Shown here: positions 1 through 64,000 of the stretch, in pieces
How the letters are laid out: each line of letters begins with the position of its first letter
How positions within the stretch are numbered: position 1 is the first letter of the stretch
Origin: Escherichia phage NHEP1
Direction: 5' to 3' (one strand)
Sequence record: PQ511146.1
DNA length: 64,000 nt
Notes under the pieces: model-generated
Seen by the model: the letters and a program-made list of their open reading frames with translations, nothing else
What the model was told of the DNA's origin: nothing
Databases searched by the model: none
Translations under genes and position numbers: made by a program

Positions 1-1467
1 CAACAATCACGTGGCGGTTCTGCAACAGTATCATTCCTTGCACTGGACCCGCAGATTGATGAGCTAATCCGTTTGAGAAACCCTATGACTGTTGCTTCAA
101 AAAGAATCAACACCATGGACTACTCTATAGGTATTAATAGGTCGTTTATCAACCGTGTGGCTAAGAATTTAGATTGGATGCTTGTTTCTTATAAGCACGC
201 GCCTCAACTGCATGAGGGTATCTTCACCATGTCTATGGAGGAGTTTGATGCAGAGGTTGATCGTATCGCTAAAGATGACAGTATTCCTAAAACATGGATC
301 CGAGCTAGAGATCTTGCTGTTGAGCTGATCACGCAGCGTACCGAGGTTGGAAGGCTGTACGTATACTGGACAGATGAGATGAATAGACATACACCTTTTA
401 AAGATGTAATCTATTCAAGTAACCTGTGTGCAGAAATAGCCCTCCCGACAAAAGGCTATTCAGATATGCGTAATATCTTCAAGTACGATGTTGATGATGG
501 CGAAGTTGCATTGTGCTTCCTGTCATCTCTTGTAGCTGGAAGGGTTACCCCAGAGGAGTATGAGGATGTTGCATACTACACGGTGCTTATGATTGACAAT
601 GTTATGGAAATCATGACATATCCGTATGAAAATATGGAGAGCACTGTTAAAAAACGCAGATCCATTGGGGTTGGCCTTACTAATGTTGCACATTTTATTG
701 CCAGCCACAAGGTTACTTACGGATCTCCTGAAAGTAAACAGCTTGTTCACGATCTTGCAGAGCTCCACAGCTACAGCTTGCATAAGGCAAGTTTACGATT
801 GGCAAAAGAGCGTGGTGTCTGTGAGTGGATGCATAAAACAAAATACCCGGAGGGTTGGTTACCAATCGACACCTATAACAAAGAGGTCGATAGTGTGGTG
901 AAAGATCCTTCTCTTAAGCAGGATTGGGAAGGGTTACGTAAAGAAATCATTGAAAATGGTGGGCTACGTAATAGCGTTCTTGAAGCATATATGCCTAATG
1001 AAAGCTCTTCGCTGGCAACAAACACCACTAACGGGGTTTATCCTGTCCGTGAGCACATTATCTTTAAAAAGTCGCCACAAGGTCAGGTGCTGTTTATCGT
1101 TCCTGAATATGATGAACTGAAAGAGTATTATACCTCGGCTTGGGACGTTGATACTAACGACATGATTGATATGTATGCTGTGATTCAAAAATTCACAGGG
1201 CAGGCAATCAGTGCTGACCTATATATTGATTACACCAAGTTGAAAGATGGTAAAATTTCAATGAAGGAGCAGCTGGGGTATCTTATCCGTGCTACTAAAT
1301 TCGGGATGAAGACATGGTATTACTTAAACTCTCGGGTTGGTGCTGGTGACTCTTTGACAGAGGAGCTTCACGCGAAGAAACAGGCTGAAGATGAAACCAG
1401 AAAGAACTATCCTTTGATTGCAGATAGTTCAGTTGAAGGTCCATATTGCGAAAGTTGTGCACTGTAA
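1..1467 (+). CDS. nrdA: Ribonucleotide reductase class I large subunit, 3' portion (gene begins upstream of window)
   Basis: Frame open from nt 1; active-site-like NLCAEI motif; C-terminal Cys pair CESCAL; followed by nrdB. Confidence 0.9.
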   Translation, partial: QQSRGGSATVSFLALDPQIDELIRLRNPMTVASKRINTMDYSIGINRSFINRVAKNLDWMLVSYKHAPQLHEGIFTMSMEEFDAEVDRIAKDDSIPKTWIRARDLAVELITQRTEVGRLYVYWTDEMNRHTPFKDVIYSSNLCAEIALPTKGYSDMRNIFKYDVDDGEVALCFLSSLVAGRVTPEEYEDVAYYTVLMIDNVMEIMTYPYENMESTVKKRRSIGVGLTNVAHFIASHKVTYGSPESKQLVHDLAELHSYSLHKASLRLAKERGVCEWMHKTKYPEGWLPIDTYNKEVDSVVKDPSLKQDWEGLRKEIIENGGLRNSVLEAYMPNESSSLATNTTNGVYPVREHIIFKKSPQGQVLFIVPEYDELKEYYTSAWDVDTNDMIDMYAVIQKFTGQAISADLYIDYTKLKDGKISMKEQLGYLIRATKFGMKTWYYLNSRVGAGDSLTEELHAKKQAEDETRKNYPLIADSSVEGPYCESCAL

Positions 1468-1475
1468 TTTAAAAA

Positions 1476-1495
1476 GGGGCTTCGGCCCCATTTTA
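1476..1495 (+). terminator. Stem-loop GGGGC-TTCG-GCCCC plus T-run between nrdA and nrdB (terminator or attenuator)
   Basis: Inverted repeat followed by ATTTT seen directly. Confidence 0.5.
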
Positions 1496-1506
1496 GAGGT
1501 AGAATA

Positions 1507-2595
1507 ATGGCTGTATTTAATACTGAGAACACTGCTCATAAAACTGGTGATTATCCGCTGTTTTTAGGACAGCAGATGGGGATGTACGACTCTATTAACA
1601 AAAAGTACCCACAGCTGTTTGAACTATACAAAAAACAAAAAGAACAAGATTGGGCAGAGGACGAAGTAGATTTGTCACAGTCTATTTCGGATTTCGTAAC
1701 ATGCTCAAAGTCAACTTACGATGTGATGGTGCAGACACTTATGTGGCAATGGGAGGCAGACAGTGTTGCAGCAAGATCTATCATTTGTCTGTTTTCACCA
1801 TTTATCACCAATAGTGAACTTTTCACCTTGTTGATGAAGCAGTCTGAGATTGAGGTTCTTCATGCACTAACTTACTCAGAGATTGTTAGACAATGCCTTC
1901 CTAATGCTCGTGAGATTATAGAAGAGATTCAGGAAAACCAGAACGTGCTGAGCAGATCTGGAGTTATTGTCAAATACATGCAAGAGCTTGAGGTTATTGG
2001 TGCAAAATACCGACTGGATCCTTCCAGTGTTGAAGAAGATGTTGTACGGAAATGTATCCTTAGAGCACTTTTTGCACTTTTAGCTCTAGAAAGTATTGAG
2101 TTTATTGCAAGTTTTGCATGTACGTTCGCAGTAGCTGAGCAAGGTATTTTTGTTCAAGTTGCACAACTCGTTCAAAAAATTATGCTTGATGAAATGCTGC
2201 ATTCGAAAGGCGATTTTGCTATCATCGATATCCTGCTTGATGATCCTGCATGGGAGCAAAGCTTTCTTGAGATTAAGGGTGAGTTAAAAGAAATTCTTGA
2301 CGAAGTGCGAATCAAGGAGTACGGTTGGAGTGACTATATTTTCAGCGAAGGAAGAGCAATTATAGGTCTTAACTCACCATTACTTAAAGAATGGGTTGAC
2401 TATAACTGCTCACCGATTTATGATTACTACAACATCGACAAAGACTTTGTGCCGCCAACAAAGGACCCGTTACCGTTTATGCAGGTGTGGATGAAACCTT
2501 CACTGCAACAGACGGCTAACCAGGAAATGTCTAACACCGACTACCGCGTCAACACAACTGTTAATGACGCTGAAGAAGAAATTTGGGAGTTTTAA
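1507..2595 (+). CDS. nrdB: Ribonucleotide reductase class I small subunit
   Basis: 362 aa, immediately downstream of nrdA, size and position typical of R2; no intron-like interruption seen. Confidence 0.8.
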   Translation: MAVFNTENTAHKTGDYPLFLGQQMGMYDSINKKYPQLFELYKKQKEQDWAEDEVDLSQSISDFVTCSKSTYDVMVQTLMWQWEADSVAARSIICLFSPFITNSELFTLLMKQSEIEVLHALTYSEIVRQCLPNAREIIEEIQENQNVLSRSGVIVKYMQELEVIGAKYRLDPSSVEEDVVRKCILRALFALLALESIEFIASFACTFAVAEQGIFVQVAQLVQKIMLDEMLHSKGDFAIIDILLDDPAWEQSFLEIKGELKEILDEVRIKEYGWSDYIFSEGRAIIGLNSPLLKEWVDYNCSPIYDYYNIDKDFVPPTKDPLPFMQVWMKPSLQQTANQEMSNTDYRVNTTVNDAEEEIWEF

Positions 2596-2598
2596 TAT

Positions 2599-2877
2599 AT
2601 GAGCTGTGAAAAATCTTTTTTCATTATCATCTACGGTAAGGATAACTGCCCACATTGTGTAAGAGCAAAAGAATTTGCAGCAAGCAAAGGTATACCTTTC
2701 GTATACAAGACGCTTGGTGAAGGATACACAAAAGAAGAGCTTATTGAGAAGTGTAGTCCATTTGTTCCCAGAACGTTGCCTCAGATCTTCTTGGAAAGCA
2801 ACCTTGATAGTGTCCACATCGGTGGTGCTGACGATTTCATCTCTTTTGTTAAGAATGGTTTTGGAGAGAAAAAGTGA
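2599..2877 (+). CDS. Glutaredoxin/NrdH-like thiol-disulfide oxidoreductase
   Basis: 92 aa with CPHC redox motif near N-terminus; sits between nrdB and nrdD. Confidence 0.7.
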   Translation: MSCEKSFFIIIYGKDNCPHCVRAKEFAASKGIPFVYKTLGEGYTKEELIEKCSPFVPRTLPQIFLESNLDSVHIGGADDFISFVKNGFGEKK

Positions 2878-4997
2878 AAATTGTAAAACGGGACGGTAGA
2901 GAAGAGGTCTATAACGGAGTTAAGGTAATCAAGGCGGCAGAGTCCGCCTTACTTGAGTCTGGGCATACTGAAGAAGAAGCTTACCGGATCGCTTGTACGG
3001 TTAATGAAGTTGTTGCCAACAATCTACCAACCGACCAGTGCACGATCTCTGTAAAAAATATCCATATCCTTGTTGAAGATGCTCTTATGGATATGGGTTT
3101 AAAATGTGCAGCCAGAGAATATATCCAGTATAGACAGACAAGAGATAATAACAGAGAGGCAGGTGGAAAACTGCTTGCAGATATTAGTGGCTTCTTGGAT
3201 CGAACTTGTGATGAATTTACAAAAGAAAACGCAAATAAGCCCACTAATCATGTACATACTCATCGTGACCTGCTTGCAGGTATCCTTAGCAAACACCTTG
3301 CATCAACACAGATACTGCCAGATCGTGTCTCCGAAGAGCACAACAAGGGATTCATCCATGTGCATGATCTTGACTATCTGATCAGTCCGTTAACAAACTG
3401 CTGTTTGGTGAATTATCCGGATATGCTGGAAAACGGATTCAACATTGGCAACGCCCATGTCAGTAAGCCGAAGTCAATAGGGGTTGCAACAACAATCCTC
3501 AGCCAAATCTCTAGTGCAGTAGCTAGTGCTCAATATGGTGGTCAGACCATGAGCCATATTGATCATTACCTGGCGCAGTATGCTGAAGCAACCTATGAGA
3601 AGAATCTTAAATTTTGTCAGGAACATTGGTTGCCGGATGCTGAGACTGTTGCAATGCAAATGACGGATAAAGACGTGTTTGATAGTATGCAAACTTTGCT
3701 ATACCAAATCAATACGTTAACTTCTGTCAACGGGCAAACCCCATTCATCACATTAAGTTTAGGACTGGATACCTCAATCTTTGGTAGAATGATTACCAAA
3801 AACTACCTGAAAGTCCACAAAATGGGTCTTGGTGAAGAACGTATCACACCTGTGTTCCCTAAGGTGCTGTTCTTCCTGGAGGAGGGTATCAACATGAACC
3901 CTGGGGATCCTAACTATGATTTGAAACGATTAGCTCTGGAATGCTCTGCAGAGCGGATTTATCCTGACTTCGTATCTGTACCACTAAATAGAAAAGTGAC
4001 AGGTTCAACAGAAGGTAATGTCACAAGCATGGGTTGCCGGAGTTTTCTTAGCAAATACAATGACTTGGAAACAGGAGAGGAGAAATACCTTGGCAGATTT
4101 AACTTAGGTGTTGTTAGCCTTAACCTACCAATGATTGCGGCAAAAGCTAAAACGGAAGGTGTTGATTTCTTTGCAGTTCTTGACGAGTACTTGGATCTGG
4201 CATACGAGGCTCACCTTGTAAGGGTTAACCGTCTAAAAGGAACAAAGGCAGGGCAGAACCCCATCATGTGGTGTGAAGGAGCCCTTGCTCGCCTGGATCC
4301 TGAAGAGAGCATTGATAAACTCTTCTATGACGGGTATGCTTCCATAAGTATTGGGTATATTGGTGTGTATGAAACCTGCCAGATTTTAGGCAGAGAGGGA
4401 GACAAGTCCTTAGCTCTTGGGATCCTTCAACACATGAAAGACGCTTGTGATCGGTACAAAAAAGAAAGTGGTCTGGCATTCAGCTTGTACGGCACTCCTT
4501 CAGAGAGCTTGTGCTATAAGGCTGCAACATGTCTAGATCGTGAATACCCTGAAGTGTTGAAGCACGAGCACGAATACCTTACCAACAGTTTCCACCAACC
4601 CGTGTGGATCAATAGCTCACCTTTTGACAAGTGGAAGTATGAGGAAGGTTTTGCTATGATCTCTTCTGGCGGCAACATTGGATACATAGAAACACCTAAC
4701 CTGAAAAACAACCTGGATGCTTTGGAATCCCTTGTCGATTTCGGGTATAAACACATTATGTATTTTGGTATTAACCAACCTGTGGATAAATGTCTTAAGT
4801 GCGGATTCTCTGGTGAGTTCAGTGCAACAGCTAAAGGCTTTGTATGCCCAGAGTGCGGAAACCATGAAGAGGGAACGATCAGTGTGATTAGACGTGTATC
4901 TGGGTATCTGTCCAGTCCAAACTCCCGCCCTTACAATAAGGGTAAGCAGGCTGAGGTTATAGAACGGGTTAAGCACTACGGAAGTTGTGGTTGCTGA
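2874..4997 (+). CDS. nrdD: Anaerobic ribonucleoside-triphosphate reductase (class III)
   Basis: 707 aa; C-terminal zinc ribbon CLKCGF...CPECG and glycyl-radical motif RVSGY. Confidence 0.9.
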   Translation: MKIVKRDGREEVYNGVKVIKAAESALLESGHTEEEAYRIACTVNEVVANNLPTDQCTISVKNIHILVEDALMDMGLKCAAREYIQYRQTRDNNREAGGKLLADISGFLDRTCDEFTKENANKPTNHVHTHRDLLAGILSKHLASTQILPDRVSEEHNKGFIHVHDLDYLISPLTNCCLVNYPDMLENGFNIGNAHVSKPKSIGVATTILSQISSAVASAQYGGQTMSHIDHYLAQYAEATYEKNLKFCQEHWLPDAETVAMQMTDKDVFDSMQTLLYQINTLTSVNGQTPFITLSLGLDTSIFGRMITKNYLKVHKMGLGEERITPVFPKVLFFLEEGINMNPGDPNYDLKRLALECSAERIYPDFVSVPLNRKVTGSTEGNVTSMGCRSFLSKYNDLETGEEKYLGRFNLGVVSLNLPMIAAKAKTEGVDFFAVLDEYLDLAYEAHLVRVNRLKGTKAGQNPIMWCEGALARLDPEESIDKLFYDGYASISIGYIGVYETCQILGREGDKSLALGILQHMKDACDRYKKESGLAFSLYGTPSESLCYKAATCLDREYPEVLKHEHEYLTNSFHQPVWINSSPFDKWKYEEGFAMISSGGNIGYIETPNLKNNLDALESLVDFGYKHIMYFGINQPVDKCLKCGFSGEFSATAKGFVCPECGNHEEGTISVIRRVSGYLSSPNSRPYNKGKQAEVIERVKHYGSCGC

Positions 4998-5060
4998 TAC
5001 TTGACAAAAGTCACAAGGATGTGGCATATTGTTGTCACACAGTAAACTAGGAGGTGCAAT

Positions 5061-5177
5061 ATGTCTACAGGTATTTATAAAATTTGCAAGTGTGGTTGTC
5101 ATTGCAATCTTCGTTGGTGTAAGGCACTGGACGATTTTATTTGGCATTGTCCTAAATGCGATGCGGAGTACGTATGA
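5061..5177 (+). CDS. Small Cys-rich zinc-ribbon-like protein (38 aa), stop overlaps nrdG start
   Basis: AGGAGG 6 nt upstream of ATG; translation MSTGIYKICKCGCHCNLRWCKALDDFIWHCPKCDAEYV; ATGA overlap with nrdG; below the 60-aa track cutoff. Confidence 0.5.
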   Translation: MSTGIYKICKCGCHCNLRWCKALDDFIWHCPKCDAEYV

Positions 5178-5647
5178 ATATTGTCGGGTATACAGAGATA
5201 TCTTACACCGAGGGGCCAGGCATTAGGACAGCTTTGTGGGTATCTGGGTGCCCACACGCTTGTCCTGGTTGCTTTAATCAAGCATTTTGGTCAAAAGATA
5301 AAGGAAGAGAGTTCACCGAAGAAGATTTGCAGAAAATTTTGTCGGATTTAGACAATGAATCTGTATGCGGTATTTCTTTGCTTGGTGGAGAGCCTTTGGC
5401 TACGTATAATGAGCCCGGTATTATTAAACTTATGAGGAGAATTAAGGAAAAGTTTGGTGACAAGAAAACTATTCTTGTGTATACTGGGTTCACATTTGAG
5501 CATATCTCTAGTGATGTTCTTGAGCTGGCTGATATCATCATTGATGGCAAGTATGTAAAAGATTTACCAACAAAGAAACCATTCCGAGGCAGCGATAACC
5601 AAAGAATGTTTAAAAAGGTAGCAGGCGGTTGGGTTCAGGTTGACTAA
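5174..5647 (+). CDS. nrdG: Anaerobic RNR activating enzyme (radical SAM)
   Basis: CPHACPGC (CxxxCxxC) cluster motif; start moved to ATG 5174 (MNIVGY). Confidence 0.85.
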   Translation: MNIVGYTEISYTEGPGIRTALWVSGCPHACPGCFNQAFWSKDKGREFTEEDLQKILSDLDNESVCGISLLGGEPLATYNEPGIIKLMRRIKEKFGDKKTILVYTGFTFEHISSDVLELADIIIDGKYVKDLPTKKPFRGSDNQRMFKKVAGGWVQVD

Positions 5648-5650
5648 TCG

Positions 5651-5680
5651 TTGACAAAGCTTTGGTAAGTTGGTTATAAT
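5651..5680 (+). promoter_or_regulatory. Sigma70-like promoter TTGACA-N18-TATAAT
   Basis: Consensus hexamers seen at 5651-5656 and 5675-5680. Confidence 0.5.
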
Positions 5681-5709
5681 TATCGTAATGAAAGCAGAGG
5701 AGGTGCCAA

Positions 5710-5823
5710 ATGGCTAAAAAAGCCTTGAAGAAGGCGTACAAGAAAGAGATTGCGCTTGAGCTTAAGAAAAAACACAAGCGTGAAAAGAAATATCATGAAG
5801 ATGAAGAGGGGGTGCAACAGTGA
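5710..5823 (+). CDS. Small lysine-rich protein (37 aa)
   Basis: GAGGAGG 6 nt upstream of ATG; MAKKALKKAYKKEIALELKKKHKREKKYHEDEEGVQQ; stop overlaps GTG start of next ORF. Confidence 0.4.
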   Translation: MAKKALKKAYKKEIALELKKKHKREKKYHEDEEGVQQ

Positions 5824-6170
5824 CACAAGAGCGTATTGATTTAGCCAGTAAGTTTGTAGATCTCATTTTGCCACGGTTGGTTACTCAACATGCAGACGCT
5901 ATTTCTACTAATCTTGATGGCTTACGCCTAATGCTGAACCGAACAGATGACCCACGTATTCGGGCCGATTTAGAGGCCTCTGCCAACAAACTGGAAAAGT
6001 TCTTGCAAGTAGACACGCAAGAAGCCTTGCACAAGATTATGGTGGAAGGTTTCTCTAAAGAATTCACCGTTAAAGAGCTTAAGGAGCTGATCCGCCAAGA
6101 AGAGATGAATATCCGAGTTCAGGCTGTTGCAAGCAGCATGGAAGCGGCTATTGAAAAACTGTTGCAGTAA
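5820..6170 (+). CDS. Hypothetical protein (GTG start)
   Basis: Track ORF, 116 aa, coupled to upstream small ORF. Confidence 0.5.
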   Translation: MTQERIDLASKFVDLILPRLVTQHADAISTNLDGLRLMLNRTDDPRIRADLEASANKLEKFLQVDTQEALHKIMVEGFSKEFTVKELKELIRQEEMNIRVQAVASSMEAAIEKLLQ

Positions 6171-6208
6171 AAGTCCTTGACACATCTCAATCTGAAAGGA
6201 GTCCCAAC

Positions 6209-6997
6209 ATGGGTCGAGCTAAAGAAACAAAACGCATGCGTGATGAAGCCAGAGAGGCTCGCAAATCTGATCGCCTGCGTAAGGCTGCTGAGAAATTTGC
6301 TGACGAACGAGAGCACACAGCTCCAGCTCTCCGACCAATGAACAAAAAGCAGCAAAAGTATCTTGATTATCTAGGATCGCGTAAGATTATTATTGTAAAC
6401 GGTGTGTTTGGATCCGGTAAGACATTCATGGCATCCGCATATGCAGGTGATCTTTTGCGTAAGAACGAGATTGATAAGATCATTGTTGCACGCCCTTACG
6501 TTCAGACAGGAAAGACTTCAGGGTTTAAACCTGGAAACGCAATGCAGAAACTGTGGCCCTATCTCCGAAGCATGATGGACACGATTTGTCGTCGTGTTGG
6601 CAAAGGTGCTTTTGCCGCAATGCTGGGAGATGGTCAGAACAGTCGTATCGAGATCTGTGAAGTTGAAAGCATTCGTGGTCGTAGTTTCGATGAGCGGTGC
6701 TTTGTCCTAATTGACGAGGCACAGCAAACTAACCCTGAAGAAATGTTGTCAATTATCACAAGGATCTCTGATCAGGCCACACTTGTAATCATGGGTGATA
6801 ATAGCCAACGTGACATCCCTGGTAAGTCTGGACTTGCATGGGTAACGGATTTCTTTACTCGTCATCCAGATCCTGAGGTTGGGATGATTAGCTTTGATAG
6901 CCCAGATGATGTCGTTCGTTCCGGGTTGGGTCGTCAGATTGCACTCAATCTTATCGAGGATCGTGCAAATCATATTTGGACCCCTGTTTCCGAGTAA
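6209..6997 (+). CDS. phoH: PhoH-like ATPase
   Basis: Walker A GVFGSGKT and PhoH-like downstream motifs; RBS AAAGGAG upstream. Confidence 0.9.
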   Translation: MGRAKETKRMRDEAREARKSDRLRKAAEKFADEREHTAPALRPMNKKQQKYLDYLGSRKIIIVNGVFGSGKTFMASAYAGDLLRKNEIDKIIVARPYVQTGKTSGFKPGNAMQKLWPYLRSMMDTICRRVGKGAFAAMLGDGQNSRIEICEVESIRGRSFDERCFVLIDEAQQTNPEEMLSIITRISDQATLVIMGDNSQRDIPGKSGLAWVTDFFTRHPDPEVGMISFDSPDDVVRSGLGRQIALNLIEDRANHIWTPVSE

Positions 6998-7042
6998 TAC
7001 AGAAGGGTGGTTATTCCACCCTTAAATATCTAAAACGATTAT

Positions 7043-7070
7043 TGACAAACAGATAAGTTTTAGGTATTAT
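7043..7070 (+). promoter_or_regulatory. Sigma70-like promoter TTGACA-N16-TATTAT
   Basis: Hexamers seen upstream of 7096 ORF. Confidence 0.4.
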
Positions 7071-7095
7071 CGAACAAAACAAGGAGAATGACAGT

Positions 7096-7407
7096 ATGGC
7101 TACAATACAAGAGAGACTGAATAAGATATACTGCCTATTTGTCTATAACGGTGAGACAATTTTGGCAAACAAAGGATACAAGAATGTGTGGATTAAGGAC
7201 AGCGGTGGTAACATAATCAACTTGGCGCTACTACGTGAGCGAAGACACCGATTCTTCACTGAGTCCCGTGTTATTGAAAGCAACACATTTTACAGAACAG
7301 GGGATAAAGTAATTGTTGACAATGACACGTGGTATGTGGTAGACTGGCAATCGTTGACCTGTGATGCTTCTGACAATTGTAAGTATTCCATGGTAATTGC
7401 TAAATAA
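7096..7407 (+). CDS. Hypothetical protein
   Basis: Track ORF 103 aa with AAGGAG RBS. Confidence 0.5.
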   Translation: MATIQERLNKIYCLFVYNGETILANKGYKNVWIKDSGGNIINLALLRERRHRFFTESRVIESNTFYRTGDKVIVDNDTWYVVDWQSLTCDASDNCKYSMVIAK

Positions 7408-7468
7408 AGGCAAATGAGAATCAGGTTTAAATAGATCGCTTTTAACTTTCCAACATTAAGGACCTCAC

Positions 7469-8518
7469 ATGAATTTAACACCTCGCAGCACCATGGTACA
7501 CGGCATGAAAGAAAAACAGAACGGCTTCGAACCGATGAGTAATAAAATGTTTGGTATGCCTGGTGGTATTATGGAAACATACAGCTACCCAACGCCAGTT
7601 GTTGACCACGTGCTTTATATTGACGATCTTGAGGATTTGCAGGATCATATGTCCCGTTTGCAAACAATTCGTATGGCACAGCCGGAAGAAAGTATCCGTG
7701 TAATTGTTAACAGCCCTGGTGGTTGCGTCCACATTGCCATGGCGTATTTGCAGGCATTCCGCGAGTCTCAGGCAAGCGTTGTTGTACACGCTGAAGGGAT
7801 GTGCTGCTCAGCAGGAACAATCTTATGGCTGGGTTGCAAAGAACGAACTGTGGCTCCGGACACAGAGTTTATGTTCCACTACTATCAAGGTGGCACCTAT
7901 GGCAACGGTGTGAACATGAATACTCAGGTCAACTACTGGAAGAAACGTTTTGAACGCCTGATCGAAAAATACTACGGTGGGGTTCTGACAGAAGATGAGA
8001 TCGCATCCATCACGGCTGGTGGAGAAGTGTGGTTGGATGGAGAAGAGCTGGCAGCTCGAACTGGTGCTATCATTCTGGACGATGAAAACATTCAGCGCAT
8101 TCAGAATGGGCAGAAACCGAAAAAGCTTTTGGCAAAAAGTGATGAAGAAGGTGTGCTAGGCGAAGCAGGCCTGCCAGAGATTCACCAATGCACATCTCTG
8201 GACGAGCTGGTTCACGCTGTTGAGTCTGCAAAAGCAAATGGTATGAAAGGTGATGTTCACACTGTGTTCCTGAATCTGCAGATGGAGAGTGGTGAGACCG
8301 TTAAGATTGCACTGGGTGAGATTACCTCGGAAGATCTGCAGCGATTCTCTGTGGTAGAGCTTCAGGACATTTTGTCCCAATTGAAAACCACCCTGAACGG
8401 AGGTGAAGAAGTTCAGGTTAAAGATAAGACCCGCAAGCGTCTGGTGGACAATATTATTAAAACAGCAAAAGAGCTCAATGAAAAAATCCTGGGCGCAGGA
8501 ATTATCGAAGAAGCTTAA
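7469..8518 (+). CDS. ClpP-family serine peptidase-like protein with C-terminal extension
   Basis: VNSPGG motif, candidate Ser in MCCSAG and His in MFHYYQGG spaced as in ClpP. Confidence 0.65.
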   Translation: MNLTPRSTMVHGMKEKQNGFEPMSNKMFGMPGGIMETYSYPTPVVDHVLYIDDLEDLQDHMSRLQTIRMAQPEESIRVIVNSPGGCVHIAMAYLQAFRESQASVVVHAEGMCCSAGTILWLGCKERTVAPDTEFMFHYYQGGTYGNGVNMNTQVNYWKKRFERLIEKYYGGVLTEDEIASITAGGEVWLDGEELAARTGAIILDDENIQRIQNGQKPKKLLAKSDEEGVLGEAGLPEIHQCTSLDELVHAVESAKANGMKGDVHTVFLNLQMESGETVKIALGEITSEDLQRFSVVELQDILSQLKTTLNGGEEVQVKDKTRKRLVDNIIKTAKELNEKILGAGIIEEA

Positions 8519-8530
8519 ACATTAATCTTA

Positions 8531-8556
8531 AAGCCCTCTTCGGAGGGCTTTTATGA
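8531..8556 (+). terminator. Rho-independent terminator
   Basis: AAGCCCTC-TTCG-GAGGGCTT followed by TTTAT. Confidence 0.6.
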
Positions 8557-8569
8557 TCTGGAGATTTGC

Positions 8570-9103
8570 ATGACTTGTGCTAGAAAACCTGACGAACAAC
8601 GTAACGCCTATGATGAATATGTGACACCAGAGTGGTGTGCAGAAGGGTTGTATGACCTCATTCCGTTCCCAGAAGATTGGACCTATTTGGAGCCTTGCAG
8701 GAATAGCGCCTCAGGTGTGTTCTACTCCCGTATGCCGTTAGGATCTGCATGGGGAGAAATCCAAGAAGGTGTTGACTATCTGAATACAGAATACAACCAT
8801 GTTGACTGTATTATCACCAACCCGCCGTACAGCCTGGCTCGTGAGTTTGTGGACAAGGCGTTGAAAGATGCCGACGTAGTTATTATGCTTTTGCGTCTTA
8901 ATTTTCTGGAAAGCAAGGCCAGATTTGAATGGTGGCTTGATAATGCCCCTACCACTGTGATCACAATATCTAAGCGTCCATCATTCCAATCGAATGGCAG
9001 AACTGACGGGCAAGCATATGCATATTTTGTGTGGGACAAGAAGAACCGTTTAGACCTACCACCATTTATGTGGTTGGCACCTCCGGAGGCAGATTTGAAA
9101 TGA
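8570..9103 (+). CDS. Small phage Dam-like DNA N6-adenine methyltransferase
   Basis: NPPY catalytic motif (ITNPPYS) and N-terminal W..TPEW-type motif typical of small phage Dam proteins. Confidence 0.65.
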   Translation: MTCARKPDEQRNAYDEYVTPEWCAEGLYDLIPFPEDWTYLEPCRNSASGVFYSRMPLGSAWGEIQEGVDYLNTEYNHVDCIITNPPYSLAREFVDKALKDADVVIMLLRLNFLESKARFEWWLDNAPTTVITISKRPSFQSNGRTDGQAYAYFVWDKKNRLDLPPFMWLAPPEADLK

Positions 9104-9384
9104 AAATGAGTGCTAAGGACAAGTTGCACCAGTTAGCGCTAAAACGTCCTGTAACTCTCCCTGACGAGCTTAACTCCATTTATGATGCGATTGTAGGGGA
9201 GATACAAAATAAGGCGTTAGCAGGCTTTCTGGGATGCGGATTTTCGATAAATCTTCCATCACACCTCTCAGACTACTTCCCACACATCGTTGGGGATTTG
9301 AGGGCAGGAGGTCTGCAGGTGGATGTTGTTGGCATCTCCCCGGAGAAAAATAACACAGTTGCCTACTTGACAGTGACCTGGTAG
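9100..9384 (+). CDS. Hypothetical protein
   Basis: ATGA start/stop overlap with preceding gene; start moved to ATG 9100. Confidence 0.5.
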   Translation: MKMSAKDKLHQLALKRPVTLPDELNSIYDAIVGEIQNKALAGFLGCGFSINLPSHLSDYFPHIVGDLRAGGLQVDVVGISPEKNNTVAYLTVTW

Positions 9385-9419
9385 TAGTGTATTTTGTTTT
9401 CAACAAGAGGGGGTCATCT

Positions 9420-9659
9420 ATGTATAAGTCATTTTCAATTTACTCAAGACAGGCAAAACACTACACAGAGATTCTGATCACTCAGAAAAAATCTGTGGAA
9501 GGTGAGTGGGAATATCATCATAAAATGTTGCGTCCAGACTGGGTTTTTGATAGGCTTATTGCTATGATCCCTCTTGGAGAAGTATACCCTCTGACAGGTC
9601 ATAGGGATGCTTGGGATTTAATTGACTATATAGATTCATTTAAGGAGCCTAGATTATGA
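9420..9659 (+). CDS. Hypothetical protein
   Basis: In-frame ATG at 9420 preceded by GAGGGGG. Confidence 0.5.
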   Translation: MYKSFSIYSRQAKHYTEILITQKKSVEGEWEYHHKMLRPDWVFDRLIAMIPLGEVYPLTGHRDAWDLIDYIDSFKEPRL

Positions 9660-10054
9660 AGATTGAGATTACTGAAGAAGGTAAGAAAGTCTCTGGTAAC
9701 TATGCAACAGTTATCCGTGATGTAATGTTCGAAGTCACTAAGATTGGCACATCCAAGGTTGGTCAAACGGTGAGTGTGCAAGGTAATATCACCTCAGGAG
9801 AGAAGATATTCATCGTGATAAAAGGCCAGGATCCTGTAGAAGGGACAGTTGGACGTGGTGGATACTTGTGTATCTCTGAAGAGCCTCGCATGCTAGTTGC
9901 TGATAACTCCACAGGTAAAAAGCGAGTATGTAACACGGACGAGGTGATGATTATCTATCCAGTCAACCCGGATGATCCGGCAACATGGATTGTGGGAAAT
10001 GAAATCTTCTCTTTAGAAGAGTTATCCTTCCCAGCTCCGCGATCTGTTCAGTAA
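9656..10054 (+). CDS. Hypothetical protein
   Basis: Track ORF 132 aa, ATGA overlap with upstream gene. Confidence 0.55.
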   Translation: MKIEITEEGKKVSGNYATVIRDVMFEVTKIGTSKVGQTVSVQGNITSGEKIFIVIKGQDPVEGTVGRGGYLCISEEPRMLVADNSTGKKRVCNTDEVMIIYPVNPDDPATWIVGNEIFSLEELSFPAPRSVQ

Positions 10055-10093
10055 TAATTTATCTTACCAGGGACGGTAAAAGCAGGAGGTAGC

Positions 10094-10327
10094 ATGAAAG
10101 TTAAATTTCTTACAGATTTAGGGTACCCTTCCTTGGTTGACTGCGTTGGTAAAATTGTGGAAGCAAAACGGCTATCTGCAAACGATAATGTTGTCATGGT
10201 TAAGGGAAAAGATTTACTAGCTGCAGGTGCAGAGTCTGGCAGGATCTCTCCTGACTATACGTATTACCTGTCTTTAAGTAATCTACCAGAACGAGGCGGC
10301 AAAGGCCTTGAAGTTGTGGAGGAGTGA
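10094..10327 (+). CDS. Small acidic protein, paralog family A (MKVK...KG.DL.AAGA...VVEE)
   Basis: Shares N-terminal MKVK, KGxDLxAAGA core and acidic C-terminus with 13749, 13966, 15838, 16106 ORFs. Confidence 0.55.
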   Translation: MKVKFLTDLGYPSLVDCVGKIVEAKRLSANDNVVMVKGKDLLAAGAESGRISPDYTYYLSLSNLPERGGKGLEVVEE

Positions 10328-10869
10328 CAGGTATGCTTCTGATTAACTGGGAAGACCTCTATGGGGACAAAGACCCTGTTGCGTTTGTTGATCGTAGGTG
10401 GAGATACACTGAAGAACAACTGGCTGCAAAAAATTTAACTGCAAAACGCAGAAAGATCATCCAGTGCAAGTACAAATACGCACAGTTTGCTGCAAAAGTG
10501 TCTCCACAAATCGAGAGTTTTGTACTTAAATTGTATGACGAGTACCTCAAATTCAAATTGGATTTTGTACAGGTATACCGTGCACAGGTACGTCCAGATA
10601 CCAACATCTGTAGATGGAAGGTTGTTTGTGATGGTAAAGATTTGCCGCTCAGTTTGACAATTGAGTGGCGTTGGGGGTATCATGAGTGCGGTTTGTGTGA
10701 TATTTGGGATGTCATTGTAGATCCTGCTAAGTACCTGAACACAGAGGAGCTGGAATATATCAATAAGGTTATTCTAGATATGTTTTTCAGCTACACCCGT
10801 GAAAACTCTGAGAAAGAACGGGATAATTTTCTTGACACCCTCGGCAACCACCTGCAGTGTACAATTTAA
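10324..10869 (+). CDS. Hypothetical protein
   Basis: Track ORF 181 aa. Confidence 0.55.
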   Translation: MTGMLLINWEDLYGDKDPVAFVDRRWRYTEEQLAAKNLTAKRRKIIQCKYKYAQFAAKVSPQIESFVLKLYDEYLKFKLDFVQVYRAQVRPDTNICRWKVVCDGKDLPLSLTIEWRWGYHECGLCDIWDVIVDPAKYLNTEELEYINKVILDMFFSYTRENSEKERDNFLDTLGNHLQCTI

Positions 10870-10887
10870 CCTACAAAGGAGGAGCCA

Positions 10888-11124
10888 ATGAGTATAGATG
10901 CTGTGCTGATAGGTTACCTGGTAGTAGCTGTTATAACAGCAGTAATCTTGGCAGGTATATGCATCGTGTCTACACGAAGGGTGAAGTTTGATGATTTTAT
11001 CACCATCATCACTGCTGCGCCCTTTTGGCCTGTTGTTATCTTCATCGTAATAATGTGCCTAGTTGATTACCACAAGAATACCCGTAAGGAGAAAAAGGAG
11101 AGTAGGGATGGATACCGCACCTAA
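10888..11124 (+). CDS. Small membrane protein
   Basis: Hydrophobic N-terminal segments; RBS AAGGAGGAG. Confidence 0.5.
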   Translation: MSIDAVLIGYLVVAVITAVILAGICIVSTRRVKFDDFITIITAAPFWPVVIFIVIMCLVDYHKNTRKEKKESRDGYRT

Positions 11125-11239
11125 AACTGTTTATACTGTTCTTAAAGAGATTGCGTTCTACGCAGATCTTAGCCGGGCACCTTTATGGGAAAAGAATATG
11201 TATTTAAAATGGTGCGTGAAATTAGAGGGGGCCTTCTAA
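11108..11239 (+). CDS. Small ORF (43 aa)
   Basis: AAGGAGAG RBS 7 nt upstream; TAATG overlap with next small ORF. Confidence 0.3.
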   Translation: MDTAPKTVYTVLKEIAFYADLSRAPLWEKNMYLKWCVKLEGAF

Positions 11240-11358
11240 TGTTTCAAGCCATGTTTATTGAAATGCTCTCTGGGGTATTACTGCTGGTAGCCATTTTGGG
11301 TGGCGCGGCACTGATGTATAATTATCTTGAAAAAGGAGACAGTAATGACAAAAAATAA
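11239..11358 (+). CDS. Hydrophobic micro-protein (39 aa)
   Basis: MFQAMFIEMLSGVLLLVAILGGAALMYNYLEKGDSNDKK; overlaps next gene by 14 nt; junction sequence repeated at 18635-18659. Confidence 0.35.
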   Translation: MFQAMFIEMLSGVLLLVAILGGAALMYNYLEKGDSNDKK

Positions 11359-11530
11359 ATCCTTAGAACAGGCTGAAAACCTTCTCCACGAGCTGGTAAA
11401 GGAGTGGAAAGTTGAATACTCAGATTTTAATGCAAGAGAGGGGGAAGATTATTGGCCTACGGAGCGCTCAGAGGGAGAGTGGTATCAAGATTTCATAGAA
11501 TGGCTATATCAGACGTGCGATGAGGGGTGA
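11345..11530 (+). CDS. Hypothetical protein
   Basis: ATG 11345 with AAAGGAG RBS; track start 11327 is TTG. Confidence 0.45.
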   Translation: MTKNKSLEQAENLLHELVKEWKVEYSDFNAREGEDYWPTERSEGEWYQDFIEWLYQTCDEG

Positions 11531-11988
11531 CGATGTTTGTTAAATATGTAAAAACGTGCCTCAACAACCTTGGTAGAGAGCATTGGTACACACTGCTTGA
11601 AAAAGGAGAAATTTTAACAAAATCTGGAAAGATAACTTTGATACCTTTGGACGATAAAGACCCGTCACTACTTGTCATAGATGATTACGTTACAGGTGTG
11701 TCGTACGAGGTATCTGTGGAGAGGTTAATACGCAGATCTGGAGGTCCTTATGACCGAAGAGAGTATGTTTTCGATTCCGTTACAGAGAAGGAAGATCCGT
11801 CCCTGATGTTTAGGATGGTAATCAGGGATATGAAATCATCTATAAATAGGATCGTAAAGGACATTAAGGAGCCTTTTAGGGTAAAAGTTAAGAAGTTTTT
11901 TGATTCTAAGATCAACATACTCGCCGTTGTGCTGGGCGTAATTCAACTTCTGTTAATTTTGCACTATTTTGAACTGTTGTTTAAGTAA
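11527..11988 (+). CDS. Hypothetical protein with C-terminal hydrophobic segment
   Basis: Track ORF 153 aa. Confidence 0.5.
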   Translation: MTMFVKYVKTCLNNLGREHWYTLLEKGEILTKSGKITLIPLDDKDPSLLVIDDYVTGVSYEVSVERLIRRSGGPYDRREYVFDSVTEKEDPSLMFRMVIRDMKSSINRIVKDIKEPFRVKVKKFFDSKINILAVVLGVIQLLLILHYFELLFK

Positions 11989-12048
11989 TGTGCATTATGG
12001 CACAAAGGATGTGCCATAATTAAATAAACTAAGAAAGAGGTAGAGAGA

Positions 12049-12396
12049 ATGTCAAAGATTAAATCGATATTAATGTGGGTGTCTGTTGTAGCTTTTGTAG
12101 GATACTGGACTTGGGAAACTGAATTAAAAGATATTGGGTATACCAGCCTTGAGAGTAAGGCGTGCATTGGCATAACCGATGCATTCAGGCAGAATGCTAT
12201 GGATCACGAATGTGTCGATGCAGATATAGATGAGAAACTGTCTAAGGACAAAGATTTTTACCATGGTCATGCCTTGCTTGATAGTGGTGACACTGTAGAA
12301 TTCTGGTCGTGGTTCCGTGAAGATGGGACAATAAAGACAGCAGTAAAGATTTCCAACAAAGAGTTGATGCTGTTGCAGCAGAAGGAGGTGCAATGA
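12049..12396 (+). CDS. Hypothetical protein with N-terminal signal/TM segment
   Basis: Track ORF 115 aa; AAAGAGG RBS. Confidence 0.5.
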   Translation: MSKIKSILMWVSVVAFVGYWTWETELKDIGYTSLESKACIGITDAFRQNAMDHECVDADIDEKLSKDKDFYHGHALLDSGDTVEFWSWFREDGTIKTAVKISNKELMLLQQKEVQ

Positions 12397-12680
12397 TCTG
12401 GATATCCTACGCTGATGGCACCATGCTGTATACTGCAGGTACTAGATATGAAGTTAAGGAGGACGATAAAAAATTTATCGTAAAAACATTTGACAAGGAC
12501 GACAACCTTTTGCTAGAATTGACTTACAAGGTTGGGGATGTATCTAGCATCCAATTGGATTGCGGTCATAAAGATAACCCGCTCAAGAAACCTGGGGTAG
12601 GTAAAGCTTCAGAAGAACGCCTGTCTCGTATTGCAGAAAGCGTTTCTGCACAAAAATCTAAAAAGGGGACTAGAAAATGA
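12393..12680 (+). CDS. Hypothetical protein
   Basis: Track ORF 95 aa. Confidence 0.5.
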   Translation: MIWISYADGTMLYTAGTRYEVKEDDKKFIVKTFDKDDNLLLELTYKVGDVSSIQLDCGHKDNPLKKPGVGKASEERLSRIAESVSAQKSKKGTRK

Positions 12681-12871
12681 AAAACTTACATTTTAACACT
12701 TATTACTACAACACTTTGAATGATTTGTATTATATTGTTCGAAGTAAAAATCCTGAAACAGTCCTATTCTGCCGCGAACCTTTCAAAGGAGAGGAAGTGG
12801 AGTCTGAGATGAATGTTAGCCAGATTACCTCTTTGTTGCTCTCAGGTGCAATGGAAGAAGCAATATTCTAA
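12677..12871 (+). CDS. Hypothetical protein
   Basis: Track ORF 64 aa. Confidence 0.4.
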   Translation: MKNLHFNTYYYNTLNDLYYIVRSKNPETVLFCREPFKGEEVESEMNVSQITSLLLSGAMEEAIF

Positions 12872-12889
12872 ACCAGGCGGGAGGGTTTT

Positions 12890-13075
12890 ATGAAGCACTA
12901 TTGTCTGTCTGGTAGGATGGGGGTGGATTGTGATTGGGTTTTCTTAAAACTTGTCAGCGTTCGAGAGTCCATTCCAGAGGAAGAGCAAGAAAGTGAGCTG
13001 ATGTCATGGATCAACTATTACGGCAACACTTTCCGGTATGTCAAAATGGAAGAGCTGCCAAACGAGGATGATTGA
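12890..13075 (+). CDS. Hypothetical protein
   Basis: Track ORF 61 aa. Confidence 0.4.
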   Translation: MKHYCLSGRMGVDCDWVFLKLVSVRESIPEEEQESELMSWINYYGNTFRYVKMEELPNEDD

Positions 13076-13170
13076 TTATGGTAGCATCAATATTAACGTT
13101 TATGGGTGGCGTGGCATTCGGATTCATTCTTTGTCTGTTTATAGTTATTATGGCTATGCGAGGCTGAATT

Positions 13171-13455
13171 ATGAAACTGTTCGAGTGGTTTAAAAAGTTT
13201 AAATACCAGGCTGTTGCTGTATCGAAATGGACCGTCCGCTGGGTGGACGATGATGGAACACAAATTCCTGGTGATCAGGATACCGGATACTGGGTTATGA
13301 TGGAGAACGGATTTGGGAAAAGGAAGTTTAAATGTGCTGGCGCTCCTACTCTTTTAAATGTTAGGAATGTACCAGGGTACAGCACTATGGTTGTTTGGGA
13401 GCTATCCGGTGTTCCTCCTGCCAATGTGCAATATCTGCCAAACCCAGAAAAATAA
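13171..13455 (+). CDS. Hypothetical protein
   Basis: Track ORF 94 aa. Confidence 0.5.
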   Translation: MKLFEWFKKFKYQAVAVSKWTVRWVDDDGTQIPGDQDTGYWVMMENGFGKRKFKCAGAPTLLNVRNVPGYSTMVVWELSGVPPANVQYLPNPEK

Positions 13456-13467
13456 AAGGAGAAGATA

Positions 13468-13752
13468 ATGAGCAATGGTGTCAGCAACAGTGCTGCAGAG
13501 TTTAAAGTGATCTGTAAAGGAACTTATTGGATAGTGAAACAGAAGGTGTACCTATTCGGTTTCATACCGTTTTGGCAGAGATTTTGCTGGGGAGCTAACG
13601 AGCTTAAGAGATACGCCACCAAGGCTATGGCACTTATTGGTATAGCTGAATACATTGCTGCCAGGGACAGAGAGGGGAAAACTTGTTACTACACTGCTGA
13701 CGAGATTCGTAACAGTGTTTACGTTCCACAACCGCCTGAGGGAGACCGTTGA
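13468..13752 (+). CDS. Hypothetical protein
   Basis: Track ORF 94 aa with AAGGAG RBS. Confidence 0.5.
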   Translation: MSNGVSNSAAEFKVICKGTYWIVKQKVYLFGFIPFWQRFCWGANELKRYATKAMALIGIAEYIAARDREGKTCYYTADEIRNSVYVPQPPEGDR

Positions 13753-13976
13753 TGAAAGTTAAAGTTTTAGATTCAAGCTTCTATATTGGTCAGGAGCCCT
13801 TAGTGGGGAAAGTGTTTACCGCTATCCCTAACGAAGATTATCCTGACCTTTTAAAAATAAAAGGTGCAGATCTTATTGCCGCTGGTGCATCCCAGGAATG
13901 CTTTGACAGTCAGTGGACCTACAACTTTGCCCTAGGAGAGGATGTGGAGATAGTGGAGGACGATCATGAAGGTTAA
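13749..13976 (+). CDS. Small acidic protein, paralog family A
   Basis: MMKVKVLDSSFYIGQ...IKGADLIAAGA motif. Confidence 0.55.
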   Translation: MMKVKVLDSSFYIGQEPLVGKVFTAIPNEDYPDLLKIKGADLIAAGASQECFDSQWTYNFALGEDVEIVEDDHEG

Positions 13977-14220
13977 AATTCTTGACTCTAACGTCTACTT
14001 GGGACAATCCTTCCTGAAAGGAAAGGTCGTACCTGCTGTATACTTCGAAGGGTTGCCGTGGGACGATCCTGTGCGGCAAAATCACAGCCATGTAGGCCAC
14101 AATGTGGTGTTCATCTTGGGATCAGACCTGATCGCGGCTGGTGCCCCGGAATATTATTTCGGAGAGGACTTGTATTATGCCTTTGGGGCAGGGTCAGATG
14201 CGGATATTTTAGAGCTGTGA
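13966..14220 (+). CDS. Small acidic protein, paralog family A
   Basis: MKVKILDSNVYLGQ...GSDLIAAGA motif; tandem to 13749. Confidence 0.55.
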   Translation: MKVKILDSNVYLGQSFLKGKVVPAVYFEGLPWDDPVRQNHSHVGHNVVFILGSDLIAAGAPEYYFGEDLYYAFGAGSDADILEL

Positions 14221-14232
14221 TGGGGAACTATT

Positions 14233-14631
14233 GTGAAAAATAAACTGTTCAAAGTTACAATGAAAATTCGCGGAGCTTGGAGCGTAAAGCAAGGGCGTAT
14301 CCCCGAATTTGAGAAAGACTTCTACGTAGTCTCCACCTCGGAGGAGGCTGCATGCTGGCAGGCTGGCTATGCCTATGCAAGAACCTGGTACGAAGGATAC
14401 CAGACTGGTGGCTATGACGGAGAAATTATCAGCAAGGGTGTAGAAGAAATTAATGTGTTGACAAGTGAAAAAGTTTTTGTTATAGTGCATCCAGATTCCA
14501 GAGTGAAGCATTACTGGAATGCCAGAACAAAAACTTGGACACCGTTTGCAGATTCTGCTACACCACTTTTAAGCCAGAAAGCTCTTGACTCTGCTCCAAG
14601 CTACGGGGTTGTTGAAGAAAAGCTAAACTGA
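14233..14631 (+). CDS. Hypothetical protein, paralog family B
   Basis: C-terminal half similar to 16438..16833 (HP.S...YYW.....W TP motif). Confidence 0.55.
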   Translation: MKNKLFKVTMKIRGAWSVKQGRIPEFEKDFYVVSTSEEAACWQAGYAYARTWYEGYQTGGYDGEIISKGVEEINVLTSEKVFVIVHPDSRVKHYWNARTKTWTPFADSATPLLSQKALDSAPSYGVVEEKLN

Positions 14632-14648
14632 AACAGTGAGGTACCAAC

Positions 14649-14939
14649 ATGATGGATTTAGTTCTGGACACTGATAACACCGGAGCGTTTAAAAAGGATG
14701 GTGCAATAAGCATTGACCAATTCTTCCCTGCCAAGATTGACTCAAAATGGACCTACAAGTTTGACGGTGAGATCTTCGCAAATGATGAGAAGGTCGTGGA
14801 TGCTGTAGCCATTTTAAACGCTTTAGGGTATGACCCTGTGAACTCATTGATCAAGGATCCTGTTGAGTTTGCAGAGTATGTTCGTAAAATGGCAGATCTT
14901 GCAGTAGATATTTTAAAAACTATCGACAACAAGTTGTAA
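14649..14939 (+). CDS. Hypothetical protein
   Basis: Track ORF 96 aa. Confidence 0.5.
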   Translation: MMDLVLDTDNTGAFKKDGAISIDQFFPAKIDSKWTYKFDGEIFANDEKVVDAVAILNALGYDPVNSLIKDPVEFAEYVRKMADLAVDILKTIDNKL

Positions 14940-14945
14940 AAACTG

Positions 14946-15001
14946 TTGACACAACGCTTCAGATTTAGTATCATTGTTTTCAAAGAGGGTTGGTTCCCTC
15001 T
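14946..15001 (+). promoter_or_regulatory. Sigma70-like promoter (TTGACA-N17-TATCAT) followed by 5'UTR stem-loop AGAGGG/CCCTCT
   Basis: Hexamers at 14946-14951 and 14969-14974; hairpin 14984-15001; precedes HPF-like gene. Confidence 0.5.
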
Positions 15002-15020
15002 TCTTTAAAAGGAACACATT

Positions 15021-15338
15021 ATGCAAATTGAAATCACTGGCAACGTAGAGATCACTGAAGGTATGGTGTCTTTCATTTCCAACAAAATGTCCAAGCTGGA
15101 GCGTTTGCACCCCTCTGCCAACTATGCACGTGTGAGTGTAAAAGTTGAAAATGATCACCAGGAAGTTATGGCTTTCATTTTTGACAATTCTGGGAAAGAA
15201 GTTATCGCCAAAGCTAAAGGCAGCGATGCTTACGAGGCAACTGACCGTATGGTGGATGTTGCAGCACGCCAGTTGGCTAAATGCGGTGGAAAGAAAGGTA
15301 AGGGAAAAGGTAAAGTAAAGATTGACTTTTTAGATTGA
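15021..15338 (+). CDS. Ribosome hibernation promoting factor / RaiA (S30Ae family) homolog
   Basis: MQIEITGNVEITEG...KLERL...VKVE...ARQLAK pattern matches bacterial HPF/YfiA; Lys/Gly-rich tail. Confidence 0.8.
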   Translation: MQIEITGNVEITEGMVSFISNKMSKLERLHPSANYARVSVKVENDHQEVMAFIFDNSGKEVIAKAKGSDAYEATDRMVDVAARQLAKCGGKKGKGKGKVKIDFLD

Positions 15339-15475
15339 GGTGCTACAATGGGCATGATTAAGAAATTAGTCCCAAATGTAGAGATTGCATGCTTTGAAAT
15401 TATGTTTGCAATCGCAGTTGTAGTTAATGTGTTAGGTTACGGCTATTAATATCAAATAATTGAGGAGACCTCTAA

Positions 15476-15745
15476 ATGAAAATTAAATTATTCCAAACTG
15501 AGCTGGCAGACAAAAACTGTGGACTGGTTGAAGGCATGATCGTTGAAGCACAACCAGTTGACTACATGAAGGTGGTTCGTGATGCCCTGGGTGAAGGTTT
15601 TGATCTGATGGAGCCAGCTCTGCGAGAAGATGTCATCGAGATGGCTAAAAAGCACACACCGGAAGGTTTGGTAGTGTTTGTTGCACCAGGTAACGGGGAA
15701 GAGTTGATTGTAACTCCGGATGTGTATGAGGTTGTAGAAGAGTAA
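15476..15745 (+). CDS. Small acidic protein (C-terminal YEVVEE), paralog subfamily
   Basis: MKIKLF start and C-terminal VYEVVEE shared with 16913 ORF. Confidence 0.5.
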   Translation: MKIKLFQTELADKNCGLVEGMIVEAQPVDYMKVVRDALGEGFDLMEPALREDVIEMAKKHTPEGLVVFVAPGNGEELIVTPDVYEVVEE

Positions 15746-15837
15746 TCCTGCTTGGGTTAGCATACTTTCCTCTACAAGAAAGGTTTGTAATTATTTGTGG
15801 GAAAGGAATCCCCATCTCTTACCAGAGGTGATACTAT

Positions 15838-16101
15838 ATGATTGTTTATTTTAAAACTTCAGGTGGATACCCTGATTCTCAAAGCTTGATTGGAAAAACG
15901 TGCACAGCATACTCACCTCTTGATGAGGAGGTAAGCAATATCCTACGAGATATGTATCGGATTGATCCCCAAGAAGCTTTTGATCAAAACCTTGTATTTG
16001 TCAAGGGATCAGACATAAAGTCTTTGGGGGCATTCCCTGAAGCAGATGATGATGCTGTTTATTCGTTTATGACACCTTTTGAAGCTATGATTGTGGGGTG
16101 A
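15838..16101 (+). CDS. Small acidic protein, paralog family A-like
   Basis: VFVKGSDIKSLGA core motif. Confidence 0.5.
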   Translation: MIVYFKTSGGYPDSQSLIGKTCTAYSPLDEEVSNILRDMYRIDPQEAFDQNLVFVKGSDIKSLGAFPEADDDAVYSFMTPFEAMIVG

Positions 16102-16105
16102 GAAT

Positions 16106-16438
16106 ATGAAAGTACGCTTTATTGGTGAAACAATTCCTGTGCATCTCCGGTCTCCTGAAGACTCTGCAGATCTTGCATCTCAAAAGGCGAGAGGGTATGA
16201 TAAGAAAGTGATCTCAAGCAATGTAGAGCTTGAGGCCACCAGTCTACCTGACCCAGCTGCATTCTTCAATCATTATGGCTACTATTTTAGCAATCTGATG
16301 AATATTGGTGAGCTTGTGTTTATTAGTGGTGGAGAGATAGTTAGCAAGCTTGGTGGAGATCCGGATATCTTTCATGAAACCTGCCCTTTTGCATTTGTGG
16401 TGGGTTCAGATGTGGAAGTTATTGAGGAGGTTCGGTAA
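16106..16438 (+). CDS. Small acidic protein, paralog family A-like
   Basis: ATG 16106 (MKVRF) after GGGGTGAG; C-terminal VEVIEEVR. Confidence 0.5.
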   Translation: MKVRFIGETIPVHLRSPEDSADLASQKARGYDKKVISSNVELEATSLPDPAAFFNHYGYYFSNLMNIGELVFISGGEIVSKLGGDPDIFHETCPFAFVVGSDVEVIEEVR

Positions 16439-16833
16439 TGGTAAGTCTATACCGTGTTGAGTATAGCTCGGATACTGTATACAATGTAAGAAGCAAAGAT
16501 CGCAGTGACAGAGTGCAAGAAATGTATGTTCTTGCAGACAGTCCGTTATCTGCAGCGTTCAAGGCAGGAGCTCTTGCATCTCGTTGGAAATTTGAGGGTG
16601 GATCTTTCTATGAAGAAACCCTTGAAGATTCTGTTGTTATTTCTTCTGTAGAGGTTTCAACCGACTACGAAGGGAAAAAGTTCGTAATGCGGCACCCACA
16701 CAGCAACATTGCGTACTACTGGGATGTTCTGAACAATGAGTGGACCCCTGATCTTCAGAAGGCCACTGTTCTAACCCCATTCCTGGCAGATAAGTTTCCA
16801 CCAGAAGGTAATTTATCTGCACTGTTTCAGTAA
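16438..16833 (+). CDS. Hypothetical protein, paralog family B
   Basis: Similar to 14233..14631 over C-terminal half. Confidence 0.55.
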   Translation: MVSLYRVEYSSDTVYNVRSKDRSDRVQEMYVLADSPLSAAFKAGALASRWKFEGGSFYEETLEDSVVISSVEVSTDYEGKKFVMRHPHSNIAYYWDVLNNEWTPDLQKATVLTPFLADKFPPEGNLSALFQ

Positions 16834-16842
16834 TTTTATGCC

Positions 16843-16880
16843 ACACAGGTGTTGACAACACCAACCCTGTGTGCAATAAT
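16843..16880 (+). promoter_or_regulatory. Promoter TTGACA-N17-AATAAT embedded in a 12-bp-arm palindrome
   Basis: CACACAGGTGTTG...CAACCCTGTGTG inverted repeat overlapping the -35. Confidence 0.4.
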
Positions 16881-16912
16881 ACCTTCATCTTAACAAGATA
16901 GGAGACCGATTG

Positions 16913-17170
16913 ATGAAGATTAAATTGAAAAACCTTGAAACGGCAGAGATTCAGGAAGGTATTGATTTCCGTTCTAAAGATGGAGACATCCTGGAGGCGA
17001 ATGTCCCGACATATAAGTTGATTAAAGGTTTTGGCAACGTTCCGGAGGAGGATATTACAGACATTCTTATGATGTTGATCCTTGACGGGACTGTGTTTGT
17101 AGGTGAAGGTGAGAACGCTATTGCAATCCCGAGCCATTTTTATGAAGTAGTTGACGAAGAGGTGCTGTAA
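16913..17170 (+). CDS. Small acidic protein (C-terminal YEVVDEEVL)
   Basis: ATG 16913 after AGGAG RBS. Confidence 0.5.
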   Translation: MKIKLKNLETAEIQEGIDFRSKDGDILEANVPTYKLIKGFGNVPEEDITDILMMLILDGTVFVGEGENAIAIPSHFYEVVDEEVL

Positions 17171-17521
17171 ATGAAAGTAGAGATCACAGGTTTTGATATG
17201 AATGCGGTTCCGGAAGATATTTTAGCTAAACTCCCGGAAGGTTTTGGTAACGGTGTTGTGGTTGATGCTGTTCCTCCTACCAAAGACATCCTGCTGCAGT
17301 ATGGTGTGGCAGAGGAAGATGTTGATAAAGTTCTTACAATGATGGCAATCGACCGTGTTGTCGTTGTTAAAGGTCTTGAAGGTTTTGATAACGATCCTCT
17401 GATTATTCGTGGTGATGACTATCATGTCATCGACAACGAAGGCCAAGAGTTCTACGAACCTTCTGCTGAAGATGTTCTTAACTTACTACTGGAAGCAGGC
17501 ACCGAAGAGGAGGAAGAATAA
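17171..17521 (+). CDS. Small acidic protein with poly-Glu C-terminus
   Basis: Track ORF 116 aa ending EEEEE. Confidence 0.5.
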   Translation: MKVEITGFDMNAVPEDILAKLPEGFGNGVVVDAVPPTKDILLQYGVAEEDVDKVLTMMAIDRVVVVKGLEGFDNDPLIIRGDDYHVIDNEGQEFYEPSAEDVLNLLLEAGTEEEEE

Positions 17522-17850
17522 TGAAAATTGATCCGTTACTGAAGGCTCGTGCAGAAAAAGCATACACTATCAAGCTGACCTCTCTGGTCCCTACTTGTCA
17601 TCCGGATGTAGGTTGGCCTGAAGGCTTGGTAGAGGGGACTGTAACAGCTGCATACCTTCCTAACATCAAATACCTCATGGAGATCTTGGAGATGGATGAG
17701 GAAACGGCAGAACAGTTCCAGTTAGACATGAAGCAAAGTGGGACTCTGGTTATTCACGGGTGGTATAATACTAAAGATGCAGAAGATCCCCTGGTAACTT
17801 CTAATCTGGCATATGAGATCTTAGGGCCTTTGAACTTGGGGGAAGACTAA
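17521..17850 (+). CDS. Hypothetical protein
   Basis: Track ORF 109 aa, ATGA overlap. Confidence 0.5.
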   Translation: MKIDPLLKARAEKAYTIKLTSLVPTCHPDVGWPEGLVEGTVTAAYLPNIKYLMEILEMDEETAEQFQLDMKQSGTLVIHGWYNTKDAEDPLVTSNLAYEILGPLNLGED

Positions 17851-18137
17851 TGAAAGATTTGGTTAAGATCAAGATTAAAGACACCAATGGAGAACTCAGC
17901 CATTTTGGAATTAACGATGGTGACGAGCTGATCGCCCACCTGCCTACCAAGGAAGTTGTAAGCAAAGCGGTTGCCGGAGAAGAAGATGCAATGCAGGCTG
18001 CAGGTGTGGATGAAAGCTATGTAGCAATGTGTATGTGCCGAGATCAGGTTGTTCTGTATAAAGCGTATCGACCAAATGGAGCACCTGAGTGGCTTGTTTT
18101 CCGACCCGAAGGGTATGAAATTTTAGAGACGCTATGA
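17850..18137 (+). CDS. Hypothetical protein
   Basis: Track ORF 95 aa. Confidence 0.5.
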   Translation: MKDLVKIKIKDTNGELSHFGINDGDELIAHLPTKEVVSKAVAGEEDAMQAAGVDESYVAMCMCRDQVVLYKAYRPNGAPEWLVFRPEGYEILETL

Positions 18138-18226
18138 TAAATCTTGCCAAGGTTGCAACGGCACTGTTAATTATTTGCTGGATAGTGACCTTGGCACTAT
18201 GTCTTGTATTTCATTAAGGGGGCTAT

Positions 18227-18490
18227 ATGAACATCTTGGTGTGGGTTGTAGCAGTAGCGTTTGTTGCGTGCCTCTCTTGTTGGGTTGCTGTGAGGATTTC
18301 TATAGCCACTCTTCGGAAATTAGGGTTCTCAGAGTGGGATATTAATATCCTTTCTTTTCGCAATGAGACAATCTCAGCCGCCCTGCTGTGTAAGAAGTTT
18401 AAGTGGGAACCTTGTGAGGTCATGAACTATCTAAGAACAGGAGATATTCCTGAGAGATTTAAAAAAGTTCTTGACGGCAAAGACAAATGA
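18227..18490 (+). CDS. Small membrane protein
   Basis: Hydrophobic N-terminus ILVWVVAVAFVACLSCWVAV. Confidence 0.5.
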   Translation: MNILVWVVAVAFVACLSCWVAVRISIATLRKLGFSEWDINILSFRNETISAALLCKKFKWEPCEVMNYLRTGDIPERFKKVLDGKDK

Positions 18491-18518
18491 TAGTATAGTG
18501 ACTAACAAGAGGTGAGGA

Positions 18519-18659
18519 ATGACTGATTTTACTGAAGCTTTAATGATGGCCTTATCTGTTTTAGCGCTATCGGTGTGTTTTGGGGCGTTATTCACATCTC
18601 TGGTTAAAGTTTTACATACCATATTCTCACCCAAGGAGCACAGTAATGACGAAGATTGA
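18519..18659 (+). CDS. Hydrophobic micro-protein (46 aa)
   Basis: GAGGTGAGGA RBS; overlaps next gene by 14 nt; C-terminus HSNDED resembles 11239 ORF C-terminus SNDKK. Confidence 0.35.
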   Translation: MTDFTEALMMALSVLALSVCFGALFTSLVKVLHTIFSPKEHSNDED

Positions 18660-18897
18660 CTTAAATGCTGGCGACCATGTTGTTGTCAAATGCATCGGGG
18701 ATTATCTTGGATTCACAATCGGCAATACTTACGAGGCAGTGGTGGCGAAGGTTTATCATGATAAAGTCCTCAGCCTTGTATTTGACTGCGATGATGACGG
18801 AGATGACCGTTACGTCTGTGAGGTGCTGGCACGTGACGATAGTGAAGACCAAAAATTCCTGGTTATTGAACTGAACGGTATTTTTGTAGAACGTTAA
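18646..18897 (+). CDS. Hypothetical protein
   Basis: ATG 18646 with AAGGAG RBS; track start is upstream alternative codon. Confidence 0.5.
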   Translation: MTKIDLNAGDHVVVKCIGDYLGFTIGNTYEAVVAKVYHDKVLSLVFDCDDDGDDRYVCEVLARDDSEDQKFLVIELNGIFVER

Positions 18898-18925
18898 TTT
18901 AAAACAATATAAGGAGACTCTTACT

Positions 18926-19231
18926 ATGGCTAAATCTAAAGTTGAACTGTTCACCTCTCTGCCTTCTGACATTGCAGAGCGTGATCGCCTCCGTAAAACA
19001 ATTGAAGAGCTGGTGGAACTTCAGCTTCAGATTAAAGATCTGAAAGATGCTATCAAAGATATTATTCTTGTCGAGAAGCAGGATCACTTGTATTCTCCTA
19101 AGTTTATCAAGTCATTGGTGGCTACCGAGTTCGATATCCGCTACGAAGCTGAAAAACGTCGAGCTAAAATCGAAGAGGAGGTTGAGCACATGTCTGAAGC
19201 AGACATTCTGTTCAAACGCTCTGCAGAATAA
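18926..19231 (+). CDS. Hypothetical coiled-coil-like protein
   Basis: Track ORF 101 aa; AAGGAG RBS. Confidence 0.5.
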   Translation: MAKSKVELFTSLPSDIAERDRLRKTIEELVELQLQIKDLKDAIKDIILVEKQDHLYSPKFIKSLVATEFDIRYEAEKRRAKIEEEVEHMSEADILFKRSAE

Positions 19232-19235
19232 TGAC

Positions 19236-19262
19236 AAAGAGGGGTCTTGGCCCCTCTTTTTA
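19236..19262 (+). terminator. Rho-independent terminator
   Basis: AGAGGGGTC-TTGG-CCCCTCT followed by TTTTT. Confidence 0.6.
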
Positions 19263-19284
19263 CTATCTATGAAGGAGATCAGAG

Positions 19285-19611
19285 ATGCTAATGCCGATTA
19301 CTGTAAAAGAACTAAATGAACGTGATGCAGGAGGCCTGTGGCCTGCACGGAAAATACGCTGCGTTTATATGAAAGAGAATCTTGAACACCTTGATCAACA
19401 GATTGCGGTTGGCGATATTTTCGAAGTTCTCTATTCTAATCGCCGCAACTGGGAAACCATTCAACCTTCCGGTTTTGTTCTTGCCAGACTTGATACCGGA
19501 GAAGTGATTATCCCCGGGCTGGATATTGTCTTCGAAATTATCCAGGAGTGGGATCCTGATAAGATTAAATATGAAGAGTTATTCGGCGAAGGTATTATCA
19601 AGCCTGTGTGA
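19285..19611 (+). CDS. Hypothetical protein
   Basis: Track ORF 108 aa; GAAGGAG RBS. Confidence 0.5.
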   Translation: MLMPITVKELNERDAGGLWPARKIRCVYMKENLEHLDQQIAVGDIFEVLYSNRRNWETIQPSGFVLARLDTGEVIIPGLDIVFEIIQEWDPDKIKYEELFGEGIIKPV

Positions 19612-19619
19612 GGTGGATT

Positions 19620-19919
19620 ATGTCTACAACGACAGCTAAATACTCCTATATGCCAGCAACCTCAGCAGAAATAGACTTCAGTTTCGATGTGTTTCCATTG
19701 TTTGAGATAGTCCTGGCATACCCAACAATTCTATCTACTCCTGAATCACTTGTACCTGTTAAGTTGCAGAACGCTATGCATTCCATGCACTACAACAATA
19801 AATGCAGGCACAGATGGTGTCAGGACGAGGAAAAAGATCTGGAGAGTTTGAAAGATTTTGACAGTCACCTTTTGACACCTTTTAGTTACTCAAACCTAGA
19901 CAAGCCTTCATGGGTATAG
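19620..19919 (+). CDS. Hypothetical protein
   Basis: ATG 19620; track start 19608 is GTG. Confidence 0.5.
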   Translation: MSTTTAKYSYMPATSAEIDFSFDVFPLFEIVLAYPTILSTPESLVPVKLQNAMHSMHYNNKCRHRWCQDEEKDLESLKDFDSHLLTPFSYSNLDKPSWV

Positions 19920-19943
19920 CAAAGTATCAAATTTAAGGCACAT

Positions 19944-19970
19944 AGGACGCTCTGTGGCGTCCTTTTCTTT
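19944..19970 (+). terminator. Rho-independent terminator
   Basis: AGGACGC-TCTGT-GGCGTCCT followed by TTTTCTTT. Confidence 0.6.
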
Positions 19971-20547
19971 ATCTGGTGAACGATTCCATACCTTAAGCAG
20001 TTAATATCATTACAGAGCGTTTAAAGGCGGCTTACAAGCAACTCTCTATTTCGAGCGTAGCGAGAACGCACGTCCGTTTTGACCCAAATCACCATACGCT
20101 CGGATTTTAACCAAACCCTCGCGGTGTTTCTGTTGACACATTACCGCTCCTGAAATATGCTTATAGCATCGACACGTTCCAGCCATATGTCGATAAAGTC
20201 TTATTTTTTAAACATGTTGCCGGAATACTCACGGGTGGAACATGACCAACACACATGCATCTACAGAAACATCTGGAGGAGTGAAAGAGGAAAACTTCAA
20301 TTCTGAGGATTCTCTATCTCCGTCCCAGGTGGATCCTGAGGCTGATGACCTAACGTGGGAGGATATCATAGCCATCTGGTTCTCTATTATGCCTGAGCAC
20401 GAAGAGTTCAGAGGTGGGAGACTATAAAGCACCGAGCCCACATAAGTTTATCATGCTAAAGCATGGCCTGAAGAGGCAAACGTGCATAATTCCATCGTAT
20501 TGGAACGTGTAAACCCTGTTCACACTCTCATTTCCAGAGGAGATTCC

Positions 20548-20763
20548 ATGAAAATAGAGATATTTGGTGGGGCTGACAACACTCGTGGCCTGATTTACCT
20601 TGAATTCGATGAATCATACCTGCCAGAGGTGTTAAATATAGATGCTGTTGCGGAAGCCCTTGATGTAGACCCTAAAGATCTCTACTCCCGTGCTGAGATT
20701 GATGGTTGGGAAGAGACTCTGAACATTGATTTCAGTGAAGTAGTAGATGAACCTTTGGACTGA
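20548..20763 (+). CDS. Small acidic hypothetical protein
   Basis: ATG 20548 after GAGGAG; 71 aa. Confidence 0.4.
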   Translation: MKIEIFGGADNTRGLIYLEFDESYLPEVLNIDAVAEALDVDPKDLYSRAEIDGWEETLNIDFSEVVDEPLD

Positions 20764-23270
20764 CACACAAGTCTGCTTTGCAGGTTTAGCTGCTCAGCTA
20801 AGGTTCTGGAGGCACCTATAACATCTTCCAACTAAATTTCCTACCAACACAGTTACTTACCTACCACACATGACTGTTTGCTTGTTTAGTGAGCAGTCAT
20901 CACTTGACATTCTTGCCTATCTTGATAAAATTAAGTTCTTCTCTTTTCTTTTACCGAGTAATTCGGGTTTTCTGTTCTCTTCGGTTTGAAGGGGTATGGA
21001 GATACACCTGAGTGAACAGGGTGAACAACCGAACCTTTAGCTATGGCATTAGCATGGCGAAGCGGACGGGTGACGAAAGAGGGGCCGGAGGACACCAGTC
21101 ACTGCCATATAGTATATGGGTGATAACCTGAAGAGTCTGAATAAGTGTTTAAGTACCAGTCAGAGGAAAAGGTGAATGGTAGCCGAAGGGGGAGGGGGGT
21201 TTCTTATATCTTTAATTTGTATACTTTATATACACTTGTAAACCAATTCAATTAGAATCTGTTTACCACACAAAGGGGATGGAGACAAATATCACCTATT
21301 AAACTTGAATTATTTATAGAAAATACCACAACACCCGTTAAGTCTTTGATTTTACACACAAATCTTACAAATATCCTACCTCCACATTTAACATACTTGT
21401 AACATATTCCATATCCTACCTGCCTGATCAATTTACTCCATCACATTCCCACATTTTCCCTGTCTGTACTACCCCACCCCCGCCGGGAGTCCCGTCATAT
21501 CTGGCTTTCCAGCAAATATCACACCAACAAATATCATCACCTGAAGAGGGTTTCATCCCATAATACCTGCCTTACCTGAAGAGCGCTTCATACACCACGT
21601 AAATTTTTTAATTGACCCCTCCCCGCCGCCAGAGAGGTTGGCTTTTCCCACACAGGCCTGAAGAGTCAGCCAGAAATATCTGAACAGGCAGTTATGTCCC
21701 GATTTTGTGCTTGTCCTACAGGAGTGCTGCCAGGCGGACGGAATGGGAATACTTCTCATTCTTATAATAATTCTCAAATATCGAGGCAGTGAGGCAAATT
21801 AATAGGCCAGGCCGTTCACACAGTGGCACAACATTTGCAATCTATCTTGTGTGGATGAATGAGAATACCTATCATTGTGAGAATGGTTATCATTACGGGC
21901 AATTTAACATAATACCCATTATGCGCACCACTGGCGATACATACAGGGATTGATAACATGGGTTACTGTTTACGCATATAACAATTATATTTCTTACTAT
22001 TTGTGTGGGATATAGTTAGCAACCAATAGATTAGATATTGACCTGCAGACTTCTGACCGTCCAGACGTCTAAACGCCCACACAACAAGGATTATACATAC
22101 ACTCCTGCATGTAACCAGGGCCGCAAAAATGCTACCATACCAGTTTGTAAATTTTTCATGCAGCACTTGACAAAGAGGAGAAAAACTTGTCTGACACAAT
22201 GTGACAATTTTGTCACTTTTGACACTTTTACCTTTGACACAATATGACACAATAACGGCTGTTACTATTCCATATCTCACTGTTTACGCCTGAATAGTTT
22301 ACGCAAAAACTGTTTACACAGAGATGATAAGCCATGCCATTCGTTTGCATGAAAACAATTAACAAGATAACAATTGACAAGCTAACAGCCAACAAGCTGA
22401 CAGTTAATAAGTTAATAAGTTATGACATAATATAAAAGCAGGGCAACTATTAGAAGATCTATAGTTGCCTTGCTTGTTATGTCATGATTAACTAAATACA
22501 AGGCAACTATGATCTGAATAATAGATTGCAGACAAACTATCACGGGGGTGATTGTTACTGCTTTTATATTATGTCGCGACTCCGTCGCGCCATGCCATTC
22601 GTTTGCATAGTTGCCTTATTGTTACAGGTAAAACAATTACATTATTAATTATTTCTTATCTTTCTCTTAGTCATCTAATGATTCCAGTCAGTATAGTAAT
22701 GTACAGTAAACATTAGACGACTAAATATTTCTCTGTGTATAATAACTTATCGTGACAATTTCGAACTGTTTACGAAAAATGTTGACACCTGAGCTGATTT
22801 ATGTTATGCAGTTTACACGAATAATTATTTTATGCAGGTATTGACTATTCCGTTATTCTGTGGTTGGAATAAATACTTTGCAGACTATAGAATGGCGTGC
22901 GTACGTGAATTCTGAGATCTGGCGGCTATAGTTATACTCGATTTTTCGCGTAGAACACGCTTTCGATGCTGTGTAAGTGTATGACTTATAAAGATTTTTA
23001 GTTGTTGACAAGATATTGGAGATGTGCATCAGGTTAAAATTTGTGCAATAGCGGCATTACGTGCACTTTTGGGAGAGAAAACGGGTAAAAATGGCCCTGC
23101 TACCACACAATGAAAGATTATGCAATAGTTATTTTCCATGTATATTTGTACAGTATGTGGGATTGATGGCTAGTCAATTATTCCACTTGCCAGGTAGGGC
23201 CGTTTATGGTAGGAGAAGAGCAGACAAAAAGAAAGGGGCCTTTAAGCCCCTTGATAATTCAGTTAAGAAA
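20764..23270. repeat. ORF-poor, repeat-dense non-coding zone at the convergence of plus and minus transcription blocks
   Basis: No convincing ORF of 100 aa or more; at least five short repeat families seen (see findings). Confidence 0.6.
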
Positions 23271-23690
23271 TTATAATGATTCGTATATTTCAAAAATCCG
23301 ATTTGCCAGGTCGTTACGGTAGCGGAATTTTTCATCGCGCTTGATCATTAAATCCTTATAGCCGTACTCTTTAAGCACTTCATTAACTTTATAGCGGCAT
23401 ACCTGCATATTATCTTGAGCGTCACCAATAAACTTGTTGCTGTGGTGCATTGCTTTAATTTCTTCTTCCAGGACCAGGGCAACTACCCGGACCGGATCAA
23501 GCTGATAGGCGGTAACATCTATGCGGCATTGTAGACGGCTTTTAACGTCTGCCACCGGATATACTGCAACCTCTTCCCCGTCAACATTGACAATAATTAG
23601 TTTACCATCGATTTCGAATCCTTTCGCCGCCGGACCGTGACAAAAAGCGTTATCAAAGCTATATGCCGGATTATCAGATTTAATGTTCAT
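23271..23690 (-). CDS. Hypothetical protein
   Basis: Track ORF 139 aa; ATG with AGAGG RBS. Confidence 0.5.
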   Translation of the reverse strand: MNIKSDNPAYSFDNAFCHGPAAKGFEIDGKLIIVNVDGEEVAVYPVADVKSRLQCRIDVTAYQLDPVRVVALVLEEEIKAMHHSNKFIGDAQDNMQVCRYKVNEVLKEYGYKDLMIKRDEKFRYRNDLANRIFEIYESL

Positions 23691-23834
23691 GGTGTTTTTA
23701 CCTCTTAGTTAATTTTCTTACAACTTCCCTTCAAAAAAGAATATAGCAAAACTGCCGATCCCTGTCAACAAGGGATAGCATAATTTTTATGTGATCAAGG
23801 GGCTTTATCGCCCCTGACCATGCAACCTGTTGTA

Positions 23835-24098
23835 TTATTTGTTGCTCATCCAGTTTTCCCAAGCTGCCTGATAATCTGCCTCACTACGGCGGATCTCTTC
23901 TTGTTCTTCAAGCCGGATCTCTTCTTCCAGGTACCCCAAGATGTCAGCCTTTTTAGTCTGGCGCAACATCCAATCGTCTTTTTTGCGAGTAAAGATCTTG
24001 TACGCTTTCTCGCAAACTTCTTTTTTGCTACCTTTTTGGACTTCAAGAATTCTGTAAGCCATGTACTGAACTAGTTTGAGCTGGTCAAGACGTTTCAT
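23835..24098 (-). CDS. Hypothetical protein
   Basis: Track ORF 87 aa; promoter and hairpin upstream. Confidence 0.45.
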   Translation of the reverse strand: MKRLDQLKLVQYMAYRILEVQKGSKKEVCEKAYKIFTRKKDDWMLRQTKKADILGYLEEEIRLEEQEEIRRSEADYQAAWENWMSNK

Positions 24099-24161
24099 GA
24101 TGTTTTCCTCTTTATGGGGTTCTGGTTTGGTGGGGGCCTTTTGGCCCGTGTCATTATCTTA

Positions 24162-24434
24162 TTACTTACGGCGGCAAAATTCAAGTGTTTTTAATTGATA
24201 ATCTTCCTCAGCCTGGAGTACAACCGCCTCGATCATTTCGTTGGCATTGTTGAAGCCATACCCTTGAGCGAACTCATCCGCGCCACCTTTGTGATCATGT
24301 TCTGCGTTCATCGCTTCCACAAAATGGAATTCAAGATTATTGAGGTAGGGGCTTGATGTTCCGTCCTCTTTTTCGATGAGATCCCAGATAGCGTTAAAAC
24401 GTGATTCGACTTCTTGGTTAATCCAGCTTGACAC
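24162..24434 (-). CDS. Hypothetical protein
   Basis: Track ORF 90 aa. Confidence 0.5.
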   Translation of the reverse strand: MSSWINQEVESRFNAIWDLIEKEDGTSSPYLNNLEFHFVEAMNAEHDHKGGADEFAQGYGFNNANEMIEAVVLQAEEDYQLKTLEFCRRK

Positions 24435-24537
24435 GGCGTTTTCCTCTCTTCTGGTTGTTGTGTGGGCACTTTTGCCCCTTCAAGGTAAATGCTACCCCAC
24501 CACCCGGCAGATGTCAACGGTTTTTATAGTTTTTTAT

Positions 24538-24588
24538 ATGACAGGCACCCCCGGTGATTGTCTCCCCCCGTCGCCAGGTGCCTGCCGT
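24538..24588. repeat. Imperfect hairpin element (copy A), related in inverted orientation to 33699-33880
   Basis: ACAGGCACCCCCGGTGATTGTCTCCC is the exact reverse complement of GGGAGACAATCACCGGGGGTGCCTGT at 33854-33879. Confidence 0.6.
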
Positions 24589-24639
24589 GAAATAAGCATA
24601 ACAAAAAACAGGACAAAAACAAGCCCTGTTTTGTAAAGA

Positions 24640-24843
24640 TTAGATGATCTGCATATCCTCCACGATAATTTCTAATTTCCAAATAAGATGATCTAAGCTC
24701 CCTGATAAAAATGATTCCGATACATAACCGCCATCGGATACCGTAGCAAGGATCTCGCCATTTGCTTGCTCTTTGATTTGAACATCCAGGCGGTTAGCCT
24801 TTGCTTTATTCAGGACGGCGATCAGGCGGTTAGCTGTAGTCAT
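24640..24843 (-). CDS. Hypothetical protein
   Basis: Track ORF 67 aa. Confidence 0.45.
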   Translation of the reverse strand: MTTANRLIAVLNKAKANRLDVQIKEQANGEILATVSDGGYVSESFLSGSLDHLIWKLEIIVEDMQII

Positions 24844-24927
24844 GGTGTTTTCCTTCCAGTTGTGAGCGGCACTATTGCCGCCCTACGTGATACATCTTAC
24901 ACTATCCGGCACATCATGCAAGCTATT

Positions 24928-25119
24928 TTATACTTCCTCACCTATAAAGTCGGATCTATTCTTCTCCGTCATGCGTTTAAGTAGTTCTTGCATGTTGCTG
25001 ATAGCTTGCAATGTATCTTCTTCCAGGCTTGAATCAAGATAATCAGGATCATTCTTCACCTTGCTATGATTGTGATACCGCAACGCTGCTAATACCTTTC
25101 TAACTTGTTCTGCATTCAT
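24928..25119 (-). CDS. Hypothetical protein
   Basis: Track ORF 63 aa. Confidence 0.45.
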   Translation of the reverse strand: MNAEQVRKVLAALRYHNHSKVKNDPDYLDSSLEEDTLQAISNMQELLKRMTEKNRSDFIGEEV

Positions 25120-25131
25120 TTTTATTACTCC

Positions 25132-25344
25132 TTAAAACCAGGTGCCAACCGTTTCCAATAGGTCACTGACTACCAGAACAACACCGATTAGCACATATTT
25201 AATCAGGAAGGGGATTAGCGCCAGCGCCGCTACTATGATCCCCATTGTCATGATTATTTTTCTCATGGTTAACGGTTCACGTAAGTTTTTTTTTCCCATC
25301 TTCTGATCCTCTGTTAGCATACGATAGCGATCACGCCGCCACAA
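25132..25344 (-). CDS. Small membrane protein
   Basis: Two hydrophobic segments. Confidence 0.45.
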   Translation of the reverse strand: MWRRDRYRMLTEDQKMGKKNLREPLTMRKIIMTMGIIVAALALIPFLIKYVLIGVVLVVSDLLETVGTWF

Positions 25345-25577
25345 ATAGAAGGTAAATCAAAACGGTCTAACTTGCAAGCTATTTTTAAACGAAAGGCAAC
25401 ATAAAAGAAAATTTGCAAACAATCGATCATTGTGTTAGCTGTTGAAACGCTGCCAGCATTAAACACCACCCCGCCCACGGCGTTAAACGTTGCGTTACTC
25501 ACGAAAGCGGAAAGGCAAGCGATCACGGTGGCGATCATAATGTTGCGTTTTGTCAATCTGTAGATGATGTTTTTCAT
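25314..25577 (-). CDS. Hypothetical membrane-like protein
   Basis: Start moved to ATG (MKNIIY) downstream of the promoter and GGCGGCAGCATTGCCGCC hairpin that the longer track ORF reads through. Confidence 0.45.
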   Translation of the reverse strand: MKNIIYRLTKRNIMIATVIACLSAFVSNATFNAVGGVVFNAGSVSTANTMIDCLQIFFYVAFRLKIACKLDRFDLPSICGGVIAIVC

Positions 25578-25646
25578 TCTGTCATGTTGGCGGCAGCATT
25601 GCCGCCCTACGAAATACATTCTACCCGATTTGTAATTGTTGTCAAA

Positions 25647-25916
25647 CTAATTTTTCAAGCTCGACCAGTCAAAACACGGCGGGATCTCGTTAAAACTTGT
25701 GCCCTGTAAAGCACATAATTTTTTAGCAATAGCCGCCGTGACCTGGCGCTGTACGCGCGGATCTGCTACTGATTGGAGAAAGTAGGCGGCTTTATACGTG
25801 ATCATGCTTTCGCCTGTTTCCTTGCTAACATGATGCACTATTTTAGCCTTATCATCTTTTACCAGGGTGTAACCGGATTCGATGGCCTTGATTGCAACGT
25901 CCAATGATATTTTCAT
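25647..25916 (-). CDS. Hypothetical protein
   Basis: Track ORF 89 aa. Confidence 0.5.
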   Translation of the reverse strand: MKISLDVAIKAIESGYTLVKDDKAKIVHHVSKETGESMITYKAAYFLQSVADPRVQRQVTAAIAKKLCALQGTSFNEIPPCFDWSSLKN

Positions 25917-25963
25917 GATTTATCTCTTTATTGATGGCGGGGAATACTCCCCCGCCTTATTAA

Positions 25964-26134
25964 TTACTCTTCATCGTCGCCGTTATAGTATTCAATGCCG
26001 TTTTCATCGGTTACGGTAATATTAACGCCACCGATAGCAACACGATCACGGGCAAACGTCATGGCTTCATTTAAATCTTCAGACCAAAAAATATTGTGAC
26101 CTTTGCGCGATACGTAAAACATAGTCGGGATCAT
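25964..26134 (-). CDS. Small ORF (56 aa)
   Basis: Not in track; ATG preceded by promoter plus GC-clamp hairpin cassette; translation MIPTMFYVSRKGHNIFWSEDLNEAMTFARDRVAIGGVNITVTDENGIEYYNGDDEE. Confidence 0.4.
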   Translation of the reverse strand: MIPTMFYVSRKGHNIFWSEDLNEAMTFARDRVAIGGVNITVTDENGIEYYNGDDEE

Positions 26135-26216
26135 GATTTGTTTCTCTTTTGTTGTGAGCGGGAAACCATTTCCCGCCCTATGTGATACATCTTAAACTAA
26201 TTTAAAACGTTGTCAA
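26135..26216 (-). promoter_or_regulatory. Promoter (TTGACA-N16-TAAGAT) followed by GC-clamp 5'UTR stem-loop (PeSL-like cassette)
   Basis: Minus-strand hexamers map to plus 26211-26216 and 26189-26194; hairpin GAGCGGGAAACCATTTCCCGCCC at 26156-26178. Confidence 0.5.
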
Positions 26217-26446
26217 TTATTTTCAAAAAATTTTTCTGCCGTGATATTCTTCCCGGTAGGGTTCGCTACTTTCAAAATTTTATCATGCACTGGACGCCCA
26301 AAAGAATAAGCGCCGTACACAGTGCACCAATAATCGCCGTCAGGCTGTACTATTACCGCCGCATAGGGTACGCCTTTTTCGTTTTTGCTGACAAAATAGA
26401 TCACATTGCCATTAATAGCCTCAGCGCGTTTAATTTGTTCCATCAT
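26213..26446 (-). CDS. Hypothetical protein
   Basis: Track ORF 77 aa. Confidence 0.5.
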   Translation of the reverse strand: MMEQIKRAEAINGNVIYFVSKNEKGVPYAAVIVQPDGDYWCTVYGAYSFGRPVHDKILKVANPTGKNITAEKFFENN

Positions 26447-26509
26447 GATGATTCACCTATCTTTATTTTTTCATAGTTTCAGGAGGGGCCTTTTTCGGCC
26501 CCGCCAGGC

Positions 26510-26794
26510 TTATTTATTGATGGCGTGCAGCGGGAAAGGTACGCCAGGTTGATAGATAACTTTTACAACCTCATCAGGGCAAAAGAAGTTACAAAATTCA
26601 CCCCGATAAGCTTCATCTTCTTTTAATTCTTCATCAACATACTCAAAAAAGTAGTCGATGCTTGGATAATCCTGGCCGGGATTATAGTCAACCATTGTCA
26701 GGACCAGTTCAAGATCGTTGCGTAGGATATGCATACCTGCTTTTAAGTATTTTGCTTCCATTTCTACTACATCGCCAACGGTAACAATAGCCAT
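26510..26794 (-). CDS. Hypothetical protein
   Basis: Track ORF 94 aa. Confidence 0.5.
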   Translation of the reverse strand: MAIVTVGDVVEMEAKYLKAGMHILRNDLELVLTMVDYNPGQDYPSIDYFFEYVDEELKEDEAYRGEFCNFFCPDEVVKVIYQPGVPFPLHAINK

Positions 26795-26998
26795 GGTTTT
26801 AACTCCTATCTATCTGGTTAATGATTGGAGGCCTCACCGCTCCCCCGACACCCTTTATTATCCATATTGTAGGACTTGATGCAAGTACTTCTTTAAAAAT
26901 TTTTAAGCGCCTTGAGGCCGCTGTAACGCCAAAATAATAAAGGCCATGCGGTTGCATAGCCATTAGATGATTATATCGCTGTAGGCCCTGCTGGGGCC

Positions 26999-27349
26999 TT
27001 ATTTTGCATTATTTCCTATATTGCCGCTACGGTACCAGCGTTTACGGTGAAAATGGTAATAATCGCCATCGGCATTAAACATCAGATGGTTTTCAATAAC
27101 CAGCTTACGAAGGTGGGCCGGATCTTGTTCCATTCTTGCCAGATTCTGGCGGCTGTTACGTAAGCGGATAAATTCCATATTCAGGCCGTTGATTGCAGCA
27201 TGGATGTCAAAGTAACCACCTTTGAGACGTTCACGCATGGCGTTAATCTCAACACAATATACAGATTTCTCACAAATCAAGGTATTAGCCAGGGCGCGGA
27301 CCTGGGCAAGGGGGTTAAGCTCATTAAGGTAATATAGTTTTACTTTCAT
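26999..27349 (-). CDS. Hypothetical protein
   Basis: Track ORF 116 aa. Confidence 0.5.
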   Translation of the reverse strand: MKVKLYYLNELNPLAQVRALANTLICEKSVYCVEINAMRERLKGGYFDIHAAINGLNMEFIRLRNSRQNLARMEQDPAHLRKLVIENHLMFNADGDYYHFHRKRWYRSGNIGNNAK

Positions 27350-27366
27350 AAAATAACCTGCTGAAA

Positions 27367-27672
27367 CTAGTTTGAGAAAACATCGTTCACAATAGCGATC
27401 ACAATGCCGTTCACCTTGTCACGGTCAACAATGCACAAATCACCATAGATCATGTGGTAGTCTGGATGATCTTTGACGGAATAGTCAATCAATGTTTTCT
27501 TATCATCCAGCTTACCAACTTCCATTCTCATAACGATATGAGAATCATCAAAGGCATTATTCCGAAAAGTCATAACCTGACCGCCAGGGCACCCAGTGAT
27601 TTCCACCTCCACGCCGTCTACGATCTGACCATCAAAGAAATAAAGATTATTAGCCTGGATAAACATGATCAT
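27367..27672 (-). CDS. Hypothetical protein
   Basis: Track ORF 101 aa. Confidence 0.5.
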   Translation of the reverse strand: MIMFIQANNLYFFDGQIVDGVEVEITGCPGGQVMTFRNNAFDDSHIVMRMEVGKLDDKKTLIDYSVKDHPDYHMIYGDLCIVDRDKVNGIVIAIVNDVFSN

Positions 27673-27716
27673 TACTCCTTTTTTGCACTGATTATTTTAA
27701 CAGGGTTTAAATTTAC

Positions 27717-27756
27717 TTTATTGATGGCCCTGGAATCAAGGCCATCTAAAAATAAA
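27717..27756. repeat. Conserved 40-bp hairpin cassette TTTATTGATGGCCCTG..CAAGGCCATCTAAAAATAAA (copy 1 of 3)
   Basis: Near-identical copies at 31423-31462 and 32045-32084. Confidence 0.6.
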
Positions 27757-27758
27757 TT

Positions 27759-27959
27759 TTACAGGCCTACAATCTCTTTAATTCGTTTTACTGCTGCCTC
27801 AGCGCCTTGAGGGTAAAAATTATGGTAACCAATCACGCGAGTGATACTAATCGCCGTTTGATGATCTTCATAATCACCTTTAAAGATTTCTTGACCGTCA
27901 ATCAGCACGGCAATTTTTTCTTCTTTTTTGAAGTTAATAACGCGGATATTGTTGCTCAT
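27759..27959 (-). CDS. Hypothetical protein
   Basis: Track ORF 66 aa; promoter, GGGGAGCAATCCCC hairpin and AAAGGAG RBS upstream. Confidence 0.5.
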   Translation of the reverse strand: MSNNIRVINFKKEEKIAVLIDGQEIFKGDYEDHQTAISITRVIGYHNFYPQGAEAAVKRIKEIVGL

Positions 27960-28434
27960 TTTGTTTCTCCTTTCTAGTCTTTGTGGTGGGGATTGCTCCC
28001 CGTTGATTGTTATTATCCATATTCCGGACCGGATTGCAACACCCTAGAAGAAAAATTTTTGAAAAAGTTAAGCCCCCAGGGATTGGGGGCCGTTATCAGT
28101 TACTTACAGCGATAAAGTACATCCCTACGCCTAACAATATTTCAAGAGCGATGATCTCAAGCCATACCGTAACACGGCGCACCTTATCGGTGCGGGGCTT
28201 ATCCTTGGGTGTCATCGTCTCCCCCTTTCCTCCTGTTAGCAGTTACGTGGTTTGCAATGGTCCCCAGGAGTATTATCACCACGCACATTACAAGAAAAAT
28301 TATCTCTGTCGTTGTTCGATCCATTGTTATAAAATTCCTTAAGATCAGGCCTGAAAATAAAGCTTTCGTTATTGAATCCATCCCGCCAGGCGGCTGGCTT
28401 CAAATCTTCACTAAATGGATTAATTAACGTGGCA

Positions 28435-28836
28435 TTATTTCGGCTGGCCCACATATTTTCTATTCCTCTTAAATAAGCGATCCGCCTCAGTTAAACAAAT
28501 CTCATGGGCGTGATCTCTGGTTTTAGCTTCATCGAAAACCTGTTGTGCAAGGCTGCAACGTAGGGAGACTGGAAGATCACTATAATAGGCGTTGACAAAC
28601 GTTTGAGCGTCGTACAGGTCTGAAAATACTTTACCCTTTCTATTATTCCCCTTGTCAACAATTGCAAGGATAACCAATACAATAGTTGCAACCACCCCCA
28701 GGAAAATAGATATAATAAACCATAAAAAGGCGGATCTTCCCATCTTGCCAGCGATCCAGGCGTTAAACAAGGCAACCAATACAGCCAAAATAATAAATTC
28801 CATTCTATGTACCTCTTTTACAGTTCTGATTAACAA
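28435..28836 (-). CDS. Membrane protein (two predicted TM segments)
   Basis: Hydrophobic stretches FIILAVLVALFNAWIAG and FLWFIISIFLGVVATIVLVILAIV. Confidence 0.5.
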   Translation of the reverse strand: MLIRTVKEVHRMEFIILAVLVALFNAWIAGKMGRSAFLWFIISIFLGVVATIVLVILAIVDKGNNRKGKVFSDLYDAQTFVNAYYSDLPVSLRCSLAQQVFDEAKTRDHAHEICLTEADRLFKRNRKYVGQPK

Positions 28837-28867
28837 TAAGGCGGCAAATATGCCGCCTGTTACCTGA

Positions 28868-29248
28868 TTAAAAATTATCGCCGTAAATCTTTCCGCTTTC
28901 TACCCATACCACCACGCGAGGCATACTATCCCACACGTCTTGTTTTAGATTGAGCGCGTGCAATTCTTCGGTGGTGCTCATACCAGGCACGGGCTGATTG
29001 TATACTGCAAAACGACCACCCGCATAATCATAGGCCAGGGTTAAATCACACTGGATCATCTTTTTGATCATGGCATTAAGCATGGCGTTAGCCGCATATT
29101 GATCACGTTTTAAAGGCAACTCTTTGATTAGTTTGCGATAGTTTTCGATATGGTCGCACACTGTTTCACGCGGAAGATCTTTCATATCTTCACGGAATGT
29201 GACCAGGTTAAACATAACGGTGTCAATAGCCTTGGTAGTGTTTTTCAT
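28868..29248 (-). CDS. Hypothetical protein
   Basis: Track ORF 126 aa. Confidence 0.5.
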   Translation of the reverse strand: MKNTTKAIDTVMFNLVTFREDMKDLPRETVCDHIENYRKLIKELPLKRDQYAANAMLNAMIKKMIQCDLTLAYDYAGGRFAVYNQPVPGMSTTEELHALNLKQDVWDSMPRVVVWVESGKIYGDNF

Positions 29249-29338
29249 GATGTTATCCTCTTTGTTTTGTGTTGGGGCAAACGTCTTGCCCCCTTGAGTT
29301 TTAATATAGCAGGTTTTTAGGTTATTGCAACACTTTAT

Positions 29339-29962
29339 TTATGAAAAAGTCATCTCACCATATTCATCGACATCAAACCGCCAATCATTGGCCTCGATAA
29401 GGCCGATCAGGTTTTCTGCGGTGAACTGTTCTAGATAGGCCTCCTCCAGGTCTACGTAAACCTTGCGGGATAGCTCCCGTGCCGTCTCGGTGATCAGTTC
29501 TTCCAGGTCTTCCACTTTGTTTTCTTGTTTGGCGGTCAGATCTAGCCAAGTGGTATCAATGTACCCGTTTACAGTGTTTTCATGGCTGTAATGGCTGTAC
29601 TTGTCGCGTTCAATACTGGCGGATAGTTCGCCATCGTGCATTGTGCCGAACAAGTGACGAATTGATCTGAACTTGGTCAGGGCCTTGACTTTACGCAAGA
29701 ATTTTTCTAAGTCTACATTTTCAGCACTGATCGATGCGCCATCGCCTTGACACCAAAAGCCGGACCAATGTACTTCGGTATCTTCAAGGCCGTACTCTGG
29801 AAAGATATATTCTTTGTAGTATTCAATTACATTTTCTGCAAAAAAGTCATCCCCGCTGCGTTCTTCTCTTTCGCGTACCATTTCAATGGCTTTTTCTTTT
29901 TGTTCGTCGGTCAGCACGTCGAAAGATAAATTGTAACCTGTGGTAATGTTAACGGTGGTCAT
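29339..29962 (-). CDS. Hypothetical protein
   Basis: Track ORF 207 aa; preceded by promoter and hairpin cassette. Confidence 0.55.
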   Translation of the reverse strand: MTTVNITTGYNLSFDVLTDEQKEKAIEMVREREERSGDDFFAENVIEYYKEYIFPEYGLEDTEVHWSGFWCQGDGASISAENVDLEKFLRKVKALTKFRSIRHLFGTMHDGELSASIERDKYSHYSHENTVNGYIDTTWLDLTAKQENKVEDLEELITETARELSRKVYVDLEEAYLEQFTAENLIGLIEANDWRFDVDEYGEMTFS

Positions 29963-30048
29963 GATATTTTCTCCTGTTTTCTTTGTTAGTGGCGGGAAGT
30001 TTTCCCGCCTGCGTGTTTAATTATACTTATTGGGATTTACTTGTCAAC
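29963..30048 (-). promoter_or_regulatory. Promoter (TTGACA-N16-TATAAT) followed by 5'UTR stem-loop GGCGGGAAGTTTTCCCGCC (PeSL-like cassette)
   Basis: Minus-strand hexamers map to plus 30042-30047 and 30020-30025; hairpin at 29991-30009. Confidence 0.55.
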
Positions 30049-30297
30049 ACTATTTTTTAAATTATTGTGGCGCAAAATGTTTAAAATCTCCTCAACGTCA
30101 TCAACACGGCGGCAATTTTTAAACGCTACCAATTGCCCCATGATTTTAATCACTGGGCGGCCTTGCCAGTGCCCCTGAAGAAAGCGCGCCTTGACTTTAT
30201 CGGTGGAACTATCACGCCACCAAATAGCCTTGTTGTTGCAGTAGTAAAAATTATTCAGGATAACATCAACTTTATCAAAATTTTTTAATTTACGCAT
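30037..30297 (-). CDS. Hypothetical protein
   Basis: Track ORF 86 aa. Confidence 0.5.
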   Translation of the reverse strand: MRKLKNFDKVDVILNNFYYCNNKAIWWRDSSTDKVKARFLQGHWQGRPVIKIMGQLVAFKNCRRVDDVEEILNILRHNNLKNSVDK

Positions 30298-30516
30298 GGC
30301 GTTTACTCCTTTCTCTCTTTGATGTGGTTAGTATAGCTAACCTGTTGACGATGTCAATGATATTTTTAACGCCATAAAACGGCCCTGGGCGATGTTTTCA
30401 GGTTAAAGGGGGGCGATTGCATAGGTGGGGGCCTTTTTGGCACTTACAGGGCCAACCAGGGGCGCTATTCGTAGGATAGAAATAAAAAGCCCCGCACAAT
30501 GGCGGGGCGTTGGTTG

Positions 30517-30738
30517 TTATTTGTCTTTATGGCGGTATCGTTCTGCCTGTCGTTCACGTTCCAAAAGTAGGCAGGGCAATTTACGATCATAATGATTCCG
30601 CCAGATCTTCCCAAACCTTTTTGGCTTATTCAGTTTATTGTTACGCTGTCGGCGTTCTGGCAGCTCTTCGGAATCATGAGGGCGCTTTACAATTTTCTCG
30701 AAATTAATTTTCATATATTCCCCCCTTGCTAACTTCAA
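30517..30738 (-). CDS. Small basic hypothetical protein
   Basis: Track ORF 73 aa, Arg/Lys-rich; chosen over the overlapping plus-strand ORF for strand consistency. Confidence 0.4.
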   Translation of the reverse strand: MKLARGEYMKINFEKIVKRPHDSEELPERRQRNNKLNKPKRFGKIWRNHYDRKLPCLLLERERQAERYRHKDK

Positions 30739-31075
30739 TATTGGCCTGAATGGCCCGGATACGGCGCTTTATAACTTCCTGATCTGTGTGGTCGTATCCC
30801 CAAAAGTCCACAATTTTTGCGCCCCCAGCCTCCAGGCGGTATAGTGTTTCCTGCATTTTGTAAGCCGGGATCGGTCGCGGTGTTACTTGGTCACCTTCTT
30901 TATTTTTATACTTTATAATATAATCTTCGTTATCGTTGAATTCCCAAAATGGATATTCTGCAAGGGCGGTACTTCCTCTTTCCTTTTTATCCTGGATCTT
31001 ATTTACAATTAAAGCCGTAGCAATAGCGCCAATAATAAAACTAGCCCCGCTGATCATGTTACTTTCTCCTTTCAT
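30704..31075 (-). CDS. Hypothetical protein with N-terminal TM segment
   Basis: Track ORF 123 aa. Confidence 0.5.
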   Translation of the reverse strand: MKGESNMISGASFIIGAIATALIVNKIQDKKERGSTALAEYPFWEFNDNEDYIIKYKNKEGDQVTPRPIPAYKMQETLYRLEAGGAKIVDFWGYDHTDQEVIKRRIRAIQANIEVSKGGIYEN

Positions 31076-31131
31076 GGTGTTAATAAATTATCTTTATAGA
31101 TGGCCCTGCAACCAGGACCACCGAAAAATAA

Positions 31132-31377
31132 CTATTTCACAATGCCTACAAAACAGATCCCGCCTTCACCTATGTAAGCAATATCGGTCACTTTGTAGTC
31201 GGTTAAGATCTGTTTATTCAGATCATTAATAAAATCGGTCATTGCGTTGGTGTAGTTGTCTTCTGTATCTAAGGCATAATCCCAGGTGTAAACCTTTTTA
31301 CGTCCGAAGCCTTTTACCATGATACGGGCGCTTTTGGTGTTAGTAGGGGCATAATACTTGGTGATTAGTGCTGCCAT
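31132..31377 (-). CDS. Hypothetical protein
   Basis: Track ORF 81 aa; GAGGAG RBS. Confidence 0.5.
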   Translation of the reverse strand: MAALITKYYAPTNTKSARIMVKGFGRKKVYTWDYALDTEDNYTNAMTDFINDLNKQILTDYKVTDIAYIGEGGICFVGIVK

Positions 31378-31422
31378 GGTTTTAACTCCTCATTAGTTCA
31401 GTGTTAACAGTGTAAAGTTTAC

Positions 31423-31462
31423 TTTATTGATGGCCCTGAAGTCAAGGCCATCTAAAAATAAA
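31423..31462. repeat. Conserved 40-bp hairpin cassette (copy 2) carrying a minus-strand TTGACT -35 in its loop
   Basis: Minus strand reads TTGACT-N18-TAAACT upstream of gene 31132..31377. Confidence 0.55.
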
Positions 31463-31464
31463 TT

Positions 31465-31806
31465 TTACTCGTTTTCTTCCAGCTTTGAAAGCTCTTCTTT
31501 CACTTCTTCAAGCTCTGTCTGCAATTCTTGGTATTCTTCGTCGTCCTCAATATCCAGGCTGTCGATGTAGTCGCTAAATCCGCAGCGGTAAGCGATAGGA
31601 TCTAACTCCTTGAGGATACGCGACGGAAGAAAAGAAATGCTTCCGATCATAATTTCGCCGTAGATCTCGTCTAACCATTCATCATAGTTTTCGTCGTACT
31701 TGTCCTCGTCGATTTCAAAGTTATCGATCTTGTTCTCAAGGTCTGCGATCTGTTTTTTCAGCGCGGCGATCTGCATAGCTTTTTCTGCGGCGGTCATAGT
31801 AGTCAT
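31465..31806 (-). CDS. Acidic coiled-coil-like hypothetical protein
   Basis: Track ORF 113 aa. Confidence 0.5.
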   Translation of the reverse strand: MTTMTAAEKAMQIAALKKQIADLENKIDNFEIDEDKYDENYDEWLDEIYGEIMIGSISFLPSRILKELDPIAYRCGFSDYIDSLDIEDDEEYQELQTELEEVKEELSKLEENE

Positions 31807-32044
31807 GGTGTTTTCTCCTTTTGTGTATTCTGGGAAGTTTTCCCGTTTACGTGTTTAAGTATATCAATCTAAGTTAGCTTGTCAATTAAAAATTTAAGAA
31901 AAATTTTGCAAAACTGTTAGCGCTACTCATTAACATTTGCGCCAGGATGTAACCGACAACGCAAACGATAATAGTTACCTTTGTGTATTGGCGTGTAGTG
32001 CTCATCTTAAAGCCCCCTTTTTCGCTTAGTTGAGACTAGTTTAC

Positions 32045-32084
32045 TTTATTGATGGCCCTGGAGTCAAGGCCATCTAAAAATAAA
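32045..32084. repeat. Conserved 40-bp hairpin cassette (copy 3)
   Basis: Same sequence family as 27717 and 31423. Confidence 0.55.
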
Positions 32085-32085
32085 C

Positions 32086-32490
32086 TTAATAAGTTTTCAG
32101 TACTTTACCGTCCAACCTGTCAAGCTGGATCTCAATAGCTGCAGAAAACCTATTGTACACCACGTCGCCCATGGAATCCAACCAGTCTATGACGTTATAC
32201 ACCTGCTCTTTGTTCTTGCAGGTCCGGATCCGTTTCATGATGTAAGCCGGATCAATATTGGTACTTTCGTTGGTGTTCCCCTGTACCTGATTTGCCGTAT
32301 TAGTTACATCTTTAATGGCCTTTACCACCACCTGGAAGGGCTTTAAGGTGCCTTTTGCGTTCATCTCACGCACTTTTGCGGCGCGGTTGTTATAGGTTAC
32401 ACAACGGCGGCAAATGTTCACTAAGTGCATGTCAATAATTTTTTCATCGTTTGCCAGTTCGTTCATGATGCGGCGTACGTTCTTATTCAT
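32086..32490 (-). CDS. Hypothetical protein
   Basis: Track ORF 134 aa. Confidence 0.5.
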   Translation of the reverse strand: MNKNVRRIMNELANDEKIIDMHLVNICRRCVTYNNRAAKVREMNAKGTLKPFQVVVKAIKDVTNTANQVQGNTNESTNIDPAYIMKRIRTCKNKEQVYNVIDWLDSMGDVVYNRFSAAIEIQLDRLDGKVLKTY

Positions 32491-32566
32491 GATCTTTTTC
32501 CTTTGTGTTGGCGGGAAACATTCCCGCCTTTTGTGATTAGTTTACTTGAATTTTGCAGCGTGTCAA
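32491..32566 (-). promoter_or_regulatory. Promoter (TTGACA-N16-TAAACT) followed by stem-loop GGCGGGAAACATTCCCGCC
   Basis: Minus-strand hexamers map to plus 32561-32566 and 32539-32544; hairpin 32510-32528. Confidence 0.5.
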
Positions 32567-32572
32567 CAATTT

Positions 32573-32971
32573 TTATTCGTGGGCGCATGTTACAATGTGC
32601 TTTTTATAGCCCAGGTGGTTAGCAAGTGCCGACAAAAACTCTTCTTCATAGATCCAGCCGTTGGCAGTGATCCCCATAGCATTTAATGCGCTCTCAAGTG
32701 CTGCATTAGCTTTATCGTAACCGTGACCGCTCGCCTTCCCGCCAGTATAACCGTACTTATTGTTCTTGTTGTCGTGAATCCAAAAAACACAGTATTGAGT
32801 GTTCCCGCTGGCGGCGGCATAATACCGGATCTCAGCTACTTCGTGCAAATTATTGTCATCGTCCAGGCCCACCAGATTATAAGCCTTGTAAAATCCACGA
32901 TCACGGCGGCAGTTCTTGACATCAGAAAAAGAAAAGTCCGCATTATCAAAATTAAAGGTAGTGGTTTTCAT
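32573..32971 (-). CDS. Hypothetical protein
   Basis: Track ORF 132 aa. Confidence 0.5.
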   Translation of the reverse strand: MKTTTFNFDNADFSFSDVKNCRRDRGFYKAYNLVGLDDDNNLHEVAEIRYYAAASGNTQYCVFWIHDNKNNKYGYTGGKASGHGYDKANAALESALNAMGITANGWIYEEEFLSALANHLGYKKHIVTCAHE

Positions 32972-33035
32972 GATTTTATCCTCTTAGTGTCTTTTGTGCT
33001 TTTAGTGTATTTGGTGTCAGAATGTATGTCAATAC

Positions 33036-33233
33036 TTATTTTTTATTAAACCAGTGGTTGATCTGGCCTTTTGTCAGGGCGCAACGATTAAGCTGTTGCC
33101 GGGTGTAGCTCTGACCGCGACGGAATTTATAAAGGCCTTGCCCGTTGTTGATGGTTACGTCCACCTGGCAAATCATTTGATCGGTGACGGCCTGGCGAGT
33201 GTTGCGACGTACTTTAATTCCGTAGGCGTTCAT
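33036..33233 (-). CDS. Hypothetical protein
   Basis: Track ORF 65 aa. Confidence 0.45.
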   Translation of the reverse strand: MNAYGIKVRRNTRQAVTDQMICQVDVTINNGQGLYKFRRGQSYTRQQLNRCALTKGQINHWFNKK

Positions 33234-33633
33234 GATTTTTATCCTCTCTGTTAATTAGTGTGGTGTTGTTCACCTTGCGAGGATAAGAATAACAGAACTA
33301 TCCGAGCTGTCAACCATTAGTTAGAATTATTTTTTGGGCAGAATTCTCCAGCCGCCGCCACTGCCAGGTTAACCATCATTTTTTCGTACTCTTCTTTATG
33401 TTCCAACGCTCCCGCCATAGCCTTTTCAACCAGGGCGATAGCCTCAGCGTCATTAATCGCTACATTTTCCAGGGGGGATCCTATTACCTTTCATTTTTGT
33501 ACCTCTTCTTCAGTTGTTGCCTACCCTGCATAGGCCCACCAGGTTTGCAAGCCTTCATTCTCCCCTACCTGGTCAGTTAGGTCCTGCCAGGCTGGCCCCG
33601 CCAGGTTGCAACGGTTAGCGCATCAGGTTAGAA

Positions 33634-34510
33634 TTTTTTTTTTTTTTGAAAGTGTTGACAGCGGCCCCGCCAGGTGGCACAATATACCTATCGAAAGGAC
33701 GGCAGGCACCGGTGACGGGGGAGACAACCACCGGGGATGGGCGCTGCATAAAATGAGAACGGTTATCATTATCATTTAAAAATTTATGCAAAAAATCCTT
33801 GCTCTCTTTGTCCTGTGTGATACTATAATAACAAGCCGGGGCAACAGGGGCCGGGAGACAATCACCGGGGGTGCCTGTTATTCTGCAAACGAGAATGATT
33901 ATCATTCAAAATTCTAAATGAGAACTTCTCGCATTTCATAAATTTAATTAGCATGCTAATTACCTACCGTGACAATTCTATATAAAATAATACCTCCTTA
34001 AGTATTTCCATATACAAATTTTAAAAATCCATTTCCGAAAACGAAAAATCGCTTTCGTTCCCAAAAATTTCAGGTCGAGCGCCGGAACGATTTCCAGAAA
34101 ATCTGATTCAGAAAACGAAAAACAGATCGAGTACTGAGAAATTTATCGAGAAAAATTTTCAGAAAATTCAATCTTTGAAATGAAAAACAGATCGAGTACT
34201 GAGAGAGATGTGCCTAAACTTCCTGATAATGATGGGCTTATTGTTATAAAAGGCCAGAAGTAAGTTGGGAAAGTTCTGGTAGATGGGTGAGAGTGTGTGC
34301 GGAAAATCTGGAACGGTGATTTGAAGTACGGTGCGAATGATAGAATGAGTAGCGCAGCTTATCGTGCCTGTCTTGAAAAAATCCATTTTAGTTTTCGATC
34401 CATTTTCTGATTTTCTAAGAATTTTAAAATATCCGACTAGGTAAAATATCAAAAGGAGGAAATCTATTTTAGAAACCCTCCTTATACTTGATGTGCCAGG
34501 GATTTTCAAG
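33634..34510. repeat. Repeat-dense non-coding hub: T14 tract, split hairpin element (copy B), direct repeats, 18-bp perfect palindrome
   Basis: T-run 33634-33647; GGGAGACAAYCACCGGGG twice; TAATTAGCATGCTAATTA at 33945-33962; GAAAAACAGATCGAGTACTGAGA twice. Confidence 0.55.
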
Positions 34511-34512
34511 TA

Positions 34513-34842
34513 TCAACTATCTTTGTTTTTAGGCTTGTACATGCGTAGAGGTATAGTTTTTATAACACTCCATCTCCCCAGCCCTTCCCAGTTCCAGTTG
34601 TGGGCATGGTACCCGGTTATGCATGCACTGCTGGCGTGATCATAAGCATAAGAGAACGCTATGCGTAACAAACGAGGCCAGTCTTTCCATGGTTGTGGTC
34701 CGTAAGCTTTTCTCCAACACCGACACAAACTAAATGTCTCAAGAATAGGCAGGATAACAAATCCATACACCGCCACCAGAATGGTCAGCGCAATGATTGT
34801 CAGGAATACATACCCTGCAGTTGAAATAATGATCTCTGTCAT
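34513..34842 (-). CDS. Hypothetical protein with N-terminal TM segment
   Basis: Track ORF 109 aa. Confidence 0.45.
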   Translation of the reverse strand: MTEIIISTAGYVFLTIIALTILVAVYGFVILPILETFSLCRCWRKAYGPQPWKDWPRLLRIAFSYAYDHASSACITGYHAHNWNWEGLGRWSVIKTIPLRMYKPKNKDS

Positions 34843-35042
34843 TTGTCATCCCCTTTCTTACGGATATAGATGTGAGAGCCTGCTTGTACATAAATTTCCC
34901 GACCATCTTCTGCAAAGATGTGGAATACACGGTCACCTTCGTATTCAATACGAGATATCTTCATAACGGTCTTCCCACCCGGAATGCGGATCTCATCGCC
35001 TACAGCAATGTTCCATGCAGATTTAAGCTTAAACATCGTCAC
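34839..35042 (-). CDS. Hypothetical protein
   Basis: Track ORF 67 aa. Confidence 0.45.
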   Translation of the reverse strand: MTMFKLKSAWNIAVGDEIRIPGGKTVMKISRIEYEGDRVFHIFAEDGREIYVQAGSHIYIRKKGDDK

Positions 35043-35274
35043 CCTCCTTTGGGAACTTGAACTCTGGCATAGCCATATACGCTACAACAGGGTTGTGATC
35101 AAAGTAGAACTGACCATTAATTATCCCAGTTTTTTGCACATAGTCACCAGATCCTGCAAGAACAACCTCGCAAGCTCCGAAATCTACATTGCCATTCTCG
35201 TCAGCCATGGCTACGATATACTTTCCGAGAGGCATGTTTTTAACGCCGTCTACAAATGTCCACCCTTTGTTCAT
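35029..35274 (-). CDS. Hypothetical protein
   Basis: Track ORF 81 aa. Confidence 0.45.
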   Translation of the reverse strand: MNKGWTFVDGVKNMPLGKYIVAMADENGNVDFGACEVVLAGSGDYVQKTGIINGQFYFDHNPVVAYMAMPEFKFPKEGDDV

Positions 35275-35294
35275 ACTTTATCTCCTGCACTTTC

Positions 35295-35627
35295 TTAAGG
35301 TAACCAGTAAACAATCTCGCCTTTCAGTTCCATACCATTACCTACATAAATTTGCCAGCCATCCATCTTAGCTGCTGCAGGAGTAAAATCTTCAGAGCCT
35401 CTAACCTCTTTCCATGAGCCATAGTCTGGCTGCCAGATATAAAATCCACCTTCTTTGTCCCATGCGCAATACACCACGTTCAACCAGTTACCCATTGCAA
35501 CAATGGTGGGCCGTGGGAATAATACATCTACAGATGCGCAGCAATATCGGGTATCTTTTAAATTGCAATCCCAAAAGATGTCTGCCAGTGTGGCGGCGAT
35601 AGCTTTACGTCTTTCTAATGTTACCAT
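35295..35627 (-). CDS. Hypothetical protein
   Basis: Track ORF 110 aa. Confidence 0.5.
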   Translation of the reverse strand: MVTLERRKAIAATLADIFWDCNLKDTRYCCASVDVLFPRPTIVAMGNWLNVVYCAWDKEGGFYIWQPDYGSWKEVRGSEDFTPAAAKMDGWQIYVGNGMELKGEIVYWLP

Positions 35628-35637
35628 GGTACGATAC

Positions 35638-35829
35638 TCACTTGTTGTTAAGAAGTTCTAAAACTTTCTGTTTTACTTTATCAAGATCTGTTGATTCAAA
35701 AACTGTGCGATATCCCCAACTTTGCCCATAGGAATGACTGCAATCACCGTAACACCATTGCTCAACCTGATAGTATTCAAGGAATGGGTGCTGTCTAACT
35801 ATGATACCGTCTCGATTAAAAATTACCAT
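35638..35829 (-). CDS. Hypothetical protein
   Basis: Track ORF 63 aa. Confidence 0.45.
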   Translation of the reverse strand: MVIFNRDGIIVRQHPFLEYYQVEQWCYGDCSHSYGQSWGYRTVFESTDLDKVKQKVLELLNNK

Positions 35830-35892
35830 AATTTATCCCTCTCTGCTAGTTTATGTTTATATTATATACCGCAGTTTTCAGATGTCAACCTT

Positions 35893-36144
35893 TTACAGGT
35901 TACTCCAGTATACTCGGCATTTACACTTCGGGCAATGAGGTTCTTTTATGTAATAACCGTCAGTCTTTGGAACACTTTTTGGTGCAGTTTTAAGATTGTA
36001 CCGAGTAAAGCAACGGAAGCAGGTTACCTCTCCTACCTGTTGATCGTTTATCCACTCGCCAGAGTAAAGCTCTTTCTTGTTTCTCATAATTATCTCCCCA
36101 AGCCTCTGCAATCTTCTACCAGAATCTCCAGCCAGAAAGCACAC
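35893..36144 (-). CDS. Small Cys-rich zinc-ribbon-like protein
   Basis: CFRCF...CPKCKC motif pairs. Confidence 0.5.
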   Translation of the reverse strand: MCFLAGDSGRRLQRLGEIIMRNKKELYSGEWINDQQVGEVTCFRCFTRYNLKTAPKSVPKTDGYYIKEPHCPKCKCRVYWSNL

Positions 36145-36338
36145 GGGAACACTTTGATGATTGAATCTTCACTCGGCTCGGAAGTTCTTTTTCCGTAGGG
36201 CAGGTAGAAATACCCTCCTGCAGATTCAAACATGGCTCCTTCTGTTGTATCTATCACAGCTAGAATTAAGATTTTAGTCTCCATAGTGCTCCCCTGTCTT
36301 AATCGTTGTGGTGACTATACCACCTTAAAATATAGCTG

Positions 36339-36878
36339 TCAACACTCTTTGTACTCCACCACGATAATATCTATATCAAAAGTGGCAAGGTTAATAATGT
36401 CCTCTACATGTTCCCACTTCAAACCGCCTATGCCGCACCCGATCTTAGGGATGTAGAATGGTAAAATCGACCCCTCAAATACTTCATTGACTCGCTCAAA
36501 TCCTTTCAGTATTGAGAAATATTCAGCATTAGGCCCTGGGTAGAACTGAGTATACAGATTTATTCCGTAGACAATACCTCTCGGAGATAAGTGCTCCCAG
36601 CGGGAGAACGCGCCCAGTTTACTTAGGCAACCGTGCATAGTCATTTTATCAGCTTCCAATGCTTGAGGGAACTCACGGGCAATCTGTTTTGCTACACCCT
36701 TACCCATTGTGTGGAAGCAGTTACAACCGTGGATCAGGTGACCATCACCGCTCTTAAAAAGGGAGATTAAATCTCCCTCTACAGTATCAATAATCACGAT
36801 ATTCCAGCTCCTCTTCCACAATTTCAAAAAACTCAGTCCAGCACTGTGGCATATTGGAGTTACCGAAGTGGCTTTCAT
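36339..36878 (-). CDS. Macro-domain-like protein (putative ADP-ribose binding/processing)
   Basis: GDLI...HGCNC...MGKGVAKQI and later GCGIGG glycine-rich motif, in the order expected for macro domains. Confidence 0.5.
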   Translation of the reverse strand: MKATSVTPICHSAGLSFLKLWKRSWNIVIIDTVEGDLISLFKSGDGHLIHGCNCFHTMGKGVAKQIAREFPQALEADKMTMHGCLSKLGAFSRWEHLSPRGIVYGINLYTQFYPGPNAEYFSILKGFERVNEVFEGSILPFYIPKIGCGIGGLKWEHVEDIINLATFDIDIIVVEYKEC

Positions 36879-37212
36879 AGTAAAGGTTTTTACCGCTCGG
36901 AAGATAAAAATCTGTTACCTCATAAAATCCACAATCGTCGCACTCTCCCTCTTCAAACTTGGCCTTAACCTTAATGCCGAGGAAGGTGAAAAGTTTATGG
37001 ATATCTTCGGTCTCGAACTCCCAATTAATGTTGTTTTCCGCATCGGTGTAAAACTGGATCAGTAGGCCATCATCCATTTTTCCAAAATATTCTGTGAAGT
37101 AGCTTCCTTCCCAGAAGTCTTTGTGACAAATAATATCCATGCGCTTGCCCATAATAAAGGTGTGGGCGTTTCGTGCATCGTCACGAATCAGTTTTGGCAT
37201 TTCATAAATCAT
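36787..37212 (-). CDS. Hypothetical protein
   Basis: Track ORF 141 aa. Confidence 0.5.
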   Translation of the reverse strand: MIYEMPKLIRDDARNAHTFIMGKRMDIICHKDFWEGSYFTEYFGKMDDGLLIQFYTDAENNINWEFETEDIHKLFTFLGIKVKAKFEEGECDDCGFYEVTDFYLPSGKNLYYESHFGNSNMPQCWTEFFEIVEEELEYRDY

Positions 37213-37277
37213 CGTAGTTCTCCAGGATCAATAGGTGGTGCTACAGGAAGATCATAAAACATGGCGATCACATTCTC

Positions 37278-37475
37278 TTACGCAGGGATTGCTTCAAACA
37301 GGCCGTTATCGATACCATCCTTCAAGTAAAGATTATACTCTATGTCAGTATCTGTGTAAAGGGCAGCATCTAGCATTCTATCTGTTAGTCCATCCATTGG
37401 GTGGAGAAACCACCACCCACGCCAGTCAAAGTAACAACCTGGTGCATCTTCTCTCACACGGATTCGATAAATCAT
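37278..37475 (-). CDS. Hypothetical protein
   Basis: Track ORF 65 aa; AGGAGG RBS. Confidence 0.4.
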   Translation of the reverse strand: MIYRIRVREDAPGCYFDWRGWWFLHPMDGLTDRMLDAALYTDTDIEYNLYLKDGIDNGLFEAIPA

Positions 37476-37571
37476 GGGCAGTGGCCTCCTGTTAGTTACA
37501 CATCCCAGTTTTCTTCGTTCATTACATCCTCCAGCTCAACAAGGTTATAATTGCACACCTTACAACCCGTG

Positions 37572-37988
37572 TCAACAGAAAACTTCAACAAATTCTTCCA
37601 CAGTTTTAATGTCGTGGGAAAAAGGTTTGCGGCTATAACGGGCAATAGCACTGTCAACCACCGCCCGGTACTCCAAATCTTCAGAATATTTCATGAAGCA
37701 TTGCAACGTCTCTGGACAGATAGCCAGATAGCTCCACCACCCCTCTTCAGATTGGTAGTCAAATCCCATACTCTCTAGCCACGAAGCGTATACACCTGCA
37801 CCTTCCAGCCAGTGAGTATTTTCATCAAGGAACTTGTTCACAGTCATGTGAGCTTCTAAGCATTTATCCAACTCTTTTCCGTTAACCAGCCACGCACTGA
37901 CAGTGGCGCATCCAAGGTCCACAGATTGGGTTGATAGATTGTATTGGTCATAGTTCTCAGGTTTAACAATGATATCTTCTAATGTCAT
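37572..37988 (-). CDS. Hypothetical protein
   Basis: Track ORF 138 aa. Confidence 0.5.
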   Translation of the reverse strand: MTLEDIIVKPENYDQYNLSTQSVDLGCATVSAWLVNGKELDKCLEAHMTVNKFLDENTHWLEGAGVYASWLESMGFDYQSEEGWWSYLAICPETLQCFMKYSEDLEYRAVVDSAIARYSRKPFSHDIKTVEEFVEVFC

Positions 37989-38007
37989 TTTTCAGTCCTC
38001 TCTATAC

Positions 38008-38035
38008 AAAAATGCCCCACCCTTTCGGGCAGGGC
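38008..38035 (-). terminator. Rho-independent terminator (minus strand)
   Basis: Minus strand GCCCTGCCC-GAAA-GGGTGGGGC followed by ATTTTTGT; identical hairpin recurs at 49129-49150. Confidence 0.6.
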
Positions 38036-38050
38036 TATGTTGACTAGATG

Positions 38051-39277
38051 TTAAAAAGGTATGTCATCATCAAAGGCGTACTGTGCCGGATTCTGATCCA
38101 TCGGGTCGTCTTCCGCATCATCTACAGGAGGAGCGTCTACAGTGTTTTGCTGTGGGGCGGCTTCCTGTTTGGCAGCTTGAGGCTCTTGATGGTCAGTGAC
38201 TCCAGCACCGTTCTTGATCCAATCATACAACGGTTCAGCAAGATTAGTCAAGACATCTTTTGCCTCTGCAGTAATTGCTACTGCAAAATCATCAACTTTC
38301 GTTTTCTTGTCAATACGGCGACAAGCGTTCAATACCGCATTACCAACACTGGCACCTACTTCATCTTCAGTTCGGTTAGTGGCTTGAGCGTACTCTTTCT
38401 TAAGCTCGATGGTGACCACGTGCAGTGTTTTAGCCACATCTAAAGGACTGTCAATCTTAAACCCGCGATCCAGGATGATCTGCAATGCATTGATACTGTG
38501 CCCTGTCTCTACACCGATGGGGTCGTAAGAGGATTTACGCTTACCACCAGAACCTTGTGTACCGTTCTCTGCTTTAGGCGGGTAGGCCTTGAAGCCGCTG
38601 ATAATATTCCCGGTGTCTTTGTCAACAATAGCTGCAACACGACCACCTACCACCAGGTCTTTAAGCTGCTCATCAGAGACAACCATAGCACCTTCACCAA
38701 TCTTGTGATCATTGACAGTAACCACGTTGCCAACAATCTGAGTCACATCGCCATAGATGCGTAAAACGTCCTGATTGGCATTCTGCTGAGGTTTCTGCTT
38801 CTGGCCTTGTGATTGTGCACCTTGTTGCTGTTTTTGCTGCTGAGTCGCTGCTGGAGCCTCTCCTGCACCCAGCTTGACCATCTTAGCCAGGGAGCCTTTG
38901 TAATAGATCTTACCGTTATGCTCGTTTGCCTTCAAAGGGATATTTACGATCCATCCTGGCGTTACAGTTTCCCACTTGTCATCAATTTTAACAGAGACAG
39001 AGTCTTGATGACCCGGTTTAAGCAGCTTATCACCCATACTGATCCAAACTTCTTCACCACCTTGAAGCAGGTTATCAGAGGAATCCAGTTCAGAAATCAG
39101 TAAAGAGATGGTGTGGCTGGATTCAATTTTCTTACCTTGCCACACAGTGGTTTTAATACCTGTTGTAGGATCAGCACCTTTGATAGGCTTGATGCTGACA
39201 CGTTTAATCATGCCGTGAGCCAGTAAAACAGTTTCACGCGGATTCATCGGGTTAGCGAATTGTTGAATAACGCTCAT
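38051..39277 (-). CDS. Hypothetical protein with Gln-rich linkers and bacterial SSB-type C-terminal tail (DDDIPF)
   Basis: 408 aa; C-terminus ...AQYAFDDDIPF; N-terminal region unlike a canonical SSB OB fold by eye. Confidence 0.6.
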   Translation of the reverse strand: MSVIQQFANPMNPRETVLLAHGMIKRVSIKPIKGADPTTGIKTTVWQGKKIESSHTISLLISELDSSDNLLQGGEEVWISMGDKLLKPGHQDSVSVKIDDKWETVTPGWIVNIPLKANEHNGKIYYKGSLAKMVKLGAGEAPAATQQQKQQQGAQSQGQKQKPQQNANQDVLRIYGDVTQIVGNVVTVNDHKIGEGAMVVSDEQLKDLVVGGRVAAIVDKDTGNIISGFKAYPPKAENGTQGSGGKRKSSYDPIGVETGHSINALQIILDRGFKIDSPLDVAKTLHVVTIELKKEYAQATNRTEDEVGASVGNAVLNACRRIDKKTKVDDFAVAITAEAKDVLTNLAEPLYDWIKNGAGVTDHQEPQAAKQEAAPQQNTVDAPPVDDAEDDPMDQNPAQYAFDDDIPF

Positions 39278-39753
39278 TATTTATCTCCTTGTTCTTCGTT
39301 AGTGTTTGCCGTGTGTGCAAACCCTGCTTGAATTAATTTGTCCTGAACTTGAGCCAACAGGCCCATTGCAAAACTTGTGGTCCCAGAGAGGGCCATCAGC
39401 ATATCTCGTTGTTGAGCTACCCAACCTAAGGCATAGTCCAAACGACGATATTTTTCTTCTTCACGCAGAGCCTGGAATAATTGTTCAGCCTCTGGCTGTT
39501 GTGTAAGCTCCTGAAGTCTTCCCATGAAAGAAGAAAGCACTAGCAGAAGAGACACTTGATCTTTACTTAACCCTAAGAAAAATTCTTGAGGTTGTTCTTG
39601 CTCGTTCATCGCAACCGACGCTTGATCGTTCATTTGTTCCATTATGGAATCTCCGATTTTATTTGAACAACATAGAAGGAGACACCATTTTAGCATCTCC
39701 TTCTGCAAATTACAACAGGTATTTGTTAGCCAATTACTTCGAAAGTACCCCAA
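39277..39753 (-). CDS. Hypothetical protein
   Basis: Track ORF 158 aa. Confidence 0.5.
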   Translation of the reverse strand: MGYFRSNWLTNTCCNLQKEMLKWCLLLCCSNKIGDSIMEQMNDQASVAMNEQEQPQEFFLGLSKDQVSLLLVLSSFMGRLQELTQQPEAEQLFQALREEEKYRRLDYALGWVAQQRDMLMALSGTTSFAMGLLAQVQDKLIQAGFAHTANTNEEQGDK

Positions 39754-39971
39754 CTCCCGTTCAGCAGGCAGGTGATCGGATCACCATCATCGTCAATTAT
39801 TTCAAAGTTTTCAACATCCAGAATATGGTCATCGAACACAATGCTCTTATCGCCACCACCAGAAATAACAGCGTATTCCTTACCTTGTGTTAGGTTCTGG
39901 CAACCTTTGCCGCCGAAACCAACTTCAACACAACGTACTTTCTGTCCTGCGCGAGCAACTACTCCAGCCAT
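39726..39971 (-). CDS. Hypothetical protein
   Basis: Track ORF 81 aa. Confidence 0.45.
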   Translation of the reverse strand: MAGVVARAGQKVRCVEVGFGGKGCQNLTQGKEYAVISGGGDKSIVFDDHILDVENFEIIDDDGDPITCLLNGSWGTFEVIG

Positions 39972-39988
39972 CTTAAGGTCTCCTGATA

Positions 39989-40309
39989 TTAATCGTCAAG
40001 TTCAAAATAGATTTTAACAGCTTCATCAAAGATTGGAATCCCGATGTTGTTGATAAGCTGCCAAACTACCATATCTTTTCCTGGATCTGGGAGAATGTCA
40101 ACCTTTCTCCATGCGCTATATATCCAGTTCGGACCGCCTTCTGCACTAACTGGTAGATTTTCACCAGCTTCTTGTAAATACTTATACAGCAAAAGGTATT
40201 CTGGGTACTCTAGAACACTGTCCTCTGTAGTATATAGCAGTTCACGGTATACTTTCAAGAATCCTGTTGGGTTGATGTTTTCAGTCTTCATTTGCTGCTT
40301 CTCCTGCAT
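39989..40309 (-). CDS. Hypothetical protein
   Basis: Track ORF 106 aa. Confidence 0.5.
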   Translation of the reverse strand: MQEKQQMKTENINPTGFLKVYRELLYTTEDSVLEYPEYLLLYKYLQEAGENLPVSAEGGPNWIYSAWRKVDILPDPGKDMVVWQLINNIGIPIFDEAVKIYFELDD

Positions 40310-40685
40310 TCATCAGATCTGCCATAGCGTCACCAACGAAGAGGACAACCACGTCGTTGACAGCGTCAGCATCATCTTTATTGATGTTGCTGAATTTGGG
40401 GCACACTGCAATGACCATATAGACCCCGTTGCCCAACTGAACAGTGCGTGTAGTGCACATTAGTGTGGTGCTTGTGCCTTCTTTAAAGGCAAATCCTTGC
40501 AGACGTTCTTCCAGAGAGTCACCTGTGGATTTCAACAAGGCAAGATCGCCCAATGCGTAGGTAGTGTCCTCATAGGTCAGTCCAGAGGTCAATGTTGCCT
40601 TTCCATCAGAAACTATAATAACCCCATCGGCACCGTCAAGCTCAGAGGCTTCAAAGATATTAATATCCCAAATGTTTTTCATCAC
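40281..40685 (-). CDS. Hypothetical protein
   Basis: Track ORF 134 aa. Confidence 0.5.
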   Translation of the reverse strand: MMKNIWDINIFEASELDGADGVIIVSDGKATLTSGLTYEDTTYALGDLALLKSTGDSLEERLQGFAFKEGTSTTLMCTTRTVQLGNGVYMVIAVCPKFSNINKDDADAVNDVVVLFVGDAMADLMNAGEAANED

Positions 40686-41002
40686 GCTTCCTCGTCATCT
40701 AATGGGTTGAAGATTTCACCGAAGTATTCTAAGACTTCCAGCTCACGGGTGGTGCAGAAAACACAGTCCCCGTTGTCATCTTCGATAACGGCCTCTTTAC
40801 CAAGAACATCAACTTCAAATTCGTCGTTTAACAGAACGGAACCTGTGTAAACTTTATCTGCCGTGCAGTCCCGAAAAGCAGAGTCCTTCTCCAAGTAGTC
40901 TGGCTTAACCTTGGCTTTAATTCGTTGATATTGTTTGGTCATTGCTGTGGTCCCCTTTCGTTTTGATAGGGCCATTATATTAGGCCCTATCGCTATTGTC
41001 AA
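40682..41002 (-). CDS. Hypothetical protein (paralog of 41006..41260)
   Basis: Shared AF(R/K)DCT and DD(N/E)GD.V(F/W)CT motifs. Confidence 0.5.
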   Translation of the reverse strand: MTIAIGPNIMALSKRKGTTAMTKQYQRIKAKVKPDYLEKDSAFRDCTADKVYTGSVLLNDEFEVDVLGKEAVIEDDNGDCVFCTTRELEVLEYFGEIFNPLDDEEA

Positions 41003-41005
41003 GTA

Positions 41006-41260
41006 TTAATGCTCAGGTTTTACAAAAACTACTTCGTTAACAGTGCACCAGACAGAATCCCCTTCATCATCTTTAAAGGTAAGACACTGGGCCGAGTTTT
41101 CCAACTCATCAAGTTCTTCTTGTGATAAATAGGTCCCTTCTTCCAGAAGGGCTTTTACCAGAGGGTTCTCACAAAACTCTGCTTCATAAATTGCACCGAG
41201 TGTGCAATCTTTAAAAGCTCGGTCATTTGCAACGCATTCTGGCTTCAAAGTAATTTTCAT
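41006..41260 (-). CDS. Hypothetical protein (paralog of 40682..41002)
   Basis: Shared motifs with the upstream neighbour. Confidence 0.5.
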   Translation of the reverse strand: MKITLKPECVANDRAFKDCTLGAIYEAEFCENPLVKALLEEGTYLSQEELDELENSAQCLTFKDDEGDSVWCTVNEVVFVKPEH

Positions 41261-41335
41261 CTTGGCGGTCTCCTTAATTATTTAAAATCAACGCTCTGTC
41301 TGTGTGGGGTATCTTACATCTACCCCAACTTGTTG

Positions 41336-41734
41336 TCAACGACTATTTTCAATCATCCACCAAGGATCGAGATAAGTTTGTTGACTTTTTGCCCACTGGC
41401 AAACTTCATTGTACATCTGGATCTCTTTGTCCGTCAGTTCACGAATAGGCTCATCTATACCCTCATTTTTGTGGTAATCCCAGTCGGCATCGATTTCCCA
41501 CAACCATGACTTACGATCTTCACGTTTACGCACACAGAAGTCCCCAGGACGGCCTGCCAGTGCATTTAGGAACTCGTTCTCCGCTCGCTCCTGGAGAATA
41601 CTAAGGAGCAAAACGTTGGAGCATGACCGTAAAATATGCTTCAGCTCACAATCATCGATCTCAACTTCAATACGTTGCTTGACTGTGTGGGTACCTTTTA
41701 CTAACATTCTACCTCCTCTAGACGAACTCTGCAA
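41336..41734 (-). CDS. Hypothetical protein
   Basis: Track ORF 132 aa; consensus promoter upstream. Confidence 0.5.
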   Translation of the reverse strand: MQSSSRGGRMLVKGTHTVKQRIEVEIDDCELKHILRSCSNVLLLSILQERAENEFLNALAGRPGDFCVRKREDRKSWLWEIDADWDYHKNEGIDEPIRELTDKEIQMYNEVCQWAKSQQTYLDPWWMIENSR

Positions 41735-41912
41735 GGGTTGTGTTGTTCACTGCACCGCAGTAGATGGAGTATCCCAACCCGTTAGGGTGTAGAAACCACG
41801 GCACACCTTGATCATCCTTCACGTATACATCTCCATTTTCCGTAAAGGGCCAATACTCTTCTCCAAGGGTAAAATACCTACTCATACCTTCAGCCAGATA
41901 CTTTACTTTCAT
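41718..41912 (-). CDS. Small protein, DDxGxxW(F/Y)L paralog family
   Basis: KDDQGVPWFLHPNGLGYSIY motif shared with the next two ORFs. Confidence 0.45.
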   Translation of the reverse strand: MKVKYLAEGMSRYFTLGEEYWPFTENGDVYVKDDQGVPWFLHPNGLGYSIYCGAVNNTTLAEFV

Positions 41913-42136
41913 AGATCCTCTTCAACAGCTACAAACTTGGCAAGTAGGGTGGTTCCATAGATATGATACTCACCGTTTGCCAGATGGGAGATAAACCAGG
42001 CAACACCGTCCTCGTCTTCGATCATATTGTTTCTGCGATCCTCGTCGTAATAAACCTTGTAGACCTTACCTTCTTCAAAGAATGATAGGTCTGTCATCTT
42101 CTCTTCTACAAATGTCGCTTTAACCAAAGTTGTCAT
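41909..42136 (-). CDS. Small protein, DDxGxxW(F/Y)L paralog family
   Basis: DEDGVAWFISHLANGEYHIY. Confidence 0.45.
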   Translation of the reverse strand: MTTLVKATFVEEKMTDLSFFEEGKVYKVYYDEDRRNNMIEDEDGVAWFISHLANGEYHIYGTTLLAKFVAVEEDL

Positions 42137-42507
42137 TGATCTGCCTCCTTCTTGTTGAGCCGGAACACTGCAATAATAGCATTTCCAAGATGCAGTGTCA
42201 AATCATTTCCCAGATACCATAACATTCCACGGTCATCTTTAATGAAAGGGTAACAATCCGGTGCCTTCCAGACATTATACACTTTGCCGACCTGAAAGAA
42301 ATCAGGCCCTGTTGGAATTTTAGTACCGGGCCATACTTGGGACACCTGAACGCATTCTACCTGCATAATGACAGGGATAGTCATGGAGGTAAATGTTTTT
42401 GTTGGTTCTACTACCATAAAAGTCTCCTCTCTGTCTAACAACACTTCCGTGTGTTGATAGTTTACATTAGTGACAATCACCCCAGTTACGACCGCACAAG
42501 TATTCAC
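42133..42507 (-). CDS. Small protein, DDxGxxW(F/Y)L paralog family
   Basis: KDDRGMLWYLGNDLTLHLG. Confidence 0.5.
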   Translation of the reverse strand: MNTCAVVTGVIVTNVNYQHTEVLLDREETFMVVEPTKTFTSMTIPVIMQVECVQVSQVWPGTKIPTGPDFFQVGKVYNVWKAPDCYPFIKDDRGMLWYLGNDLTLHLGNAIIAVFRLNKKEADQ

Positions 42508-45500
42508 CTGTGATCTGGAACGGAACGCCCATCATTTTAGAAGCCTGCCAGAAGCAATGCACCACCATTTCGCCCACAGGGCTCCAGATAAGCTCAAGCT
42601 TTCCGTCATCATTCAAGATAGGATCGTATACCGTATTTCCATCCTTGTCAACCACTTCGTTTCCGTCCTCATCTTTGCGTGCCTTTTTGTACTTATGACC
42701 GTCGAACACATGAAGTTTAGCCTCTTGTTGGGCTTTAAATGTTTCCAGCTCTTCAATTGTGTCGAAGGTGTATACGGTTTTATACTTAGGTGTGTCAGGC
42801 ACTTGAAGCTGATATTCGTCATGGTAATAGATAATACGACGAACACCCTCATCATACCATCCACGCTTCACCATCTGGTGGTGCATGAGGATTCCGACCA
42901 AGTCGCACAACGATGCACCGCCATTTTGCTGATATGCATTAAGCAAAGAGTGTTTAGAGCGGGTCCAAATGGCATGCCCGTCAAAAGAGTAGATAAATTT
43001 CTTACCTGTTGCTTCCCAGAATTTCTCCAGATCCTCTTTACGCCCCTTAAGGCCCGGGTTGGCATCCCAGAGAGCATCAATTACTCTCTGTCCAAGTTCT
43101 GGAGAGATATCTAGCATATCTGCAACTTTATCTTTTTGTGCCCCGTACATAACCCCATATGTGACAGGCTTACCATCGTTACGGGAAATCTCCTTGCCTG
43201 CTACAGAAGAGTAAGCTTTGGCGTTATTACAGTTACCGCACACTGCCACTTTACCATTCCTTCTCACAATGATTGCTCCAGAAGGGACGGTAACGCAATA
43301 AACCAAAGAACCGCTCACCTCGACAGACTCTTTAGATAGTGTCAGCAACCCTGCTCTCTGTTTGCTACCAATCGTGATTCTGTGCTGTACGGAACGACCT
43401 TTTTTGTGAATCGCCACCGTATTATTCCGTAAACCACACTGAGTAGCCAGCGCAGACACAACCTCTACAGATTTCTTCCTGCACCCGGCCTGAGAGTAGT
43501 AGGCAACTTTTCCACCTTCGGAAGATACCCACCCGTCCCAGTTAGATAAAGAAGCTATAAACAGGTTTTTAGATTCTTTATCAAGGTCCATCAGGTTGTA
43601 GGTGAAATCCTTATTGCTGTCCAAAAACTCAAATACCCAGGACGGAACGTGGAATTGGAACCTTCTCGCCAGTAAGCCCCCTTTTGTGGTTTTCCCGCTC
43701 TGCTCTACATAACTAAGGCTTAGAGCAGAAAAAGTATCTAAAAGCGTTGCAACTTTTCTGCCCTTCCCGACCTGAATCCTGCACACGATGCTGCCGTCCT
43801 TATTTGTATGCAAGTGCCCATCATCGTGAATAGCAATAAGCAAATTAACCTGGGCAGGAGATAAGGTTGTATTCCCATAAAACTCTGCCGCATGGATAAA
43901 CCTTCTTCCTGAATTAGACCCTTTACCTGCTTTCAGGTCTTTTGCCAAATCTTCAAACAATTTATTGCTTCTGTGATCCACGGTCAGCATCCTGTGTTGA
44001 TCTGTAACCATAAAATCCACACTGCTGTTGTGGAAATGATACATATCCCCACAATAACTACGCTTAACGTAATTTAATGGAGTAACAAGGTTCATCGACG
44101 AGGTGTTGTGATCGTACTGGAACACCTGTGTTCCCGGATCAAGATCTTCAAACCTCACCCACCCTTTCTCCGTGAGAATTTGTGTATCTCCTGAATAACA
44201 GTGTGCATCGCCGTTACTTACAACATCATAATACAGACCGTTGTCAAACTCAAAGGCACCCCAGGCCCCGATGAGCTGCTCTAAGTTGGACCCGTCAATA
44301 CCGATCTCAAAGTATCCTGGAGGAACACCCCACAGACTACGCATCTCTTTACCCATAACCACTTTAGGAGATGGTTTAGGCATGTTTGCACAAATACTAT
44401 GTTTCTGTCTGGAAGTGTTTGTTAATCCAGAACTTTTAGCAGGAAGCTTGTGGTCAATCTTCAAACGTGGATGATTAAGAAGACCAGTATCAACCTTATC
44501 TTCCTTGATTGGATCAAGGACCGATCTGCGGTTTCGCAATGATAACCACAAAACGATATCTTTAGCCATCTCTCCGTTCAATTTTTCAAGATTCGGGCAC
44601 AGGTGTCCAAACGTATCTTTCAGTTGCGGAGAAGTAATAAGCGCTCTGGCTTTTCTACGTATCTTCCCAAACACTTCCTTTTTAATCCTTTCTGAGTTAG
44701 GGAAGCTTCGGAACTTATGCACAGTTGTCTGGAACTTGGCATCAGTTTTGTTCCAGAAGTTGATAATTAGATCACAATACTCTGACTCCAAAAGCTCGTC
44801 CATATATGCATATACTCGTGCATCAACATCTGCATCAGGTAAAGCTTTCTTCTTGCTGTCTTTAGTTACATCTTTAGTTCTCCACATTGTTGGGAGCCAA
44901 CCAGCACTGATCAGGTATCGCTTGATGTCGTCCTGATTGCTGATTTTCATAGGTATCTTGCAGTCAGGCATTCGCTTCTGCTGTAGGTCACTTATCGCCT
45001 GATCCATCAGCTCTTTAGGTAAAGGGTGTGGTGTAGAAGTTCCTTTGATATACCCCCTCAAGAAATCAGCCATCTTATCGGGGTCTTTACAGCCCATCTC
45101 TTCACACCATTTTATCCCCATCTTACTTACATCCCCTGTGGAGGTAAATGCTCGCTTAGGAGGAGCTTTGAACTCTAAAGCACTCATGTCCACAGGGTAG
45201 CCAAGCTTGTCTTTTAACCATTTCCAACCATTATTGGAGATTGTCCCATCTTGGTTAAACGGCTTTTCAGGGAACTTAGGCCGCTGAGACATTGATAACT
45301 CTTTTAAAGGAAGTTGTGGTTCAACACGATCAGCGATCTCTTTCATCCACGCATCGCAACGGTCACGTAAAGCAATAGCCCCATCTATGTCGAAATACAC
45401 CCCCTGTCGAGCCTGCAGCTCCATCAGGAAGTGCTGTAACATGCCTCGGCGTAATGCGTTCTTCCAGGTGATCTTCTTGAAGCCTTTCGGCTTCTCTTTG

Positions 45501-46213
45501 GCAGGATCGTACATAAAGTTCTGCATGTCAGATTTGCCGTAGAATACACCTTTTGATTCCGCTACCAACTCCTTCCAGAGCAACTCCTGGATGATAACGT
45601 CCTCGAACACACGATCCACATACTTCCACAGTGGAAGCTCACGCCAGTCATCGATTTGAACTTTCTGGTTACCAAGGGCATAGCCCCATGCCATAAGGCC
45701 ATGAGGCCCAACAGGCTGCATTTTCTTGGTAACTGGATTGAATACTGCGTCCGGACAACCTTTTGGCAAAGGGCGGTCAGGCCACAAGATTCGGCTCATC
45801 GCTAACGTATCAAACAGATTAACCGGGTGGTCGTTGATAGTCCCCATGCATTTAGGATCACGGAACATATCAAAATGAATACCGGATAATCTTTCCATCA
45901 GCATAAAGTCGTAACTGTAGCAGTTATGACAGTTCAAAGCCGTAGGTGACCAGTCTGAATTGCCTGTAAGCCAACCTTCCAACTCTGAAAAATCTGCTAT
46001 GCGAGCCTCAAAATCTGTATAAAGGGTCTTCTTTGCCAGAATGAAGTTCTTAGCTTTCTCCACATCCTCTTCAGAGTAGTGTGTGCGGTCATTTAGAGGA
46101 AGGAACAGCATAAAACGGTTCTTATTCAGCTCTTTAAACAAACCGCAGTGATAATAAAGATCTGGGTCTTCCAGCAGGCCAGAGGCCTCAAAATCGAACG
46201 ACCACATGCTCAT
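42467..46213 (-). CDS. DNA polymerase, family A (T7 gp5-like), intein-containing
   Basis: N-terminal exonuclease motif FDFEASGL and YHCG; motif A-like GIDGSNLEQ...FDNG; motif B-like NAK...YGVMYGA; motif C-like YYHDEYQ; AAGGAG RBS. Confidence 0.85.
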   Translation of the reverse strand: MSMWSFDFEASGLLEDPDLYYHCGLFKELNKNRFMLFLPLNDRTHYSEEDVEKAKNFILAKKTLYTDFEARIADFSELEGWLTGNSDWSPTALNCHNCYSYDFMLMERLSGIHFDMFRDPKCMGTINDHPVNLFDTLAMSRILWPDRPLPKGCPDAVFNPVTKKMQPVGPHGLMAWGYALGNQKVQIDDWRELPLWKYVDRVFEDVIIQELLWKELVAESKGVFYGKSDMQNFMYDPAKEKPKGFKKITWKNALRRGMLQHFLMELQARQGVYFDIDGAIALRDRCDAWMKEIADRVEPQLPLKELSMSQRPKFPEKPFNQDGTISNNGWKWLKDKLGYPVDMSALEFKAPPKRAFTSTGDVSKMGIKWCEEMGCKDPDKMADFLRGYIKGTSTPHPLPKELMDQAISDLQQKRMPDCKIPMKISNQDDIKRYLISAGWLPTMWRTKDVTKDSKKKALPDADVDARVYAYMDELLESEYCDLIINFWNKTDAKFQTTVHKFRSFPNSERIKKEVFGKIRRKARALITSPQLKDTFGHLCPNLEKLNGEMAKDIVLWLSLRNRRSVLDPIKEDKVDTGLLNHPRLKIDHKLPAKSSGLTNTSRQKHSICANMPKPSPKVVMGKEMRSLWGVPPGYFEIGIDGSNLEQLIGAWGAFEFDNGLYYDVVSNGDAHCYSGDTQILTEKGWVRFEDLDPGTQVFQYDHNTSSMNLVTPLNYVKRSYCGDMYHFHNSSVDFMVTDQHRMLTVDHRSNKLFEDLAKDLKAGKGSNSGRRFIHAAEFYGNTTLSPAQVNLLIAIHDDGHLHTNKDGSIVCRIQVGKGRKVATLLDTFSALSLSYVEQSGKTTKGGLLARRFQFHVPSWVFEFLDSNKDFTYNLMDLDKESKNLFIASLSNWDGWVSSEGGKVAYYSQAGCRKKSVEVVSALATQCGLRNNTVAIHKKGRSVQHRITIGSKQRAGLLTLSKESVEVSGSLVYCVTVPSGAIIVRRNGKVAVCGNCNNAKAYSSVAGKEISRNDGKPVTYGVMYGAQKDKVADMLDISPELGQRVIDALWDANPGLKGRKEDLEKFWEATGKKFIYSFDGHAIWTRSKHSLLNAYQQNGGASLCDLVGILMHHQMVKRGWYDEGVRRIIYYHDEYQLQVPDTPKYKTVYTFDTIEELETFKAQQEAKLHVFDGHKYKKARKDEDGNEVVDKDGNTVYDPILNDDGKLELIWSPVGEMVVHCFWQASKMMGVPFQITGEYLCGRNWGDCH
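43232..44200 (-). mobile_element. Intein (about 323 aa) with LAGLIDADG-like endonuclease motifs inside the polymerase gene
   Basis: Begins CYSGDTQIL right after GDAH; T..H block; LIAIHDDGHL and FIASLSNWDGW motifs; ends ...VAVCGN before +1 Cys; extein boundaries by alignment-by-eye. Confidence 0.75.
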
Positions 46214-46219
46214 ATACAG

Positions 46220-46260
46220 TTCTCCTTAAAGGGGAGGCGGTTGTACTACCCCTCCCACTC
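46220..46260 (-). terminator. Stem-loop between primase-helicase and polymerase (terminator or attenuator)
   Basis: Minus strand GGGAGGGGTAGTACAACCGCCTCCCC followed by TTTAAGGAG. Confidence 0.4.
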
Positions 46261-46271
46261 TTGGTTAAACA

Positions 46272-48350
46272 TTAAAAAGGTGTTTCGTCGTCTTCAAAAC
46301 CAGGAACGTGGTTAGAGGACGGATCATCATACTGAAGGTCTTCCTGTGTGTCAACAGGGTTAACAGCAGGGGTTATAACCTTATCAGCCACAACCTTGCC
46401 CACAGGTGTTTCTACAACTGCATGCTCCTGATCCTCAAACATAGCCTGAGGTCTCCAAACAACCTCCCCACCTTCCCCGTCTGTAAACATCTGCATTTCT
46501 TTGTCCCAGTACCAGTTGCTGGCATCATAGAACTTGCCTGTGTGGGGATCCATAACTAGAGTGTCCGCAATACCTAAGGTTTTTGCTGGGCGGTTTTTAA
46601 GACCTACCAGTCGGACACGTCCACGGGAACGATCCACCATCTCCTCTGCCTCTACCCCGACAACCACCCAGCTAAGTTGCTCCAATCCGGCACTACCGCG
46701 AAGGTTCTCTTTTCGTACAGGGTACCAGAAAGGTAACGGATTTCCATCCTTATCCTTCGGAGGTACAATCTCTGTGCGCTTCAGGTGAGCAATCACCAAG
46801 ATAAACACATTAAACTGCTTACAGAACGCGGCTAGTTGAGTCATAGCCATGTCAAGCTCTTTACGCTCATCCTTAACATTAAGCCCTGAAATCACCATAG
46901 ACAGGTGATCCAGCACAATGTAACGGCAGTGATACAGGCACACCATTTGTTTAAGCTTAGTGATCAGCTCATCTACAGGGATGGAGCCGAAATGCTTGAA
47001 CACTTTGATTTTTCCGGCCTTGGCCCAAGATTGATGAATCTCAGCGTGCTCCTGATCGGTCAGGAACTGACTGGGGTCTTCAACAAACTCTTTAACATCA
47101 AACCCCAGCTGGTTAGCGTACAGAGAGTTGATTGCTTCCTCAGGATCCTCTTCAAGGTGAATCAGGCACAGGCGATCATCCTCTTCATAATCATCAGCTT
47201 TAGGGCATGTTGGATCCATCAAGTATCTTGCAATGCAATGTTCCAGCTTCTTGGCTACAGTTGTTTTACCACCGCCAGACGGGCCTGTCAGCATCATCAA
47301 GGTGCCTTTGTGGAGTCCTTTCAGCATCTTCTGCAGTTTAGGGAACTCTGCACTGATATCTACGCCATTGGAAGTCTTCTTACGAAGAGATTCAATGGAG
47401 AAGTCTTCTAAATCAGATACAGCATCAGGCACATATTTGACTGGGTGACGGAACATGTTGACAATATCTTCCAGCTTTTTAGCCTTCAGCATGTCACGAA
47501 TATCTTTTACACCATCAGGGTCGTTTACCTCACCCGGGTATTCCACGTGGTAAACGTTATCAGCCATCAAAAATGCTGCGATATTATGTGTGGCTTCAAC
47601 ACCTTTAATAACGTGTTTTTGCTTCTCTACCTCGTTAGCTGCATCGTTGTCCATTGCAAGGACCACTGTTCCGTAGCTACGGATAAATTTCTCATTGTTC
47701 GCAAAAGTGTCTACGGCGTTTGCACACCCACAGTTAATTCCAACAAAAGGCAGGCATGGTTTTCCTGCCAGATCCCCGCCGTTGATAACTGCATCAATCC
47801 CATCCTGGACTTCTTTAGCCCACTGCTTCACCTTCGCTGGGGCTTTAGCATTGGTGAGAATTCCTTTTACTTGTATCTGATATGCAGCCTGCCACGCTGC
47901 AATAACATCTCCTTCTCCCTCACAAACGTTAATCTGCTTACGGTTGTTGGAGGATGCACACAGCTTTTGACCAAACATCTGGGAGTTGGCCTTTACTATG
48001 CCAACAACCGAGAAATGGCCCCTTTGCTCTTTAGGGATTGTCCAGTCACGCTTTTTAAAGCCAGATAGATTACCGTAGCGGTCATAATACGGAAAGTAGG
48101 TGGCAGTAACAGTTACACCATCCTCTTGGGATAGCGATGATCGTACACCAAAATATTGTGCAGCCATCAGTCCAATATTTTGTTGTGGAACAGGGACAAT
48201 TTTAGTGTTTTCTAAAACAGTCTCCACAGTTTCAACTTCTTTTTCATCACGATAGTCTCGTTTCACACTCCCCCCACTTTTATACTTAGTTGCTTTCGGG
48301 TTTGGCTCACCGAAACGGTTGTATGCAGATGCCATGAATTTACTGCCCAT
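46272..48350 (-). CDS. DNA primase-helicase (TOPRIM plus DnaB-family helicase, T7 gp4-like)
   Basis: TOPRIM-like VCEGEGD and LAMDNDAAN; Walker A GPSGGGKT; Walker B-like FILVIAHL; AAGGAG RBS. Confidence 0.8.
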   Translation of the reverse strand: MGSKFMASAYNRFGEPNPKATKYKSGGSVKRDYRDEKEVETVETVLENTKIVPVPQQNIGLMAAQYFGVRSSLSQEDGVTVTATYFPYYDRYGNLSGFKKRDWTIPKEQRGHFSVVGIVKANSQMFGQKLCASSNNRKQINVCEGEGDVIAAWQAAYQIQVKGILTNAKAPAKVKQWAKEVQDGIDAVINGGDLAGKPCLPFVGINCGCANAVDTFANNEKFIRSYGTVVLAMDNDAANEVEKQKHVIKGVEATHNIAAFLMADNVYHVEYPGEVNDPDGVKDIRDMLKAKKLEDIVNMFRHPVKYVPDAVSDLEDFSIESLRKKTSNGVDISAEFPKLQKMLKGLHKGTLMMLTGPSGGGKTTVAKKLEHCIARYLMDPTCPKADDYEEDDRLCLIHLEEDPEEAINSLYANQLGFDVKEFVEDPSQFLTDQEHAEIHQSWAKAGKIKVFKHFGSIPVDELITKLKQMVCLYHCRYIVLDHLSMVISGLNVKDERKELDMAMTQLAAFCKQFNVFILVIAHLKRTEIVPPKDKDGNPLPFWYPVRKENLRGSAGLEQLSWVVVGVEAEEMVDRSRGRVRLVGLKNRPAKTLGIADTLVMDPHTGKFYDASNWYWDKEMQMFTDGEGGEVVWRPQAMFEDQEHAVVETPVGKVVADKVITPAVNPVDTQEDLQYDDPSSNHVPGFEDDETPF

Positions 48351-49134
48351 TAATTCTTCTCCTTACTGCAGGCTCGTTTGCTAAGAATACAGCTCTTGCC
48401 CAGCCACGTGGTGTAAGGCTTCGAATCATCTTCGTCCTTGCACTCTTTCCACCTAGCTTAGCGTGTTGCATGGAATAACCACTAACCGCATCAACTATTT
48501 GCGGGACAGGTTTTGTGGCGGGGATTATAAATCCATTGCCTATCCAACCGCAAGTTATTTTTGGGTAGGCATCACGTGGAGCTATAAATTCAGGAAACCA
48601 TGGGTTTACATCATCCTCTGGTAAATACCCACCATAATCCGAAGGATGAAAACGGTAATCAGGTTTTCGCCACAGTGTTGACATAACTCCTACAGGGTTC
48701 TCTACATGCCACGGGCAATCGTAAATCTCTCCCAACTCTTCTGCAACCCGAGCATCTTTCACAGCATTAATTTGGATCAGAGGATCCTTAGCCAGCTTTT
48801 TCTTAAAGTGTGCAGCTCCGGATACTGCTAAATGCGTGCACGGAGGAAATGCAAGAATAAAGTCTGGAGCCGGATACATGCAAAAAGTTTCTTGAGGGAA
48901 CCATGGATCAATCCAATAATCCACATAGTGAATGTTAGGATGATCGGTTATCACCTCTACATAACTACCGTGGTCAGCACCTTCTGCATTAAAGCACAGG
49001 CACAGGTACCCAGCTTTTGCCCAGTCAATAACTGCACCACCGGACCCGTCAAATAGACTCCACACGACACCTTTGTGGTAGTGTTCTTTGTAGATAAATT
49101 TCAATTTGCTGTCTCCTAATGCAAAAAGCCCCAC
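48340..49134 (-). CDS. Putative C5-cytosine DNA methyltransferase-like protein (start codon uncertain)
   Basis: Motifs LFDGSGGA (I-like), FPPCTHLAVSGA (PC motif), HVENPVG (ENV-like) in canonical order; track start is GTG inside a terminator hairpin, TTG at 49104 with GGAGA RBS is an alternative. Confidence 0.4.
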   Translation of the reverse strand: MGLFALGDSKLKFIYKEHYHKGVVWSLFDGSGGAVIDWAKAGYLCLCFNAEGADHGSYVEVITDHPNIHYVDYWIDPWFPQETFCMYPAPDFILAFPPCTHLAVSGAAHFKKKLAKDPLIQINAVKDARVAEELGEIYDCPWHVENPVGVMSTLWRKPDYRFHPSDYGGYLPEDDVNPWFPEFIAPRDAYPKITCGWIGNGFIIPATKPVPQIVDAVSGYSMQHAKLGGKSARTKMIRSLTPRGWARAVFLANEPAVRRRINGQ

Positions 49135-49150
49135 CCTTTCGGGCAGGGCA
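49129..49150 (-). terminator. Terminator hairpin identical to the one at 38012-38033
   Basis: GCCCCACCCTTTCGGGCAGGGC on plus strand. Confidence 0.45.
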
Positions 49151-49155
49151 TAGTG

Positions 49156-49638
49156 TTAAACCCGGATACCTATTGTATACTCGGTGGATACCAATGTCAA
49201 ATCTAAATTTAAAATTTCTTGCATCTCATAGTATGCGTCCAGGGTGAGATACATTTCACCATCCTTTTCTACATACTTGTCAAGGTGTTTTAGGCACTTT
49301 GGATAGCTATCAAGGGCAGCCTTTAGGCACTCAAACTCCGTGCTGTTGATGAATCCTTCCATCTTGGCTACCCGTTCCGGAGTAACGATAGCACTGTAGT
49401 GAGATTTAGCTTCCTGAATGCAATGGGTCCAAGCATCAACTTTCTCTTCGAAAAGTCCGAAGAACTTCTTCTTGGTGAGCTTCAGATTCTTTAAGTGCTT
49501 AAGAACTCGGTTGCCGATTACAGACACATCACGAAACTTAAGGATCACTTTGTCAATATCCTCGCGGCCTATTTTCACAAAGCAGGCCTCACACATTTCA
49601 GGAGAGGCATAGCCTACTTTCCACATAAAATCTGACAT
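49156..49638 (-). CDS. Hypothetical protein
   Basis: Track ORF 160 aa. Confidence 0.5.
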   Translation of the reverse strand: MSDFMWKVGYASPEMCEACFVKIGREDIDKVILKFRDVSVIGNRVLKHLKNLKLTKKKFFGLFEEKVDAWTHCIQEAKSHYSAIVTPERVAKMEGFINSTEFECLKAALDSYPKCLKHLDKYVEKDGEMYLTLDAYYEMQEILNLDLTLVSTEYTIGIRV

Positions 49639-49650
49639 AGCACTCCCTCC

Positions 49651-50049
49651 TTATTCCTGAAAAGCAACGATATCGTATGAGCTTGCAGACGAGCCGGGGG
49701 AAGAGTGACTCCAGTCTAGATCATCAGAGAAGTCAGCATACTGTGCACCACTCCGCAGTTTATATTTTACCCACTTACCTGGTGCAGGGTTTTCACCACC
49801 CTCCCATACTTCCCAACCTTCTGGCAAGCCGTTATCTTGGGAGTAACCATCAACTTCACTAGTGATCTCTGGGTTTGGCACCAAGATCCATGCAGGCTCT
49901 TCCTTCTTAGCAAGTGTCCACACAATGTATGTGTCTGAGCAGGAGCATGTCAGTAAAGTATACCCACTGTTCAGAACTTCTGCAAGCTCTTTTTCAGCAT
50001 CTTCTAATTTGGTTAGGTGGTATTGGATAATCTTCACATCTGTAATCAT
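49651..50049 (-). CDS. Hypothetical protein
   Basis: Track ORF 132 aa. Confidence 0.5.
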   Translation of the reverse strand: MITDVKIIQYHLTKLEDAEKELAEVLNSGYTLLTCSCSDTYIVWTLAKKEEPAWILVPNPEITSEVDGYSQDNGLPEGWEVWEGGENPAPGKWVKYKLRSGAQYADFSDDLDWSHSSPGSSASSYDIVAFQE

Positions 50050-50351
50050 TAGAAGCCTCCTACTTCTTCAGCAAATGCTGCCGCTGTCGTCGCTGCATCC
50101 AGATAGGACTCTAGTTCACGTGCTGCACGTTTGTAAATCGAGTGGCGCAGATCGTTTGGTAACTGGTGAAAATCCACCTCTTCTCCGTTGTGGTAAACAT
50201 GCACATCAGTAATCTGTCTAAATCCATAATAATCAACATCAGAATCACGGCACTCCAGATCTGGCAACTGGACAACTGCCTGAGCCTCTACAGTGAGCAT
50301 ATCGTCAAGTTCGAAATCGATTTCAAAAGTGTATGGTTTATAACGCTTCAT
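50049..50351 (-). CDS. Hypothetical protein
   Basis: Track ORF 100 aa. Confidence 0.5.
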   Translation of the reverse strand: MKRYKPYTFEIDFELDDMLTVEAQAVVQLPDLECRDSDVDYYGFRQITDVHVYHNGEEVDFHQLPNDLRHSIYKRAARELESYLDAATTAAAFAEEVGGF

Positions 50352-50410
50352 TATTCGGTGTTCTCCTTATCTTGTGTGAAGAGTAGACCTCTCCTTCGAT
50401 ATTTTAAATA

Positions 50411-51754
50411 TTACTCTAAATCTTCTTCTGAGTCAAGCTTATCTTTCACAGCTAAATTAGGGGCAAGTTTGTAATAGCGAAAGCCCCCACCGCCTTGCCA
50501 GTTTACAGATTTAGAAATACCACTTTGATCTTCACCATCGATCACTTTTTGCAAGCGTGGAATAATATGGGTATGACAATGATCTCCTAGCTCAACCGAG
50601 ATCCAACGTCTTTTCATCTTGTGAGCTACAGCAGCAGTAGTTCCAGAACCACCAAATGAATCCAATACTAAATCTCCTTCTCGCGTACACATTTCTAAAA
50701 TCCGCTTCAAAAGCGCTTCAGGTTTTTTTCCATTTTTGAAACTAACGCCCCCTTCATTTGCTATTCCATTCCAACTAATGTCAGTCCAAACATCAGTTAT
50801 TAGTTCAGCAGGCTGCATCTCACCGTCAATTTCCAAAAGCCTGTTGGAATAAAAGACCATTTGCCTACCATTTGCGATATAAAAGCCTTCGACATCCTCA
50901 TTTGGATGTACATAAACCTTATCCCTATCTTTCTTTGACTTCTCGATAGTTTCTTTTCTCTTTATTTTGGCACCACCGCCAATTGCAACGGATTGAAATA
51001 CACGTTCTGCATTATCAATTGCAAATTGTGCTAATTCATCATCAAATGTATCAGGCAGTTTTTTCTTGGCTTCTTTTGTATCTTTATAGCCATTGGCCTT
51101 TGCAAACGCATCGGCAATACCGCACCACGTCCAACTTTTATAATGGTCATCTGGGTTTAATAGATATTTGTTATATCCCGTATCATACTCTTTAGGTATA
51201 TAGATTTTGTTAAGTGGTTTCTTGGTACGATCTTTTGCATATACAAGCAAAAAGTTTGCTGTGGAGAAAACTGTAGTTCCTGTTGCCTTAAAGCCTGAAG
51301 GGCAATTTGTAGTCATCGATATGGTATTTAACTGATTTGCACGACCAAAAATCTCGTCCATCAAGACTTTTAAATAAGCCATTTCGCAGTCATCTAAGTG
51401 AACGAATATCACTCCATCATCGCTTAGCAGATTACGAATTATTTCTAATCTGTCCCGCATTAAGCCCAGCCAAAGGGAGTGCTCCAGGCTATCATCGTAG
51501 TGCTCAAAATCCCTTCCGGTATTGAATGGCGGGTCTATGTAAACACACTTCACTTTGCCTGCATACTCTTGCTCTAGTGCCTTCAATGCCAGTAAGTTAT
51601 CTCCAAAAATCAGTTTATTATCAAAAATATCGTTTTCGGTCACCTTTTTACTGGCGTGATAAGACTTGCTCGAATCTTCTAACAAAATGTGAGGCTCTAG
51701 CTTTTTGCGCTCGTTCTTACCTATCCAGGTAAGTTCTAATTTGGTTTTACTCAT
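50411..51754 (-). CDS. DNA methyltransferase, beta-class N6-adenine/N4-cytosine type
   Basis: Catalytic DPPF motif (YIDPPFN) preceding SAM-binding FGGSGTT motif. Confidence 0.8.
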   Translation of the reverse strand: MSKTKLELTWIGKNERKKLEPHILLEDSSKSYHASKKVTENDIFDNKLIFGDNLLALKALEQEYAGKVKCVYIDPPFNTGRDFEHYDDSLEHSLWLGLMRDRLEIIRNLLSDDGVIFVHLDDCEMAYLKVLMDEIFGRANQLNTISMTTNCPSGFKATGTTVFSTANFLLVYAKDRTKKPLNKIYIPKEYDTGYNKYLLNPDDHYKSWTWCGIADAFAKANGYKDTKEAKKKLPDTFDDELAQFAIDNAERVFQSVAIGGGAKIKRKETIEKSKKDRDKVYVHPNEDVEGFYIANGRQMVFYSNRLLEIDGEMQPAELITDVWTDISWNGIANEGGVSFKNGKKPEALLKRILEMCTREGDLVLDSFGGSGTTAAVAHKMKRRWISVELGDHCHTHIIPRLQKVIDGEDQSGISKSVNWQGGGGFRYYKLAPNLAVKDKLDSEEDLE

Positions 51755-51815
51755 CGTTTGGTGCTCTCCTTAGTTTTTGTGGGGAGGAGTGCCTCCCCTT
51801 TATACTCACATCTTA

Positions 51816-52157
51816 CTACTCAAGGTCTTCAGAGTCAAGCTCAAAAAGAATCAAACTGTGCATGCCTGCAGAGAGATCAACACACCCTGCAACAATAAGG
51901 GTTTGATAGTAAGGTTCAGCACCCTCAATATCTTCGTTAAAATCCACAACAAGGTAGTCACCTTTGTTAAAGGTGTATTTGTCCGATGTAAACGCAAAAC
52001 CTGCCCAGTCCCCTACTGCAGGATCTTTATCAGTCACCTTTGTTAGCAGTAGATCTTTTTCACGAGATCTTTTAGTAAAATCGTGAATCACAACATCCTT
52101 CTCTTCAGGAGTCGGATTGCCACACACGTAGTTAACGATATTTCTCCACAAACTCAT
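51816..52157 (-). CDS. Hypothetical protein
   Basis: Track ORF 113 aa. Confidence 0.5.
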   Translation of the reverse strand: MSLWRNIVNYVCGNPTPEEKDVVIHDFTKRSREKDLLLTKVTDKDPAVGDWAGFAFTSDKYTFNKGDYLVVDFNEDIEGAEPYYQTLIVAGCVDLSAGMHSLILFELDSEDLE

Positions 52158-53524
52158 ACGTCCCCCTTTTCTGCTCTAGTTTCAAAATCTTTCCTGACTT
52201 TCTCGTCTAAGCCAGGGAAAGTTGTATTATAAAACTCTACGACTCTCGGGTCAACAATAATATCCACCTCTCTTAATGGACGCAACAAGTTTATTCCTTG
52301 TATCGTCTTAACCCGACTCAAGGCAACATACGTCATTCCGGGAGAGAAAGCTCCGTTCTTTCCGAGGTCTAGGTTGTAACAATCTAACGTAAGTCCTTGA
52401 CTTTTATGCGATGTTACTGCGTACCCAGATTTCAAAGGAAGTTGCTCATAAGACCCGATCACAACCCTCTCTATGAACTTCTCCATCTTCCTTTCGGCAA
52501 TATTGTACCTCTGGGAAGGTTTGTACTCGTTATTCTCCCACAATCTCGGCTCAATTTCAACCTGTGTCCCGTCTTCCAGCTCAACCACCACAGACTTGGT
52601 CTTGAATTTTACCACTGTGGCGCGTGTCCCGTTGACATAGTACGGAACTTTATGTGTCGGGTCAACATCGTTTGAGGTTATCATAACCTTCATCCCTATC
52701 TTCAGCCTCATTTCCTGCTCCACAGGCAGTGTGGAGGGGAACTTACCTTTCATTTTACCAATGTAGGTCTTCTCTGGGGCCTTGATGGCATCATAGAAAC
52801 GTCTGTTCACCTCCTCTGCTTGCTTATTGGTGGCACAGATGGTCAAGGCATCTGTTGGGACACCACCATGATAGCAACGAGTGTTAAGCTCTGCTACAAC
52901 CTCTTTTATGCGACGACCTTCACGAACACAGTTCAACATTGTGGCGAAGCGAACAGATTCCTGACGGAACTGGTCTACTAATGCTATATTGTGAAGATTA
53001 AGATCCTCCCAAGATTTTGTATAGCAACACAGGTCTGTGTGGTAGAAGTTGAAGTAGGCTTCTTTCTCCATAGAAGAGACAACTGGGGGTGCTTGGTAGA
53101 AATCTCCAAACAATAGCACCTGAATGCCTCCGAAAGGTTTGTCATTTTTCCGAAGAAAGCGGAGTTTTCTATCCATCTCTATGAACTTGTCAGCACGGAT
53201 CATAGAGATTTCATCGATAATTAGGATGGTAAATGCCTTGCTTTTCAGAGGCTTTGCTGTTTTTGCCCTTATTGCTGTCCAGTCTGACTCCATGCTCACA
53301 CCTGCGGCAAGATCGAAAGTTCGGTGCGCTGTTGCTCCATTAACGTTTAAAGCGGCTACCCCTGTCGGGGCAACCGTTATGCAAGAGTCTCCATACATGG
53401 ACTGGATCATGTTGATAAGATATGTCTTCCCGGTTCCACCGGGTCCACTTACGAAGACATTCTCACCACTCATGATTGCAACAAGGGCAGCATCTGTGCC
53501 TACATCGTACTGCCCTTTTTCCAT
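52154..53524 (-). CDS. SF1 DNA helicase, Dda/RecD-like
   Basis: Walker A GPGGTGKT; IIDEISM Walker B-like; HKSQGLT motif. Confidence 0.85.
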   Translation of the reverse strand: MEKGQYDVGTDAALVAIMSGENVFVSGPGGTGKTYLINMIQSMYGDSCITVAPTGVAALNVNGATAHRTFDLAAGVSMESDWTAIRAKTAKPLKSKAFTILIIDEISMIRADKFIEMDRKLRFLRKNDKPFGGIQVLLFGDFYQAPPVVSSMEKEAYFNFYHTDLCCYTKSWEDLNLHNIALVDQFRQESVRFATMLNCVREGRRIKEVVAELNTRCYHGGVPTDALTICATNKQAEEVNRRFYDAIKAPEKTYIGKMKGKFPSTLPVEQEMRLKIGMKVMITSNDVDPTHKVPYYVNGTRATVVKFKTKSVVVELEDGTQVEIEPRLWENNEYKPSQRYNIAERKMEKFIERVVIGSYEQLPLKSGYAVTSHKSQGLTLDCYNLDLGKNGAFSPGMTYVALSRVKTIQGINLLRPLREVDIIVDPRVVEFYNTTFPGLDEKVRKDFETRAEKGDV

Positions 53525-54765
53525 TACGCCTCCTCGTAGATAATGTCGATAGTATTACCGTCGCGGTCAACCACGTACTCAATTGGGTCGCCATCTTTGC
53601 GTGATTCTGGAGCTACTACGATTTCGTAGCGGCATGCACGGCACTTGGCGCTGTTGTGTTGGTAAGGTACACTAACTACATCAGCAGGGTCAACCATGAC
53701 CGTCATCACAGTTCCGTAGCTCTTTGCATACTCTTTGCTGGCACAGTGCAGGCCATAAGAGCATGCAGCTTCCGGATCATCCTCTACAAAGTTACGGGGC
53801 ATGGATACAAAAGCTCCCTGGTATTGTGGGACTTTACCACTGTGCCAATCCACCCACTTGTCGCCGTTAAACTGAACCCCTTTGTAGCAAATGATTCGAC
53901 CATCTTCTGCAATCTGAATGTCGTTTGCCTGCATAAAATCGTAGAGCATGTTTACAGATTTTGCAGAAGGATTGCGTAGCAGGCGAACGAGGAATTTCAC
54001 ATAGCGGTCATCCAGTGTTCCGTCTGCATAATCTTTCTCAATTTTCTTTGCAATGGTGGATCGCATCTCTACACCGTAGTAGTAGAGCTTACCATCTTTC
54101 ATGATCAGGTTGTCTGCAAGTGTGGTGAACTCATTCTTGCGTTCCAGCCAGACAAGGATTTCACCAATTGCCTCGTCATATTCCTGAACAGAGATATGGT
54201 CGAAGACTTTCTGGTAAACTTCCTCACTTTCACTGCGGCGAATTTCAAAAATACCTTCGTTGCAGGTGATCTGGAGGAGTTCCCCGCAAATAACCACCAA
54301 AGGCTCGATGCTTCGGGTCTGTTGCTGAGACACACTGCTCACCACCTCCAGCACCGGGTCTTTTACTTCTACTAAAGGTTCTTCTGACTTGATTGCTACC
54401 CCAGTGAACCCTACACCGTGAACAACACACAGTGGATATACCACACCCCAACGTTTAACGGAACCTTCTCCTGAATCTAAGATCATGGCGTACTTACCGT
54501 TATCTTCCAGCCCATATCGAAATAAACGGGCCTCTTCACGGGTTTCAAAATCCTCACGGGTGTAGCAGACGCTGTCACGGTCAGGATCGAACAACTCTGG
54601 GGCACCTACTGCCAGTGTCCAGGTTGTGTTACCTTTCTCAATAGCGCATGTGAAACCCTTCTTCTCAAGCTCTGCACGGCGGTCACGTGCTTCTTTACGA
54701 GTTTTGAAATGTTCGTAGATGAAAATCATCTTGGTCTCCTTATTTGATGTTATTCTTTGTATCAA
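53524..54765 (-). CDS. rIIB: rIIB-like protein
   Basis: Motifs LYDFMQANDIQIAEDG and ACSYGLHCASKEY...VVSVPYQHNSAKCRACRYEIV resemble T4 rIIB; adjacent to rIIA. Confidence 0.8.
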   Translation of the reverse strand: MIQRITSNKETKMIFIYEHFKTRKEARDRRAELEKKGFTCAIEKGNTTWTLAVGAPELFDPDRDSVCYTREDFETREEARLFRYGLEDNGKYAMILDSGEGSVKRWGVVYPLCVVHGVGFTGVAIKSEEPLVEVKDPVLEVVSSVSQQQTRSIEPLVVICGELLQITCNEGIFEIRRSESEEVYQKVFDHISVQEYDEAIGEILVWLERKNEFTTLADNLIMKDGKLYYYGVEMRSTIAKKIEKDYADGTLDDRYVKFLVRLLRNPSAKSVNMLYDFMQANDIQIAEDGRIICYKGVQFNGDKWVDWHSGKVPQYQGAFVSMPRNFVEDDPEAACSYGLHCASKEYAKSYGTVMTVMVDPADVVSVPYQHNSAKCRACRYEIVVAPESRKDGDPIEYVVDRDGNTIDIIYEEA

Positions 54766-56722
54766 TCAGTTCACGGTATTCAATCATAGCAGGAGTGTCC
54801 CAATATTTCAAGCCTACATGCTTCAAAAGTGGATATTTCTTTTCCAATCTTGCAATATAGGCCTTCCCGCACTTAACCCGGTTGGCGATTAAGATTTTGG
54901 CACGATGATTTAGCTCACCGTACTTCCACGTGGTGCTACCTTCCCACTTGTGGAAATGTGGCCGATAACTTCCAAAATCCTGCATGGGGATAATTTTACC
55001 TAACTGTCTGTACAGGCTGTCATATGAAGTTTCATTTGCTGCGCGAGTTAGTAAGAATTTCCAAGCATCCTCTTTCAACAAATGTTCCACATTCTTCTCT
55101 GTAACATATTGGCAATCAGGATCAGTCCAAAGCAGACGAGATTCCGACACCAGGTACAGATCTTCCCCTTCAGGAATCTGGAGTGCCGCACGCACACGGT
55201 CATAATCTTGCTGGTAGATGTTGCTCATCTGCCCTAGCCAACAACTTCCGCGTTGGATATCCCCCTCATACGGTATGCAGTGCTTAATCTTCCTGAACTC
55301 TGCCTTAGTAATACGCTCACGCCGGAAGTAACCATCCTTCTCAAGTTTTTTAACCCAATAGCCTGGTTCGTAACGGGTTTTGGTTTCACCTTTCTTCGTA
55401 GGTCGGCGTGGAAGCTCCGATAACAATTTGACCGTATCTGCAAAAAACGGATGGTGTGCCGCCTCTTTAAACTCTTTCACCAGATCCGTGTTACGGCAAT
55501 AGAAAACGTTGCGTCCGGTAATCTCGCTTAAGTAGTTACACTTATTCCGGTTATATTTGCCGTCTCCGTCGTTAAATACTAAATAAACTCCCCGTAAGAA
55601 TTCTACCTTTCCGTAGCAGGCGTAACCTATGCGGCCTTTATTTAAGCCGCCAGCGAAGATCTCGCAGTCCCCCAAATTTCCTAGCCCTGTTTCTTCCCAG
55701 CGGTCATACATAAAATTCTTACCGAAGATGTGCCCGAACACTCCACTGTTCTTCATCATCTCGCGTGCTTCTGAGGATGTTTTTGCTGTCTCCAGTTCTG
55801 CAACAACTTCTGCTCCACGAAGGCGAATGCCTTCTTTGACAAAAGCTTCCAAACGCTCTTGGAATCCACCATCGTCGTGACCTTCTATGGTCCATTCACG
55901 CCCTGGGTTAATATTGCAATCTCCGATAGGGATCTCTACACAAATTGCAGGATAATCTATTAGTGTCTCCAGGAACTTAGAACGGTAAGGTTGGTGACCC
56001 ATTACCACACGACTCTCGTCAGAGCTGGTATAACCCTTCAGGATGGTCATCTTCCAACCATCTTTTTCATAATAATACTGCGCCTCTACTTTGTCTCCCT
56101 CCAGCATCTTGCTCGTCATCGGGTCGGTGACAGTGAACGGAAATTTTGCATAGCGCAGGCATGATGCAATAGCGGTGCGATATTTCAGAACATGCTCTTT
56201 CTTAACATGAAACTGAACTTTTACCCCGTTGTGCTCTTCAGTCTTCCGCTCACGGATCTTGGTGACATTTGGGATACCCTGGTCCAAGAACAATAGGTAT
56301 GTGCTTTCCACACCGTTGTGCACACTGATTACATCGAAAGTGTCCACCATACTGAACGGGGCCTTTGAACCAACACCTTTATTGCCTACCAGAGCGTTGC
56401 TGTTGCGCTTGGTTGACTCTCCGAGGTTCATGAAGGTGTTGCGGACCATCTCTTCTGACATGCCTAATCCAACGTCCTGCACAAAGAAGTATGGTTCAAG
56501 GTCTGTAGGAGAGTGAATGATGATCGGAACATCACCCCGTCCAGACTCAACATGGGAGTCCACAGCATTGAAGATCGGTTCACGGCAGCTTGCCAGCACC
56601 TTATCTTCATAAATCCCTTTGATGATTAGCCCAAAAGTCTCTTTGTTCAGAGAAATTGATCCCCTGGTTACCTCCATATTCCCAGTTAGCACCGCTTTAG
56701 TTTCACTGCTGTTTACAATCAT
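54740..56722 (-). CDS. rIIA: rIIA-like protein (GHKL ATPase-like N-terminus)
   Basis: LEPYFFVQDVGLGMSEEM and VGNKGVGSKA motifs resemble T4 rIIA N-terminal domain. Confidence 0.85.
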   Translation of the reverse strand: MIVNSSETKAVLTGNMEVTRGSISLNKETFGLIIKGIYEDKVLASCREPIFNAVDSHVESGRGDVPIIIHSPTDLEPYFFVQDVGLGMSEEMVRNTFMNLGESTKRNSNALVGNKGVGSKAPFSMVDTFDVISVHNGVESTYLLFLDQGIPNVTKIRERKTEEHNGVKVQFHVKKEHVLKYRTAIASCLRYAKFPFTVTDPMTSKMLEGDKVEAQYYYEKDGWKMTILKGYTSSDESRVVMGHQPYRSKFLETLIDYPAICVEIPIGDCNINPGREWTIEGHDDGGFQERLEAFVKEGIRLRGAEVVAELETAKTSSEAREMMKNSGVFGHIFGKNFMYDRWEETGLGNLGDCEIFAGGLNKGRIGYACYGKVEFLRGVYLVFNDGDGKYNRNKCNYLSEITGRNVFYCRNTDLVKEFKEAAHHPFFADTVKLLSELPRRPTKKGETKTRYEPGYWVKKLEKDGYFRRERITKAEFRKIKHCIPYEGDIQRGSCWLGQMSNIYQQDYDRVRAALQIPEGEDLYLVSESRLLWTDPDCQYVTEKNVEHLLKEDAWKFLLTRAANETSYDSLYRQLGKIIPMQDFGSYRPHFHKWEGSTTWKYGELNHRAKILIANRVKCGKAYIARLEKKYPLLKHVGLKYWDTPAMIEYRELIDTKNNIK

Positions 56723-57219
56723 TTATTGCGCTCCTTGTAGTAGATATGACTCCCGAATTGAGCTGTCCTCTGCATCTTTTTTGCCCATTTCGGTCGTACT
56801 TTTGTTGTATGGTAGTGTGTTGCTCCGCCTGTTATATCCATAGCCATGTATGCAACATGGTTGTTATTATAGACCTTTAGAAGCATCTTTGCAAGACTTT
56901 TAGCGTGATCCCATGAATCTTTTTCTGTCACCTTAAAAGTTTTGCCGTGGTTTGTCCACGAAAACTGGTTAGGTTGGTAGACAATCTTTCTTATAGTGTC
57001 TGGGTATTTGGGGTGAGATTTCCTGTTTAGTGTGGCAAACCCAGATGCCAGCATACCCATCGTGCCATCCCCTCTAGCCTCCCTGTAGATATTGCATGCC
57101 AGAATGTTTTCCTTAGTATCCGACGGCTTGCAGGTGTGATATACTTTTTGTTTTGGTGCTGCAACAACAGGCAGCGATAAAAATGCGCTCAAAATAATAG
57201 CAAAGATCTTAGTTTTCAC
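56719..57219 (-). CDS. Secreted cell-wall hydrolase, SleB/CwlJ (Hydrolase_2) family
   Basis: N-terminal signal-peptide-like segment; NIYREARGDG...ATLNR...IVYQPNQFSW motif. Confidence 0.75.
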   Translation of the reverse strand: MKTKIFAIILSAFLSLPVVAAPKQKVYHTCKPSDTKENILACNIYREARGDGTMGMLASGFATLNRKSHPKYPDTIRKIVYQPNQFSWTNHGKTFKVTEKDSWDHAKSLAKMLLKVYNNNHVAYMAMDITGGATHYHTTKVRPKWAKKMQRTAQFGSHIYYKERNK

Positions 57220-57224
57220 AATAG

Positions 57225-57250
57225 CTCCAAATAGAAAATCCCCGCCGAAG
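57225..57250 (-). terminator. Terminator hairpin (minus strand)
   Basis: Minus strand CCCCGCTTCGGCGGGG followed by ATTTTCTATTT. Confidence 0.5.
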
Positions 57251-57268
57251 CGGGGTGTGTCTTAGAAA

Positions 57269-57649
57269 TTAATCGTAGTGTGCCAAAATCTCTCCATCGT
57301 TGCAAGTCCCCTCTACGAAGTTGTGAAGATTCATGCATTCATCTTGATAGAAGAATTTACCGCTTTTCAGCCGTAGACCAAACAACTCCGCATCTCCACG
57401 ATGGCAAGCCTCTACAAGTTCATAGATTTCATACGGTAACTCTCCATCGTCATGGAAGAACCCCGCTTTATCGTTGACATAGATGAAGAAATAGTCACTG
57501 CTGTCGCAAGCGTCCAGTATTTTAAACCAGATTTCATCCACATCTTTTTCTCGGATATCGATCACACAAGTGGAGCTGCATTCGTACTCCTTCTCCGGCT
57601 CCTCGGTCAATACCACCAAGTAGTTTCCCCGCTTACCTACTTTAGCCAT
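57269..57649 (-). CDS. Hypothetical Cys-containing acidic protein
   Basis: Track ORF 126 aa. Confidence 0.5.
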   Translation of the reverse strand: MAKVGKRGNYLVVLTEEPEKEYECSSTCVIDIREKDVDEIWFKILDACDSSDYFFIYVNDKAGFFHDDGELPYEIYELVEACHRGDAELFGLRLKSGKFFYQDECMNLHNFVEGTCNDGEILAHYD

Positions 57650-57658
57650 ACAACCTCC

Positions 57659-58843
57659 TCAAGCTTTAGCTAAAATGGCGCTAAACTCTTCACCAAACTC
57701 TTTTACAATCTTCATCAGGTTTGGGTATGCTTTGATCAGCTGAGCGACGATCTTGTCCCTGCCTTTACCAATAAGTAAGGCATTTCCTAAGGCGTTAGGT
57801 TTCATCATCGCCATAAAGACTGAGAATACAAAGTCTCGGTTCTCATCCTTGAAATTTTCCCAAAGGAAATCAAGGAAGTTTGCCACACAGCTGACAAGAT
57901 CTTCGTCGGAGATACTTGCATTTTCCATCATATTACGAATAGCGATACAACCTTCTGACCCCAGAATCCACAAGATGTCTGGCTGCTTAGGACCTACATA
58001 TTCTTTGCAGCCTCCTGCCATAATCCGACCGATTTCTGGCAAGTTTCGTTTCTTGGTGTGGTAGGTCCAAATTTCTACCGCTGCAGTGTGACCAATTGCA
58101 CCTTGTAGAAGGACACGGGCCATAGCGTCAGAAATAATACCGCTGTCAAAATCGTGCAGGATGTCAGATGCAGCAACCCAAGATCGCGGTGTGGCAAAAG
58201 ATGGACAATTAATCTCAGCCATGGCCTCATAATTATCAATGGCTGATGGGACTCTTTTCAGATATCCAATTACAGAGGAGTGCACCCCATTAAGGAATGC
58301 ATAGTCCTCAATAAACACCTCTGCACTGCTTGTAACTTCTACAATGATAAAGCGGTTAGCTAGAGGAGCTTCGAGCGCCGAAAGAACAGCACCGTCTGTA
58401 GCACGGTTACCTGCAGCTACAAAAACAGAGCCCTTAGGAAATGCATAGGTGCCGCACTTGTGGTCGAGCATAATTTGCATTGCAACCTTCTGCAGGTAGT
58501 TATCTGCATGAGTAAGCTCGTCTAGAAAGATAATTCCGCTCCAGTCCGGATCTGCAGGCCAAAATTCTGGAATTGCAAACACTGTACGTGTAGTCCCATC
58601 CGACTCTACAGGGATAGGTAGCCCAGATAAGTCAGCAGGGTCTTTATCTGACAGTCGCACGTCAACAAGGTTGTCATCTCGCTCACCGAACATATTATCA
58701 GCGATCTGCTTCATCACCTGACTTTTACCCACACCCATTGGTCCCAAAATTAGGACAGATCGGCTATGACGTTGGGCAAACTGAATAATGGCTGGCAACT
58801 CACGGACAGTGATTTGACCACTTTCGAATACGTTTCTTGACAT
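57659..58843 (-). CDS. MoxR-like AAA+ ATPase
   Basis: Walker A GPMGVGKS; Walker B IIFLDELTHA; about 390 aa. Confidence 0.8.
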   Translation of the reverse strand: MSRNVFESGQITVRELPAIIQFAQRHSRSVLILGPMGVGKSQVMKQIADNMFGERDDNLVDVRLSDKDPADLSGLPIPVESDGTTRTVFAIPEFWPADPDWSGIIFLDELTHADNYLQKVAMQIMLDHKCGTYAFPKGSVFVAAGNRATDGAVLSALEAPLANRFIIVEVTSSAEVFIEDYAFLNGVHSSVIGYLKRVPSAIDNYEAMAEINCPSFATPRSWVAASDILHDFDSGIISDAMARVLLQGAIGHTAAVEIWTYHTKKRNLPEIGRIMAGGCKEYVGPKQPDILWILGSEGCIAIRNMMENASISDEDLVSCVANFLDFLWENFKDENRDFVFSVFMAMMKPNALGNALLIGKGRDKIVAQLIKAYPNLMKIVKEFGEEFSAILAKA

Positions 58844-59145
58844 TAGTAAAAGTCCTCTACTTGTGTGTAAGTGTTTTCAAAGTTTTCCAAAACAGATGTC
58901 ACATCGGATCTGTCAATATCGTACACAACTTCCCAGTTGTATGCAACCCTTTCTGCTGTTGCTTCTTCGGGACTTAACCGCCTACTGGGGTGAAAGAATG
59001 TTGGAGTGCACTTTCTTAGCTGTTTCCCGATTTTCCCATAACAATACCTGTGGATAATTTTGTCAAAATTTAACTCTTTTTCTGCACAAAGTTCATGTTT
59101 CTGGTATAGCATGTTTATTACTCTTTTAAGTGGCCTCCTTGCCAC
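58843..59145 (-). CDS. Hypothetical protein
   Basis: Track ORF 100 aa. Confidence 0.5.
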   Translation of the reverse strand: MARRPLKRVINMLYQKHELCAEKELNFDKIIHRYCYGKIGKQLRKCTPTFFHPSRRLSPEEATAERVAYNWEVVYDIDRSDVTSVLENFENTYTQVEDFY

Positions 59146-59151
59146 TACCTG

Positions 59152-59532
59152 CTAGAATGCAGTTCGAATCCAAACAAGGTTTTTATCTGCCCAATCATAA
59201 AGGCAAGTCATTGCACTGTTGAATTGCTCGCATGGTGGATAATCCTCTTCCATTCGGCGCATACCAGAACCTTGAGGGAAAAGACTCATTGCTGCAAACC
59301 ACGAATCGTAGTCATCCACAGTGTCGAAGTAGTATACAACATCCTCCAATTCAGGGTCGAATTTTAAATTATCAGGATCCAGCAGCTCAGGAAACTTGGC
59401 ACGTAACTTGCCAGCTACGATACTTGCCAGCTCGCTAACATGCTTGTTGTCCCAATCTACCAGTTTCCCGTCTTCATCGATGCGTCCTAGCCACTGTTCA
59501 TGGAGATCAACTGTTGTCTTCCACTGTGCCAT
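59152..59532 (-). CDS. Hypothetical protein
   Basis: Track ORF 126 aa. Confidence 0.5.
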   Translation of the reverse strand: MAQWKTTVDLHEQWLGRIDEDGKLVDWDNKHVSELASIVAGKLRAKFPELLDPDNLKFDPELEDVVYYFDTVDDYDSWFAAMSLFPQGSGMRRMEEDYPPCEQFNSAMTCLYDWADKNLVWIRTAF

Positions 59533-59534
59533 TA

Positions 59535-59792
59535 TCAGTCTACCTCTTCTTCCCGTTGCAGCTCAAGATACCCATAGGTCTGGATATCTTCAAGGGTGTG
59601 AAACTCCCCGTCAGCAGCCAAGGCGCGAACAACTTGGCGCAAAACTTTATGAGGGACTTCATCCAGCCCTAGATTCAGTGCAGGAAACACCTTATCTAAG
59701 TCAACAAAATAAACGAACTGTAGTTCACCAGCTTCAAAAGGTGTATCTTCAATAAACATCTTCTCGGCATTGGTCAAGATCTGCACTTTCAT
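59535..59792 (-). CDS. Hypothetical protein
   Basis: Track ORF 85 aa. Confidence 0.5.
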   Translation of the reverse strand: MKVQILTNAEKMFIEDTPFEAGELQFVYFVDLDKVFPALNLGLDEVPHKVLRQVVRALAADGEFHTLEDIQTYGYLELQREEEVD

Positions 59793-60148
59793 TATTCTAC
59801 CCCCTCTTCTTTTTCTTCAGCATTAGTTTCAGTGCTACCCCACTCTGGAGTTTCCACCTCGATAGTAAACTCACGCACTACACGGTAATTGCCCATGAAG
59901 CGCTCCACTTCTTCAAGGCTTATGGAGAGGCCATTGGCAACCAAGTCTGCAGCACCCTTCTCTACCAGGTAGTCCAGATTGGCTTCCAAGGCTTCAGGCT
60001 CAAACCCTGTCAATGCAATCATATAACCTTCCCCTTCATCAGGGAGGGCAATACAGCCCAACTGATTTTCTTTAAAAAAGCAGTGACCATCATTATTGAT
60101 TGGGTGCTCATTGCAGTAAATAGCTGCACGATAAGTAACTTTAGACAT
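59792..60148 (-). CDS. Hypothetical protein
   Basis: Track ORF 118 aa. Confidence 0.5.
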   Translation of the reverse strand: MSKVTYRAAIYCNEHPINNDGHCFFKENQLGCIALPDEGEGYMIALTGFEPEALEANLDYLVEKGAADLVANGLSISLEEVERFMGNYRVVREFTIEVETPEWGSTETNAEEKEEGVE

Positions 60149-60160
60149 TGATAGGCCTCC

Positions 60161-60439
60161 TTAGGCAACTGTCATTTTACATTCTTTGAATTTTAGCACA
60201 AGACGGTGATTGTGTCTAGTGTCTAAAAAGATTTTTTCAACCATCAGGCACACGGTGTAACCGTCCATCTTATTGACAACAAAATCTCCAGGGTAAGGGA
60301 GAATGTCACCTGGACTGGGGAAACATAGCCCACTCAAGAAGGCATCGTCGGTGGTGGATTTAATGGATTTCCACACACTGTCTGCCTGAATATTTTCACC
60401 CACATAATATACACTACCACATGCCTTCATCATAGTCAA
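60161..60439 (-). CDS. Hypothetical protein
   Basis: Track ORF 92 aa. Confidence 0.5.
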   Translation of the reverse strand: MTMMKACGSVYYVGENIQADSVWKSIKSTTDDAFLSGLCFPSPGDILPYPGDFVVNKMDGYTVCLMVEKIFLDTRHNHRLVLKFKECKMTVA

Positions 60440-61335
60440 ATCTCCGCGTAAATTAAACTGGAATCAGTATACTTCTTTAGTGGGTAAATATCCTGTCCAT
60501 AGATGCCGTCATTAAACACCTCATCTACCCAAAGGCTACACTTATATCCCATCATCTCTAAAACACCCATCTCTTCTTCGGTAAACTTATCACCGCTCTT
60601 GCAAGATGTCAATACCTCATTCTGTACTCTTGCCACCTCGAAGCGGTTATTGGCAATATCGCTATTAGCGATCAAATACTCACCCAAAGGGTGTGCGGCA
60701 TTAAAGATGCACAGTGGACGGTTGACGTAATAGTCTCCAGGTGTATAAAAATTATTGAGGTCTTTCACTAGAACATTCTTATCAGTCACTTCATTCATAA
60801 CATCATGCATATCGCACATCTTTATATGTTTGAGGATTCCATCCCCCATCACAAAATAAAAACTTGCTGAAACACTTTCGGCATAGATCTTACTAGATCC
60901 GTTGTAGTTGTATTTTACTCGGATGCTAACGGGGGTTTTTCCTGTCGCGTTAGCCATCATCCAAAGAAATGGCAGCTCATACTTCTCCTCTGAGGAAACA
61001 AAAGGTGAAGTTGCCAGAGATCGGAAACCTCCAGAGAAGTTGAAAGTTACAGAACCGCTCCGGCGGTATGATACTGCGTATTCCACTTTTATATCAACAT
61101 ATCCGTTGGAGTAAGTATGCCCTCCATTATCAAGGTATGTCCACTTATCGGACCCAGATACCAACCTCCGCTCAATTACCTTCATCACTACAGGGATTAG
61201 CGGATTAGTACAAACCGATTTTGAAGTAGCTTTATCATCCAAAGCCTCGTAAATTGCAGAAAGGATATCACCTGCTGAGAGATTGGTTGTGATATCTTGT
61301 TTCCACCTGGTGCTAAAACTGTTAAGATTTGCCAT
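60436..61335 (-). CDS. Hypothetical protein
   Basis: Track ORF 299 aa; first gene of the minus-strand block. Confidence 0.55.
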   Translation of the reverse strand: MANLNSFSTRWKQDITTNLSAGDILSAIYEALDDKATSKSVCTNPLIPVVMKVIERRLVSGSDKWTYLDNGGHTYSNGYVDIKVEYAVSYRRSGSVTFNFSGGFRSLATSPFVSSEEKYELPFLWMMANATGKTPVSIRVKYNYNGSSKIYAESVSASFYFVMGDGILKHIKMCDMHDVMNEVTDKNVLVKDLNNFYTPGDYYVNRPLCIFNAAHPLGEYLIANSDIANNRFEVARVQNEVLTSCKSGDKFTEEEMGVLEMMGYKCSLWVDEVFNDGIYGQDIYPLKKYTDSSLIYAEI

Positions 61336-61375
61336 GAGTAAGTGCTCCTATGTTAGTTTTCTTTTGAATGGGTGC

Positions 61376-61446
61376 ACTATATCGTGGATTTAGAGTAAAG
61401 TCAACACGTTTTTCAGGTTGACATCTTCTCAGGCACTTGGTAAGAT
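61376..61446. promoter_or_regulatory. Divergent sigma70-like promoter pair
   Basis: Plus: TTGACA (61418-61423)-N17-TAAGAT (61441-61446); minus: TTGACT (plus 61399-61404)-N17-TATAGT (plus 61376-61381). Confidence 0.5.
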
Positions 61447-61477
61447 TTCTCCACCCACAGAGAACAAGAGACAACTC

Positions 61478-62467
61478 ATGAATCTTGAAAAATATTATAC
61501 ACCAGAAGAGTTAGAGCGCTTGCTCAAAAAATACAGACGCAAACAGAATAACGCACGGAAACGGGATATAGAGTTCAACCTGTCATGGGAAGAATATCTC
61601 CTATTTGGTAAAAAACTTTTAGGAGAGGGAGTATGCGACTATACCCTTATACCTTTCGACATGCACACAGATGAAAACGGACTGGGAAATCCTTTCTACC
61701 CATCTCTGGAGCGGATAGATGATGAAGGTCCTTATGCGGTTGACAATTGTTGTGTGGTGGGATTGAGATGCAACTCCCTAAAGGACTGCCTGGTAGATAA
61801 AAAGACCGCAGTCTTGATTAAAGACAAAACTGATCGAAAAATTGTCCAGCAGATGATGCTCCACCTGAGCGAAGAGCGTATGGAGAAATTGAAAGGTGAT
61901 TACACTTTTGAAGATTTCATCTTGCAATATGGAACGGAAGAGGATAAACTAGCACTCTTTGACGAAGAATGGGAGGAAGATATGTCACCGATGCAGGATT
62001 TTAAAAACTTCATGGCTAATCGTGGAGCCAACAAGCACATTTCTGACATTGTAAACGAGCCTGTAGTAGAGGAGATTGGAGAGATGACGCAACAGGCTTA
62101 CGAAGAGGAAAAAGAGCCTCAAGTGGTCGAAGAAGAGCTTACAGAAGAGGTTCCTGCACTGCCTGACGATGTTGAGATTGCCAAAGCTTACACTTTCTAT
62201 TGCCAGACGTTCTACGATGCAGGTATGAAAGTTGATCTGTCATTCAGCCAGTTTAAGAGCACATACATTCGAAAATGTTGTGCTTTAACTGGTGAACGTC
62301 TCGGTGCCGGACTTAAACCCCTATTAGTTACCGACTGGAACAAAGGTTTCACCAAAGGTAACTTCATGGTAGTATCTCCAATCATGGAGAAGGCTATGAC
62401 AGACCTTATGAAGACCACTCGCATGACAATGACCGAGTTGGCTGGTATTTTCAAGCACGTTAAATAA
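61478..62467 (+). CDS. Hypothetical protein
   Basis: ATG 61478 (MNLEKYY); the longer track ORF begins at a TTG that is the promoter -35. Confidence 0.55.
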   Translation: MNLEKYYTPEELERLLKKYRRKQNNARKRDIEFNLSWEEYLLFGKKLLGEGVCDYTLIPFDMHTDENGLGNPFYPSLERIDDEGPYAVDNCCVVGLRCNSLKDCLVDKKTAVLIKDKTDRKIVQQMMLHLSEERMEKLKGDYTFEDFILQYGTEEDKLALFDEEWEEDMSPMQDFKNFMANRGANKHISDIVNEPVVEEIGEMTQQAYEEEKEPQVVEEELTEEVPALPDDVEIAKAYTFYCQTFYDAGMKVDLSFSQFKSTYIRKCCALTGERLGAGLKPLLVTDWNKGFTKGNFMVVSPIMEKAMTDLMKTTRMTMTELAGIFKHVK

Positions 62468-62500
62468 TGACAGGGGCCATTGGCCCCTTCTGGAGTTTTA

Positions 62501-63961
62501 ATGGATAGCAGAAGTTCAGAAATCATTACCGCACAAAAAGATGATGCCTTGCGAATGCTGCAGGCCGCTCGCATGTACCTTCTTGAAAAGCTGCCGTTTT
62601 ATGGCACACTGTTGTCAGGGTTGCAGTTCGTAGAAAACCACACATGGTGCTCCACTATGGCAACAGACCATAAACGCATCTACTACAGCCCTGAGTTCAT
62701 TATGGGGTTGGCAGATGAGCGTAAAACCATTCTTAAAGCATCTCTGACTGACAAGCAGTTTGAGATGGCTGAAGTTTTCTATTCCCCAAAATCTGTGAAA
62801 GAGGTGGCCTTTCTTCTGTCACATGAGGTGGGGCATATTATCTGTGATCATCTGGTCCGTGGTAAAAGCTTTGAGCCGGAACTGTTCAATATTGCTTGTG
62901 ATCACGTTATCAACACAGGTCTTGTGGTTGACTTTAGCAAGCCTCCTTGTGTTTTCTTCCCGAAGGGGAAAAGCACTGAGTTCGTAAAAGGTAAGCCTTT
63001 TGGCTTCTTAGCTAATTGCTACTGCGACATGAAGTTTCATGGATGGATTGCGGAGAACGTCTATGCAGTTCTTGATAAACAAAGAGATCAGAATGGCGGT
63101 AAAAGTAAGAACGGTAAAGGTGAGAACTCCCAAGGAGATAAACGACAAACCGATGATCACATGAGCGGGAACGGTGGCACTAGTGATGATCTTGGAAAGG
63201 CTATGGGGTATGATCAGCCGCAACCAGTAATCAGTCAATCGGATAAAGATCAGGCCATGCAGGACTCTGGTGACATGTTGGAAGCAGCAATGCAAGCTTC
63301 AGGAGGTCGTTGCCCCGAGGCGGTGCGCGAGTTTGTCAAAAACAGAGGCAAGCCTGTAATCAATTATATAGATATTATTAAGCAACGTATGTTATCTAAA
63401 AGAAAGGCTGAGTTAACCTACAGAAAACCTGGTCGCCGATCTGGGTCTTTGACCACCACAATGCGAAAAGTTGGAGCTATAAACAAGAATCAACACGTTA
63501 TTGTTCCTGGTCGTAATCCGGAAAACACTATAGATATTGTAGTGGCTTTAGACGTTTCTGGGTCGATCTCACAAAGAACTTTAAAGAAAATGTTCAATGA
63601 GATCACCGGGTTGTGCAATTTGTATAAAGAGTTTAAGGTTACGATGTTCTGTTGGTCAACCGAGGTTGGAGAGGTTAAAGTATACACTCGCGGTAACATC
63701 GATGAGATGATCAACTATGAGGTCCACTCAACATGGGGCACAACAGCCGCCTGCGTGTTCGAGTATCTTGATGCTAACATACCGAATGCAAAAGATGTCA
63801 TCGTCCTTACCGACCTCTACTTTGAGCATAACTTTGAACAAAAGGCTGTTGACAACAAGTGGAAAAAGTACGATACTTTATGGGTTCTCACCGAAGGGTA
63901 TAATAAAAATTATATCCCGAGCTTTGGGAAAACTGTGGAATTAATCGAGTACGCTAAGTAA
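62501..63961 (+). CDS. VWA-domain protein with N-terminal HExxH metallopeptidase-like motif
   Basis: HEVGHIICDH and MIDAS-like DVSGS motifs; ATG 62501 after GGGGCC/GGCCCC hairpin. Confidence 0.7.
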   Translation: MDSRSSEIITAQKDDALRMLQAARMYLLEKLPFYGTLLSGLQFVENHTWCSTMATDHKRIYYSPEFIMGLADERKTILKASLTDKQFEMAEVFYSPKSVKEVAFLLSHEVGHIICDHLVRGKSFEPELFNIACDHVINTGLVVDFSKPPCVFFPKGKSTEFVKGKPFGFLANCYCDMKFHGWIAENVYAVLDKQRDQNGGKSKNGKGENSQGDKRQTDDHMSGNGGTSDDLGKAMGYDQPQPVISQSDKDQAMQDSGDMLEAAMQASGGRCPEAVREFVKNRGKPVINYIDIIKQRMLSKRKAELTYRKPGRRSGSLTTTMRKVGAINKNQHVIVPGRNPENTIDIVVALDVSGSISQRTLKKMFNEITGLCNLYKEFKVTMFCWSTEVGEVKVYTRGNIDEMINYEVHSTWGTTAACVFEYLDANIPNAKDVIVLTDLYFEHNFEQKAVDNKWKKYDTLWVLTEGYNKNYIPSFGKTVELIEYAK

Positions 63962-63976
63962 GAGAGGATGGTATTT

Positions 63977-64000
63977 ATGGCAACAGAGGTAGTAATTAAA
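63977..64000 (+). CDS. Start of a further plus-strand gene (truncated by window end)
   Basis: AGAGAGGA RBS then ATG; only 8 codons visible. Confidence 0.3.

Follow-up and report, generated by a model that had tools for sequence, protein, structure and literature searches.

Two small genes of an rV5-like coliphage, designated B1 and B2, raise the question of whether a group of neighboring genes was duplicated as one unit in this genome or whether single genes were duplicated independently. The window, a stretch of 64,000 nucleotides from Escherichia phage NHEP1 (PQ511146.1), is a segment of a Vequintavirus (rV5/FV3-like coliphage) genome. Within it, the two genes lie in a block of small accessory genes, 3' of the genes for a ClpP-like protease and a methyltransferase. 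Each ends a cassette of co-oriented genes with the order A-I, A-I, B, and sigma-70-type promoters are found just past each cassette (Table 1). No tRNA genes were found in the window by tRNA scan.

The initial annotation had placed B1 and B2 at equivalent positions relative to members of an "acidic family" and had proposed that they belong to a duplicated multi-gene module. The equivalence of position was borne out, since two A-I genes directly precede each B gene: those starting at 13749 and 13966 lie 5' of B1 and those starting at 15838 and 16106 lie 5' of B2. Neighboring genes are referred to below by their first position.

Table 1. Positions of the B genes, their neighbors, and associated promoters in the window
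Feature	Position	Strand	Properties
Solitary fifth A-I member	10094..10327	+	77 aa
Cassette 1, gene 1, A-I member	13749..13976	+	75 aa; phrog_5009
Cassette 1, gene 2 (5' of B1), A-I member	13966..14220	+	84 aa; phrog_5009
B1	14233..14631	+	132 aa; GTG start; pI 7.8; rV5 ORF142 / rv5_gp137; PHROG 7379
Genes between cassettes (X, ribosome hibernation factor homologue, A-II member)	14649..15745	+	
Gene X	14649..14939	+	phrog_12029; between cassettes
Sigma-70-like promoter	14946..14974	+	11/12 match; 3' of cassette 1 and X; annotated rV5 promoter P144
Ribosome hibernation factor homologue (HPF)	15021..15338	+	PF02482 (Ribosomal_S30AE) match, E 1.1e-12
A-II member	15476..15745	+	Between cassettes
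Cassette 2, gene 1, A-I member	15838..16101	+	87 aa; phrog_13920; weak phrog_5009 match
Cassette 2, gene 2 (5' of B2), A-I member	16106..16438	+	110 aa from ATG at 16106; phrog_13661
B2	16438..16833	+	131 aa; ATG start; pI 4.85; rV5 ORF149 / rv5_gp144; PHROG 7379
Sigma-70-like promoter	16852..16880	+	11/12 match, extended -10; immediately 3' of B2; annotated rV5 promoter P150

B1 and B2 are protein-coding genes and ancient paralogues

The coordinates first assigned to B1 and B2 coincide exactly with open reading frames on the plus strand. The GTG start of B1 has a Shine-Dalgarno-like GGGGA sequence 6 nt upstream and is also backed by the conserved first strand of the protein (LFKVT/LYRVE/IYQIE/LYKIT). 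In the sequence TAATG, the ATG of B2 shares a base with the TAA of the preceding gene, and GAGGAGG lies 7 nt before the start codon; as judged from the sequence, 16106..16438 appears to be translationally coupled to B2. Comparison with phage JeffSchatz revealed 7 synonymous and 2 non-synonymous changes in B1 (dN/dS 0.074); for B2, 18 synonymous and 2 non-synonymous changes were counted (dN/dS 0.027, lower than for any other gene of the block). By these ratios, both genes are under strong purifying selection. Both are annotated as coding sequences in more than 100 GenBank rV5-like genomes, conservation of the two genes extends to more than 115 genomes, and B2 was present in all 118 matching phage records at an amino acid identity of at least 95%. 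In HMM scans, the window contained two B copies and no more.

The two proteins shared 33 of 119 aligned residues (28%) by BLASTP, with an E value of 9e-10 as a single comparison and 8e-8 in an all-versus-all comparison of 25 local open reading frames. Both also matched the whole of the PHROG 7379 profile (positions 1-131), B1 through residues 2-132 (E 1.8e-73) and B2 through residues 1-131 (E 4.2e-66). The C-terminal motif initially reported for both proteins is real (HPDSRVKHYWNARTKTWTP in B1 and HPHSNIAYYWDVLNNEWTP in B2). The shared region includes this C-terminal part but is not limited to it, spanning residue 5 to residue ~119. Across four B lineages, 14 columns were invariant, including only one Arg and one His. 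The invariant C-terminal core can be written F-x3-H-P-x-S-x5-W-x6-W, and F82, H86, P87, S89, W95, and W102 were still invariant with the distant homologues P0007 and P0008 added.

The low identity of 28%, and nothing else, would suit a similarity due to chance or composition, or open reading frames that are not genes. The probability of this reading is negligible: it is excluded by the single-comparison E value, the end-to-end PHROG match, and dN/dS ratios well below 1, and the invariant columns in four lineages and the conservation of both genes across genomes also stand against it. B1 and B2 are real protein-coding genes and ancient paralogues. The possibility that B diverged from within the acidic family was rejected by hhalign, which gave probabilities of 0.07% against A-I and 0.14% against A-II proteins.

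The B family is confined to rV5-like coliphages

Among 50,697 phage records, tblastn returned B matches in Vequintavirus only. When 5.8 billion proteins were searched with a profile, 6 matches were obtained, and a HMMER scan of the full set of 1.84 billion representatives yielded only two further full-length lineages: P0007, which is B2-type (38.5% to B2, 26.8% to B1), and P0008, which is B1-type (36.7% to B1, 25.4% to B2). Two other proteins from the representative search, P0010 and P0011, were treated as spurious because they are long repeat proteins in which a short YYW-type stretch alone was matched. P0003-P0005, variants from metagenomes, are B1 genes that have been truncated or fused. 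The rV5 GenBank record describes ORF142 as "similar to Listeria phage A118 hypothetical protein"; B1 gave no matches in non-Vequintavirus phages at E values up to 1e-3, and P0008 matched nothing outside Vequintavirus at E values up to 1 except for one chance match in Gokushovirinae. PHROG 7379 is a very small ORFan family found only in rV5-like coliphages, comprising Vequintavirus and two sister lineages that both come from assemblies and metagenomes only, and B1 and B2 are its sole two members per genome.

In the rV5 genome paper, ORF142 and ORF149 are listed without homologue or function, and paralogues or duplication appear nowhere in the text. Literature searches found no mention of these genes, of rV5 paralogues, or of transcriptomics of the region, and no B1 or B2 expression or interaction data.

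A two-gene cassette was likely duplicated

The "acidic family" of the initial annotation falls into two subfamilies, A-I and A-II, between which homology was not demonstrable (hhalign 17%). A wider search with the A-I profile returned homologues in rV5-like contigs only. A neighbor-joining tree separated five A-I orthogroups but not their order, with deep nodes at 18-60% bootstrap; 10094 is the sole A-I gene kept in all three lineages. By hhalign, the best partner of 16106 was 13966 (89.5%, E 2e-6), which is its best paralogue outside its own cassette. The first gene of cassette 1, 13749, matched 13966 at 98%, 10094 at 97%, and 15838 at 44%, and the weakest A-I pair was 15838 with 16106 (21%).

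The similarity of the two segments extended beyond the B genes. In a protein dot plot, the A-I gene (13975-14214 versus 16205-16426, 30% over 82 aa) and the B gene (14224-14580 versus 16426-16794, 28% over 126 aa) fell on one diagonal with an offset of ~2200-2230 nt, and the two pairs were comparably diverged, at 30% and 28%. Adjacent genes were paired across the copies in the same order and orientation, as in a segmental duplication. A nucleotide dot plot and a repeat search between the segments revealed nothing significant; the best on-diagonal blastn match, 14175-14204 versus 16387-16416, was 77% over 30 nt (E 0.17). The collinearity anticipated by the initial annotation was therefore found at the protein level but did not reach significance at the nucleotide level. 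Since loss of nucleotide similarity is expected if a duplication is ancient, its absence does not exclude one.

Given two collinear protein segments and the hhalign match of 13966 with 16106, the A-I gene and B look to have been co-duplicated as a cassette. Of the multi-gene module originally envisaged, the collinear two-gene unit (13966 and B1, 16106 and B2) stood, but the third pair, 13749/15838, was mismatched, and one-to-one pairing with a congruent phylogeny was not found for a three-gene module. That a cassette of at least two genes underwent segmental duplication long ago is likely but not proven.

Overall, the best explanation of the B1/B2 arrangement, and one that we consider probable, is that a single old segmental duplication copied at least an A-I gene together with B, such that 13966 and B1 would correspond to 16106 and B2. 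The DNA of both copies would then have diverged to saturation, 13749/13966 would have resulted from an additional A-I duplication or gene conversion, and X, HPF, and the A-II gene would have come to separate the two copies.

Independent single-gene events offer an unlikely alternative, in which B was duplicated alone, one copy landed by an existing A-I pair, the A-I tandem duplications were separate, and the apparent module reflects coincidence or an insertion hot spot. Such events would accord with an A-I phylogeny without resolved order, with 13749 and 13966 being mutually closest and 15838 and 16106 the least similar A-I pair, with the absence of collinearity at the DNA level, and with sister lineages in which a B gene has no A-I neighbors or an A-I pair is found without B1 (see below). 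They are harder to reconcile with the finding that the genes directly 5' of B1 and B2 are the best cross-cassette matches and lie on the B1/B2 diagonal, or with the similar divergence of the A and B pairs. In addition, when gene order was shuffled, the occurrence of A-I, A-I, B twice had a p value of ~7e-5, and of ~0.004 even with each A-I pair counted as a single unit.

Sister lineages have retained one B copy each

In sister lineage L002, the A-I pair of cassette 1 is present and B1 is absent, and an unrelated gene, Z, occupies the B1 slot, flanked by the A-I pair and X. The B2 orthologue of this lineage lies 3' of the 15476 orthologue, after the orthologues of 15838 and 16106. In L005, the B1-type gene is preceded by Z and a gene designated W, not by A-I genes, and in both L005 and L012-L015 it lies 5' of the 15476 orthologue. 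L002 carries the B2-type gene only, and L005 and L012-L015 carry the B1-type gene only. Both cassettes are found in unchanged order in L011, a more divergent Vequintavirus-like contig.

Because B1-type and B2-type genes are found on opposite sides of the 15476 orthologue, we infer that they are true paralogues that underwent differential loss rather than alleles. Each sister lineage has since retained one B copy only. The B tree, with four taxa and no outgroup, fits a duplication before all three lineages as well as a later one with faster evolution of B2.

Mosaicism is common among phages, and the two cassettes could in principle be orthologous alleles from different phage lineages that were joined by recombination during co-infection. 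The presence of one type per sister lineage would be consistent with such an origin, which we nevertheless regard as quite improbable. The types hold different conserved positions, with the 15476 orthologue downstream of B1-type and upstream of B2-type genes, and L002 retains the cassette 1 A-I pair; two ancestral loci with differential loss fit these distinct loci better than alleles of one locus.

The adjacency of A-I and B1 in Vequintavirus could itself be secondary, for example through loss of Z, because the L005-type B1 follows Z and W and, in L002, Z lies between the A-I pair and X.

Predicted fold and possible function

An AlphaFold2 (AF2) model built from a 2-sequence alignment had a pLDDT of 50 and was unusable; a 6-sequence alignment gave a usable model of B2 of moderate confidence (pLDDT 74.6, pTM 0.69). 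In the predicted protein, a beta-beta-alpha-beta subdomain at the N-terminus is accompanied by a beta-rich subdomain at the C-terminus that contains the invariant core. For B1, B2, P0007, and P0008, no Pfam family was found at E values up to 1 and no matches were obtained with profiles of NCBIfam and of known defense-system families (PADLOC), and a PDB sequence search with single sequences and profiles gave no B match below E 0.3. Neither B1 nor B2 matched HPF/RaiA (PF02482), which was matched by the neighbor 15021..15338 only. Searches of Pfam, NCBIfam, PADLOC, and PDB sequences gave no matches for the A-I proteins. The four B proteins have pI values of 7.8, 4.85, 5.1, and 6.8 and net charges from +1 to -6, and the charge split is consistent across lineages, with B1-type proteins near neutral and B2-type proteins acidic.

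In a viable phage, EduardKellenberger, window positions 10730..14545 are missing, a deletion that removes the cassette 1 A-I pair and codons 1-104 of B1. In the rV5 mass spectrometry table, ORF142 and ORF149 are not flagged as virion components; ORF133 and ORF152 are. This viable deletion, the P0003-P0005 variants, and the absence of both proteins from those flagged as virion components in rV5 point to an accessory nature. On the basis of context, there is an even chance that both B proteins are non-structural, conditionally useful accessory proteins of host take-over or interaction, which would bind a host macromolecule and would have become sub-functionalized.

A more specific role, in which B proteins would be eL20/LX-like RNA- or ribosome-binding factors that remodel host ribosomes together with the neighboring hibernation factor, is very doubtful. 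The model resembles eL20/LX-type folds weakly (Foldseek E 0.15 or worse, TM-scores 0.35-0.45), and its beta-beta-alpha-beta fold is shared by PurS, PaaB, and many small phage proteins. Further, eL20 is strongly basic, unlike the B proteins with their single invariant Arg and His, and, to our knowledge, it has no counterpart in the bacterial ribosome. Slighter still is the probability that B proteins might form a hitherto unrecognized class of phage factors, folded like eL20/LX, that act on the host translation apparatus with the phage hibernation factor, with A-I proteins as cognate adaptors and duplication having given two specificities.

Comparison with known systems

The weak resemblance of the B model to the beta-beta-alpha-beta folds of eL20 (L18a)/archaeal LX and PurS comes with no sequence relationship and no significant Foldseek match. 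No counterpart of the C-terminal HPxS...W...W core was identified in these proteins, and B proteins are neutral to acidic whereas eL20 is basic. Another protein compared was 4MG_194, a 185-aa hypothetical protein of Escherichia phage 4MG (Seunavirus, Vequintavirinae), which was the second-best BFVD structural match (Foldseek E 2.5e-3, TMq 0.58). Independently, the B HMM ranked it first (E 2e-3, 13 bits) among six-frame open reading frames covering two thirds of the 4MG genome, with an alignment covering beta2-alpha-beta3. Like the B genes, its gene lies in a block of small genes on one strand, 3' of ClpP and methyltransferase genes. Unlike them, it encodes a longer protein with a basic C-terminal tail in which the C-terminal motif is not conserved, and it was absent from the HMMER matches among 1.84 billion proteins (E up to 1e-3). 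At best, 4MG_194 is a remote relative.

Because both genes match PHROG 7379 over its whole 131-position profile, a public resource already groups them in one family. PHROGs gives this family no function and is silent on the intragenomic paralogy and cassette context of B1 and B2.

If the proposed duplication is correct, the accessory region of rV5-like phages, which are widely used in biocontrol of E. coli O157, expands as small cassettes are duplicated and contracts through losses in individual lineages. ORF149 (B2) is the most tightly constrained gene of the block and is universally retained, which makes it a reasonable first target for functional exploration of these genes.

The duplication of B1 and B2 reveals no new mechanism and raises no new question; it represents a commonplace course of phage genome evolution rather than a novel type of system. 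Small paralogous genes, early or accessory, occur in arrays in large lytic phages, such as the internal-protein and modA/modB paralogues of T4. Such arrays consist of small, lineage-restricted, non-essential genes that sit in promoter-rich early regions, expand through local duplication, and are missing from some isolates, and the B cassettes would resemble them in these respects. They differ in that the B unit is apparently a two-gene cassette, the copies of which are set apart by 1.2 kb of other genes.

Two paralogous genes in a Vequintavirus genome

The 13000-18200 interval matched 120 phage records by megablast, with Escherichia phage vB_EcoM-ECP26 as the top match (98.2% across the whole interval) and FV3, rV5 and the BASEL Vequintavirus isolates next (91-98%). 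These matches place the window within a Vequintavirus (rV5-like myovirus) genome. The paired genes B1 and B2 lie in a run of small plus-strand genes, 3' of genes for a ClpP-like protease and a methyltransferase; a strand switch is indicated near 20 kb by GC skew of the window. Eighteen of the GenBank records matching this interval are titled 'Campylobacter phage' (host C. jejuni). Their B1 and B2 proteins and those of E. coli rV5-like phages share ~97-99% identity, and the host attribution looks doubtful.

Coordinates of the genes discussed (A-I and A-II are named by start coordinate)
Feature	Position	Strand	Description
ClpP-like protease	7469..8518		upstream of small-gene run
Methyltransferase	8570..9103		upstream of small-gene run
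A-I members	10094..10327, 13749..13976, 13966..14220, 15838..16101, 16106..16438		acidic subfamily
rV5 ORF133 equivalent	11527..11988		
B1	14233..14631	+	exact ORF, 132 aa; rV5 ORF142/rv5_gp137, publicly annotated as hypothetical protein
X	14649..14939		residues ~29-48 (IDSKWTYKFDGEIF) resemble C-terminus of 13749 (FDSQWTYNFALGEDVEIVE)
HPF	15021..15338		ribosome hibernation factor homologue (HPF/RaiA); PF02482, E 1e-12
A-II members	15476..15745, 16910, 17171, 17521..17850 (rV5 ORF152), 17850		acidic subfamily
B2	16438..16833	+	exact ORF, 131 aa; rV5 ORF149/rv5_gp144, publicly annotated as hypothetical protein

B1 and B2 shared 28% identity over 119 residues (BLASTP, E 9e-10), one of just two clearly outstanding pairs among 25 local ORFs, and both were matched whole-length by PHROG 7379, in which their paralogy is already implicit. 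The C-terminal motif reported in the initial annotation, HPxS...YW......WTP, was present in both proteins and persisted as the invariant core of the family after distant members were added. However, the similarity was not confined to this common C-terminal region, but covered nearly the full length. Compared with phage JeffSchatz (95-98% nucleotide identity in these genes), B1 carried 2 nonsynonymous and 7 synonymous changes (dN/dS 0.074), and B2 carried 2 and 18 (dN/dS 0.027, the block minimum). Both are functional genes.

The GTG start of B1 (14233) is preceded by GGGGA, and the first beta-strand after it is kept in all lineages and missing from the shorter JeffSchatz annotation. BASEL annotations place the start at an internal ATG (14260), giving 123 aa (1460-1831 in L007). 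Because of the ribosome-binding site and the conserved strand, the GTG is better supported than the internal ATG. B2 begins at an ATG that overlaps the stop codon of the gene before it (TAATG) and follows a GAGGAGG.

Probable duplication of a two-gene cassette

The neighboring 'acidic family', initially treated as one, was split by all-vs-all phmmer and hhalign into two subfamilies, A-I and A-II, linked only by a weak N-terminal resemblance. Four of the five A-I genes form two pairs immediately 5' of B1 and B2, in the order A-I, A-I, B1, X, HPF, A-II, A-I, A-I, B2 and then four A-II genes. Thus, B1 and B2 do occupy equivalent positions, each directly after two A-I genes, an arrangement with p ~7e-5 in random gene orders, or 0.004 with A-I pairs as units.

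When the cassette 1 segment (13749, 13966 and B1) was plotted against cassette 2 (15838, 16106 and B2), as had been proposed, there was no significant similarity at the DNA level, but two collinear protein matches fell on one diagonal: 13966 with 16106 (30% over 82 aa) and B1 with B2. In profile-profile comparisons, 16106 had 13966 as best partner (89.5%), 13749 grouped with 13966 (98%) and 10094 (97%), and 15838 with 16106 was the weakest A-I pair (21%). A bootstrapped NJ tree recovered the five A-I orthogroups (90-100%), though not the order in which they branch. These data favor a narrower form of the duplicated multi-gene module first suggested: co-duplication of a two-gene A-I+B cassette (13966+B1 and 16106+B2) is the best explanation, while a three-gene module was not demonstrated.

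In 13966, 15838 and 16106, strand 2 and the VFVKG strand are separated by an insertion (P-x-DP...) that 10094 and 13749 lack. This pattern conflicts with the similarity-based placement of 13749 beside 13966 and may point to gene conversion in cassette 1.

Probable differential loss in related lineages

Contig L002 (NCBI assembly, 124 kb) had an orthologue for each of the five A-I groups and for X, HPF (64% aa) and B2, with an unrelated gene, Z, following the A-I pair in the expected B1 slot. An additional 98-aa gene that the window lacks (L002 10467-10763; PF27050, Phage_P22_Y8K6) lies directly 3' of its B2 orthologue. In L005 and four IMG/VR contigs (L012-L015), the sole B gene was B1-type and was preceded by Z and another gene, W; neither cassette 2 nor HPF was found in the 10-kb flanks. 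The same accessory block of L005 contains a TnpB/IS605 OrfB-like gene (PF01385, PF07282; L005 13532-14644) and, at L005 1657-2556, a putative homing endonuclease of the T5orf172/MUG113 type. Both cassettes were kept in L011, a more divergent Vequintavirus-like contig. Since A-I/B adjacency is therefore not universal among relatives, we hold the duplicated-module reading with moderate confidence.

B1-type genes lie upstream of the 15476 orthologue and B2-type genes downstream, and the two types therefore represent distinct loci. This placement argues for paralogues with differential loss over B1 and B2 being alleles combined by recombination.

Evidence bearing on dispensability comes from phage EduardKellenberger (MZ501061; isolated on E. 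coli K-12), in which a natural 3.8-kb deletion of 10730..14545 removes both cassette 1 A-I genes and 104 codons of B1. The junction, where 15 nt overlap, joins the 10324..10869 gene to the final 28 B1 codons, and the chimera is annotated 'putative glycosidase'. Three metagenomic variants (P0003-P0005) were likewise truncated or fused B1 genes. B2 was intact in 118 of 118 records.

Genes between the cassettes

The similarity of X to 13749 (BLASTP, E 0.05) was accompanied by a 27-nt DNA repeat (13903-13929 and 14737-14763, 78%); the A-I HMM did not detect this segment, which may be a leftover of an A-I gene formerly 3' of B1. HPF has its own sigma-70-like promoter at 14946-14974 (rV5 P144). ECP26 and several other GenBank records label 15476..15745 a second 'sigma 54 modulation factor'. 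This gene gave no Pfam match, HPF being the sole genuine HPF/RaiA homologue, and the label is likely annotation spill-over.

Distribution and predicted properties of the B family

By tblastn against 50,697 phage records, B1 and B2 were confined to Vequintavirus (~116-118 records); the distant member P0008 as query matched two places per genome, with no other credible match. Searching 5.8 billion proteins with a profile returned six clusters, every one B1, B2 or fragments. Scanning 1.84 billion representatives with HMMER, without filters, added only two full-length relatives, the B2-like P0007 (38.5% to B2, 26.8% to B1) and the B1-like P0008 (36.7% to B1, 25.4% to B2). HMM scans found exactly two B copies in the window.

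Searches of Pfam, NCBIfam, PADLOC and PDB sequences gave no functional match. A moderate AF2 model of B2 (six sequences; pLDDT 74.6, pTM 0.69) predicted a beta-beta-alpha-beta layout followed by a beta-rich C-terminal part. Foldseek against PDB listed eL20 first, without significance; B1-type proteins are neutral and B2-type acidic, with few conserved basic residues, which argues against an eL20-like rRNA-binding role. Matches in BFVD were a phage V18 paralogue and 4MG_194 (L017 17357-17914), a 185-aa protein of Seunavirus 4MG, from a different Vequintavirinae genus. It may be remotely related to the N-terminal domain of B, as suggested independently by Foldseek (E 2.5e-3) and by an HMM match that was the top among the 4MG ORFs scanned (E 2e-3 within that genome), both weak signals.

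In the rV5 table, ORF133 and ORF152 are marked by mass spectrometry as proteins of the virion; ORF142 and ORF149 are not. ORF133 and the acidic A-II product ORF152 are listed as structural although their genes lie in the small early-type gene block, and the virion may contain some 'acidic family' members. B1 and B2 are probably non-structural accessory proteins and putative binders of a host component, and would have sub-functionalized after duplication; a functional link to the neighboring HPF gene has low probability.

Neither gene was discussed in the literature searched. That phage genomes evolve as small accessory genes are duplicated and lost is well known, and B1 and B2 add a modest new instance.

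What the first reader, a model, noticed from the sequence alone, without database searches (positions are those of the whole stretch)
14946..15338. Phage-encoded ribosome hibernation factor (HPF/RaiA) with its own consensus promoter
The 105-aa product matches the bacterial HPF/YfiA pattern (MQIEITGN.EITE...KLE...VKVE...ARQLAK) and is preceded by TTGACA-N17-TATCAT and a 5'UTR stem-loop. A phage copy could modulate host ribosome activity or protect ribosomes during infection.
Basis: partly seen in the sequence, partly recalled or inferred. Interest (0 to 1): 0.6.

Follow-up and report, generated by a model that had tools for sequence, protein, structure and literature searches.

The report
Known HPF gene of rV5-like phages
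The gene is a real homologue of the bacterial ribosome hibernation factor HPF carried by an rV5-like E. coli phage, but it was annotated years ago and has already been tested once (it did not stick to ribosomes), so the finding is correct but not new.

Summary
Observation confirmed. Window 15021-15338 (+) encodes a 105-aa protein that passes the curated thresholds of Pfam PF02482 and TIGR00741. [quoted passage not shown] TTGACA-N17-TATCAT sits at 14946-14974, and a 7-bp hairpin at 14983-15002.

The window is a Vequintavirus (rV5-like coliphage, 97.6% identical to vB_EcoM-ECP32). The same gene is in about 117 phage records. It is annotated in rV5 together with this promoter (P144). Mizuno et al. 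2019 described it and expressed rV5 HPF in E. coli: it was absent from salt-washed 70S/100S ribosomes and did not change 100S levels.

What I add:
- Three diverged phage lineages keep the gene at the same position, under strong purifying selection (dN/dS 0.04-0.14).
- It is only about 40-45% identical to any cellular HPF, so it is an old acquisition.
- It keeps R83, K87 and K91 but lacks K80, K89 and R17.
- It carries a disordered, basic 16-18-residue tail.

Most likely it is an early-expressed, weakly binding occupant of the 30S decoding channel. A role against host hibernation, or loss of ribosome binding, is not excluded.

Novelty: already known.

The parts
14946..14974 (+). Sigma-70-type promoter: TTGACA, 17-nt spacer, TATCAT (equivalent to promoter P144 annotated in rV5)
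   Evidence: An 11/12 consensus match. There are 12 such sites in the window against 0.71 expected. It is annotated as 'Sigma70-type promoter; P144' at the same place in NC_011041. The -35 box is invariant in five Vequintavirus-type sequences and in L003. The transcription start has not been mapped.
14983..15002 (+). 7-bp hairpin (AAGAGGG / 6-nt loop / CCCTCTT), a few nt downstream of the -10 box and therefore expected near the 5' end of the transcript
   Evidence: dG -10.5 kcal/mol, z = -0.53 against shuffles. It is retained in rV5, ECP32 and L009, and in altered form in L008. It is absent from L003 and L006. It is not called terminator-like, because the T tract is weak. Its role is inferred only.
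15009..15013 (+). Shine-Dalgarno sequence AAGGA, 7 nt upstream of the ATG
   Evidence: Read directly from the sequence.
15021..15338 (+). hpf-like gene: 105 codons plus stop (equivalent to rV5 gp139 / ORF144)
   Evidence: Family and fold. Selection: dN/dS 0.035 against ECP32 and 0.078 against rV5.
15021..15287 (+). [quoted passage not shown]
   Evidence: In the AlphaFold2 model, 10-residue block means of pLDDT are 87-97 for residues 1-80 and 80 for residues 81-90. Secondary structure elements are E2-7, H13-29, E33-43, E46-55, E60-67 and H70-89. Foldseek finds 4hei (rmsd 1.0 A) and 6h4n_x (rmsd 1.1 A).
15288..15335 (+). Residues 90-105: Lys/Gly-rich tail predicted to be disordered (GKKGKGKGKVKIDFLD)
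   Evidence: pLDDT is below 50 for residues 90-95 and 97-105. The 18 residues after K87 carry a net charge of +4. Length and basic character are kept in the two diverged lineages, but the sequence is not: 22-35% tail identity against 63-70% in the core.

Best explanation
This is the hpf-like gene of an rV5-like (Vequintavirus) coliphage.

Shown: it encodes a single-domain protein of the HPF/YfiA (S30AE) family with the canonical fold. Its closest cellular relatives are the short HPFs of Enterobacterales. It has been kept under purifying selection at one genomic position in three diverged phage lineages.

Inferred: host RNA polymerase transcribes it from a near-consensus sigma-70 promoter, so it is probably made from the start of infection. 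[quoted passage not shown] It lacks K80, K89 and the basic residue at E. coli position 17, and instead carries a floppy basic tail. I therefore expect binding to be weaker and more salt-sensitive than that of host HPF. On this reading it is a reversible 'parking' factor that keeps idle ribosomes intact and quickly reusable, rather than a stable 100S-forming hibernation factor.
For: Family and fold:
- PF02482 scores 48.9 bits against a cut-off of 23.7.
- TIGR00741 scores 46.2 bits against 40.9.
- E. coli HPF structures match at E 5.6e-12.
- Foldseek puts V. cholerae and E. coli HPF on top, at rmsd 1.0-1.1 A and TM-score (normalised by target length) 0.87-0.94.

Phage origin:
- The window is 97.6% identical to vB_EcoM-ECP32, and 118 records match.

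Selection and age:
- dN/dS is 0.035-0.14 among close relatives.
- dS is saturated between lineages.
- At 64% identity it is the best-conserved gene of its neighbourhood between the window and L003; the neighbours are 30-59% identical.
- Synteny holds in L003-L007.

Promoter:
-.

Binding residues:
- The helix-2 track K80/R83/K87/K89/K91 and K26/Q29 contact 16S rRNA in Gram-negative HPF structures (bioRxiv 10.1101/2025.10.07.680626).
- The phage protein keeps R83, K87, K91 and K25 (= E. coli K26), and has R28 at the Q29 position.

Weak, salt-labile binding would fit the published absence from ribosomes isolated under high-stringency salt (PMC6375957).
Against: The only experiment found no rV5 HPF peptides in 70S or 100S fractions, although the protein was present in the extract. 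It also found no change in 100S (PMC6375957). The authors list true loss of ribosome binding as one possible reason.

K80 and K89 of the 'strictly conserved' basic track are missing in all three phage lineages, as is R17.

The protein falls far below the HPF equivalog cut-off, 56 bits against 125.

Early expression is inferred from the promoter type only. No transcript or protein time course was found.

A factor that blocks the A and P sites early in infection would also hinder phage translation unless its affinity or amount is low.
Confidence: 0.55

Rival explanations
1. Anti-hibernation decoy. The phage protein occupies the HPF/YfiA site but acts like YfiA rather than HPF. Its extended basic tail reaches toward the RMF site and prevents RMF-dependent 90S/100S dimer formation. 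Alternatively, it simply outcompetes tight-binding host factors and leaves easily. Either way, ribosomes of starved or stressed hosts stay available, or become available, for phage mRNAs.
For: - The tail beyond K87 is 16-18 residues in all three phage lineages, against 8 in E. coli-type HPF, and is basic and disordered.
- In YfiA the longer C-terminal tail runs toward the RMF site (bioRxiv 10.1101/2025.10.07.680626).
- No phage record encodes an RMF homologue, so the phage brings no dimerisation partner.
- Mizuno et al. proposed this competition idea, and expression of the viral protein did not raise 100S.
Against: - Expression of the viral protein did not lower 100S either, and the protein was not found on ribosomes.
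- The core is HPF-like, not RaiA-like: 56 against 18 bits.
- The tail sequence is not conserved, at 22-35% identity.
- Bacterial HPFs of about 100 aa whose tail residues contact the ribosome exist, for example P. aeruginosa, so a tail alone does not imply RMF blocking.
Confidence: 0.22
2. Neofunctionalised HPF fold. The protein no longer binds ribosomes. It uses its RNA-binding-like fold and basic tail on another target, such as an mRNA, a small RNA, a host nuclease or a defence protein.
For: - It is absent from ribosome fractions although expressed (PMC6375957).
- All three phage lineages lack K80, K89 and R17.
- The isoelectric point has shifted to 8.7-9.7, from 6.5 in the E. coli type.
- Only 23 of 1.84 billion representative proteins match at E <= 1e-3, so the clade is divergent.
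Against: - R83, which contacts m4C1402, is invariant, and K87, K22, K25, D69, Y71, D75 and D79 are kept.
- K80 is not universal. In my manual count from the alignment, 5 of 22 diverse cellular relatives also lack it.
- The core superposes on ribosome-bound HPF at 1.1 A.
- The negative experiment used high-salt washes and growing cells, which the authors themselves give as caveats.
Confidence: 0.18
3. A recently captured host gene carried as a passenger with no role for the phage.
For: Mizuno et al. read the similarity to cellular HPFs as a sign of relatively recent transfer.
Against: - Identity to Enterobacterales HPF is only 40-45%.
- Synonymous sites are saturated between phage lineages that all keep the gene at the same position.
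- dN/dS is 0.035-0.14.
- G+C is 42.8%, equal to that of the phage, 43.3%.
Confidence: 0.03

Closest known systems
rV5 gp139 (ORF144; YP_002003641 / ABI79209), the HPF homologue of Escherichia phage V5 and other Vequintavirus genomes
   Same: The same gene: 97-99% amino-acid identity, the same neighbours and the same annotated sigma-70 promoter P144. It is listed as a virus-encoded HPF and tested for ribosome association in PMC6375957. Five rV5-like isolates from infant gut are noted to carry it in PMC6969025.
   Different: Only H21N and the last two residues differ (LD here, GE in rV5).
Short HPF (YhbH) of E. coli and other Enterobacterales (PDB 2rql, 4v8h, 6h4n)
   Same: Single S30AE domain with the same fold, at rmsd 1.1 A to ribosome-bound 6h4n_x. 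Core identity is 41-43%. R83, K87, K91, K22/K25, D69, Y71, D75 and D79 are kept.
   Different: It falls below the equivalog cut-off, 56 against 125 bits. It lacks R17, K80 and K89. It is 10 residues longer, with a Lys/Gly tail, and has pI 8.7 against 6.5. It sits behind its own sigma-70 promoter in a block of small phage genes. From general knowledge, cellular hpf lies in the rpoN operon. There is no evidence for 100S promotion.
RaiA / YfiA (protein Y) of E. coli, the name RefSeq gives the phage protein
   Same: The same superfamily and fold, and a C-terminal extension beyond helix 2.
   Different: Sequence similarity is weak: 18 bits against a cut-off of 158, and E 0.17 to YfiA chains. The tail is shorter, 18 against about 26 residues. 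The phage tail is lysine-rich. From general knowledge, the YfiA tail ends in acidic residues. The RefSeq name is therefore not supported at subfamily level.
Other virus-encoded translation proteins (bS21 of pelagiphage HTVC008M, bL12 of Salmonella phage FSL SP-076, HPF of Cronobacter phage GAP32)
   Same: The same class of 'auxiliary' ribosome-associated genes in phages (PMC6375957).
   Different: bS21 and bL12 were shown to enter ribosomes, while rV5 HPF was not. GAP32 HPF is a separate, more divergent acquisition and was not detected by tblastn with this protein.

Membership tests
HPF/YfiA superfamily (Pfam PF02482 Ribosomal_S30AE; TIGR00741) | Profile match above the curated threshold | tested here: met
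   PF02482 scores 48.9 bits against 23.7, covering residues 3-88 and profile positions 1-83 of 88. TIGR00741 scores 46.2 bits against 40.9.
HPF/YfiA superfamily (Pfam PF02482 Ribosomal_S30AE; TIGR00741) | [quoted passage not shown] | tested here: met
   The AlphaFold2 model shows E2-7, H13-29, E33-43, E46-55, E60-67 and H70-89, with pLDDT 84. The top 36 Foldseek PDB hits are all HPF/YfiA/pY chains, the best at rmsd 1.0 A.
HPF/YfiA superfamily (Pfam PF02482 Ribosomal_S30AE; TIGR00741) | Basic track on helix 2 that contacts 16S rRNA (K80, R83, K87, K89, K91 in E. coli numbering) | tested here: inconclusive
   Three of five residues are kept (R83, K87, K91). K80 is V and K89 is G, with T/I and S/N in the other two phage lineages. 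In my manual count from the alignment, K80 is also absent from 5 of 22 diverse cellular relatives.
HPF/YfiA superfamily (Pfam PF02482 Ribosomal_S30AE; TIGR00741) | Binds the 30S/70S decoding region | not testable with these tools
   The published test on rV5 HPF was negative: no peptides in salt-washed 70S/100S fractions (PMC6375957).
Short HPF equivalog (NCBIfam NF007780) | Score at or above the equivalog cut-off | tested here: not met
   56.2 bits against a cut-off of 125.
Short HPF equivalog (NCBIfam NF007780) | Works with RMF to convert 70S/90S into 100S | not testable with these tools
Published work found no effect of rV5 HPF on 100S.
RaiA/YfiA equivalog (NCBIfam NF007654) | Score at or above the equivalog cut-off | tested here: not met
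   18.2 bits against a cut-off of 158. The match to YfiA chains has E 0.17.
Long HPF (N-terminal S30AE domain plus C-terminal dimerisation domain) | Folded C-terminal dimerisation domain | tested here: not met
   The protein ends at residue 105. Residues 90-105 have pLDDT below 50 and no secondary structure. There is no second Pfam domain.
Sigma-70 (housekeeping) promoter | -35 and -10 hexamers at 17 +/- 1 nt, more frequent than chance, and on the gene's strand | tested here: met
   An 11/12 match with a 17-nt spacer. There are 12 such sites against 0.71 expected, all on the strand of the local genes. It is conserved in relatives.
Sigma-70 (housekeeping) promoter | Mapped transcription start and dependence on host RNA polymerase | not testable with these tools
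   No transcript data were found in the literature searches.

The most novel reading that the evidence does not exclude
The Vequintavirus HPF is not a hibernation factor in the cellular sense. It would be a derived, low-affinity occupant of the HPF site whose basic tail interferes with RMF or with host HPF/YfiA. That would make it a phage-encoded anti-hibernation or ribosome-reactivation factor that lets the phage use the ribosomes of starved or stressed E. coli. It could equally shield the decoding centre from ribosome-targeting defence nucleases.
Probability: 0.2. Interest if true: 0.6.

Novelty: already known. Interest (0 to 1): 0.25.

Why it matters
Phage genes that touch the ribosome directly are rare. 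How lytic phages deal with hibernating ribosomes in non-growing hosts is an open question with practical weight for phage therapy.

This gene is a tractable case: a 105-aa protein, a well-studied host, and many isolates, including those of the BASEL collection. But it is an old annotation, and the first biochemical test was negative.

What remains worth doing is the experiment, not the discovery. My analysis narrows it. The gene is old, selected and syntenic in three lineages, so it does something. The residues to look at are the lost K80, K89 and R17, and the gained basic tail.

Tried and rejected
- The word-indexed protein search with the phage protein alone found only five close relatives. 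A profile that included E. coli HPF was needed to reach cellular HPFs, which biases that hit list toward Enterobacterales.
- The exhaustive representative search gave only 23 hits at E <= 1e-3. The second-best, P0006, is a spurious match to a 1160-aa repeat protein.
- The IMG/VR scan returned only two loci, both of the close rV5 type, so it gave no extra diversity.
- The only 'Salmonella' record among the HPF hits in the phage collection is the bacterial chromosome contig AGRM01000002.
- Rfam found nothing in the 5'UTR or anywhere in the window. No tRNA genes were found.
- I tested whether a 'promoter followed by a hairpin' is a recurrent design in this phage. Only 2-3 of 15 consensus promoters have a stable hairpin just downstream, so it is not a general motif.
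- The hairpin as an intrinsic terminator of the upstream genes: it is not called by the scan, and its T tract (CTTCTTTAAAA) is weak.
- I tried ORF 50414-51754 as a marker to count relatives that lack hpf. It turned out to be an accessory adenine methyltransferase shared with true Campylobacter phages, so it was useless for that purpose. The distribution across sister genera of Vequintavirinae therefore rests only on the absence of tblastn hits.
- The neighbouring ORF 15476-15745, annotated as a second 'sigma 54 modulation factor' in some records, was rejected. It has no Pfam hit and no similarity to HPF.

Full report
**1. What is in the sequence**

Window 15021..15338 (+) is an ATG-initiated ORF of 105 codons. 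AAGGA lies 7 nt upstream of the ATG. TTGACA, 17 nt and TATCAT lie at 14946-14974. A perfect 7-bp hairpin lies at 14983-15002.

**2. Is it more than chance?**

- The protein passes the curated thresholds of Pfam PF02482 (48.9 bits against 23.7, E 1.1e-12) and of TIGR00741, 'HPF/YfiA family' (46.2 against 40.9).
- Its best solved relatives are E. coli HPF chains (E 5.6e-12).
[quoted passage not shown] Residues 90-105 are disordered.
- Foldseek against the PDB returns only HPF/YfiA/pY chains for the first 36 places. The best are V. cholerae HPF (rmsd 1.0 A) and ribosome-bound E. coli HPF 6h4n_x (rmsd 1.1 A).
- The promoter is one of 12 near-consensus sigma-70 sites in the window, where 0.71 are expected, and each is on the strand of the local genes.
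- The hairpin is the weak part. It folds no better than shuffled sequence (z = -0.53), is not terminator-like, and is missing from the diverged relatives.

**3. Where the window comes from**

The 2.5 kb around the gene is 97.6% identical to Escherichia phage vB_EcoM-ECP32. It is 94-97% identical to more than 100 other rV5-like phages of the genus Vequintavirus.

The protein is found at 90% identity or more in 117 phage records. It appears there under a range of names:
- 'sigma 54 modulation factor'
- 'ribosome hibernation factor'
- 'ribosome-associated translation inhibitor RaiA'
- 'ATP-dependent protease La' (wrong)

The rV5 genome paper predicted 33 such promoters. It places the gene in a block of 88 mainly small ORFs (PMC3606486).

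**4. What is already published**

Mizuno et al. 2019 (PMC6375957) list the HPF of rV5, FV3, FFH2 and relatives among virus-encoded ribosomal proteins. They suggest that viral HPF might compete with the cellular homologue and prevent ribosome dimers.

They also tested it. rV5 HPF expressed in E. coli was detected in the crude extract. It was not detected in 70S or 100S ribosomes isolated under high-stringency salt, and 100S levels did not change. The authors name three possible reasons: growth phase, true loss of binding, or dissociation in the salt washes.

A second paper notes the gene in five rV5-like phages from infant gut (PMC6969025). My literature searches found no later functional work.

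**5. What I can add**

(a) Subfamily. The core is HPF-like, not RaiA-like.
- The HPF model NF007780 scores 56 bits and the RaiA model NF007654 scores 18 bits. Both are below their equivalog cut-offs of 125 and 158.
- E. coli HPF matches at E 5.6e-12, while YfiA matches at E 0.17.
- The RefSeq name 'RaiA' is therefore not supported at subfamily level.

(b) Age and selection.
- Two diverged lineages of rV5-like phages from public assemblies carry the gene: P0004 (64% identical, loci L003-L005) and P0032 (56%, loci L006-L007).
- In both it sits at the same position among the same small genes.
- Synonymous sites are saturated between lineages. dN/dS among close relatives is 0.035-0.14.
- It is the best-conserved gene of its neighbourhood, at 64% against 30-59% for six neighbours.
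- G+C equals that of the phage.
- Identity to any cellular HPF is only about 40-45%.
- Only 23 of 1.84 billion representative proteins match at E <= 1e-3.
- It is therefore an old, selected phage gene, not a recent pick-up.

(c) Binding surface. A 2025 preprint on Gram-negative hibernating ribosomes names K80, R83, K87, K89 and K91 on helix 2, and K26/Q29 on helix 1, as conserved 16S rRNA contacts.
- Kept: R83 (the m4C1402 contact), K87, K91 and K25 (= E. coli K26). R28 sits at the Q29 position.
- Lost in all three phage lineages: K80 is V, T or I; K89 is G, S or N; R17 is V.
- K80 is not universal. In my manual count from the alignment, 5 of 22 diverse cellular relatives also lack it. This is therefore a weakening, not an abolition, of the signature.

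(d) Tail.
- All three lineages extend 16-18 residues past K87, against 8 in E. coli-type HPF.
- The extension is disordered and has net charge +3 to +4.
- It has little sequence conservation: 22-35% identity, against 63-70% for the core.
- The pI rises from 6.5 in the E. coli type to 8.7-9.7.

(e) No phage record encodes an RMF-like protein.

(f) The promoter's -35 box is invariant in the close relatives and in L003. L006 has no recognisable promoter there. 'Its own promoter' is therefore a feature of part of the clade only.

**6. How it most likely works**

Shown: family, fold, phage origin, purifying selection, and a consensus host-type promoter.

[quoted passage not shown] I expect lower, salt-sensitive affinity because of the lost K80, K89 and R17, partly offset by non-specific electrostatic contacts of the basic tail.

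This reconciles a strongly selected HPF fold with the negative high-salt experiment. It predicts a reversible parking or protecting factor for ribosomes left vacant during infection. I give this 0.55.

Rivals:
- An anti-hibernation decoy whose tail blocks RMF (0.22).
- A neofunctionalised protein that no longer binds ribosomes (0.18).
- A functionless passenger (0.03, contradicted).

**7. Verdict**

It is already known, however: annotated in the rV5 reference and in over 100 genomes, published, and once tested. The function is unresolved, which keeps a modest interest. The finding itself is not new.

Noticed in passing
window 15476-15745 (+): This 89-aa ORF is annotated 'sigma 54 modulation factor' in several GenBank records, for example MK883718. 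It has no Pfam hit and no similarity to the HPF ORF. It looks like a propagated mis-annotation. The true HPF gene is in turn mislabelled 'ATP-dependent protease La type I' in the bov and NWU phages.
   Followed up: yes
window about 20800-23200: An ORF-poor stretch containing only short ORFs with non-ATG starts. It appears to correspond to the 'non-coding' region 104013-106618 of rV5 (PMC3606486). It begins with a consensus promoter at 20904-20931. It lies where + strand and - strand transcription converge. No Rfam family matches. It could encode unknown RNAs.
   Followed up: partly
window 49200-49100 (- strand): The consensus promoter at 49200..49172 is followed within about 25 nt by a strong terminator-like hairpin, GCCCTGCCC-GAAA-GGGTGGGGC followed by TTTTT, with dG -18.8 kcal/mol. 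A promoter placed immediately upstream of a terminator is an odd arrangement.
   Followed up: no
phage collection records MG0656xx (e.g. MG065646, MG065647): Eighteen unannotated records named 'Campylobacter phage', with host C. jejuni, are about 95% identical in DNA to this E. coli rV5-like region and carry the same HPF. Genuine Campylobacter phages (CP81, CPX) share only a distant methyltransferase. Host or label error, or contamination, seems likely.
   Followed up: no
phage collection record AGRM01000002.1: A 691-kb chromosomal contig of Salmonella enterica subsp. houtenae sits in the phage collection. It supplies the only 'Salmonella' HPF hit, 92.6% identical to enterobacterial HPF.
   Followed up: yes
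window 13749-14220, 14233-14631 and 16438-16833, and 15476-18137: The small ORFs around hpf look like families of tandem paralogues. Examples are MKVKVLDSSFYIGQ.. with MKVKILDSNVYLGQ.., and two ~130-aa ORFs that share ..HP.S...YW.....WTP... None has a Pfam hit. This was judged by eye only.
   Followed up: no
window 15348-15449 (+): A 33-aa hydrophobic ORF (MGMIKKLVPNVEIACFEIMFAIAVVVNVLGYGY) lies directly after hpf and equals rV5 gp140. No gene is called in the 84-nt gap that follows hpf in L003. A promoter-like site, TTGACT-N16-TACAAT with an upstream TG, overlaps the end of hpf at 15322-15349.
   Followed up: no
P0004 and P0032 (loci L003-L007): NCBI labels these two diverged phage-type HPFs as 'Escherichia coli' proteins. 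They lie on contigs of up to 136,793 bp with rV5-like gene order. Whole rV5-like phage genomes therefore seem to be present in assemblies filed as E. coli, and these represent uncultured or unnamed sister lineages.
   Followed up: partly

Follow-up and report, generated by a model that had tools for sequence, protein, structure and literature searches.

We analysed a 64,000-nt stretch of the genome of Escherichia phage NHEP1 (sequence record PQ511146.1; hereafter, the window), with attention to one intergenic gap of 79 nt in an array of co-directional ORFans. By sequence comparison, the window belongs to a Vequintavirus genome of the rV5/FV3 type. The 3 kb surrounding the gap were matched by 118 records, all of them Vequintavirus (rV5-like), with 99.2% identity to Escherichia phage vB_EcoM-ECP26 and 92–98% to most of the others. 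The coordinates of phage FV3 parallel those of the window nearly base for base to ~20 kb, and the rV5 equivalent of the window begins at 82,780, passes the genome end and stops at 9,256. Both genes flanking the gap were confined to Vequintavirus, where they were found in 118 phage records, three IMG/VR contigs and five metagenome contigs. The upstream gene product, a homologue of rV5 gp144, showed at least 97% amino acid identity across 118 of 118 Vequintavirus records, whereas the downstream gp145 homologue was much more variable (53–99%). The gp145 homologue heads a co-directional block that ends at a terminator at ~19236–19259. The gap itself consists of the gp144 stop (ending at 16833), 8 nt, a hairpin over the -35 box and the spacer of a promoter, the -10 box, a Shine-Dalgarno (SD) sequence and the ATG (Table 1).

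Table 1. Features in and around the gp144–gp145 intergenic gap (positions refer to the window).
Feature	Position	Strand	Remarks
Upstream promoter, rV5 P144	14946–14974	+	Transcripts would run into the hairpin
Upstream gene, homologue of rV5 gp144/ORF149, phrog_7379, function unknown	16438–16833	+	Stop codon TAA at 16831–16833
Hypervariable pentamer between the gp144 stop and the conserved element	16838–16842	+	5/5 columns variable
Left arm of the hairpin: outer CACACAGG (16842–16849), bulged T16850, inner GTTG (16851–16854)	16842–16854	+	Ends in TTG of the -35
Sigma-70-type promoter P150: TTGACA (16852–16857), N17, TGc, AATAAT (16875–16880)	16852–16880	+
Loop of the hairpin, ACAACAC	16855–16861	+	Includes ACA from the -35; position 16860 is commonly polymorphic (A/G)
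Right arm of the hairpin, CAAC and CCTGTGTG	16862–16873	+	Wholly in the promoter spacer; last 4 nt, TGTG, are the extended -10
Initial transcribed region and 5' UTR	16881–16898	+	0/18 columns variable in the 18-sequence set
SD AGGAGA (16900–16905) and downstream gene (ATG at 16913), homologue of rV5 gp145/ORF150, phrog_12359	16900–17170	+

The original prediction had placed a TTGACA-N17-AATAAT promoter upstream of the gene that starts at 16913, and this was confirmed. P150 matched the sigma-70 hexamer consensus at 11 of 12 positions and carried TG at -15/-14; the extended -10 (TGTG, 16870–16873) agrees with the TRTG motif. The ATG begins 32 nt past the end of the -10, with AGGAGA in between. 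From the usual distance of ~7 nt past the -10, transcription would start near A16887. The promoter is not new, as the same site is annotated in the rV5 RefSeq record NC_011041 ('Sigma70-type promoter; P150', 100027–100055), and the record of phage Gotham has a PhagePromoter prediction at the P150 site. The rV5 paper reported 33 promoters, which are in silico predictions, 11 of them with an extended -10, and did not mention palindromes (PMC3606486). The searchable literature yielded no description of a hairpin overlapping P150 and no transcriptome of any Vequintavirus. A terminator scan detected no terminator-like site from P144 (14946), the promoter upstream, to the start of the hairpin at 16842, so the read-through RNA from P144 should contain the hairpin.

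The inverted repeat spans 16842–16873 and reads CACACAGG-T-GTTG-ACAACAC-CAAC-CCTGTGTG. Its arms of 13 and 12 nt pair over eight uninterrupted positions, then the single T16850 bulges out and four more pairs follow, giving a 12-bp stem with seven G-C pairs and a 7-nt loop. In an ungapped alignment of the arms, only the outer 8 bp pair. The palindrome had been predicted to begin at 16843, with 12-bp arms and one mismatch. It begins one base earlier, and the twelve pairs do form, but the irregularity is an indel, the bulged T16850, and no mismatch is present. A second, perfect 7-1-7 palindrome, GGTGTTG-A-CAACACC (16848–16862), with the -35 at its centre, overlaps the hairpin; it partly comes free because TTGACAA is self-complementary.

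The RNA fold had a minimum free energy (MFE) of -18.5 kcal/mol, with a z-score of -3.38 and none of 200 shuffles as stable. The corresponding DNA fold reached -11.2 kcal/mol with z of -4.19. Among 44-nt windows, the element ranked in the top 0.09% of the + strand and approximately 20th to 35th when both strands were counted. One alternative is that the hairpin has no separate function, that is, a chance palindrome lies in a strongly constrained promoter and 5' UTR, with its arms conserved together with the whole 56 nt from 16843 to 16898. The shuffle z-scores, -3.4 to -4.2, count against chance, whereas 8-bp inverted repeats are abundant (267 pairs within 40 nt across the window), which speaks for it. 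As a class test, we compared the 25 sigma-70 promoters that the rV5 record annotates, a set not selected by us, with random genome windows. These promoters were not enriched for structure (mean z -0.37 vs -0.28 in random windows, Mann-Whitney P = 0.88), and the hairpin as a general property of the phage promoters was rejected on these z-scores. Only two of the 25, P76 and P150, had z ≤ -3.3, compared to 3% of random windows (P ~0.17), so that structure alone is only suggestive, not decisive, of a hairpin that is more than chance. At the gathering threshold, Rfam had no match anywhere in the window, and what it gave close to the hairpin was only noise.

Conservation was assessed in the intergenic sequences of ~20 of the 118 phage records, three IMG/VR contigs and five metagenome contigs; column variability was counted in 18 sequences, with the third-codon positions of both flanking genes as background. 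Within 16843–16873, two of 31 columns were variable, compared to 41–42% at third-codon positions (P = 2e-5); the palindrome is conserved. The longer stretch, 16843–16898, had three variable columns of 56 in the 18 sequences, and with the exception of phiWec189 it differed at no more than three positions in any of the 118 records. The right arm was unchanged in all sequences read, which were those of the window, the loci of relatives and the contigs from metagenomes. This conservation adds weight to the view that the hairpin is more than chance. At the same time, the non-palindromic stretch 16881–16898 was equally invariant, its sole variant being C>T at 16893 in C15 and navn, and the constraint is therefore not confined to the arms.

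The pentamer at 16838–16842 has an invariant TTTT on one side and the hairpin arm, likewise invariant, on the other; it had seven alleles (ATGCC, ATTCT, ATCCC, CTTGC, ATGAC, ATACC and CCGGC) in ~24 near-identical relatives. It could be an unconstrained spacer, or a hotspot of mutation or recombination at the base of the stem.

Six of the ten unpaired non-consensus positions were polymorphic, compared to three of 21 paired ones (Fisher P = 0.015, post hoc). Two of the 17 positions of the P150 spacer varied, whereas the spacers of the hairpin-less P144, P118 and P121 each had at least six variable positions in the same genomes. Moreover, ACACAGGTG of the left arm lies upstream of the -35 and does not resemble an UP element, and it was nearly invariant beside the pentamer that varies in all five columns. 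In favour of chance, the TRTG extended -10 accounts for 4 nt of the right arm and the -35 for 3 nt of the left, and compensatory change was absent at P150. Three left-arm variants were observed: C16842T (FV3), C16846T (contig Ga0129313) and G16851A (phiWec189). The two outer-stem variants give U.G pairs on the sense strand and would be A.C on the antisense strand; G16851A disrupts the inner stem. We found no covariation in the ~20 phage records, three IMG/VR contigs and five metagenome contigs; with flanking genes confined to the genus and nearly invariant arms, the P150 hairpin offers none to test. Considering also the compensatory changes in the sister hairpins described below, chance seems a somewhat unlikely explanation of the whole pattern, and a serious one.

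The original prediction took the arrangement to be an operator overlapping the promoter. In such a model, a dimeric DNA-binding protein of the phage or the host would occupy the duplex dyad and block polymerase at the -35 and extended -10, keeping P150 off at some stage. A conserved dyad that spans the -35 and the extended -10 fits this; an operator would also give conserved arms with a variable loop position (16860) and variable flanks, and the inner 7-1-7 palindrome has the size of a classic operator. The genomic distribution argues against it. The dyad occurs once in the 137,947-bp rV5 genome, none of its 6-nt half-sites lies at the other 24 annotated promoters, and the window holds no second copy with up to three mismatches; a shared operator motif was thus rejected, with neither half-sites at other promoters nor a second dyad. 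The geometry is also awkward, as the 8-bp arms are 24 bp apart centre to centre (~2.3 helical turns) and twelve pairs form only with a bulge, tolerable in a folded strand but not for a symmetric dimer on duplex DNA. The common A16860G polymorphism breaks the inner palindrome, and the arm variants are of the sense-strand G.U type.

The search for a cognate protein was likewise negative, with a Pfam DNA-binding domain in none of ten neighbouring proteins (a search of phage proteins restricted to the neighbourhood). The last gene before the terminator, 18926–19228, is labelled 'transcriptional regulator' through phrog_639. Its product gave only a sub-threshold match to GapR (E = 0.04) and has homologues only in close relatives. 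The AlphaFold model has three helices (pLDDT 77), and its structural matches were only generic coiled coils; judged from this model, the protein is a generic coiled coil with no specific match to a DNA-binding fold. The consensus sites of CRP (TGTGA-N6-TCACA) and LexA (CTGT-N8-ACAG) do not seem to match the hairpin in orientation or spacing. At least one GntR-like regulator, rV5 gp75, is encoded elsewhere in this phage group, and its promoter P76 has a palindrome in the spacer, but the P76 arms (GCAGGGA) are unrelated to those of P150. Sister promoter hairpins, moreover, have differing arm sequences with compensatory changes. Operators that lie over promoters, such as lambda OR/PR, LexA boxes and those of P22 Mnt/Arc, share with P150 a strong promoter in which a dyad covers the -35 and reaches over the upstream end of the -10 region. 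Unlike them, the P150 site has one genomic copy, an atypical half-site spacing, an indel in one arm, no cognate protein that we could find and substitutions that fit RNA pairing. We therefore consider an operator at P150 improbable. The original prediction was thus partly supported, being right about the promoter and the palindrome and without support in its operator reading.

Three other promoters in these genomes have comparable hairpins. In P164 (23750–23790 in the window, - strand, -35 at 23768), the -35 is in the loop of a 6–7-bp hairpin whose arms are ATCCCT/AGGGAT in the window and phiWec189, and ATCCTTG/CAAGGAT in rV5 and Murica. This is a compensatory exchange of C-G to T-A, and the surrounding ~100 nt are otherwise nearly invariant. 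The second, at 40965–41006 on the - strand, is a perfect-consensus TTGACA-N17-TATAAT promoter (-35 at 41002), for which the rV5 record has no promoter annotation. A 9-bp inverted repeat, GATAGGGCC...GGCCCTATC, surrounds its -10, and rV5 has the compensatory GATAGGACC...GGTCCTATC; the exchange is from GGGCC/GGCCC to GGACC/GGTCC in rV5, with a G.U variant in FV3. The third is rV5 P76 (65693–65722, outside the window), with the spacer hairpin GCAGGGA-GTAA-TCCCTGC followed by TATTTT, which doubles as the -10 and as a canonical U-tract. The loop of P76 holds the stop codon of the upstream phosphoesterase gene, and in FV3 an A>G change leads to a G.U pair. As P76 drives the gene of the GntR-like putative regulator, an operator role is possible there, and its hairpin may be an autoregulatory operator as well. 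Two further palindromes were rejected as promoter hairpins: that at 10644–10670 is intragenic with no annotated promoter, and that at 42201 (- strand) loses its pairing in rV5. A hairpin was also seen in the 5' UTR of P144 (14975–15010, + strand), where AAAGAGGG...CCCTCTT follows right after the -10; it shows covariation, with AGAGAG...CTCTCT in phiWec189 and a differing loop in Murica.

Taken over P150 and its sisters, the substitutions comprise four wobble-compatible single changes and two compensatory pairs vs one or two disruptive changes, and every wobble pair falls on the sense strand. From the aligned sequences, this pattern suggests pairing of the sense strand, as RNA or as DNA, and not recognition by a protein.

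The closest parallel that we found is the promoter-early stem-loop (PeSL), a type of intergenic cassette in the T4-like phages RB49/phi1, PST and nt-1 (Arbiol et al. 2010, PMC2839356; Comeau et al. 2014, PMC4122927). A PeSL combines a sigma-70 early promoter with a stem-loop that lies between the -35 and -10 or overlaps either box and has terminator/attenuator activity; five positional subclasses relative to the promoter were distinguished, and with the RB49/phi1 stem-loop the fall in downstream lacZ expression was comparable to that caused by a strong terminator (PMC2839356). PeSL cassettes are also recombination points in ORFan shuffling (PMC2839356, PMC4122927). The P150 element resembles them in its near-consensus sigma-70 early promoter with a stable stem-loop over the -35 and spacer, and in being an intergenic cassette bounded by the upstream stop and the downstream SD and ATG. 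It likewise lies in an array of small ORFans and coincides with a boundary of allele replacement (gp144 at least 97%, gp145 down to 53%). In phiWec189, where the gp145 allele is replaced, divergence starts just past the -10, and sites 16860 and 16874 are found in all four allele combinations. Further shared features are E. coli as the host and a phage that lacks its own RNA polymerase.

The differences are also clear. The P150 copy is unique, whereas PeSLs form a repeat family with ~100 bp of similarity between the copies in a genome, and the P150 stem is neither polyG/polyC nor followed by a U-tract. The AT-rich sequence upstream of P150 is limited to the short patch TAATTTTAT (16832–16840), and the 11 nt adjoining the -35 are the GC-rich arm. 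No mention of PeSLs in Vequintavirinae or Vequintavirus was found in the searchable literature. Of the readings considered, a PeSL-like cassette is the likeliest for the P150 element, in a phage group for which that literature reports none.

A canonical intrinsic terminator was rejected for the hairpin, as the G+C-rich 12-bp stem fits but no U-run follows it: the tail, CAAUAAUA, has no U-tract and fails the terminator scan. Murica and rV5 have no terminator annotation at the P150 hairpin, though both annotate terminators elsewhere. The arrangement is otherwise like that of P76, an intrinsic terminator that overlaps the next promoter, with a 3'-end hairpin inside the promoter and the -10 after the stem. 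Unlike at P76, the tail of the P150 hairpin is not a U-run and no relative has a terminator annotated there. A divergent antisense promoter was rejected as well: TTGTCA is present on the bottom strand, but its best partner as a -10, TAAAAT, is just 14 nt off and lies in the hypervariable pentamer.

We propose that P150 is a PeSL-like composite of promoter and stem-loop, that the hairpin acts in the sense read-through RNA, as an attenuator or a 3' stabiliser, and that the cassette marks a mosaic boundary; we hold this proposal tentatively, at a little under an even chance. On duplex DNA, host sigma-70 polymerase would start the gp145-to-gp153 block at TTGACA-N17-TGc-AATAAT. Polymerase coming from P144 would transcribe on through the cassette, and the nascent sense RNA of 16842–16873 would fold into the 12-bp bulged hairpin 8 nt past the gp144 stop. 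There, we infer, it probably attenuates read-through weakly, with the A/U-rich -10 acting as a poor U-tract; alternatively, the hairpin may protect or stabilise the 3' end of the upstream message. P150 would then restart transcription from gp145 onward to the terminator at ~19236–19259, and the conserved 56-nt cassette would serve as a homology patch for the exchange of gene alleles. A hairpin in RNA is supported by the sorting of polymorphism by fold, by the bulge, which suits a hairpin, and by the sister elements, which keep their pairing. Counting against the PeSL-like reading are the lack of covariation at P150 with its nearly invariant arms, the equal conservation of the 5' UTR, the promoter class that is not enriched for structure, the place of P150 outside any repeat family and the inner stem broken by G16851A.

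The fold might instead act in DNA, as a cruciform or single-strand structure that hides the -35 in a supercoiling- or transcription-dependent manner, or as a preferred site of cutting or exchange in recombination. The stability of the DNA fold (-11.2 kcal/mol, z -4.19) agrees with this, as do the four-gamete pattern and the allele-replacement boundary at the element. For extrusion as a cruciform, a perfect 8-bp stem interrupted by 16 nt is short, and so is one of 12 bp that has a bulge and a loop of 7 nt. The C>T variants would become A.C mismatches in the hairpin on the bottom strand of a cruciform, and although PeSL crossovers were mapped in or beside the stem-loop (PMC2839356), recombination requires conserved homology alone and not a fold. 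Promoter function is also tied to a DNA hairpin in the N4 virion-RNAP promoters and the Frpo single-strand promoters of plasmid F. These need the hairpin for recognition by a dedicated polymerase or for rebuilding a duplex -35/-10 on single-stranded DNA. In contrast, the hexamers of P150 are of the ordinary sigma-70 kind, used as duplex DNA, and its -35 would be disrupted, not created, by folding. Altogether, we regard a function at the level of DNA structure as highly unlikely.

If the P150 hairpin works as proposed in RNA, rV5-like phages, which are widely used candidates for O157 biocontrol and therapy, would arrange their early ORFan genes with the compact promoter/stem-loop cassettes of T4-like phages. 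Such a cassette would account for the insulation of neighbouring genes as well as for their exchange between relatives, and would offer a defined part with which early gene expression could be tuned or engineered. An operator would have implied an unknown phage repressor as its cognate protein; with that idea unsupported here, and the promoter already annotated, the practical gain is modest. More broadly, the Vequintaviruses might have structure-selected stem-loops around sigma-70 hexamers (P150, P164, 41002 and P76) which, with the repeated cassettes at 24–33 kb, would form a PeSL-type promoter/attenuator/recombination system outside the T4-like phages. We consider this possible, if rather doubtful; if true, it would suggest that large lytic coliphages in general use such cassettes to insulate and shuffle their ORFan genes.

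The repeated promoter cassettes are on the - strand, at 24861–24905, 25585–25629, 26156–26200, 29994–30047 and 31832–31885. All five carry a hairpin of the GGCGGGAA...TTCCCGCC type ~10 nt past the -10. A 61-nt terminator-like element, TTTATTGATGGCCCTG..CAAGGCCATCTAAAAATAAA, has four copies (27710–27770, 31086–31146, 31416–31476 and 32038–32098) between small - strand genes, with 69–100% identity to the reference copy. In sequence and arrangement, the promoter cassettes and 61-nt terminator repeats of this ORFan-rich region look like a PeSL-style family of repeated cassettes.

Between the convergent blocks of + and - strand genes, ~2.2 kb (20800–23070) are geneless and correspond to the 'non-coding' box of the rV5 paper. 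Seven TGACA(C/A) repeats are clustered there at 22166–22250, followed by two repeats of CTGTTTAC (22279 and 22309). Of all hairpins in the window, the most stable (22436–22475, -24.3 kcal/mol) also lies in this region, as does a third CAAGGCAACTAT copy at 22499. The region may be an origin or a regulatory array. Two segments of the window, 24635–26211 and 43204–44201, are missing from rV5. The latter is in the DNA polymerase region, and in FV3 an annotated HNH endonuclease adjoins the DNA polymerase gene; 43204–44201 may therefore be a homing-endonuclease insertion.

Follow-up and report, generated by a model that had tools for sequence, protein, structure and literature searches.

Setting and motif content

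The 64-kb window, by which we mean the whole stretch of DNA analysed, is part of a Vequintavirus (rV5-like) genome, and positions 20764-23270 lie within it between two convergent operons. The last plus-strand gene ends at 20763 and the last minus-strand gene occupies 23271-23690; the leftward operon has an intrinsic terminator, a minus-strand hairpin at 23233-23252 that corresponds to an annotated terminator in Murica, Alma and HdK5. A first-pass annotation described an ORF-poor hub at the point where transcription converges, and the description holds. No ORF in the region is conserved: among 21 aligned sequences, the window counted in, the frames of the four longest internal ORFs (69-105 aa) are intact in just 2-7, versus 20/21 and 17/17 for the flanking genes. 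Most annotated relatives leave the gap empty or carry tiny, inconsistent "hypothetical" calls in it, and no tRNA or tmRNA genes were found. Over most of the region, identity to relatives is at or above the level of coding-DNA conservation. A similar convergent layout is seen in other genera (Klebsiella phage KPP-1 and BME3).

The motifs listed at first pass are enriched here. CCTGAAGAG occurs at 20467, 21127, 21540, 21575 and 21657, on the plus strand in every case; the whole window holds 7 copies against 0.53 expected, a number reached in none of 100 shuffles. The five positions and their count were given correctly in that annotation, but the copy at 20467-20475 falls outside 20764-23270, in the intergenic gap upstream of the last plus-strand gene; its equivalent is kept in the diverged relative L004. 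Also as first described, ATATCCTACCT occurs twice, at 21371 and 21411 (2 copies versus 0.04 expected), C-rich tracts lie at 21472-21484 and 21616-21630, and direct repeats, iteron-like arrays and an 18-nt perfect inverted repeat are all found. Five of the seven window copies of CTGTTTAC fall in the region (2.15 expected per window).

Several of these motifs belong to a left arm, 21206-21720 on the plus strand, which comprises an AT-rich stretch, both ATATCCTACCT copies, the C-rich tracts, oriented copies of CAAATATC, and CCTGAAGAG at 21540, 21575 and 21657. A composite block of this arm, ACAAATATC..ACAAATATCAT..CCTGAAGAGGG, is conserved in L004, where overall identity is only about 68%; motif number, order and orientation are kept at that distance. 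The final 40 nt or so of the arm are indel-variable, and a 27-nt insert carrying CCTGAAGAG is polymorphic, present or absent, within one clade of relatives (clade B, below).

A probable direct terminal repeat and its boundaries

Next to the left arm lies a 459-bp segment, 21733-22191, identified by homology to relatives as the direct terminal repeat (DTR) of the genus. The HdK5 record opens and closes with an identical 459 bp, which map to exactly this interval; EdH4 and YN3 likewise have two copies of the repeat, at their record ends, and the window segment is 94-98% identical to the DTRs of relatives. Korf et al. (2019) reported a 458-bp terminal redundancy in EdH4 and HdK5. Both the DTR and the "non-coding" box of the genus are already published; the detailed anatomy of the region and the candidate RNA described below appear to be new.

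The presence of the same sequence at both ends is documented for relatives only (HdK5, EdH4, YN3), and fixed, non-permuted ends are indicated indirectly, by coincidences among records. At least nine independent records start or end exactly at positions homologous to 21733 or 22191: HdK5, EdH4, YN3, bov10K2.2, bov22_2.2 and ECP2309 start at the left boundary, and ECP2303, Pr121LW and Aya start or end at the right. The bov records were re-opened later at the same left boundary. Conservation also shifts sharply exactly at both boundaries, leaving a conserved island, made up of the DTR with 12 nt to its left and 5 nt to its right, between indel-rich DNA on both sides. The 12 nt directly outside the left boundary, GGAGTGCTGCCA (21721-21732, plus strand), are invariant and constitute a candidate left cleavage-site context. 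Within the DTR, CAAATATC stands at +42 (21775-21782), two palindromic Fur-box-like sites occupy 21861-21876 and 21879-21894, and the right end carries TTGACAAAGAGGAG...CTTGTC.

Other genera show corresponding features. In KPP-1, a member of the same subfamily whose DTR was mapped by twofold read coverage and PhageTerm and whose ends PhageTerm typed as "T7-like", the DTR sits in a convergent ORF-poor gap, as here, and the sequence contexts are near-identical at both boundaries, the left one (with a slash at the boundary) reading GCGGTGCTA/GACGGAC. The corresponding context in L006 is GGAGTGCTTA/ACGCG. The AAATATC motif of KPP-1 has the same 42-nt offset from the end as here; the BME3 record starts at its own DTR, with CAAATATC at +44 and repeats beginning at the right boundary, and the offset of the motif from the DTR end is conserved across genera. 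An apparent duplicated DTR in I29 was set aside: the duplication there measures 546 bp, its junction is palindromic, and it does not coincide with the DTR; an assembly artefact is the probable cause. Scanning 8 of the 14 window ORFs of at least 330 aa revealed no terminase domain.

A packaging or terminal-repeat region had been among the three functions first proposed for the locus, none of which was preferred, and the mapping of the genus DTR to 21733-22191, with boundaries common to independent records, supports it. In our view 20764-23270 is probably where the chromosome of this Vequintavirus phage has its termini, the DNA being packaged with short direct terminal repeats. Comparative sequence marks it as the terminus region of virion DNA, corresponding to a concatemer junction; the genome of this phage most likely begins and ends here, its ends being placed by homology.

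Variable repeats and a palindrome module right of the repeat

Short tandem repeats on the plus strand begin exactly at the right boundary of the DTR (22192-22330; TGACAC-type at 22192-22250, then CTGTTTAC-type at about 22279-22320). They are hypervariable: identity over this stretch drops to 0.35-0.73 and indels are numerous, close relatives carry anywhere from 2 to about 11 copies, and other repeats occupy the equivalent place right of the DTR in BME3 and L004. Beyond them lies a module, 22331-22608, bounded by exact 20-nt direct repeats (22331-22350 and 22589-22608) and enclosing an AACAAG-type array and the 18-nt perfect inverted repeat (22424-22441 with 22558-22575), hence direct repeat-inverted repeat-direct repeat. 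Four GGCAACTAT/ATAGTTGCC sites accompany it, at 22442, 22461, 22502 and 22607. The module is found in 19 of 20 relatives and is precisely missing from FV3, which retains one direct repeat; L004 keeps the architecture, with arm and site sequences that covary, and KPP-1 and BME3 also have comparable perfect inverted repeats. Since the DTR-adjacent repeats vary among viable relatives and FV3 does without the palindrome module, not all of these elements can be essential packaging signals. The remainder of the right arm (22609-23232) is AT-rich and conserved (identity 0.88-0.97), with promoter-like sites on both strands in a promoter scan; its blocks 22926-22937 and 22986-23031 are conserved in L004.

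A candidate structured RNA with its own promoter

On the other side of the left arm, following the last plus-strand gene, a hairpin on the plus strand (20870-20900; ATGACTG-N17-CAGTCAT) is invariant across relatives. It precedes a near-consensus sigma-70 promoter at 20904-20931, also on the plus strand, which reads TTGACA-N16-TAAAAT with TG before the second hexamer (an extended -10) and scores 11/12 matches. Where the spacer differs between relatives the two hexamers do not, and at the equivalent place the diverged clade carries TTGCAA-N17-TATAAT, so the promoter is conserved in position. Directly downstream lies an ultra-conserved element of about 265 nt (20938-21205, plus strand), which holds the CCTGAAGAG copy at 21127 and is 0.97-1.00 identical across relatives, versus about 0.8-0.98 for the flanking genes. 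We propose it, from sequence comparison, as a candidate new non-coding RNA, undescribed before. A non-coding RNA locus had been suggested for the region as a whole at first pass without this element being singled out, and the comparative evidence bears the suggestion out.

The predicted structure pairs the 5' end, 20938-20949, with a G5AG6 tract at 21188-21199 (helix P1), and includes hairpins at 20954-20966 and 20969-20981/20990-21002, a long-range pairing (21042-21048/21103-21109), and helix P5 (21136-21140/21160-21164), which closes the invariant loop GTTTAAGTACCAG at 21147-21159. Of the 43 pairs predicted by RNAalifold, 9 show compensatory changes, and 99.1% of cells are paired versus 51-62% in slid controls. 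The preservation of pairs by compensatory change rests for the most part on just two main clades, A and B, which are separated within the element by indels of 1, 1, 5 and 1 nt; P5 shows in addition independent compensatory changes within clade B (GC, AU and GU variants, with G.U as the intermediate). Folding the single sequence gives no significant gain in stability over shuffled versions (z = -1.34); the case for structure is a comparative one.

The element has no conserved reading frame. A small protein was considered and rejected, the ATG-initiated ORFs of clade A being missing in clade B, and a 54-aa minus-strand frame shows protein conservation below DNA conservation. On the 3' side conservation ends at the G tract; a U-rich tail follows in clade A, not in clade B, and no clear conserved intrinsic terminator was found for the RNA. 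Rfam gave no window match at gathering score, and a permissive scan of the region yielded chance-level hairpin matches (E of at least 0.65). A covariance model built for the element, R1, matches the window at 20935-21211 and finds no homologs at the phAPEC8, L006, KPP-1, BME3 or phiTE loci; a second match in the window (13121-13265, 13.7 bits) is weak and probably due to chance. None of 185,579 bacterial and archaeal genomes contains the core motif, and host origin or mimicry was rejected, there being no similarity in 5,426 E. coli genomes. We also rejected a link to the pseudo-ToxI non-coding RNA of phiTE, whose locus lies in a co-directional tRNA region and is not the equivalent junction. 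A literature search found no Vequintavirus transcriptome study covering the RNA locus.

Expression and a role for this RNA are presumed here. The 530 nt that separate the RNA gene from the terminal repeat suggest, if it is expressed, a link to the chromosome ends; that it represents a new class of terminus-associated phage RNA acting directly in genome maturation, as a packaging cofactor comparable in function to phi29 pRNA or as a primer/R-loop RNA from which replication would start at the chromosome end, and not an ordinary regulatory sRNA, strikes us as unlikely.

A model of the terminus and its alternatives

By analogy to T7-type phages, we infer the following cutting mechanism and assignment of proteins to motifs. 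In replicating head-to-tail concatemers the 459 bp of 21733-22191 would stand once between genome units, and in virion DNA they would stand at both ends. Terminase would cut at or near both boundaries (left, GGAGTGCTGCCA/GGCGGAC; right, CTTGTC/TGACAC), and DNA synthesis would duplicate the repeat. The cis-acting signals would reside in the non-coding DNA on either side: in the left arm, the oriented CCTGAAGAG and CAAATATC array with the C-rich tracts; in the right arm, the lineage-specific repeats, which may be binding sites for a protein that recognises their sequence, the small terminase subunit or a replication protein being the most plausible candidates; and farther right, the dispensable palindrome module. 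The strong host-type promoter, 800 bp left of the DTR, would fire toward it and produce the structured RNA of about 265 nt.

A replication origin, also among the functions first proposed, is compatible with terminus function, and the region may be or include one, a reading that we entertain only tentatively. An initiator could act on the iteron-like arrays or the palindrome, or a promoter-driven transcript could prime synthesis from its G tract through an R-loop, for which ColE1, the T4 origins and mitochondrial CSB II are precedents. Clustered iteron-like arrays (TGACAC-, CTGTTTAC- and AACAAG-type) and perfect inverted repeats do occur here, a strong promoter is followed by the conserved G5AG6 tract and then by AT-rich DNA, a family A polymerase and a DnaB/gp4-like helicase encoded in the window make up a T7-like replisome, and T7 packaging plasmids require an origin beside the junction. 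However, repeat number and sequence vary in close relatives, FV3 manages without the palindrome module, and in the predicted fold the G tract is not free but paired with the RNA's 5' end. Three perfect DnaA boxes mark the equivalent segment of the diverged L004, but the window region shows no such cluster, only two boxes with single mismatches. GC skew does switch sign in the region; this is confounded by the change in gene orientation and transcription direction at the same place, a coincidence already remarked on by the authors of the rV5 genome.

The chromosome-terminus reading must also be weighed against published statements, from PhageTerm or restriction data, that Vequintavirus genomes are circularly permuted or packaged by the headful. 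Packaging from a pac site would leave permuted ends and make the apparent DTR an assembly or PhageTerm artefact; rV5 has been described as circularly permuted, PhageTerm called the bov phages and BpE1AUH permuted or headful, and the related phiTE is permuted according to Bal31 mapping. That independent laboratories reached exactly the same two boundaries, that the bov records themselves were re-opened at one of them, that conservation breaks at both, and that KPP-1, with measured twofold coverage, has conserved boundary contexts and motif offsets together make headful packaging very unlikely. It is highly improbable, too, that the region is mainly a landing pad, a transcription-free spot for the insertion of accessory or mobile DNA and for recombination, whose motifs are remnants with no packaging role. 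An HNH endonuclease gene is inserted in the region in L004, some indel polymorphisms are bounded by direct repeats, and the hypervariable arrays and the 27-nt insert of clade B could be read in the same way, but most of the region is conserved at the coding-DNA level or above, motif number, order and orientation persist at about 68% identity, and boundary contexts are conserved across genera.

The rV5-like phages are among the E. coli phages isolated most often and are candidates for therapy and biocontrol, while most of their deposited genomes are opened at an arbitrary point and circular permutation has been claimed for them in several papers. A location of the ends within the long-noted "non-coding" box offers these genomes a consistent orientation. 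Work on packaging, and on rebooting or engineering the genomes, gains explicit candidate cut sites and arrays of binding sites, together with a warning that 20764-23270 is not dispensable spacer. The candidate RNA, conserved above the neighbouring proteins and matching no described family, would be a new phage non-coding RNA if expressed.

Comparison with known systems

The pRNA of phi29 is a promoter-driven, structured non-coding RNA encoded beside the genome end, and the candidate RNA is likewise promoter-driven, structured and next to a genome end. Primer RNAs of ColE1, the T4 origins and mitochondrial CSB II form at a G-run element, which the G5AG6 tract of the candidate, with T-rich DNA after it, resembles. 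There is no sequence or Rfam similarity to these RNAs, the G tract is predicted to be paired within the RNA, and the element is absent from the sister genera examined.

T5 has, beside its terminal repeat, a non-coding zone rich in repeats and palindromes that is the proposed injection-stop region. Dense direct and inverted repeats in non-coding DNA beside the terminal repeat (with DnaA boxes in L004) are common to both cases, but the T5 repeat contains genes and is about 10 kb long (10-11 kb in T5-like phages), and we know of no two-step DNA entry in rV5-like phages. In lambda, cos consists of cosQ, cosN and cosB, in which repeated terminase-binding sites and a site for a host bending protein flank the cut site. 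Here, too, an array of short repeats directly adjoins the proposed cut site, on the side retained at the packaged left end; the other side has oriented motifs, and palindromic sites resembling a host-factor site are nearby. Lambda differs in having 12-nt cohesive ends where this phage has direct repeats, and the repeats here, as putative terminase sites, vary in copy number among viable relatives.

The concatemer junction, or terminal-repeat region, of T7 and T3 offers another parallel. This phage, a myovirus of 135 kb, relies on promoters for the host RNA polymerase; its repeat measures 459 bp where that of T7 is 160 bp, and its genes converge on the terminus from both sides, unlike those of T7 and T3, with which there is no sequence similarity here. 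In all of them a short exact terminal repeat lies in a non-coding zone with cis signals, putative in this phage, on each side, and a strong promoter (phiOR in T7 and T3) sits a few hundred bp upstream of the right-end repeat and fires into the junction. The replisome encoded by the window phage is of the T7 type, and in T7 transcription into the concatemer junction acts together with the packaging signal and the terminal repeat.

A Non-coding Gap Between Convergent Operons

The gap at 20764-23270 begins after the last plus-strand gene, which ends at 20763, and runs to the last minus-strand gene (23271-23690), whose intrinsic terminator lies at 23233-23252 on the minus strand. Matches to 20400-23400 occur in 121 phage records, nearly all from Vequintavirus (rV5-like E. 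coli myophages), and are full-length in 97 of them, with identity mostly 90-95%. The first-pass annotation described the gap as rich in motifs, and its motif claims all hold, including the direct-repeat, iteron and palindrome families. CCTGAAGAG is present five times on the plus strand (7 copies in the window vs 0.53 expected), and ATATCCTACCT twice (0.04 expected). The absence of any convincing ORF is likewise borne out by an alignment of 21 sequences (the window and its relatives): the four longest internal ORFs are frame-intact in only 2-7 of the 21, and the flanking genes in nearly all. In most relatives no gene is annotated in the gap. It appears in the 2013 rV5 paper as a grey "non-coding" box with no function given, and the analysis there has genes 163/164 converging and the skew switching at 104.4-105.5 kb (PMC3606486).

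Nineteen "Campylobacter phage" records (MG0656xx) are about 90% identical to E. coli vequintaviruses across the region. Their host labels look doubtful, with contamination or mislabelling the likely cause.

Shared Record Boundaries and the Direct Terminal Repeat

The best-supported reading from sequence comparison is that this region represents the genome ends of rV5-like phages. The first 459 bp of the HdK5 record repeat its last 459 bp and map to window 21733-22191, the direct terminal repeat (DTR); a 458-bp terminal redundancy has been published for EdH4 and HdK5 (Korf et al. 2019). A more sensitive search shows five records opening at a common internal position, window 21733. The DTR segment, used alone as query, is found at both ends of the EdH4, YN3 and HdK5 records. 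Its left boundary is the record start for bov10K2, bov22_2 and ECP2309, while its right boundary is the record end for ECP2303 (whose start is just beyond) and, in opposite orientation, the record start for Pr121LW and Aya. Both boundaries are therefore common to at least nine independently produced records. Headful packaging with circularly permuted ends, as some papers describe, is hard to reconcile with these shared boundaries, and the bov records have since been reset to begin where the DTR begins. The DTR is also a conserved island (identity 0.91-0.98 in an alignment of the window and 20 relatives) that starts 12 nt left of the left boundary (GGAGTGCTGCCA/GGCGGAC, the slash marking the boundary), stops about 5 nt beyond the right one (CTTGTC/TGACA), and is flanked on both sides by hypervariable, indel-rich DNA.

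Phage I29 (ON286975) carries at 1327-2466 of its locus an exact 546-bp duplication joined via a 120-nt palindrome. It was considered as a doubled DTR but does not line up with that repeat; an assembly artefact is the probable source.

The 139-aa terminus-adjacent protein encoded at 23271-23690 (minus strand) is without a Pfam domain. In Phapecoctavirus, which belongs to a different subfamily, it is about 89% identical, and its gene there often lies at most 1-2 kb from record ends; such conservation is unusual for a small early-region gene.

Terminus Layout in Other Genera

In the Klebsiella phage KPP-1, a Mydovirus of the same subfamily, two-fold read coverage and PhageTerm place a 514-bp DTR of the T7-like type at 116,316-116,829 (PMC9862379). 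As in the window, the gap around it is poor in ORFs, and operons of small genes converge on it in the KPP-1 record. Both boundary contexts match the window closely (left, GCGGTGCTA/GACGGACAG vs window GGAGTGCTGCCA/GGCGGACGG; right, CTTGACAAGGAGAGAGAATTGTGTT/ vs window CTTGACAAAGAGGAGAAAAACTTGTC/), and (C/A)AAATATC occurs exactly 42 nt inside the left DTR end in both phages. BME3 (Justusliebigvirus) has a 342-bp DTR (PMC12210895). Its record opens at the DTR, with CAAATATC at +44; tandem CAACAAATAGGG repeats begin at the right boundary, and about 1.1 kb of non-coding DNA leads to leftward genes. From these cross-genus matches, one layout is conserved across at least two subfamilies: convergent genes are followed by a left arm, the DTR with a putative cut site at each end, short repeats, a perfect inverted repeat and finally the leftward genes.

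The window DTR contains a palindromic Fur-box-like site, GAKAAT-N3-TATCATT, at 21861 and 21879 (within 21861-21894), and only one further, isolated match exists in the 64 kb, at 33891. The site recurs in the terminus regions of BME3, KPP-1 and phAPEC8/L006; copies lie at 56 and 251 in locus L043 and at 5742 and 6677 in locus L041. Host Fur or a phage protein may be the binding factor.

Repeats and Palindrome Module of the Right Arm

Invariant sequence runs to ...AAAAACTTGTC, and arrays follow immediately, the first of TGACA(C/T)AAT-type repeats (period about 10 nt), the second of (C)TGTTTAC(R)-type repeats (period about 15 nt). Copy number varies from 2 to about 11 among phages otherwise about 90% identical. 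The diverged relative L004 (about 68% identity) has AGGCATAC repeats at the equivalent place, behind a homologous TTGACAAAAAGAG box.

The DR-IR-DR module (22331-22608) is bounded by exact 20-nt direct repeats at 22331 and 22589 and contains an 18-nt perfect inverted repeat plus four GGCAACTAT/ATAGTTGCC sites. In L004 the architecture is the same and the sequences of repeats, arms and sites differ, and KPP-1 (21-nt) and BME3 (15-nt) have perfect inverted repeats at a similar distance from the end. In all four lineages the two arms show perfect Watson-Crick complementarity; such arms, with multi-copy sites changing in concert, point to a role at the level of DNA or of protein binding rather than RNA.

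Phage FV3 (JQ031132) keeps one 20-nt direct repeat, and the rest of the module (window 22351-22608) is precisely absent, a clean deletion between direct repeats. FV3 is an isolated viable phage, so the module is dispensable in culture. Phage V18 (NC_041937), at the equivalent of about 22250-22400, has a run of 12 A's in place of the first direct repeat and some of the hypervariable repeat zone, possibly an assembly gap.

Left Arm and a Candidate Structured RNA

The most conserved part of the 3.2 kb, about 20863-21205 (identity 0.97-1.00), is not a gene. Near its start is the region's best sigma-70 promoter (TTGACA-N16-TAAAAT preceded by TG, matching at 11/12 positions). The hexamers are kept even where the spacer has changed, and at the equivalent position in the diverged clade the sequence is TTGCAA-N17-TATAAT. 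Scans with a conserved 26-nt pattern yield 16 loci (5 viral, 11 metagenome stretches), split into clade A (Vequintavirus) and clade B (about 68% identical), with no reading frame common to both. From 25 distinct sequences RNAalifold derives 43 predicted pairs, of which 9 have compensatory changes. The predicted structure has 99.1% of cells paired (51-62% with slid partners) and 9 double-change pairs (0-2 in slid controls), a covariation that reflects mostly one A/B clade split.

The predicted terminal stem joins the 5' CU-rich end to a 3' G5AG6 tract, mostly by G.U and G-C pairs. Within it are a hairpin (CCGA-GUAAU-UCGG in clade A, CCAGAA-UACGC-UUCUGG in clade B), a second hairpin of 12 bp in which four pairs are compensatory, a long-range helix (UAUGGCA/UGCCAUA) where a GC pair is swapped for CG, and helix P5, whose closed loop GUUUAAGUACCAG is invariant (P5 is clade A UCUGA/UCAGA, clade B CAAUAGCG/CGCUGUUG). 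In clade B, P5 shows independent GC-to-AU replacements at two pairs, one G.U intermediate, and 64/64 cells paired. Since G.U pairing is possible in plus-strand RNA only, it argues against both a DNA cruciform and a minus-strand transcript. Single-sequence folding gives a stability that is not unusual (z = -1.34). The candidate element (20938 to about 21205, plus strand) has no match in Rfam and no similarity in E. coli genomes; a scan of 185,579 bacterial and archaeal genomes did not find its core motif, and at the termini of phAPEC8, L006, KPP-1 and BME3 its covariance model detects no homolog. It would appear to be a new structured RNA candidate. A weak covariance-model match at 13121-13265 on the plus strand (13.7 bits, E ~0.006), with GUUUAAAUACCAG resembling the invariant loop, is probably due to chance.

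Beyond the RNA element, the left arm contains oriented copies of CAAATATC and CCTGAAGAG together with two C-rich tracts; L004 keeps the number, order and orientation of all of these. There a 256-aa HNH_3 endonuclease gene (L004:8716-9486, its plus strand), apparently inserted in the manner of a homing element, lies between the RNA element and the CCTGAAGAG/C-rich array, showing the two to be separable. Four clade-B members lack a 27-nt insert that carries the internal CCTGAAGAG copy.

Replication, Packaging and Comparison with Known Systems

A replication origin co-located with the terminus is possible: short repeats are present, the G-tract RNA is followed by AT-rich DNA, a T7-like replisome is encoded in the window, and L004 has DnaA boxes, but no DnaA-box cluster is found in the window. 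The L004 boxes are three perfect copies (TTATCCACA) in direct orientation at about 7840-7885 (read on the minus strand), inside its putative DTR, and are absent from the window. A 1248-aa ORF at 42467-46213 (minus strand) matches family A DNA polymerases only weakly, close to its C-terminus; for rV5 a polymerase of 775 aa is reported, so the ORF may be a fused, interrupted or different gene.

For packaging, T7-type maturation is the best-supported reading. Concatemers would have a single DTR per junction, terminase would cut at both conserved boundary contexts, and the DTR would then be duplicated. The lineage-specific repeats at the right boundary fit a co-evolving DNA-binding protein, which we infer. 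Repeat variability and the FV3 deletion show that not every module is essential.

The non-coding box was published in 2013 and the 458-bp redundancy in 2019, so the terminus call is not a discovery. We found no description of the region's precise placement and anatomy, the way both cut-site contexts and the motif offset are conserved between genera, the repeats beginning at the right boundary, the dispensable DR-IR-DR module, or the ultra-conserved structured RNA candidate. In T7, plasmid packaging needs no more than the packaging signal, terminal repeat and origin, and transcription into the concatemer junction acts together with the signal and the repeat; the predicted window promoter, about 800 bp upstream and directed toward the DTR, is geometrically analogous to the T7 arrangement. 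The repeats of lambda cosB are bound by terminase, and the short repeats abutting the putative right cut site in the window resemble them.
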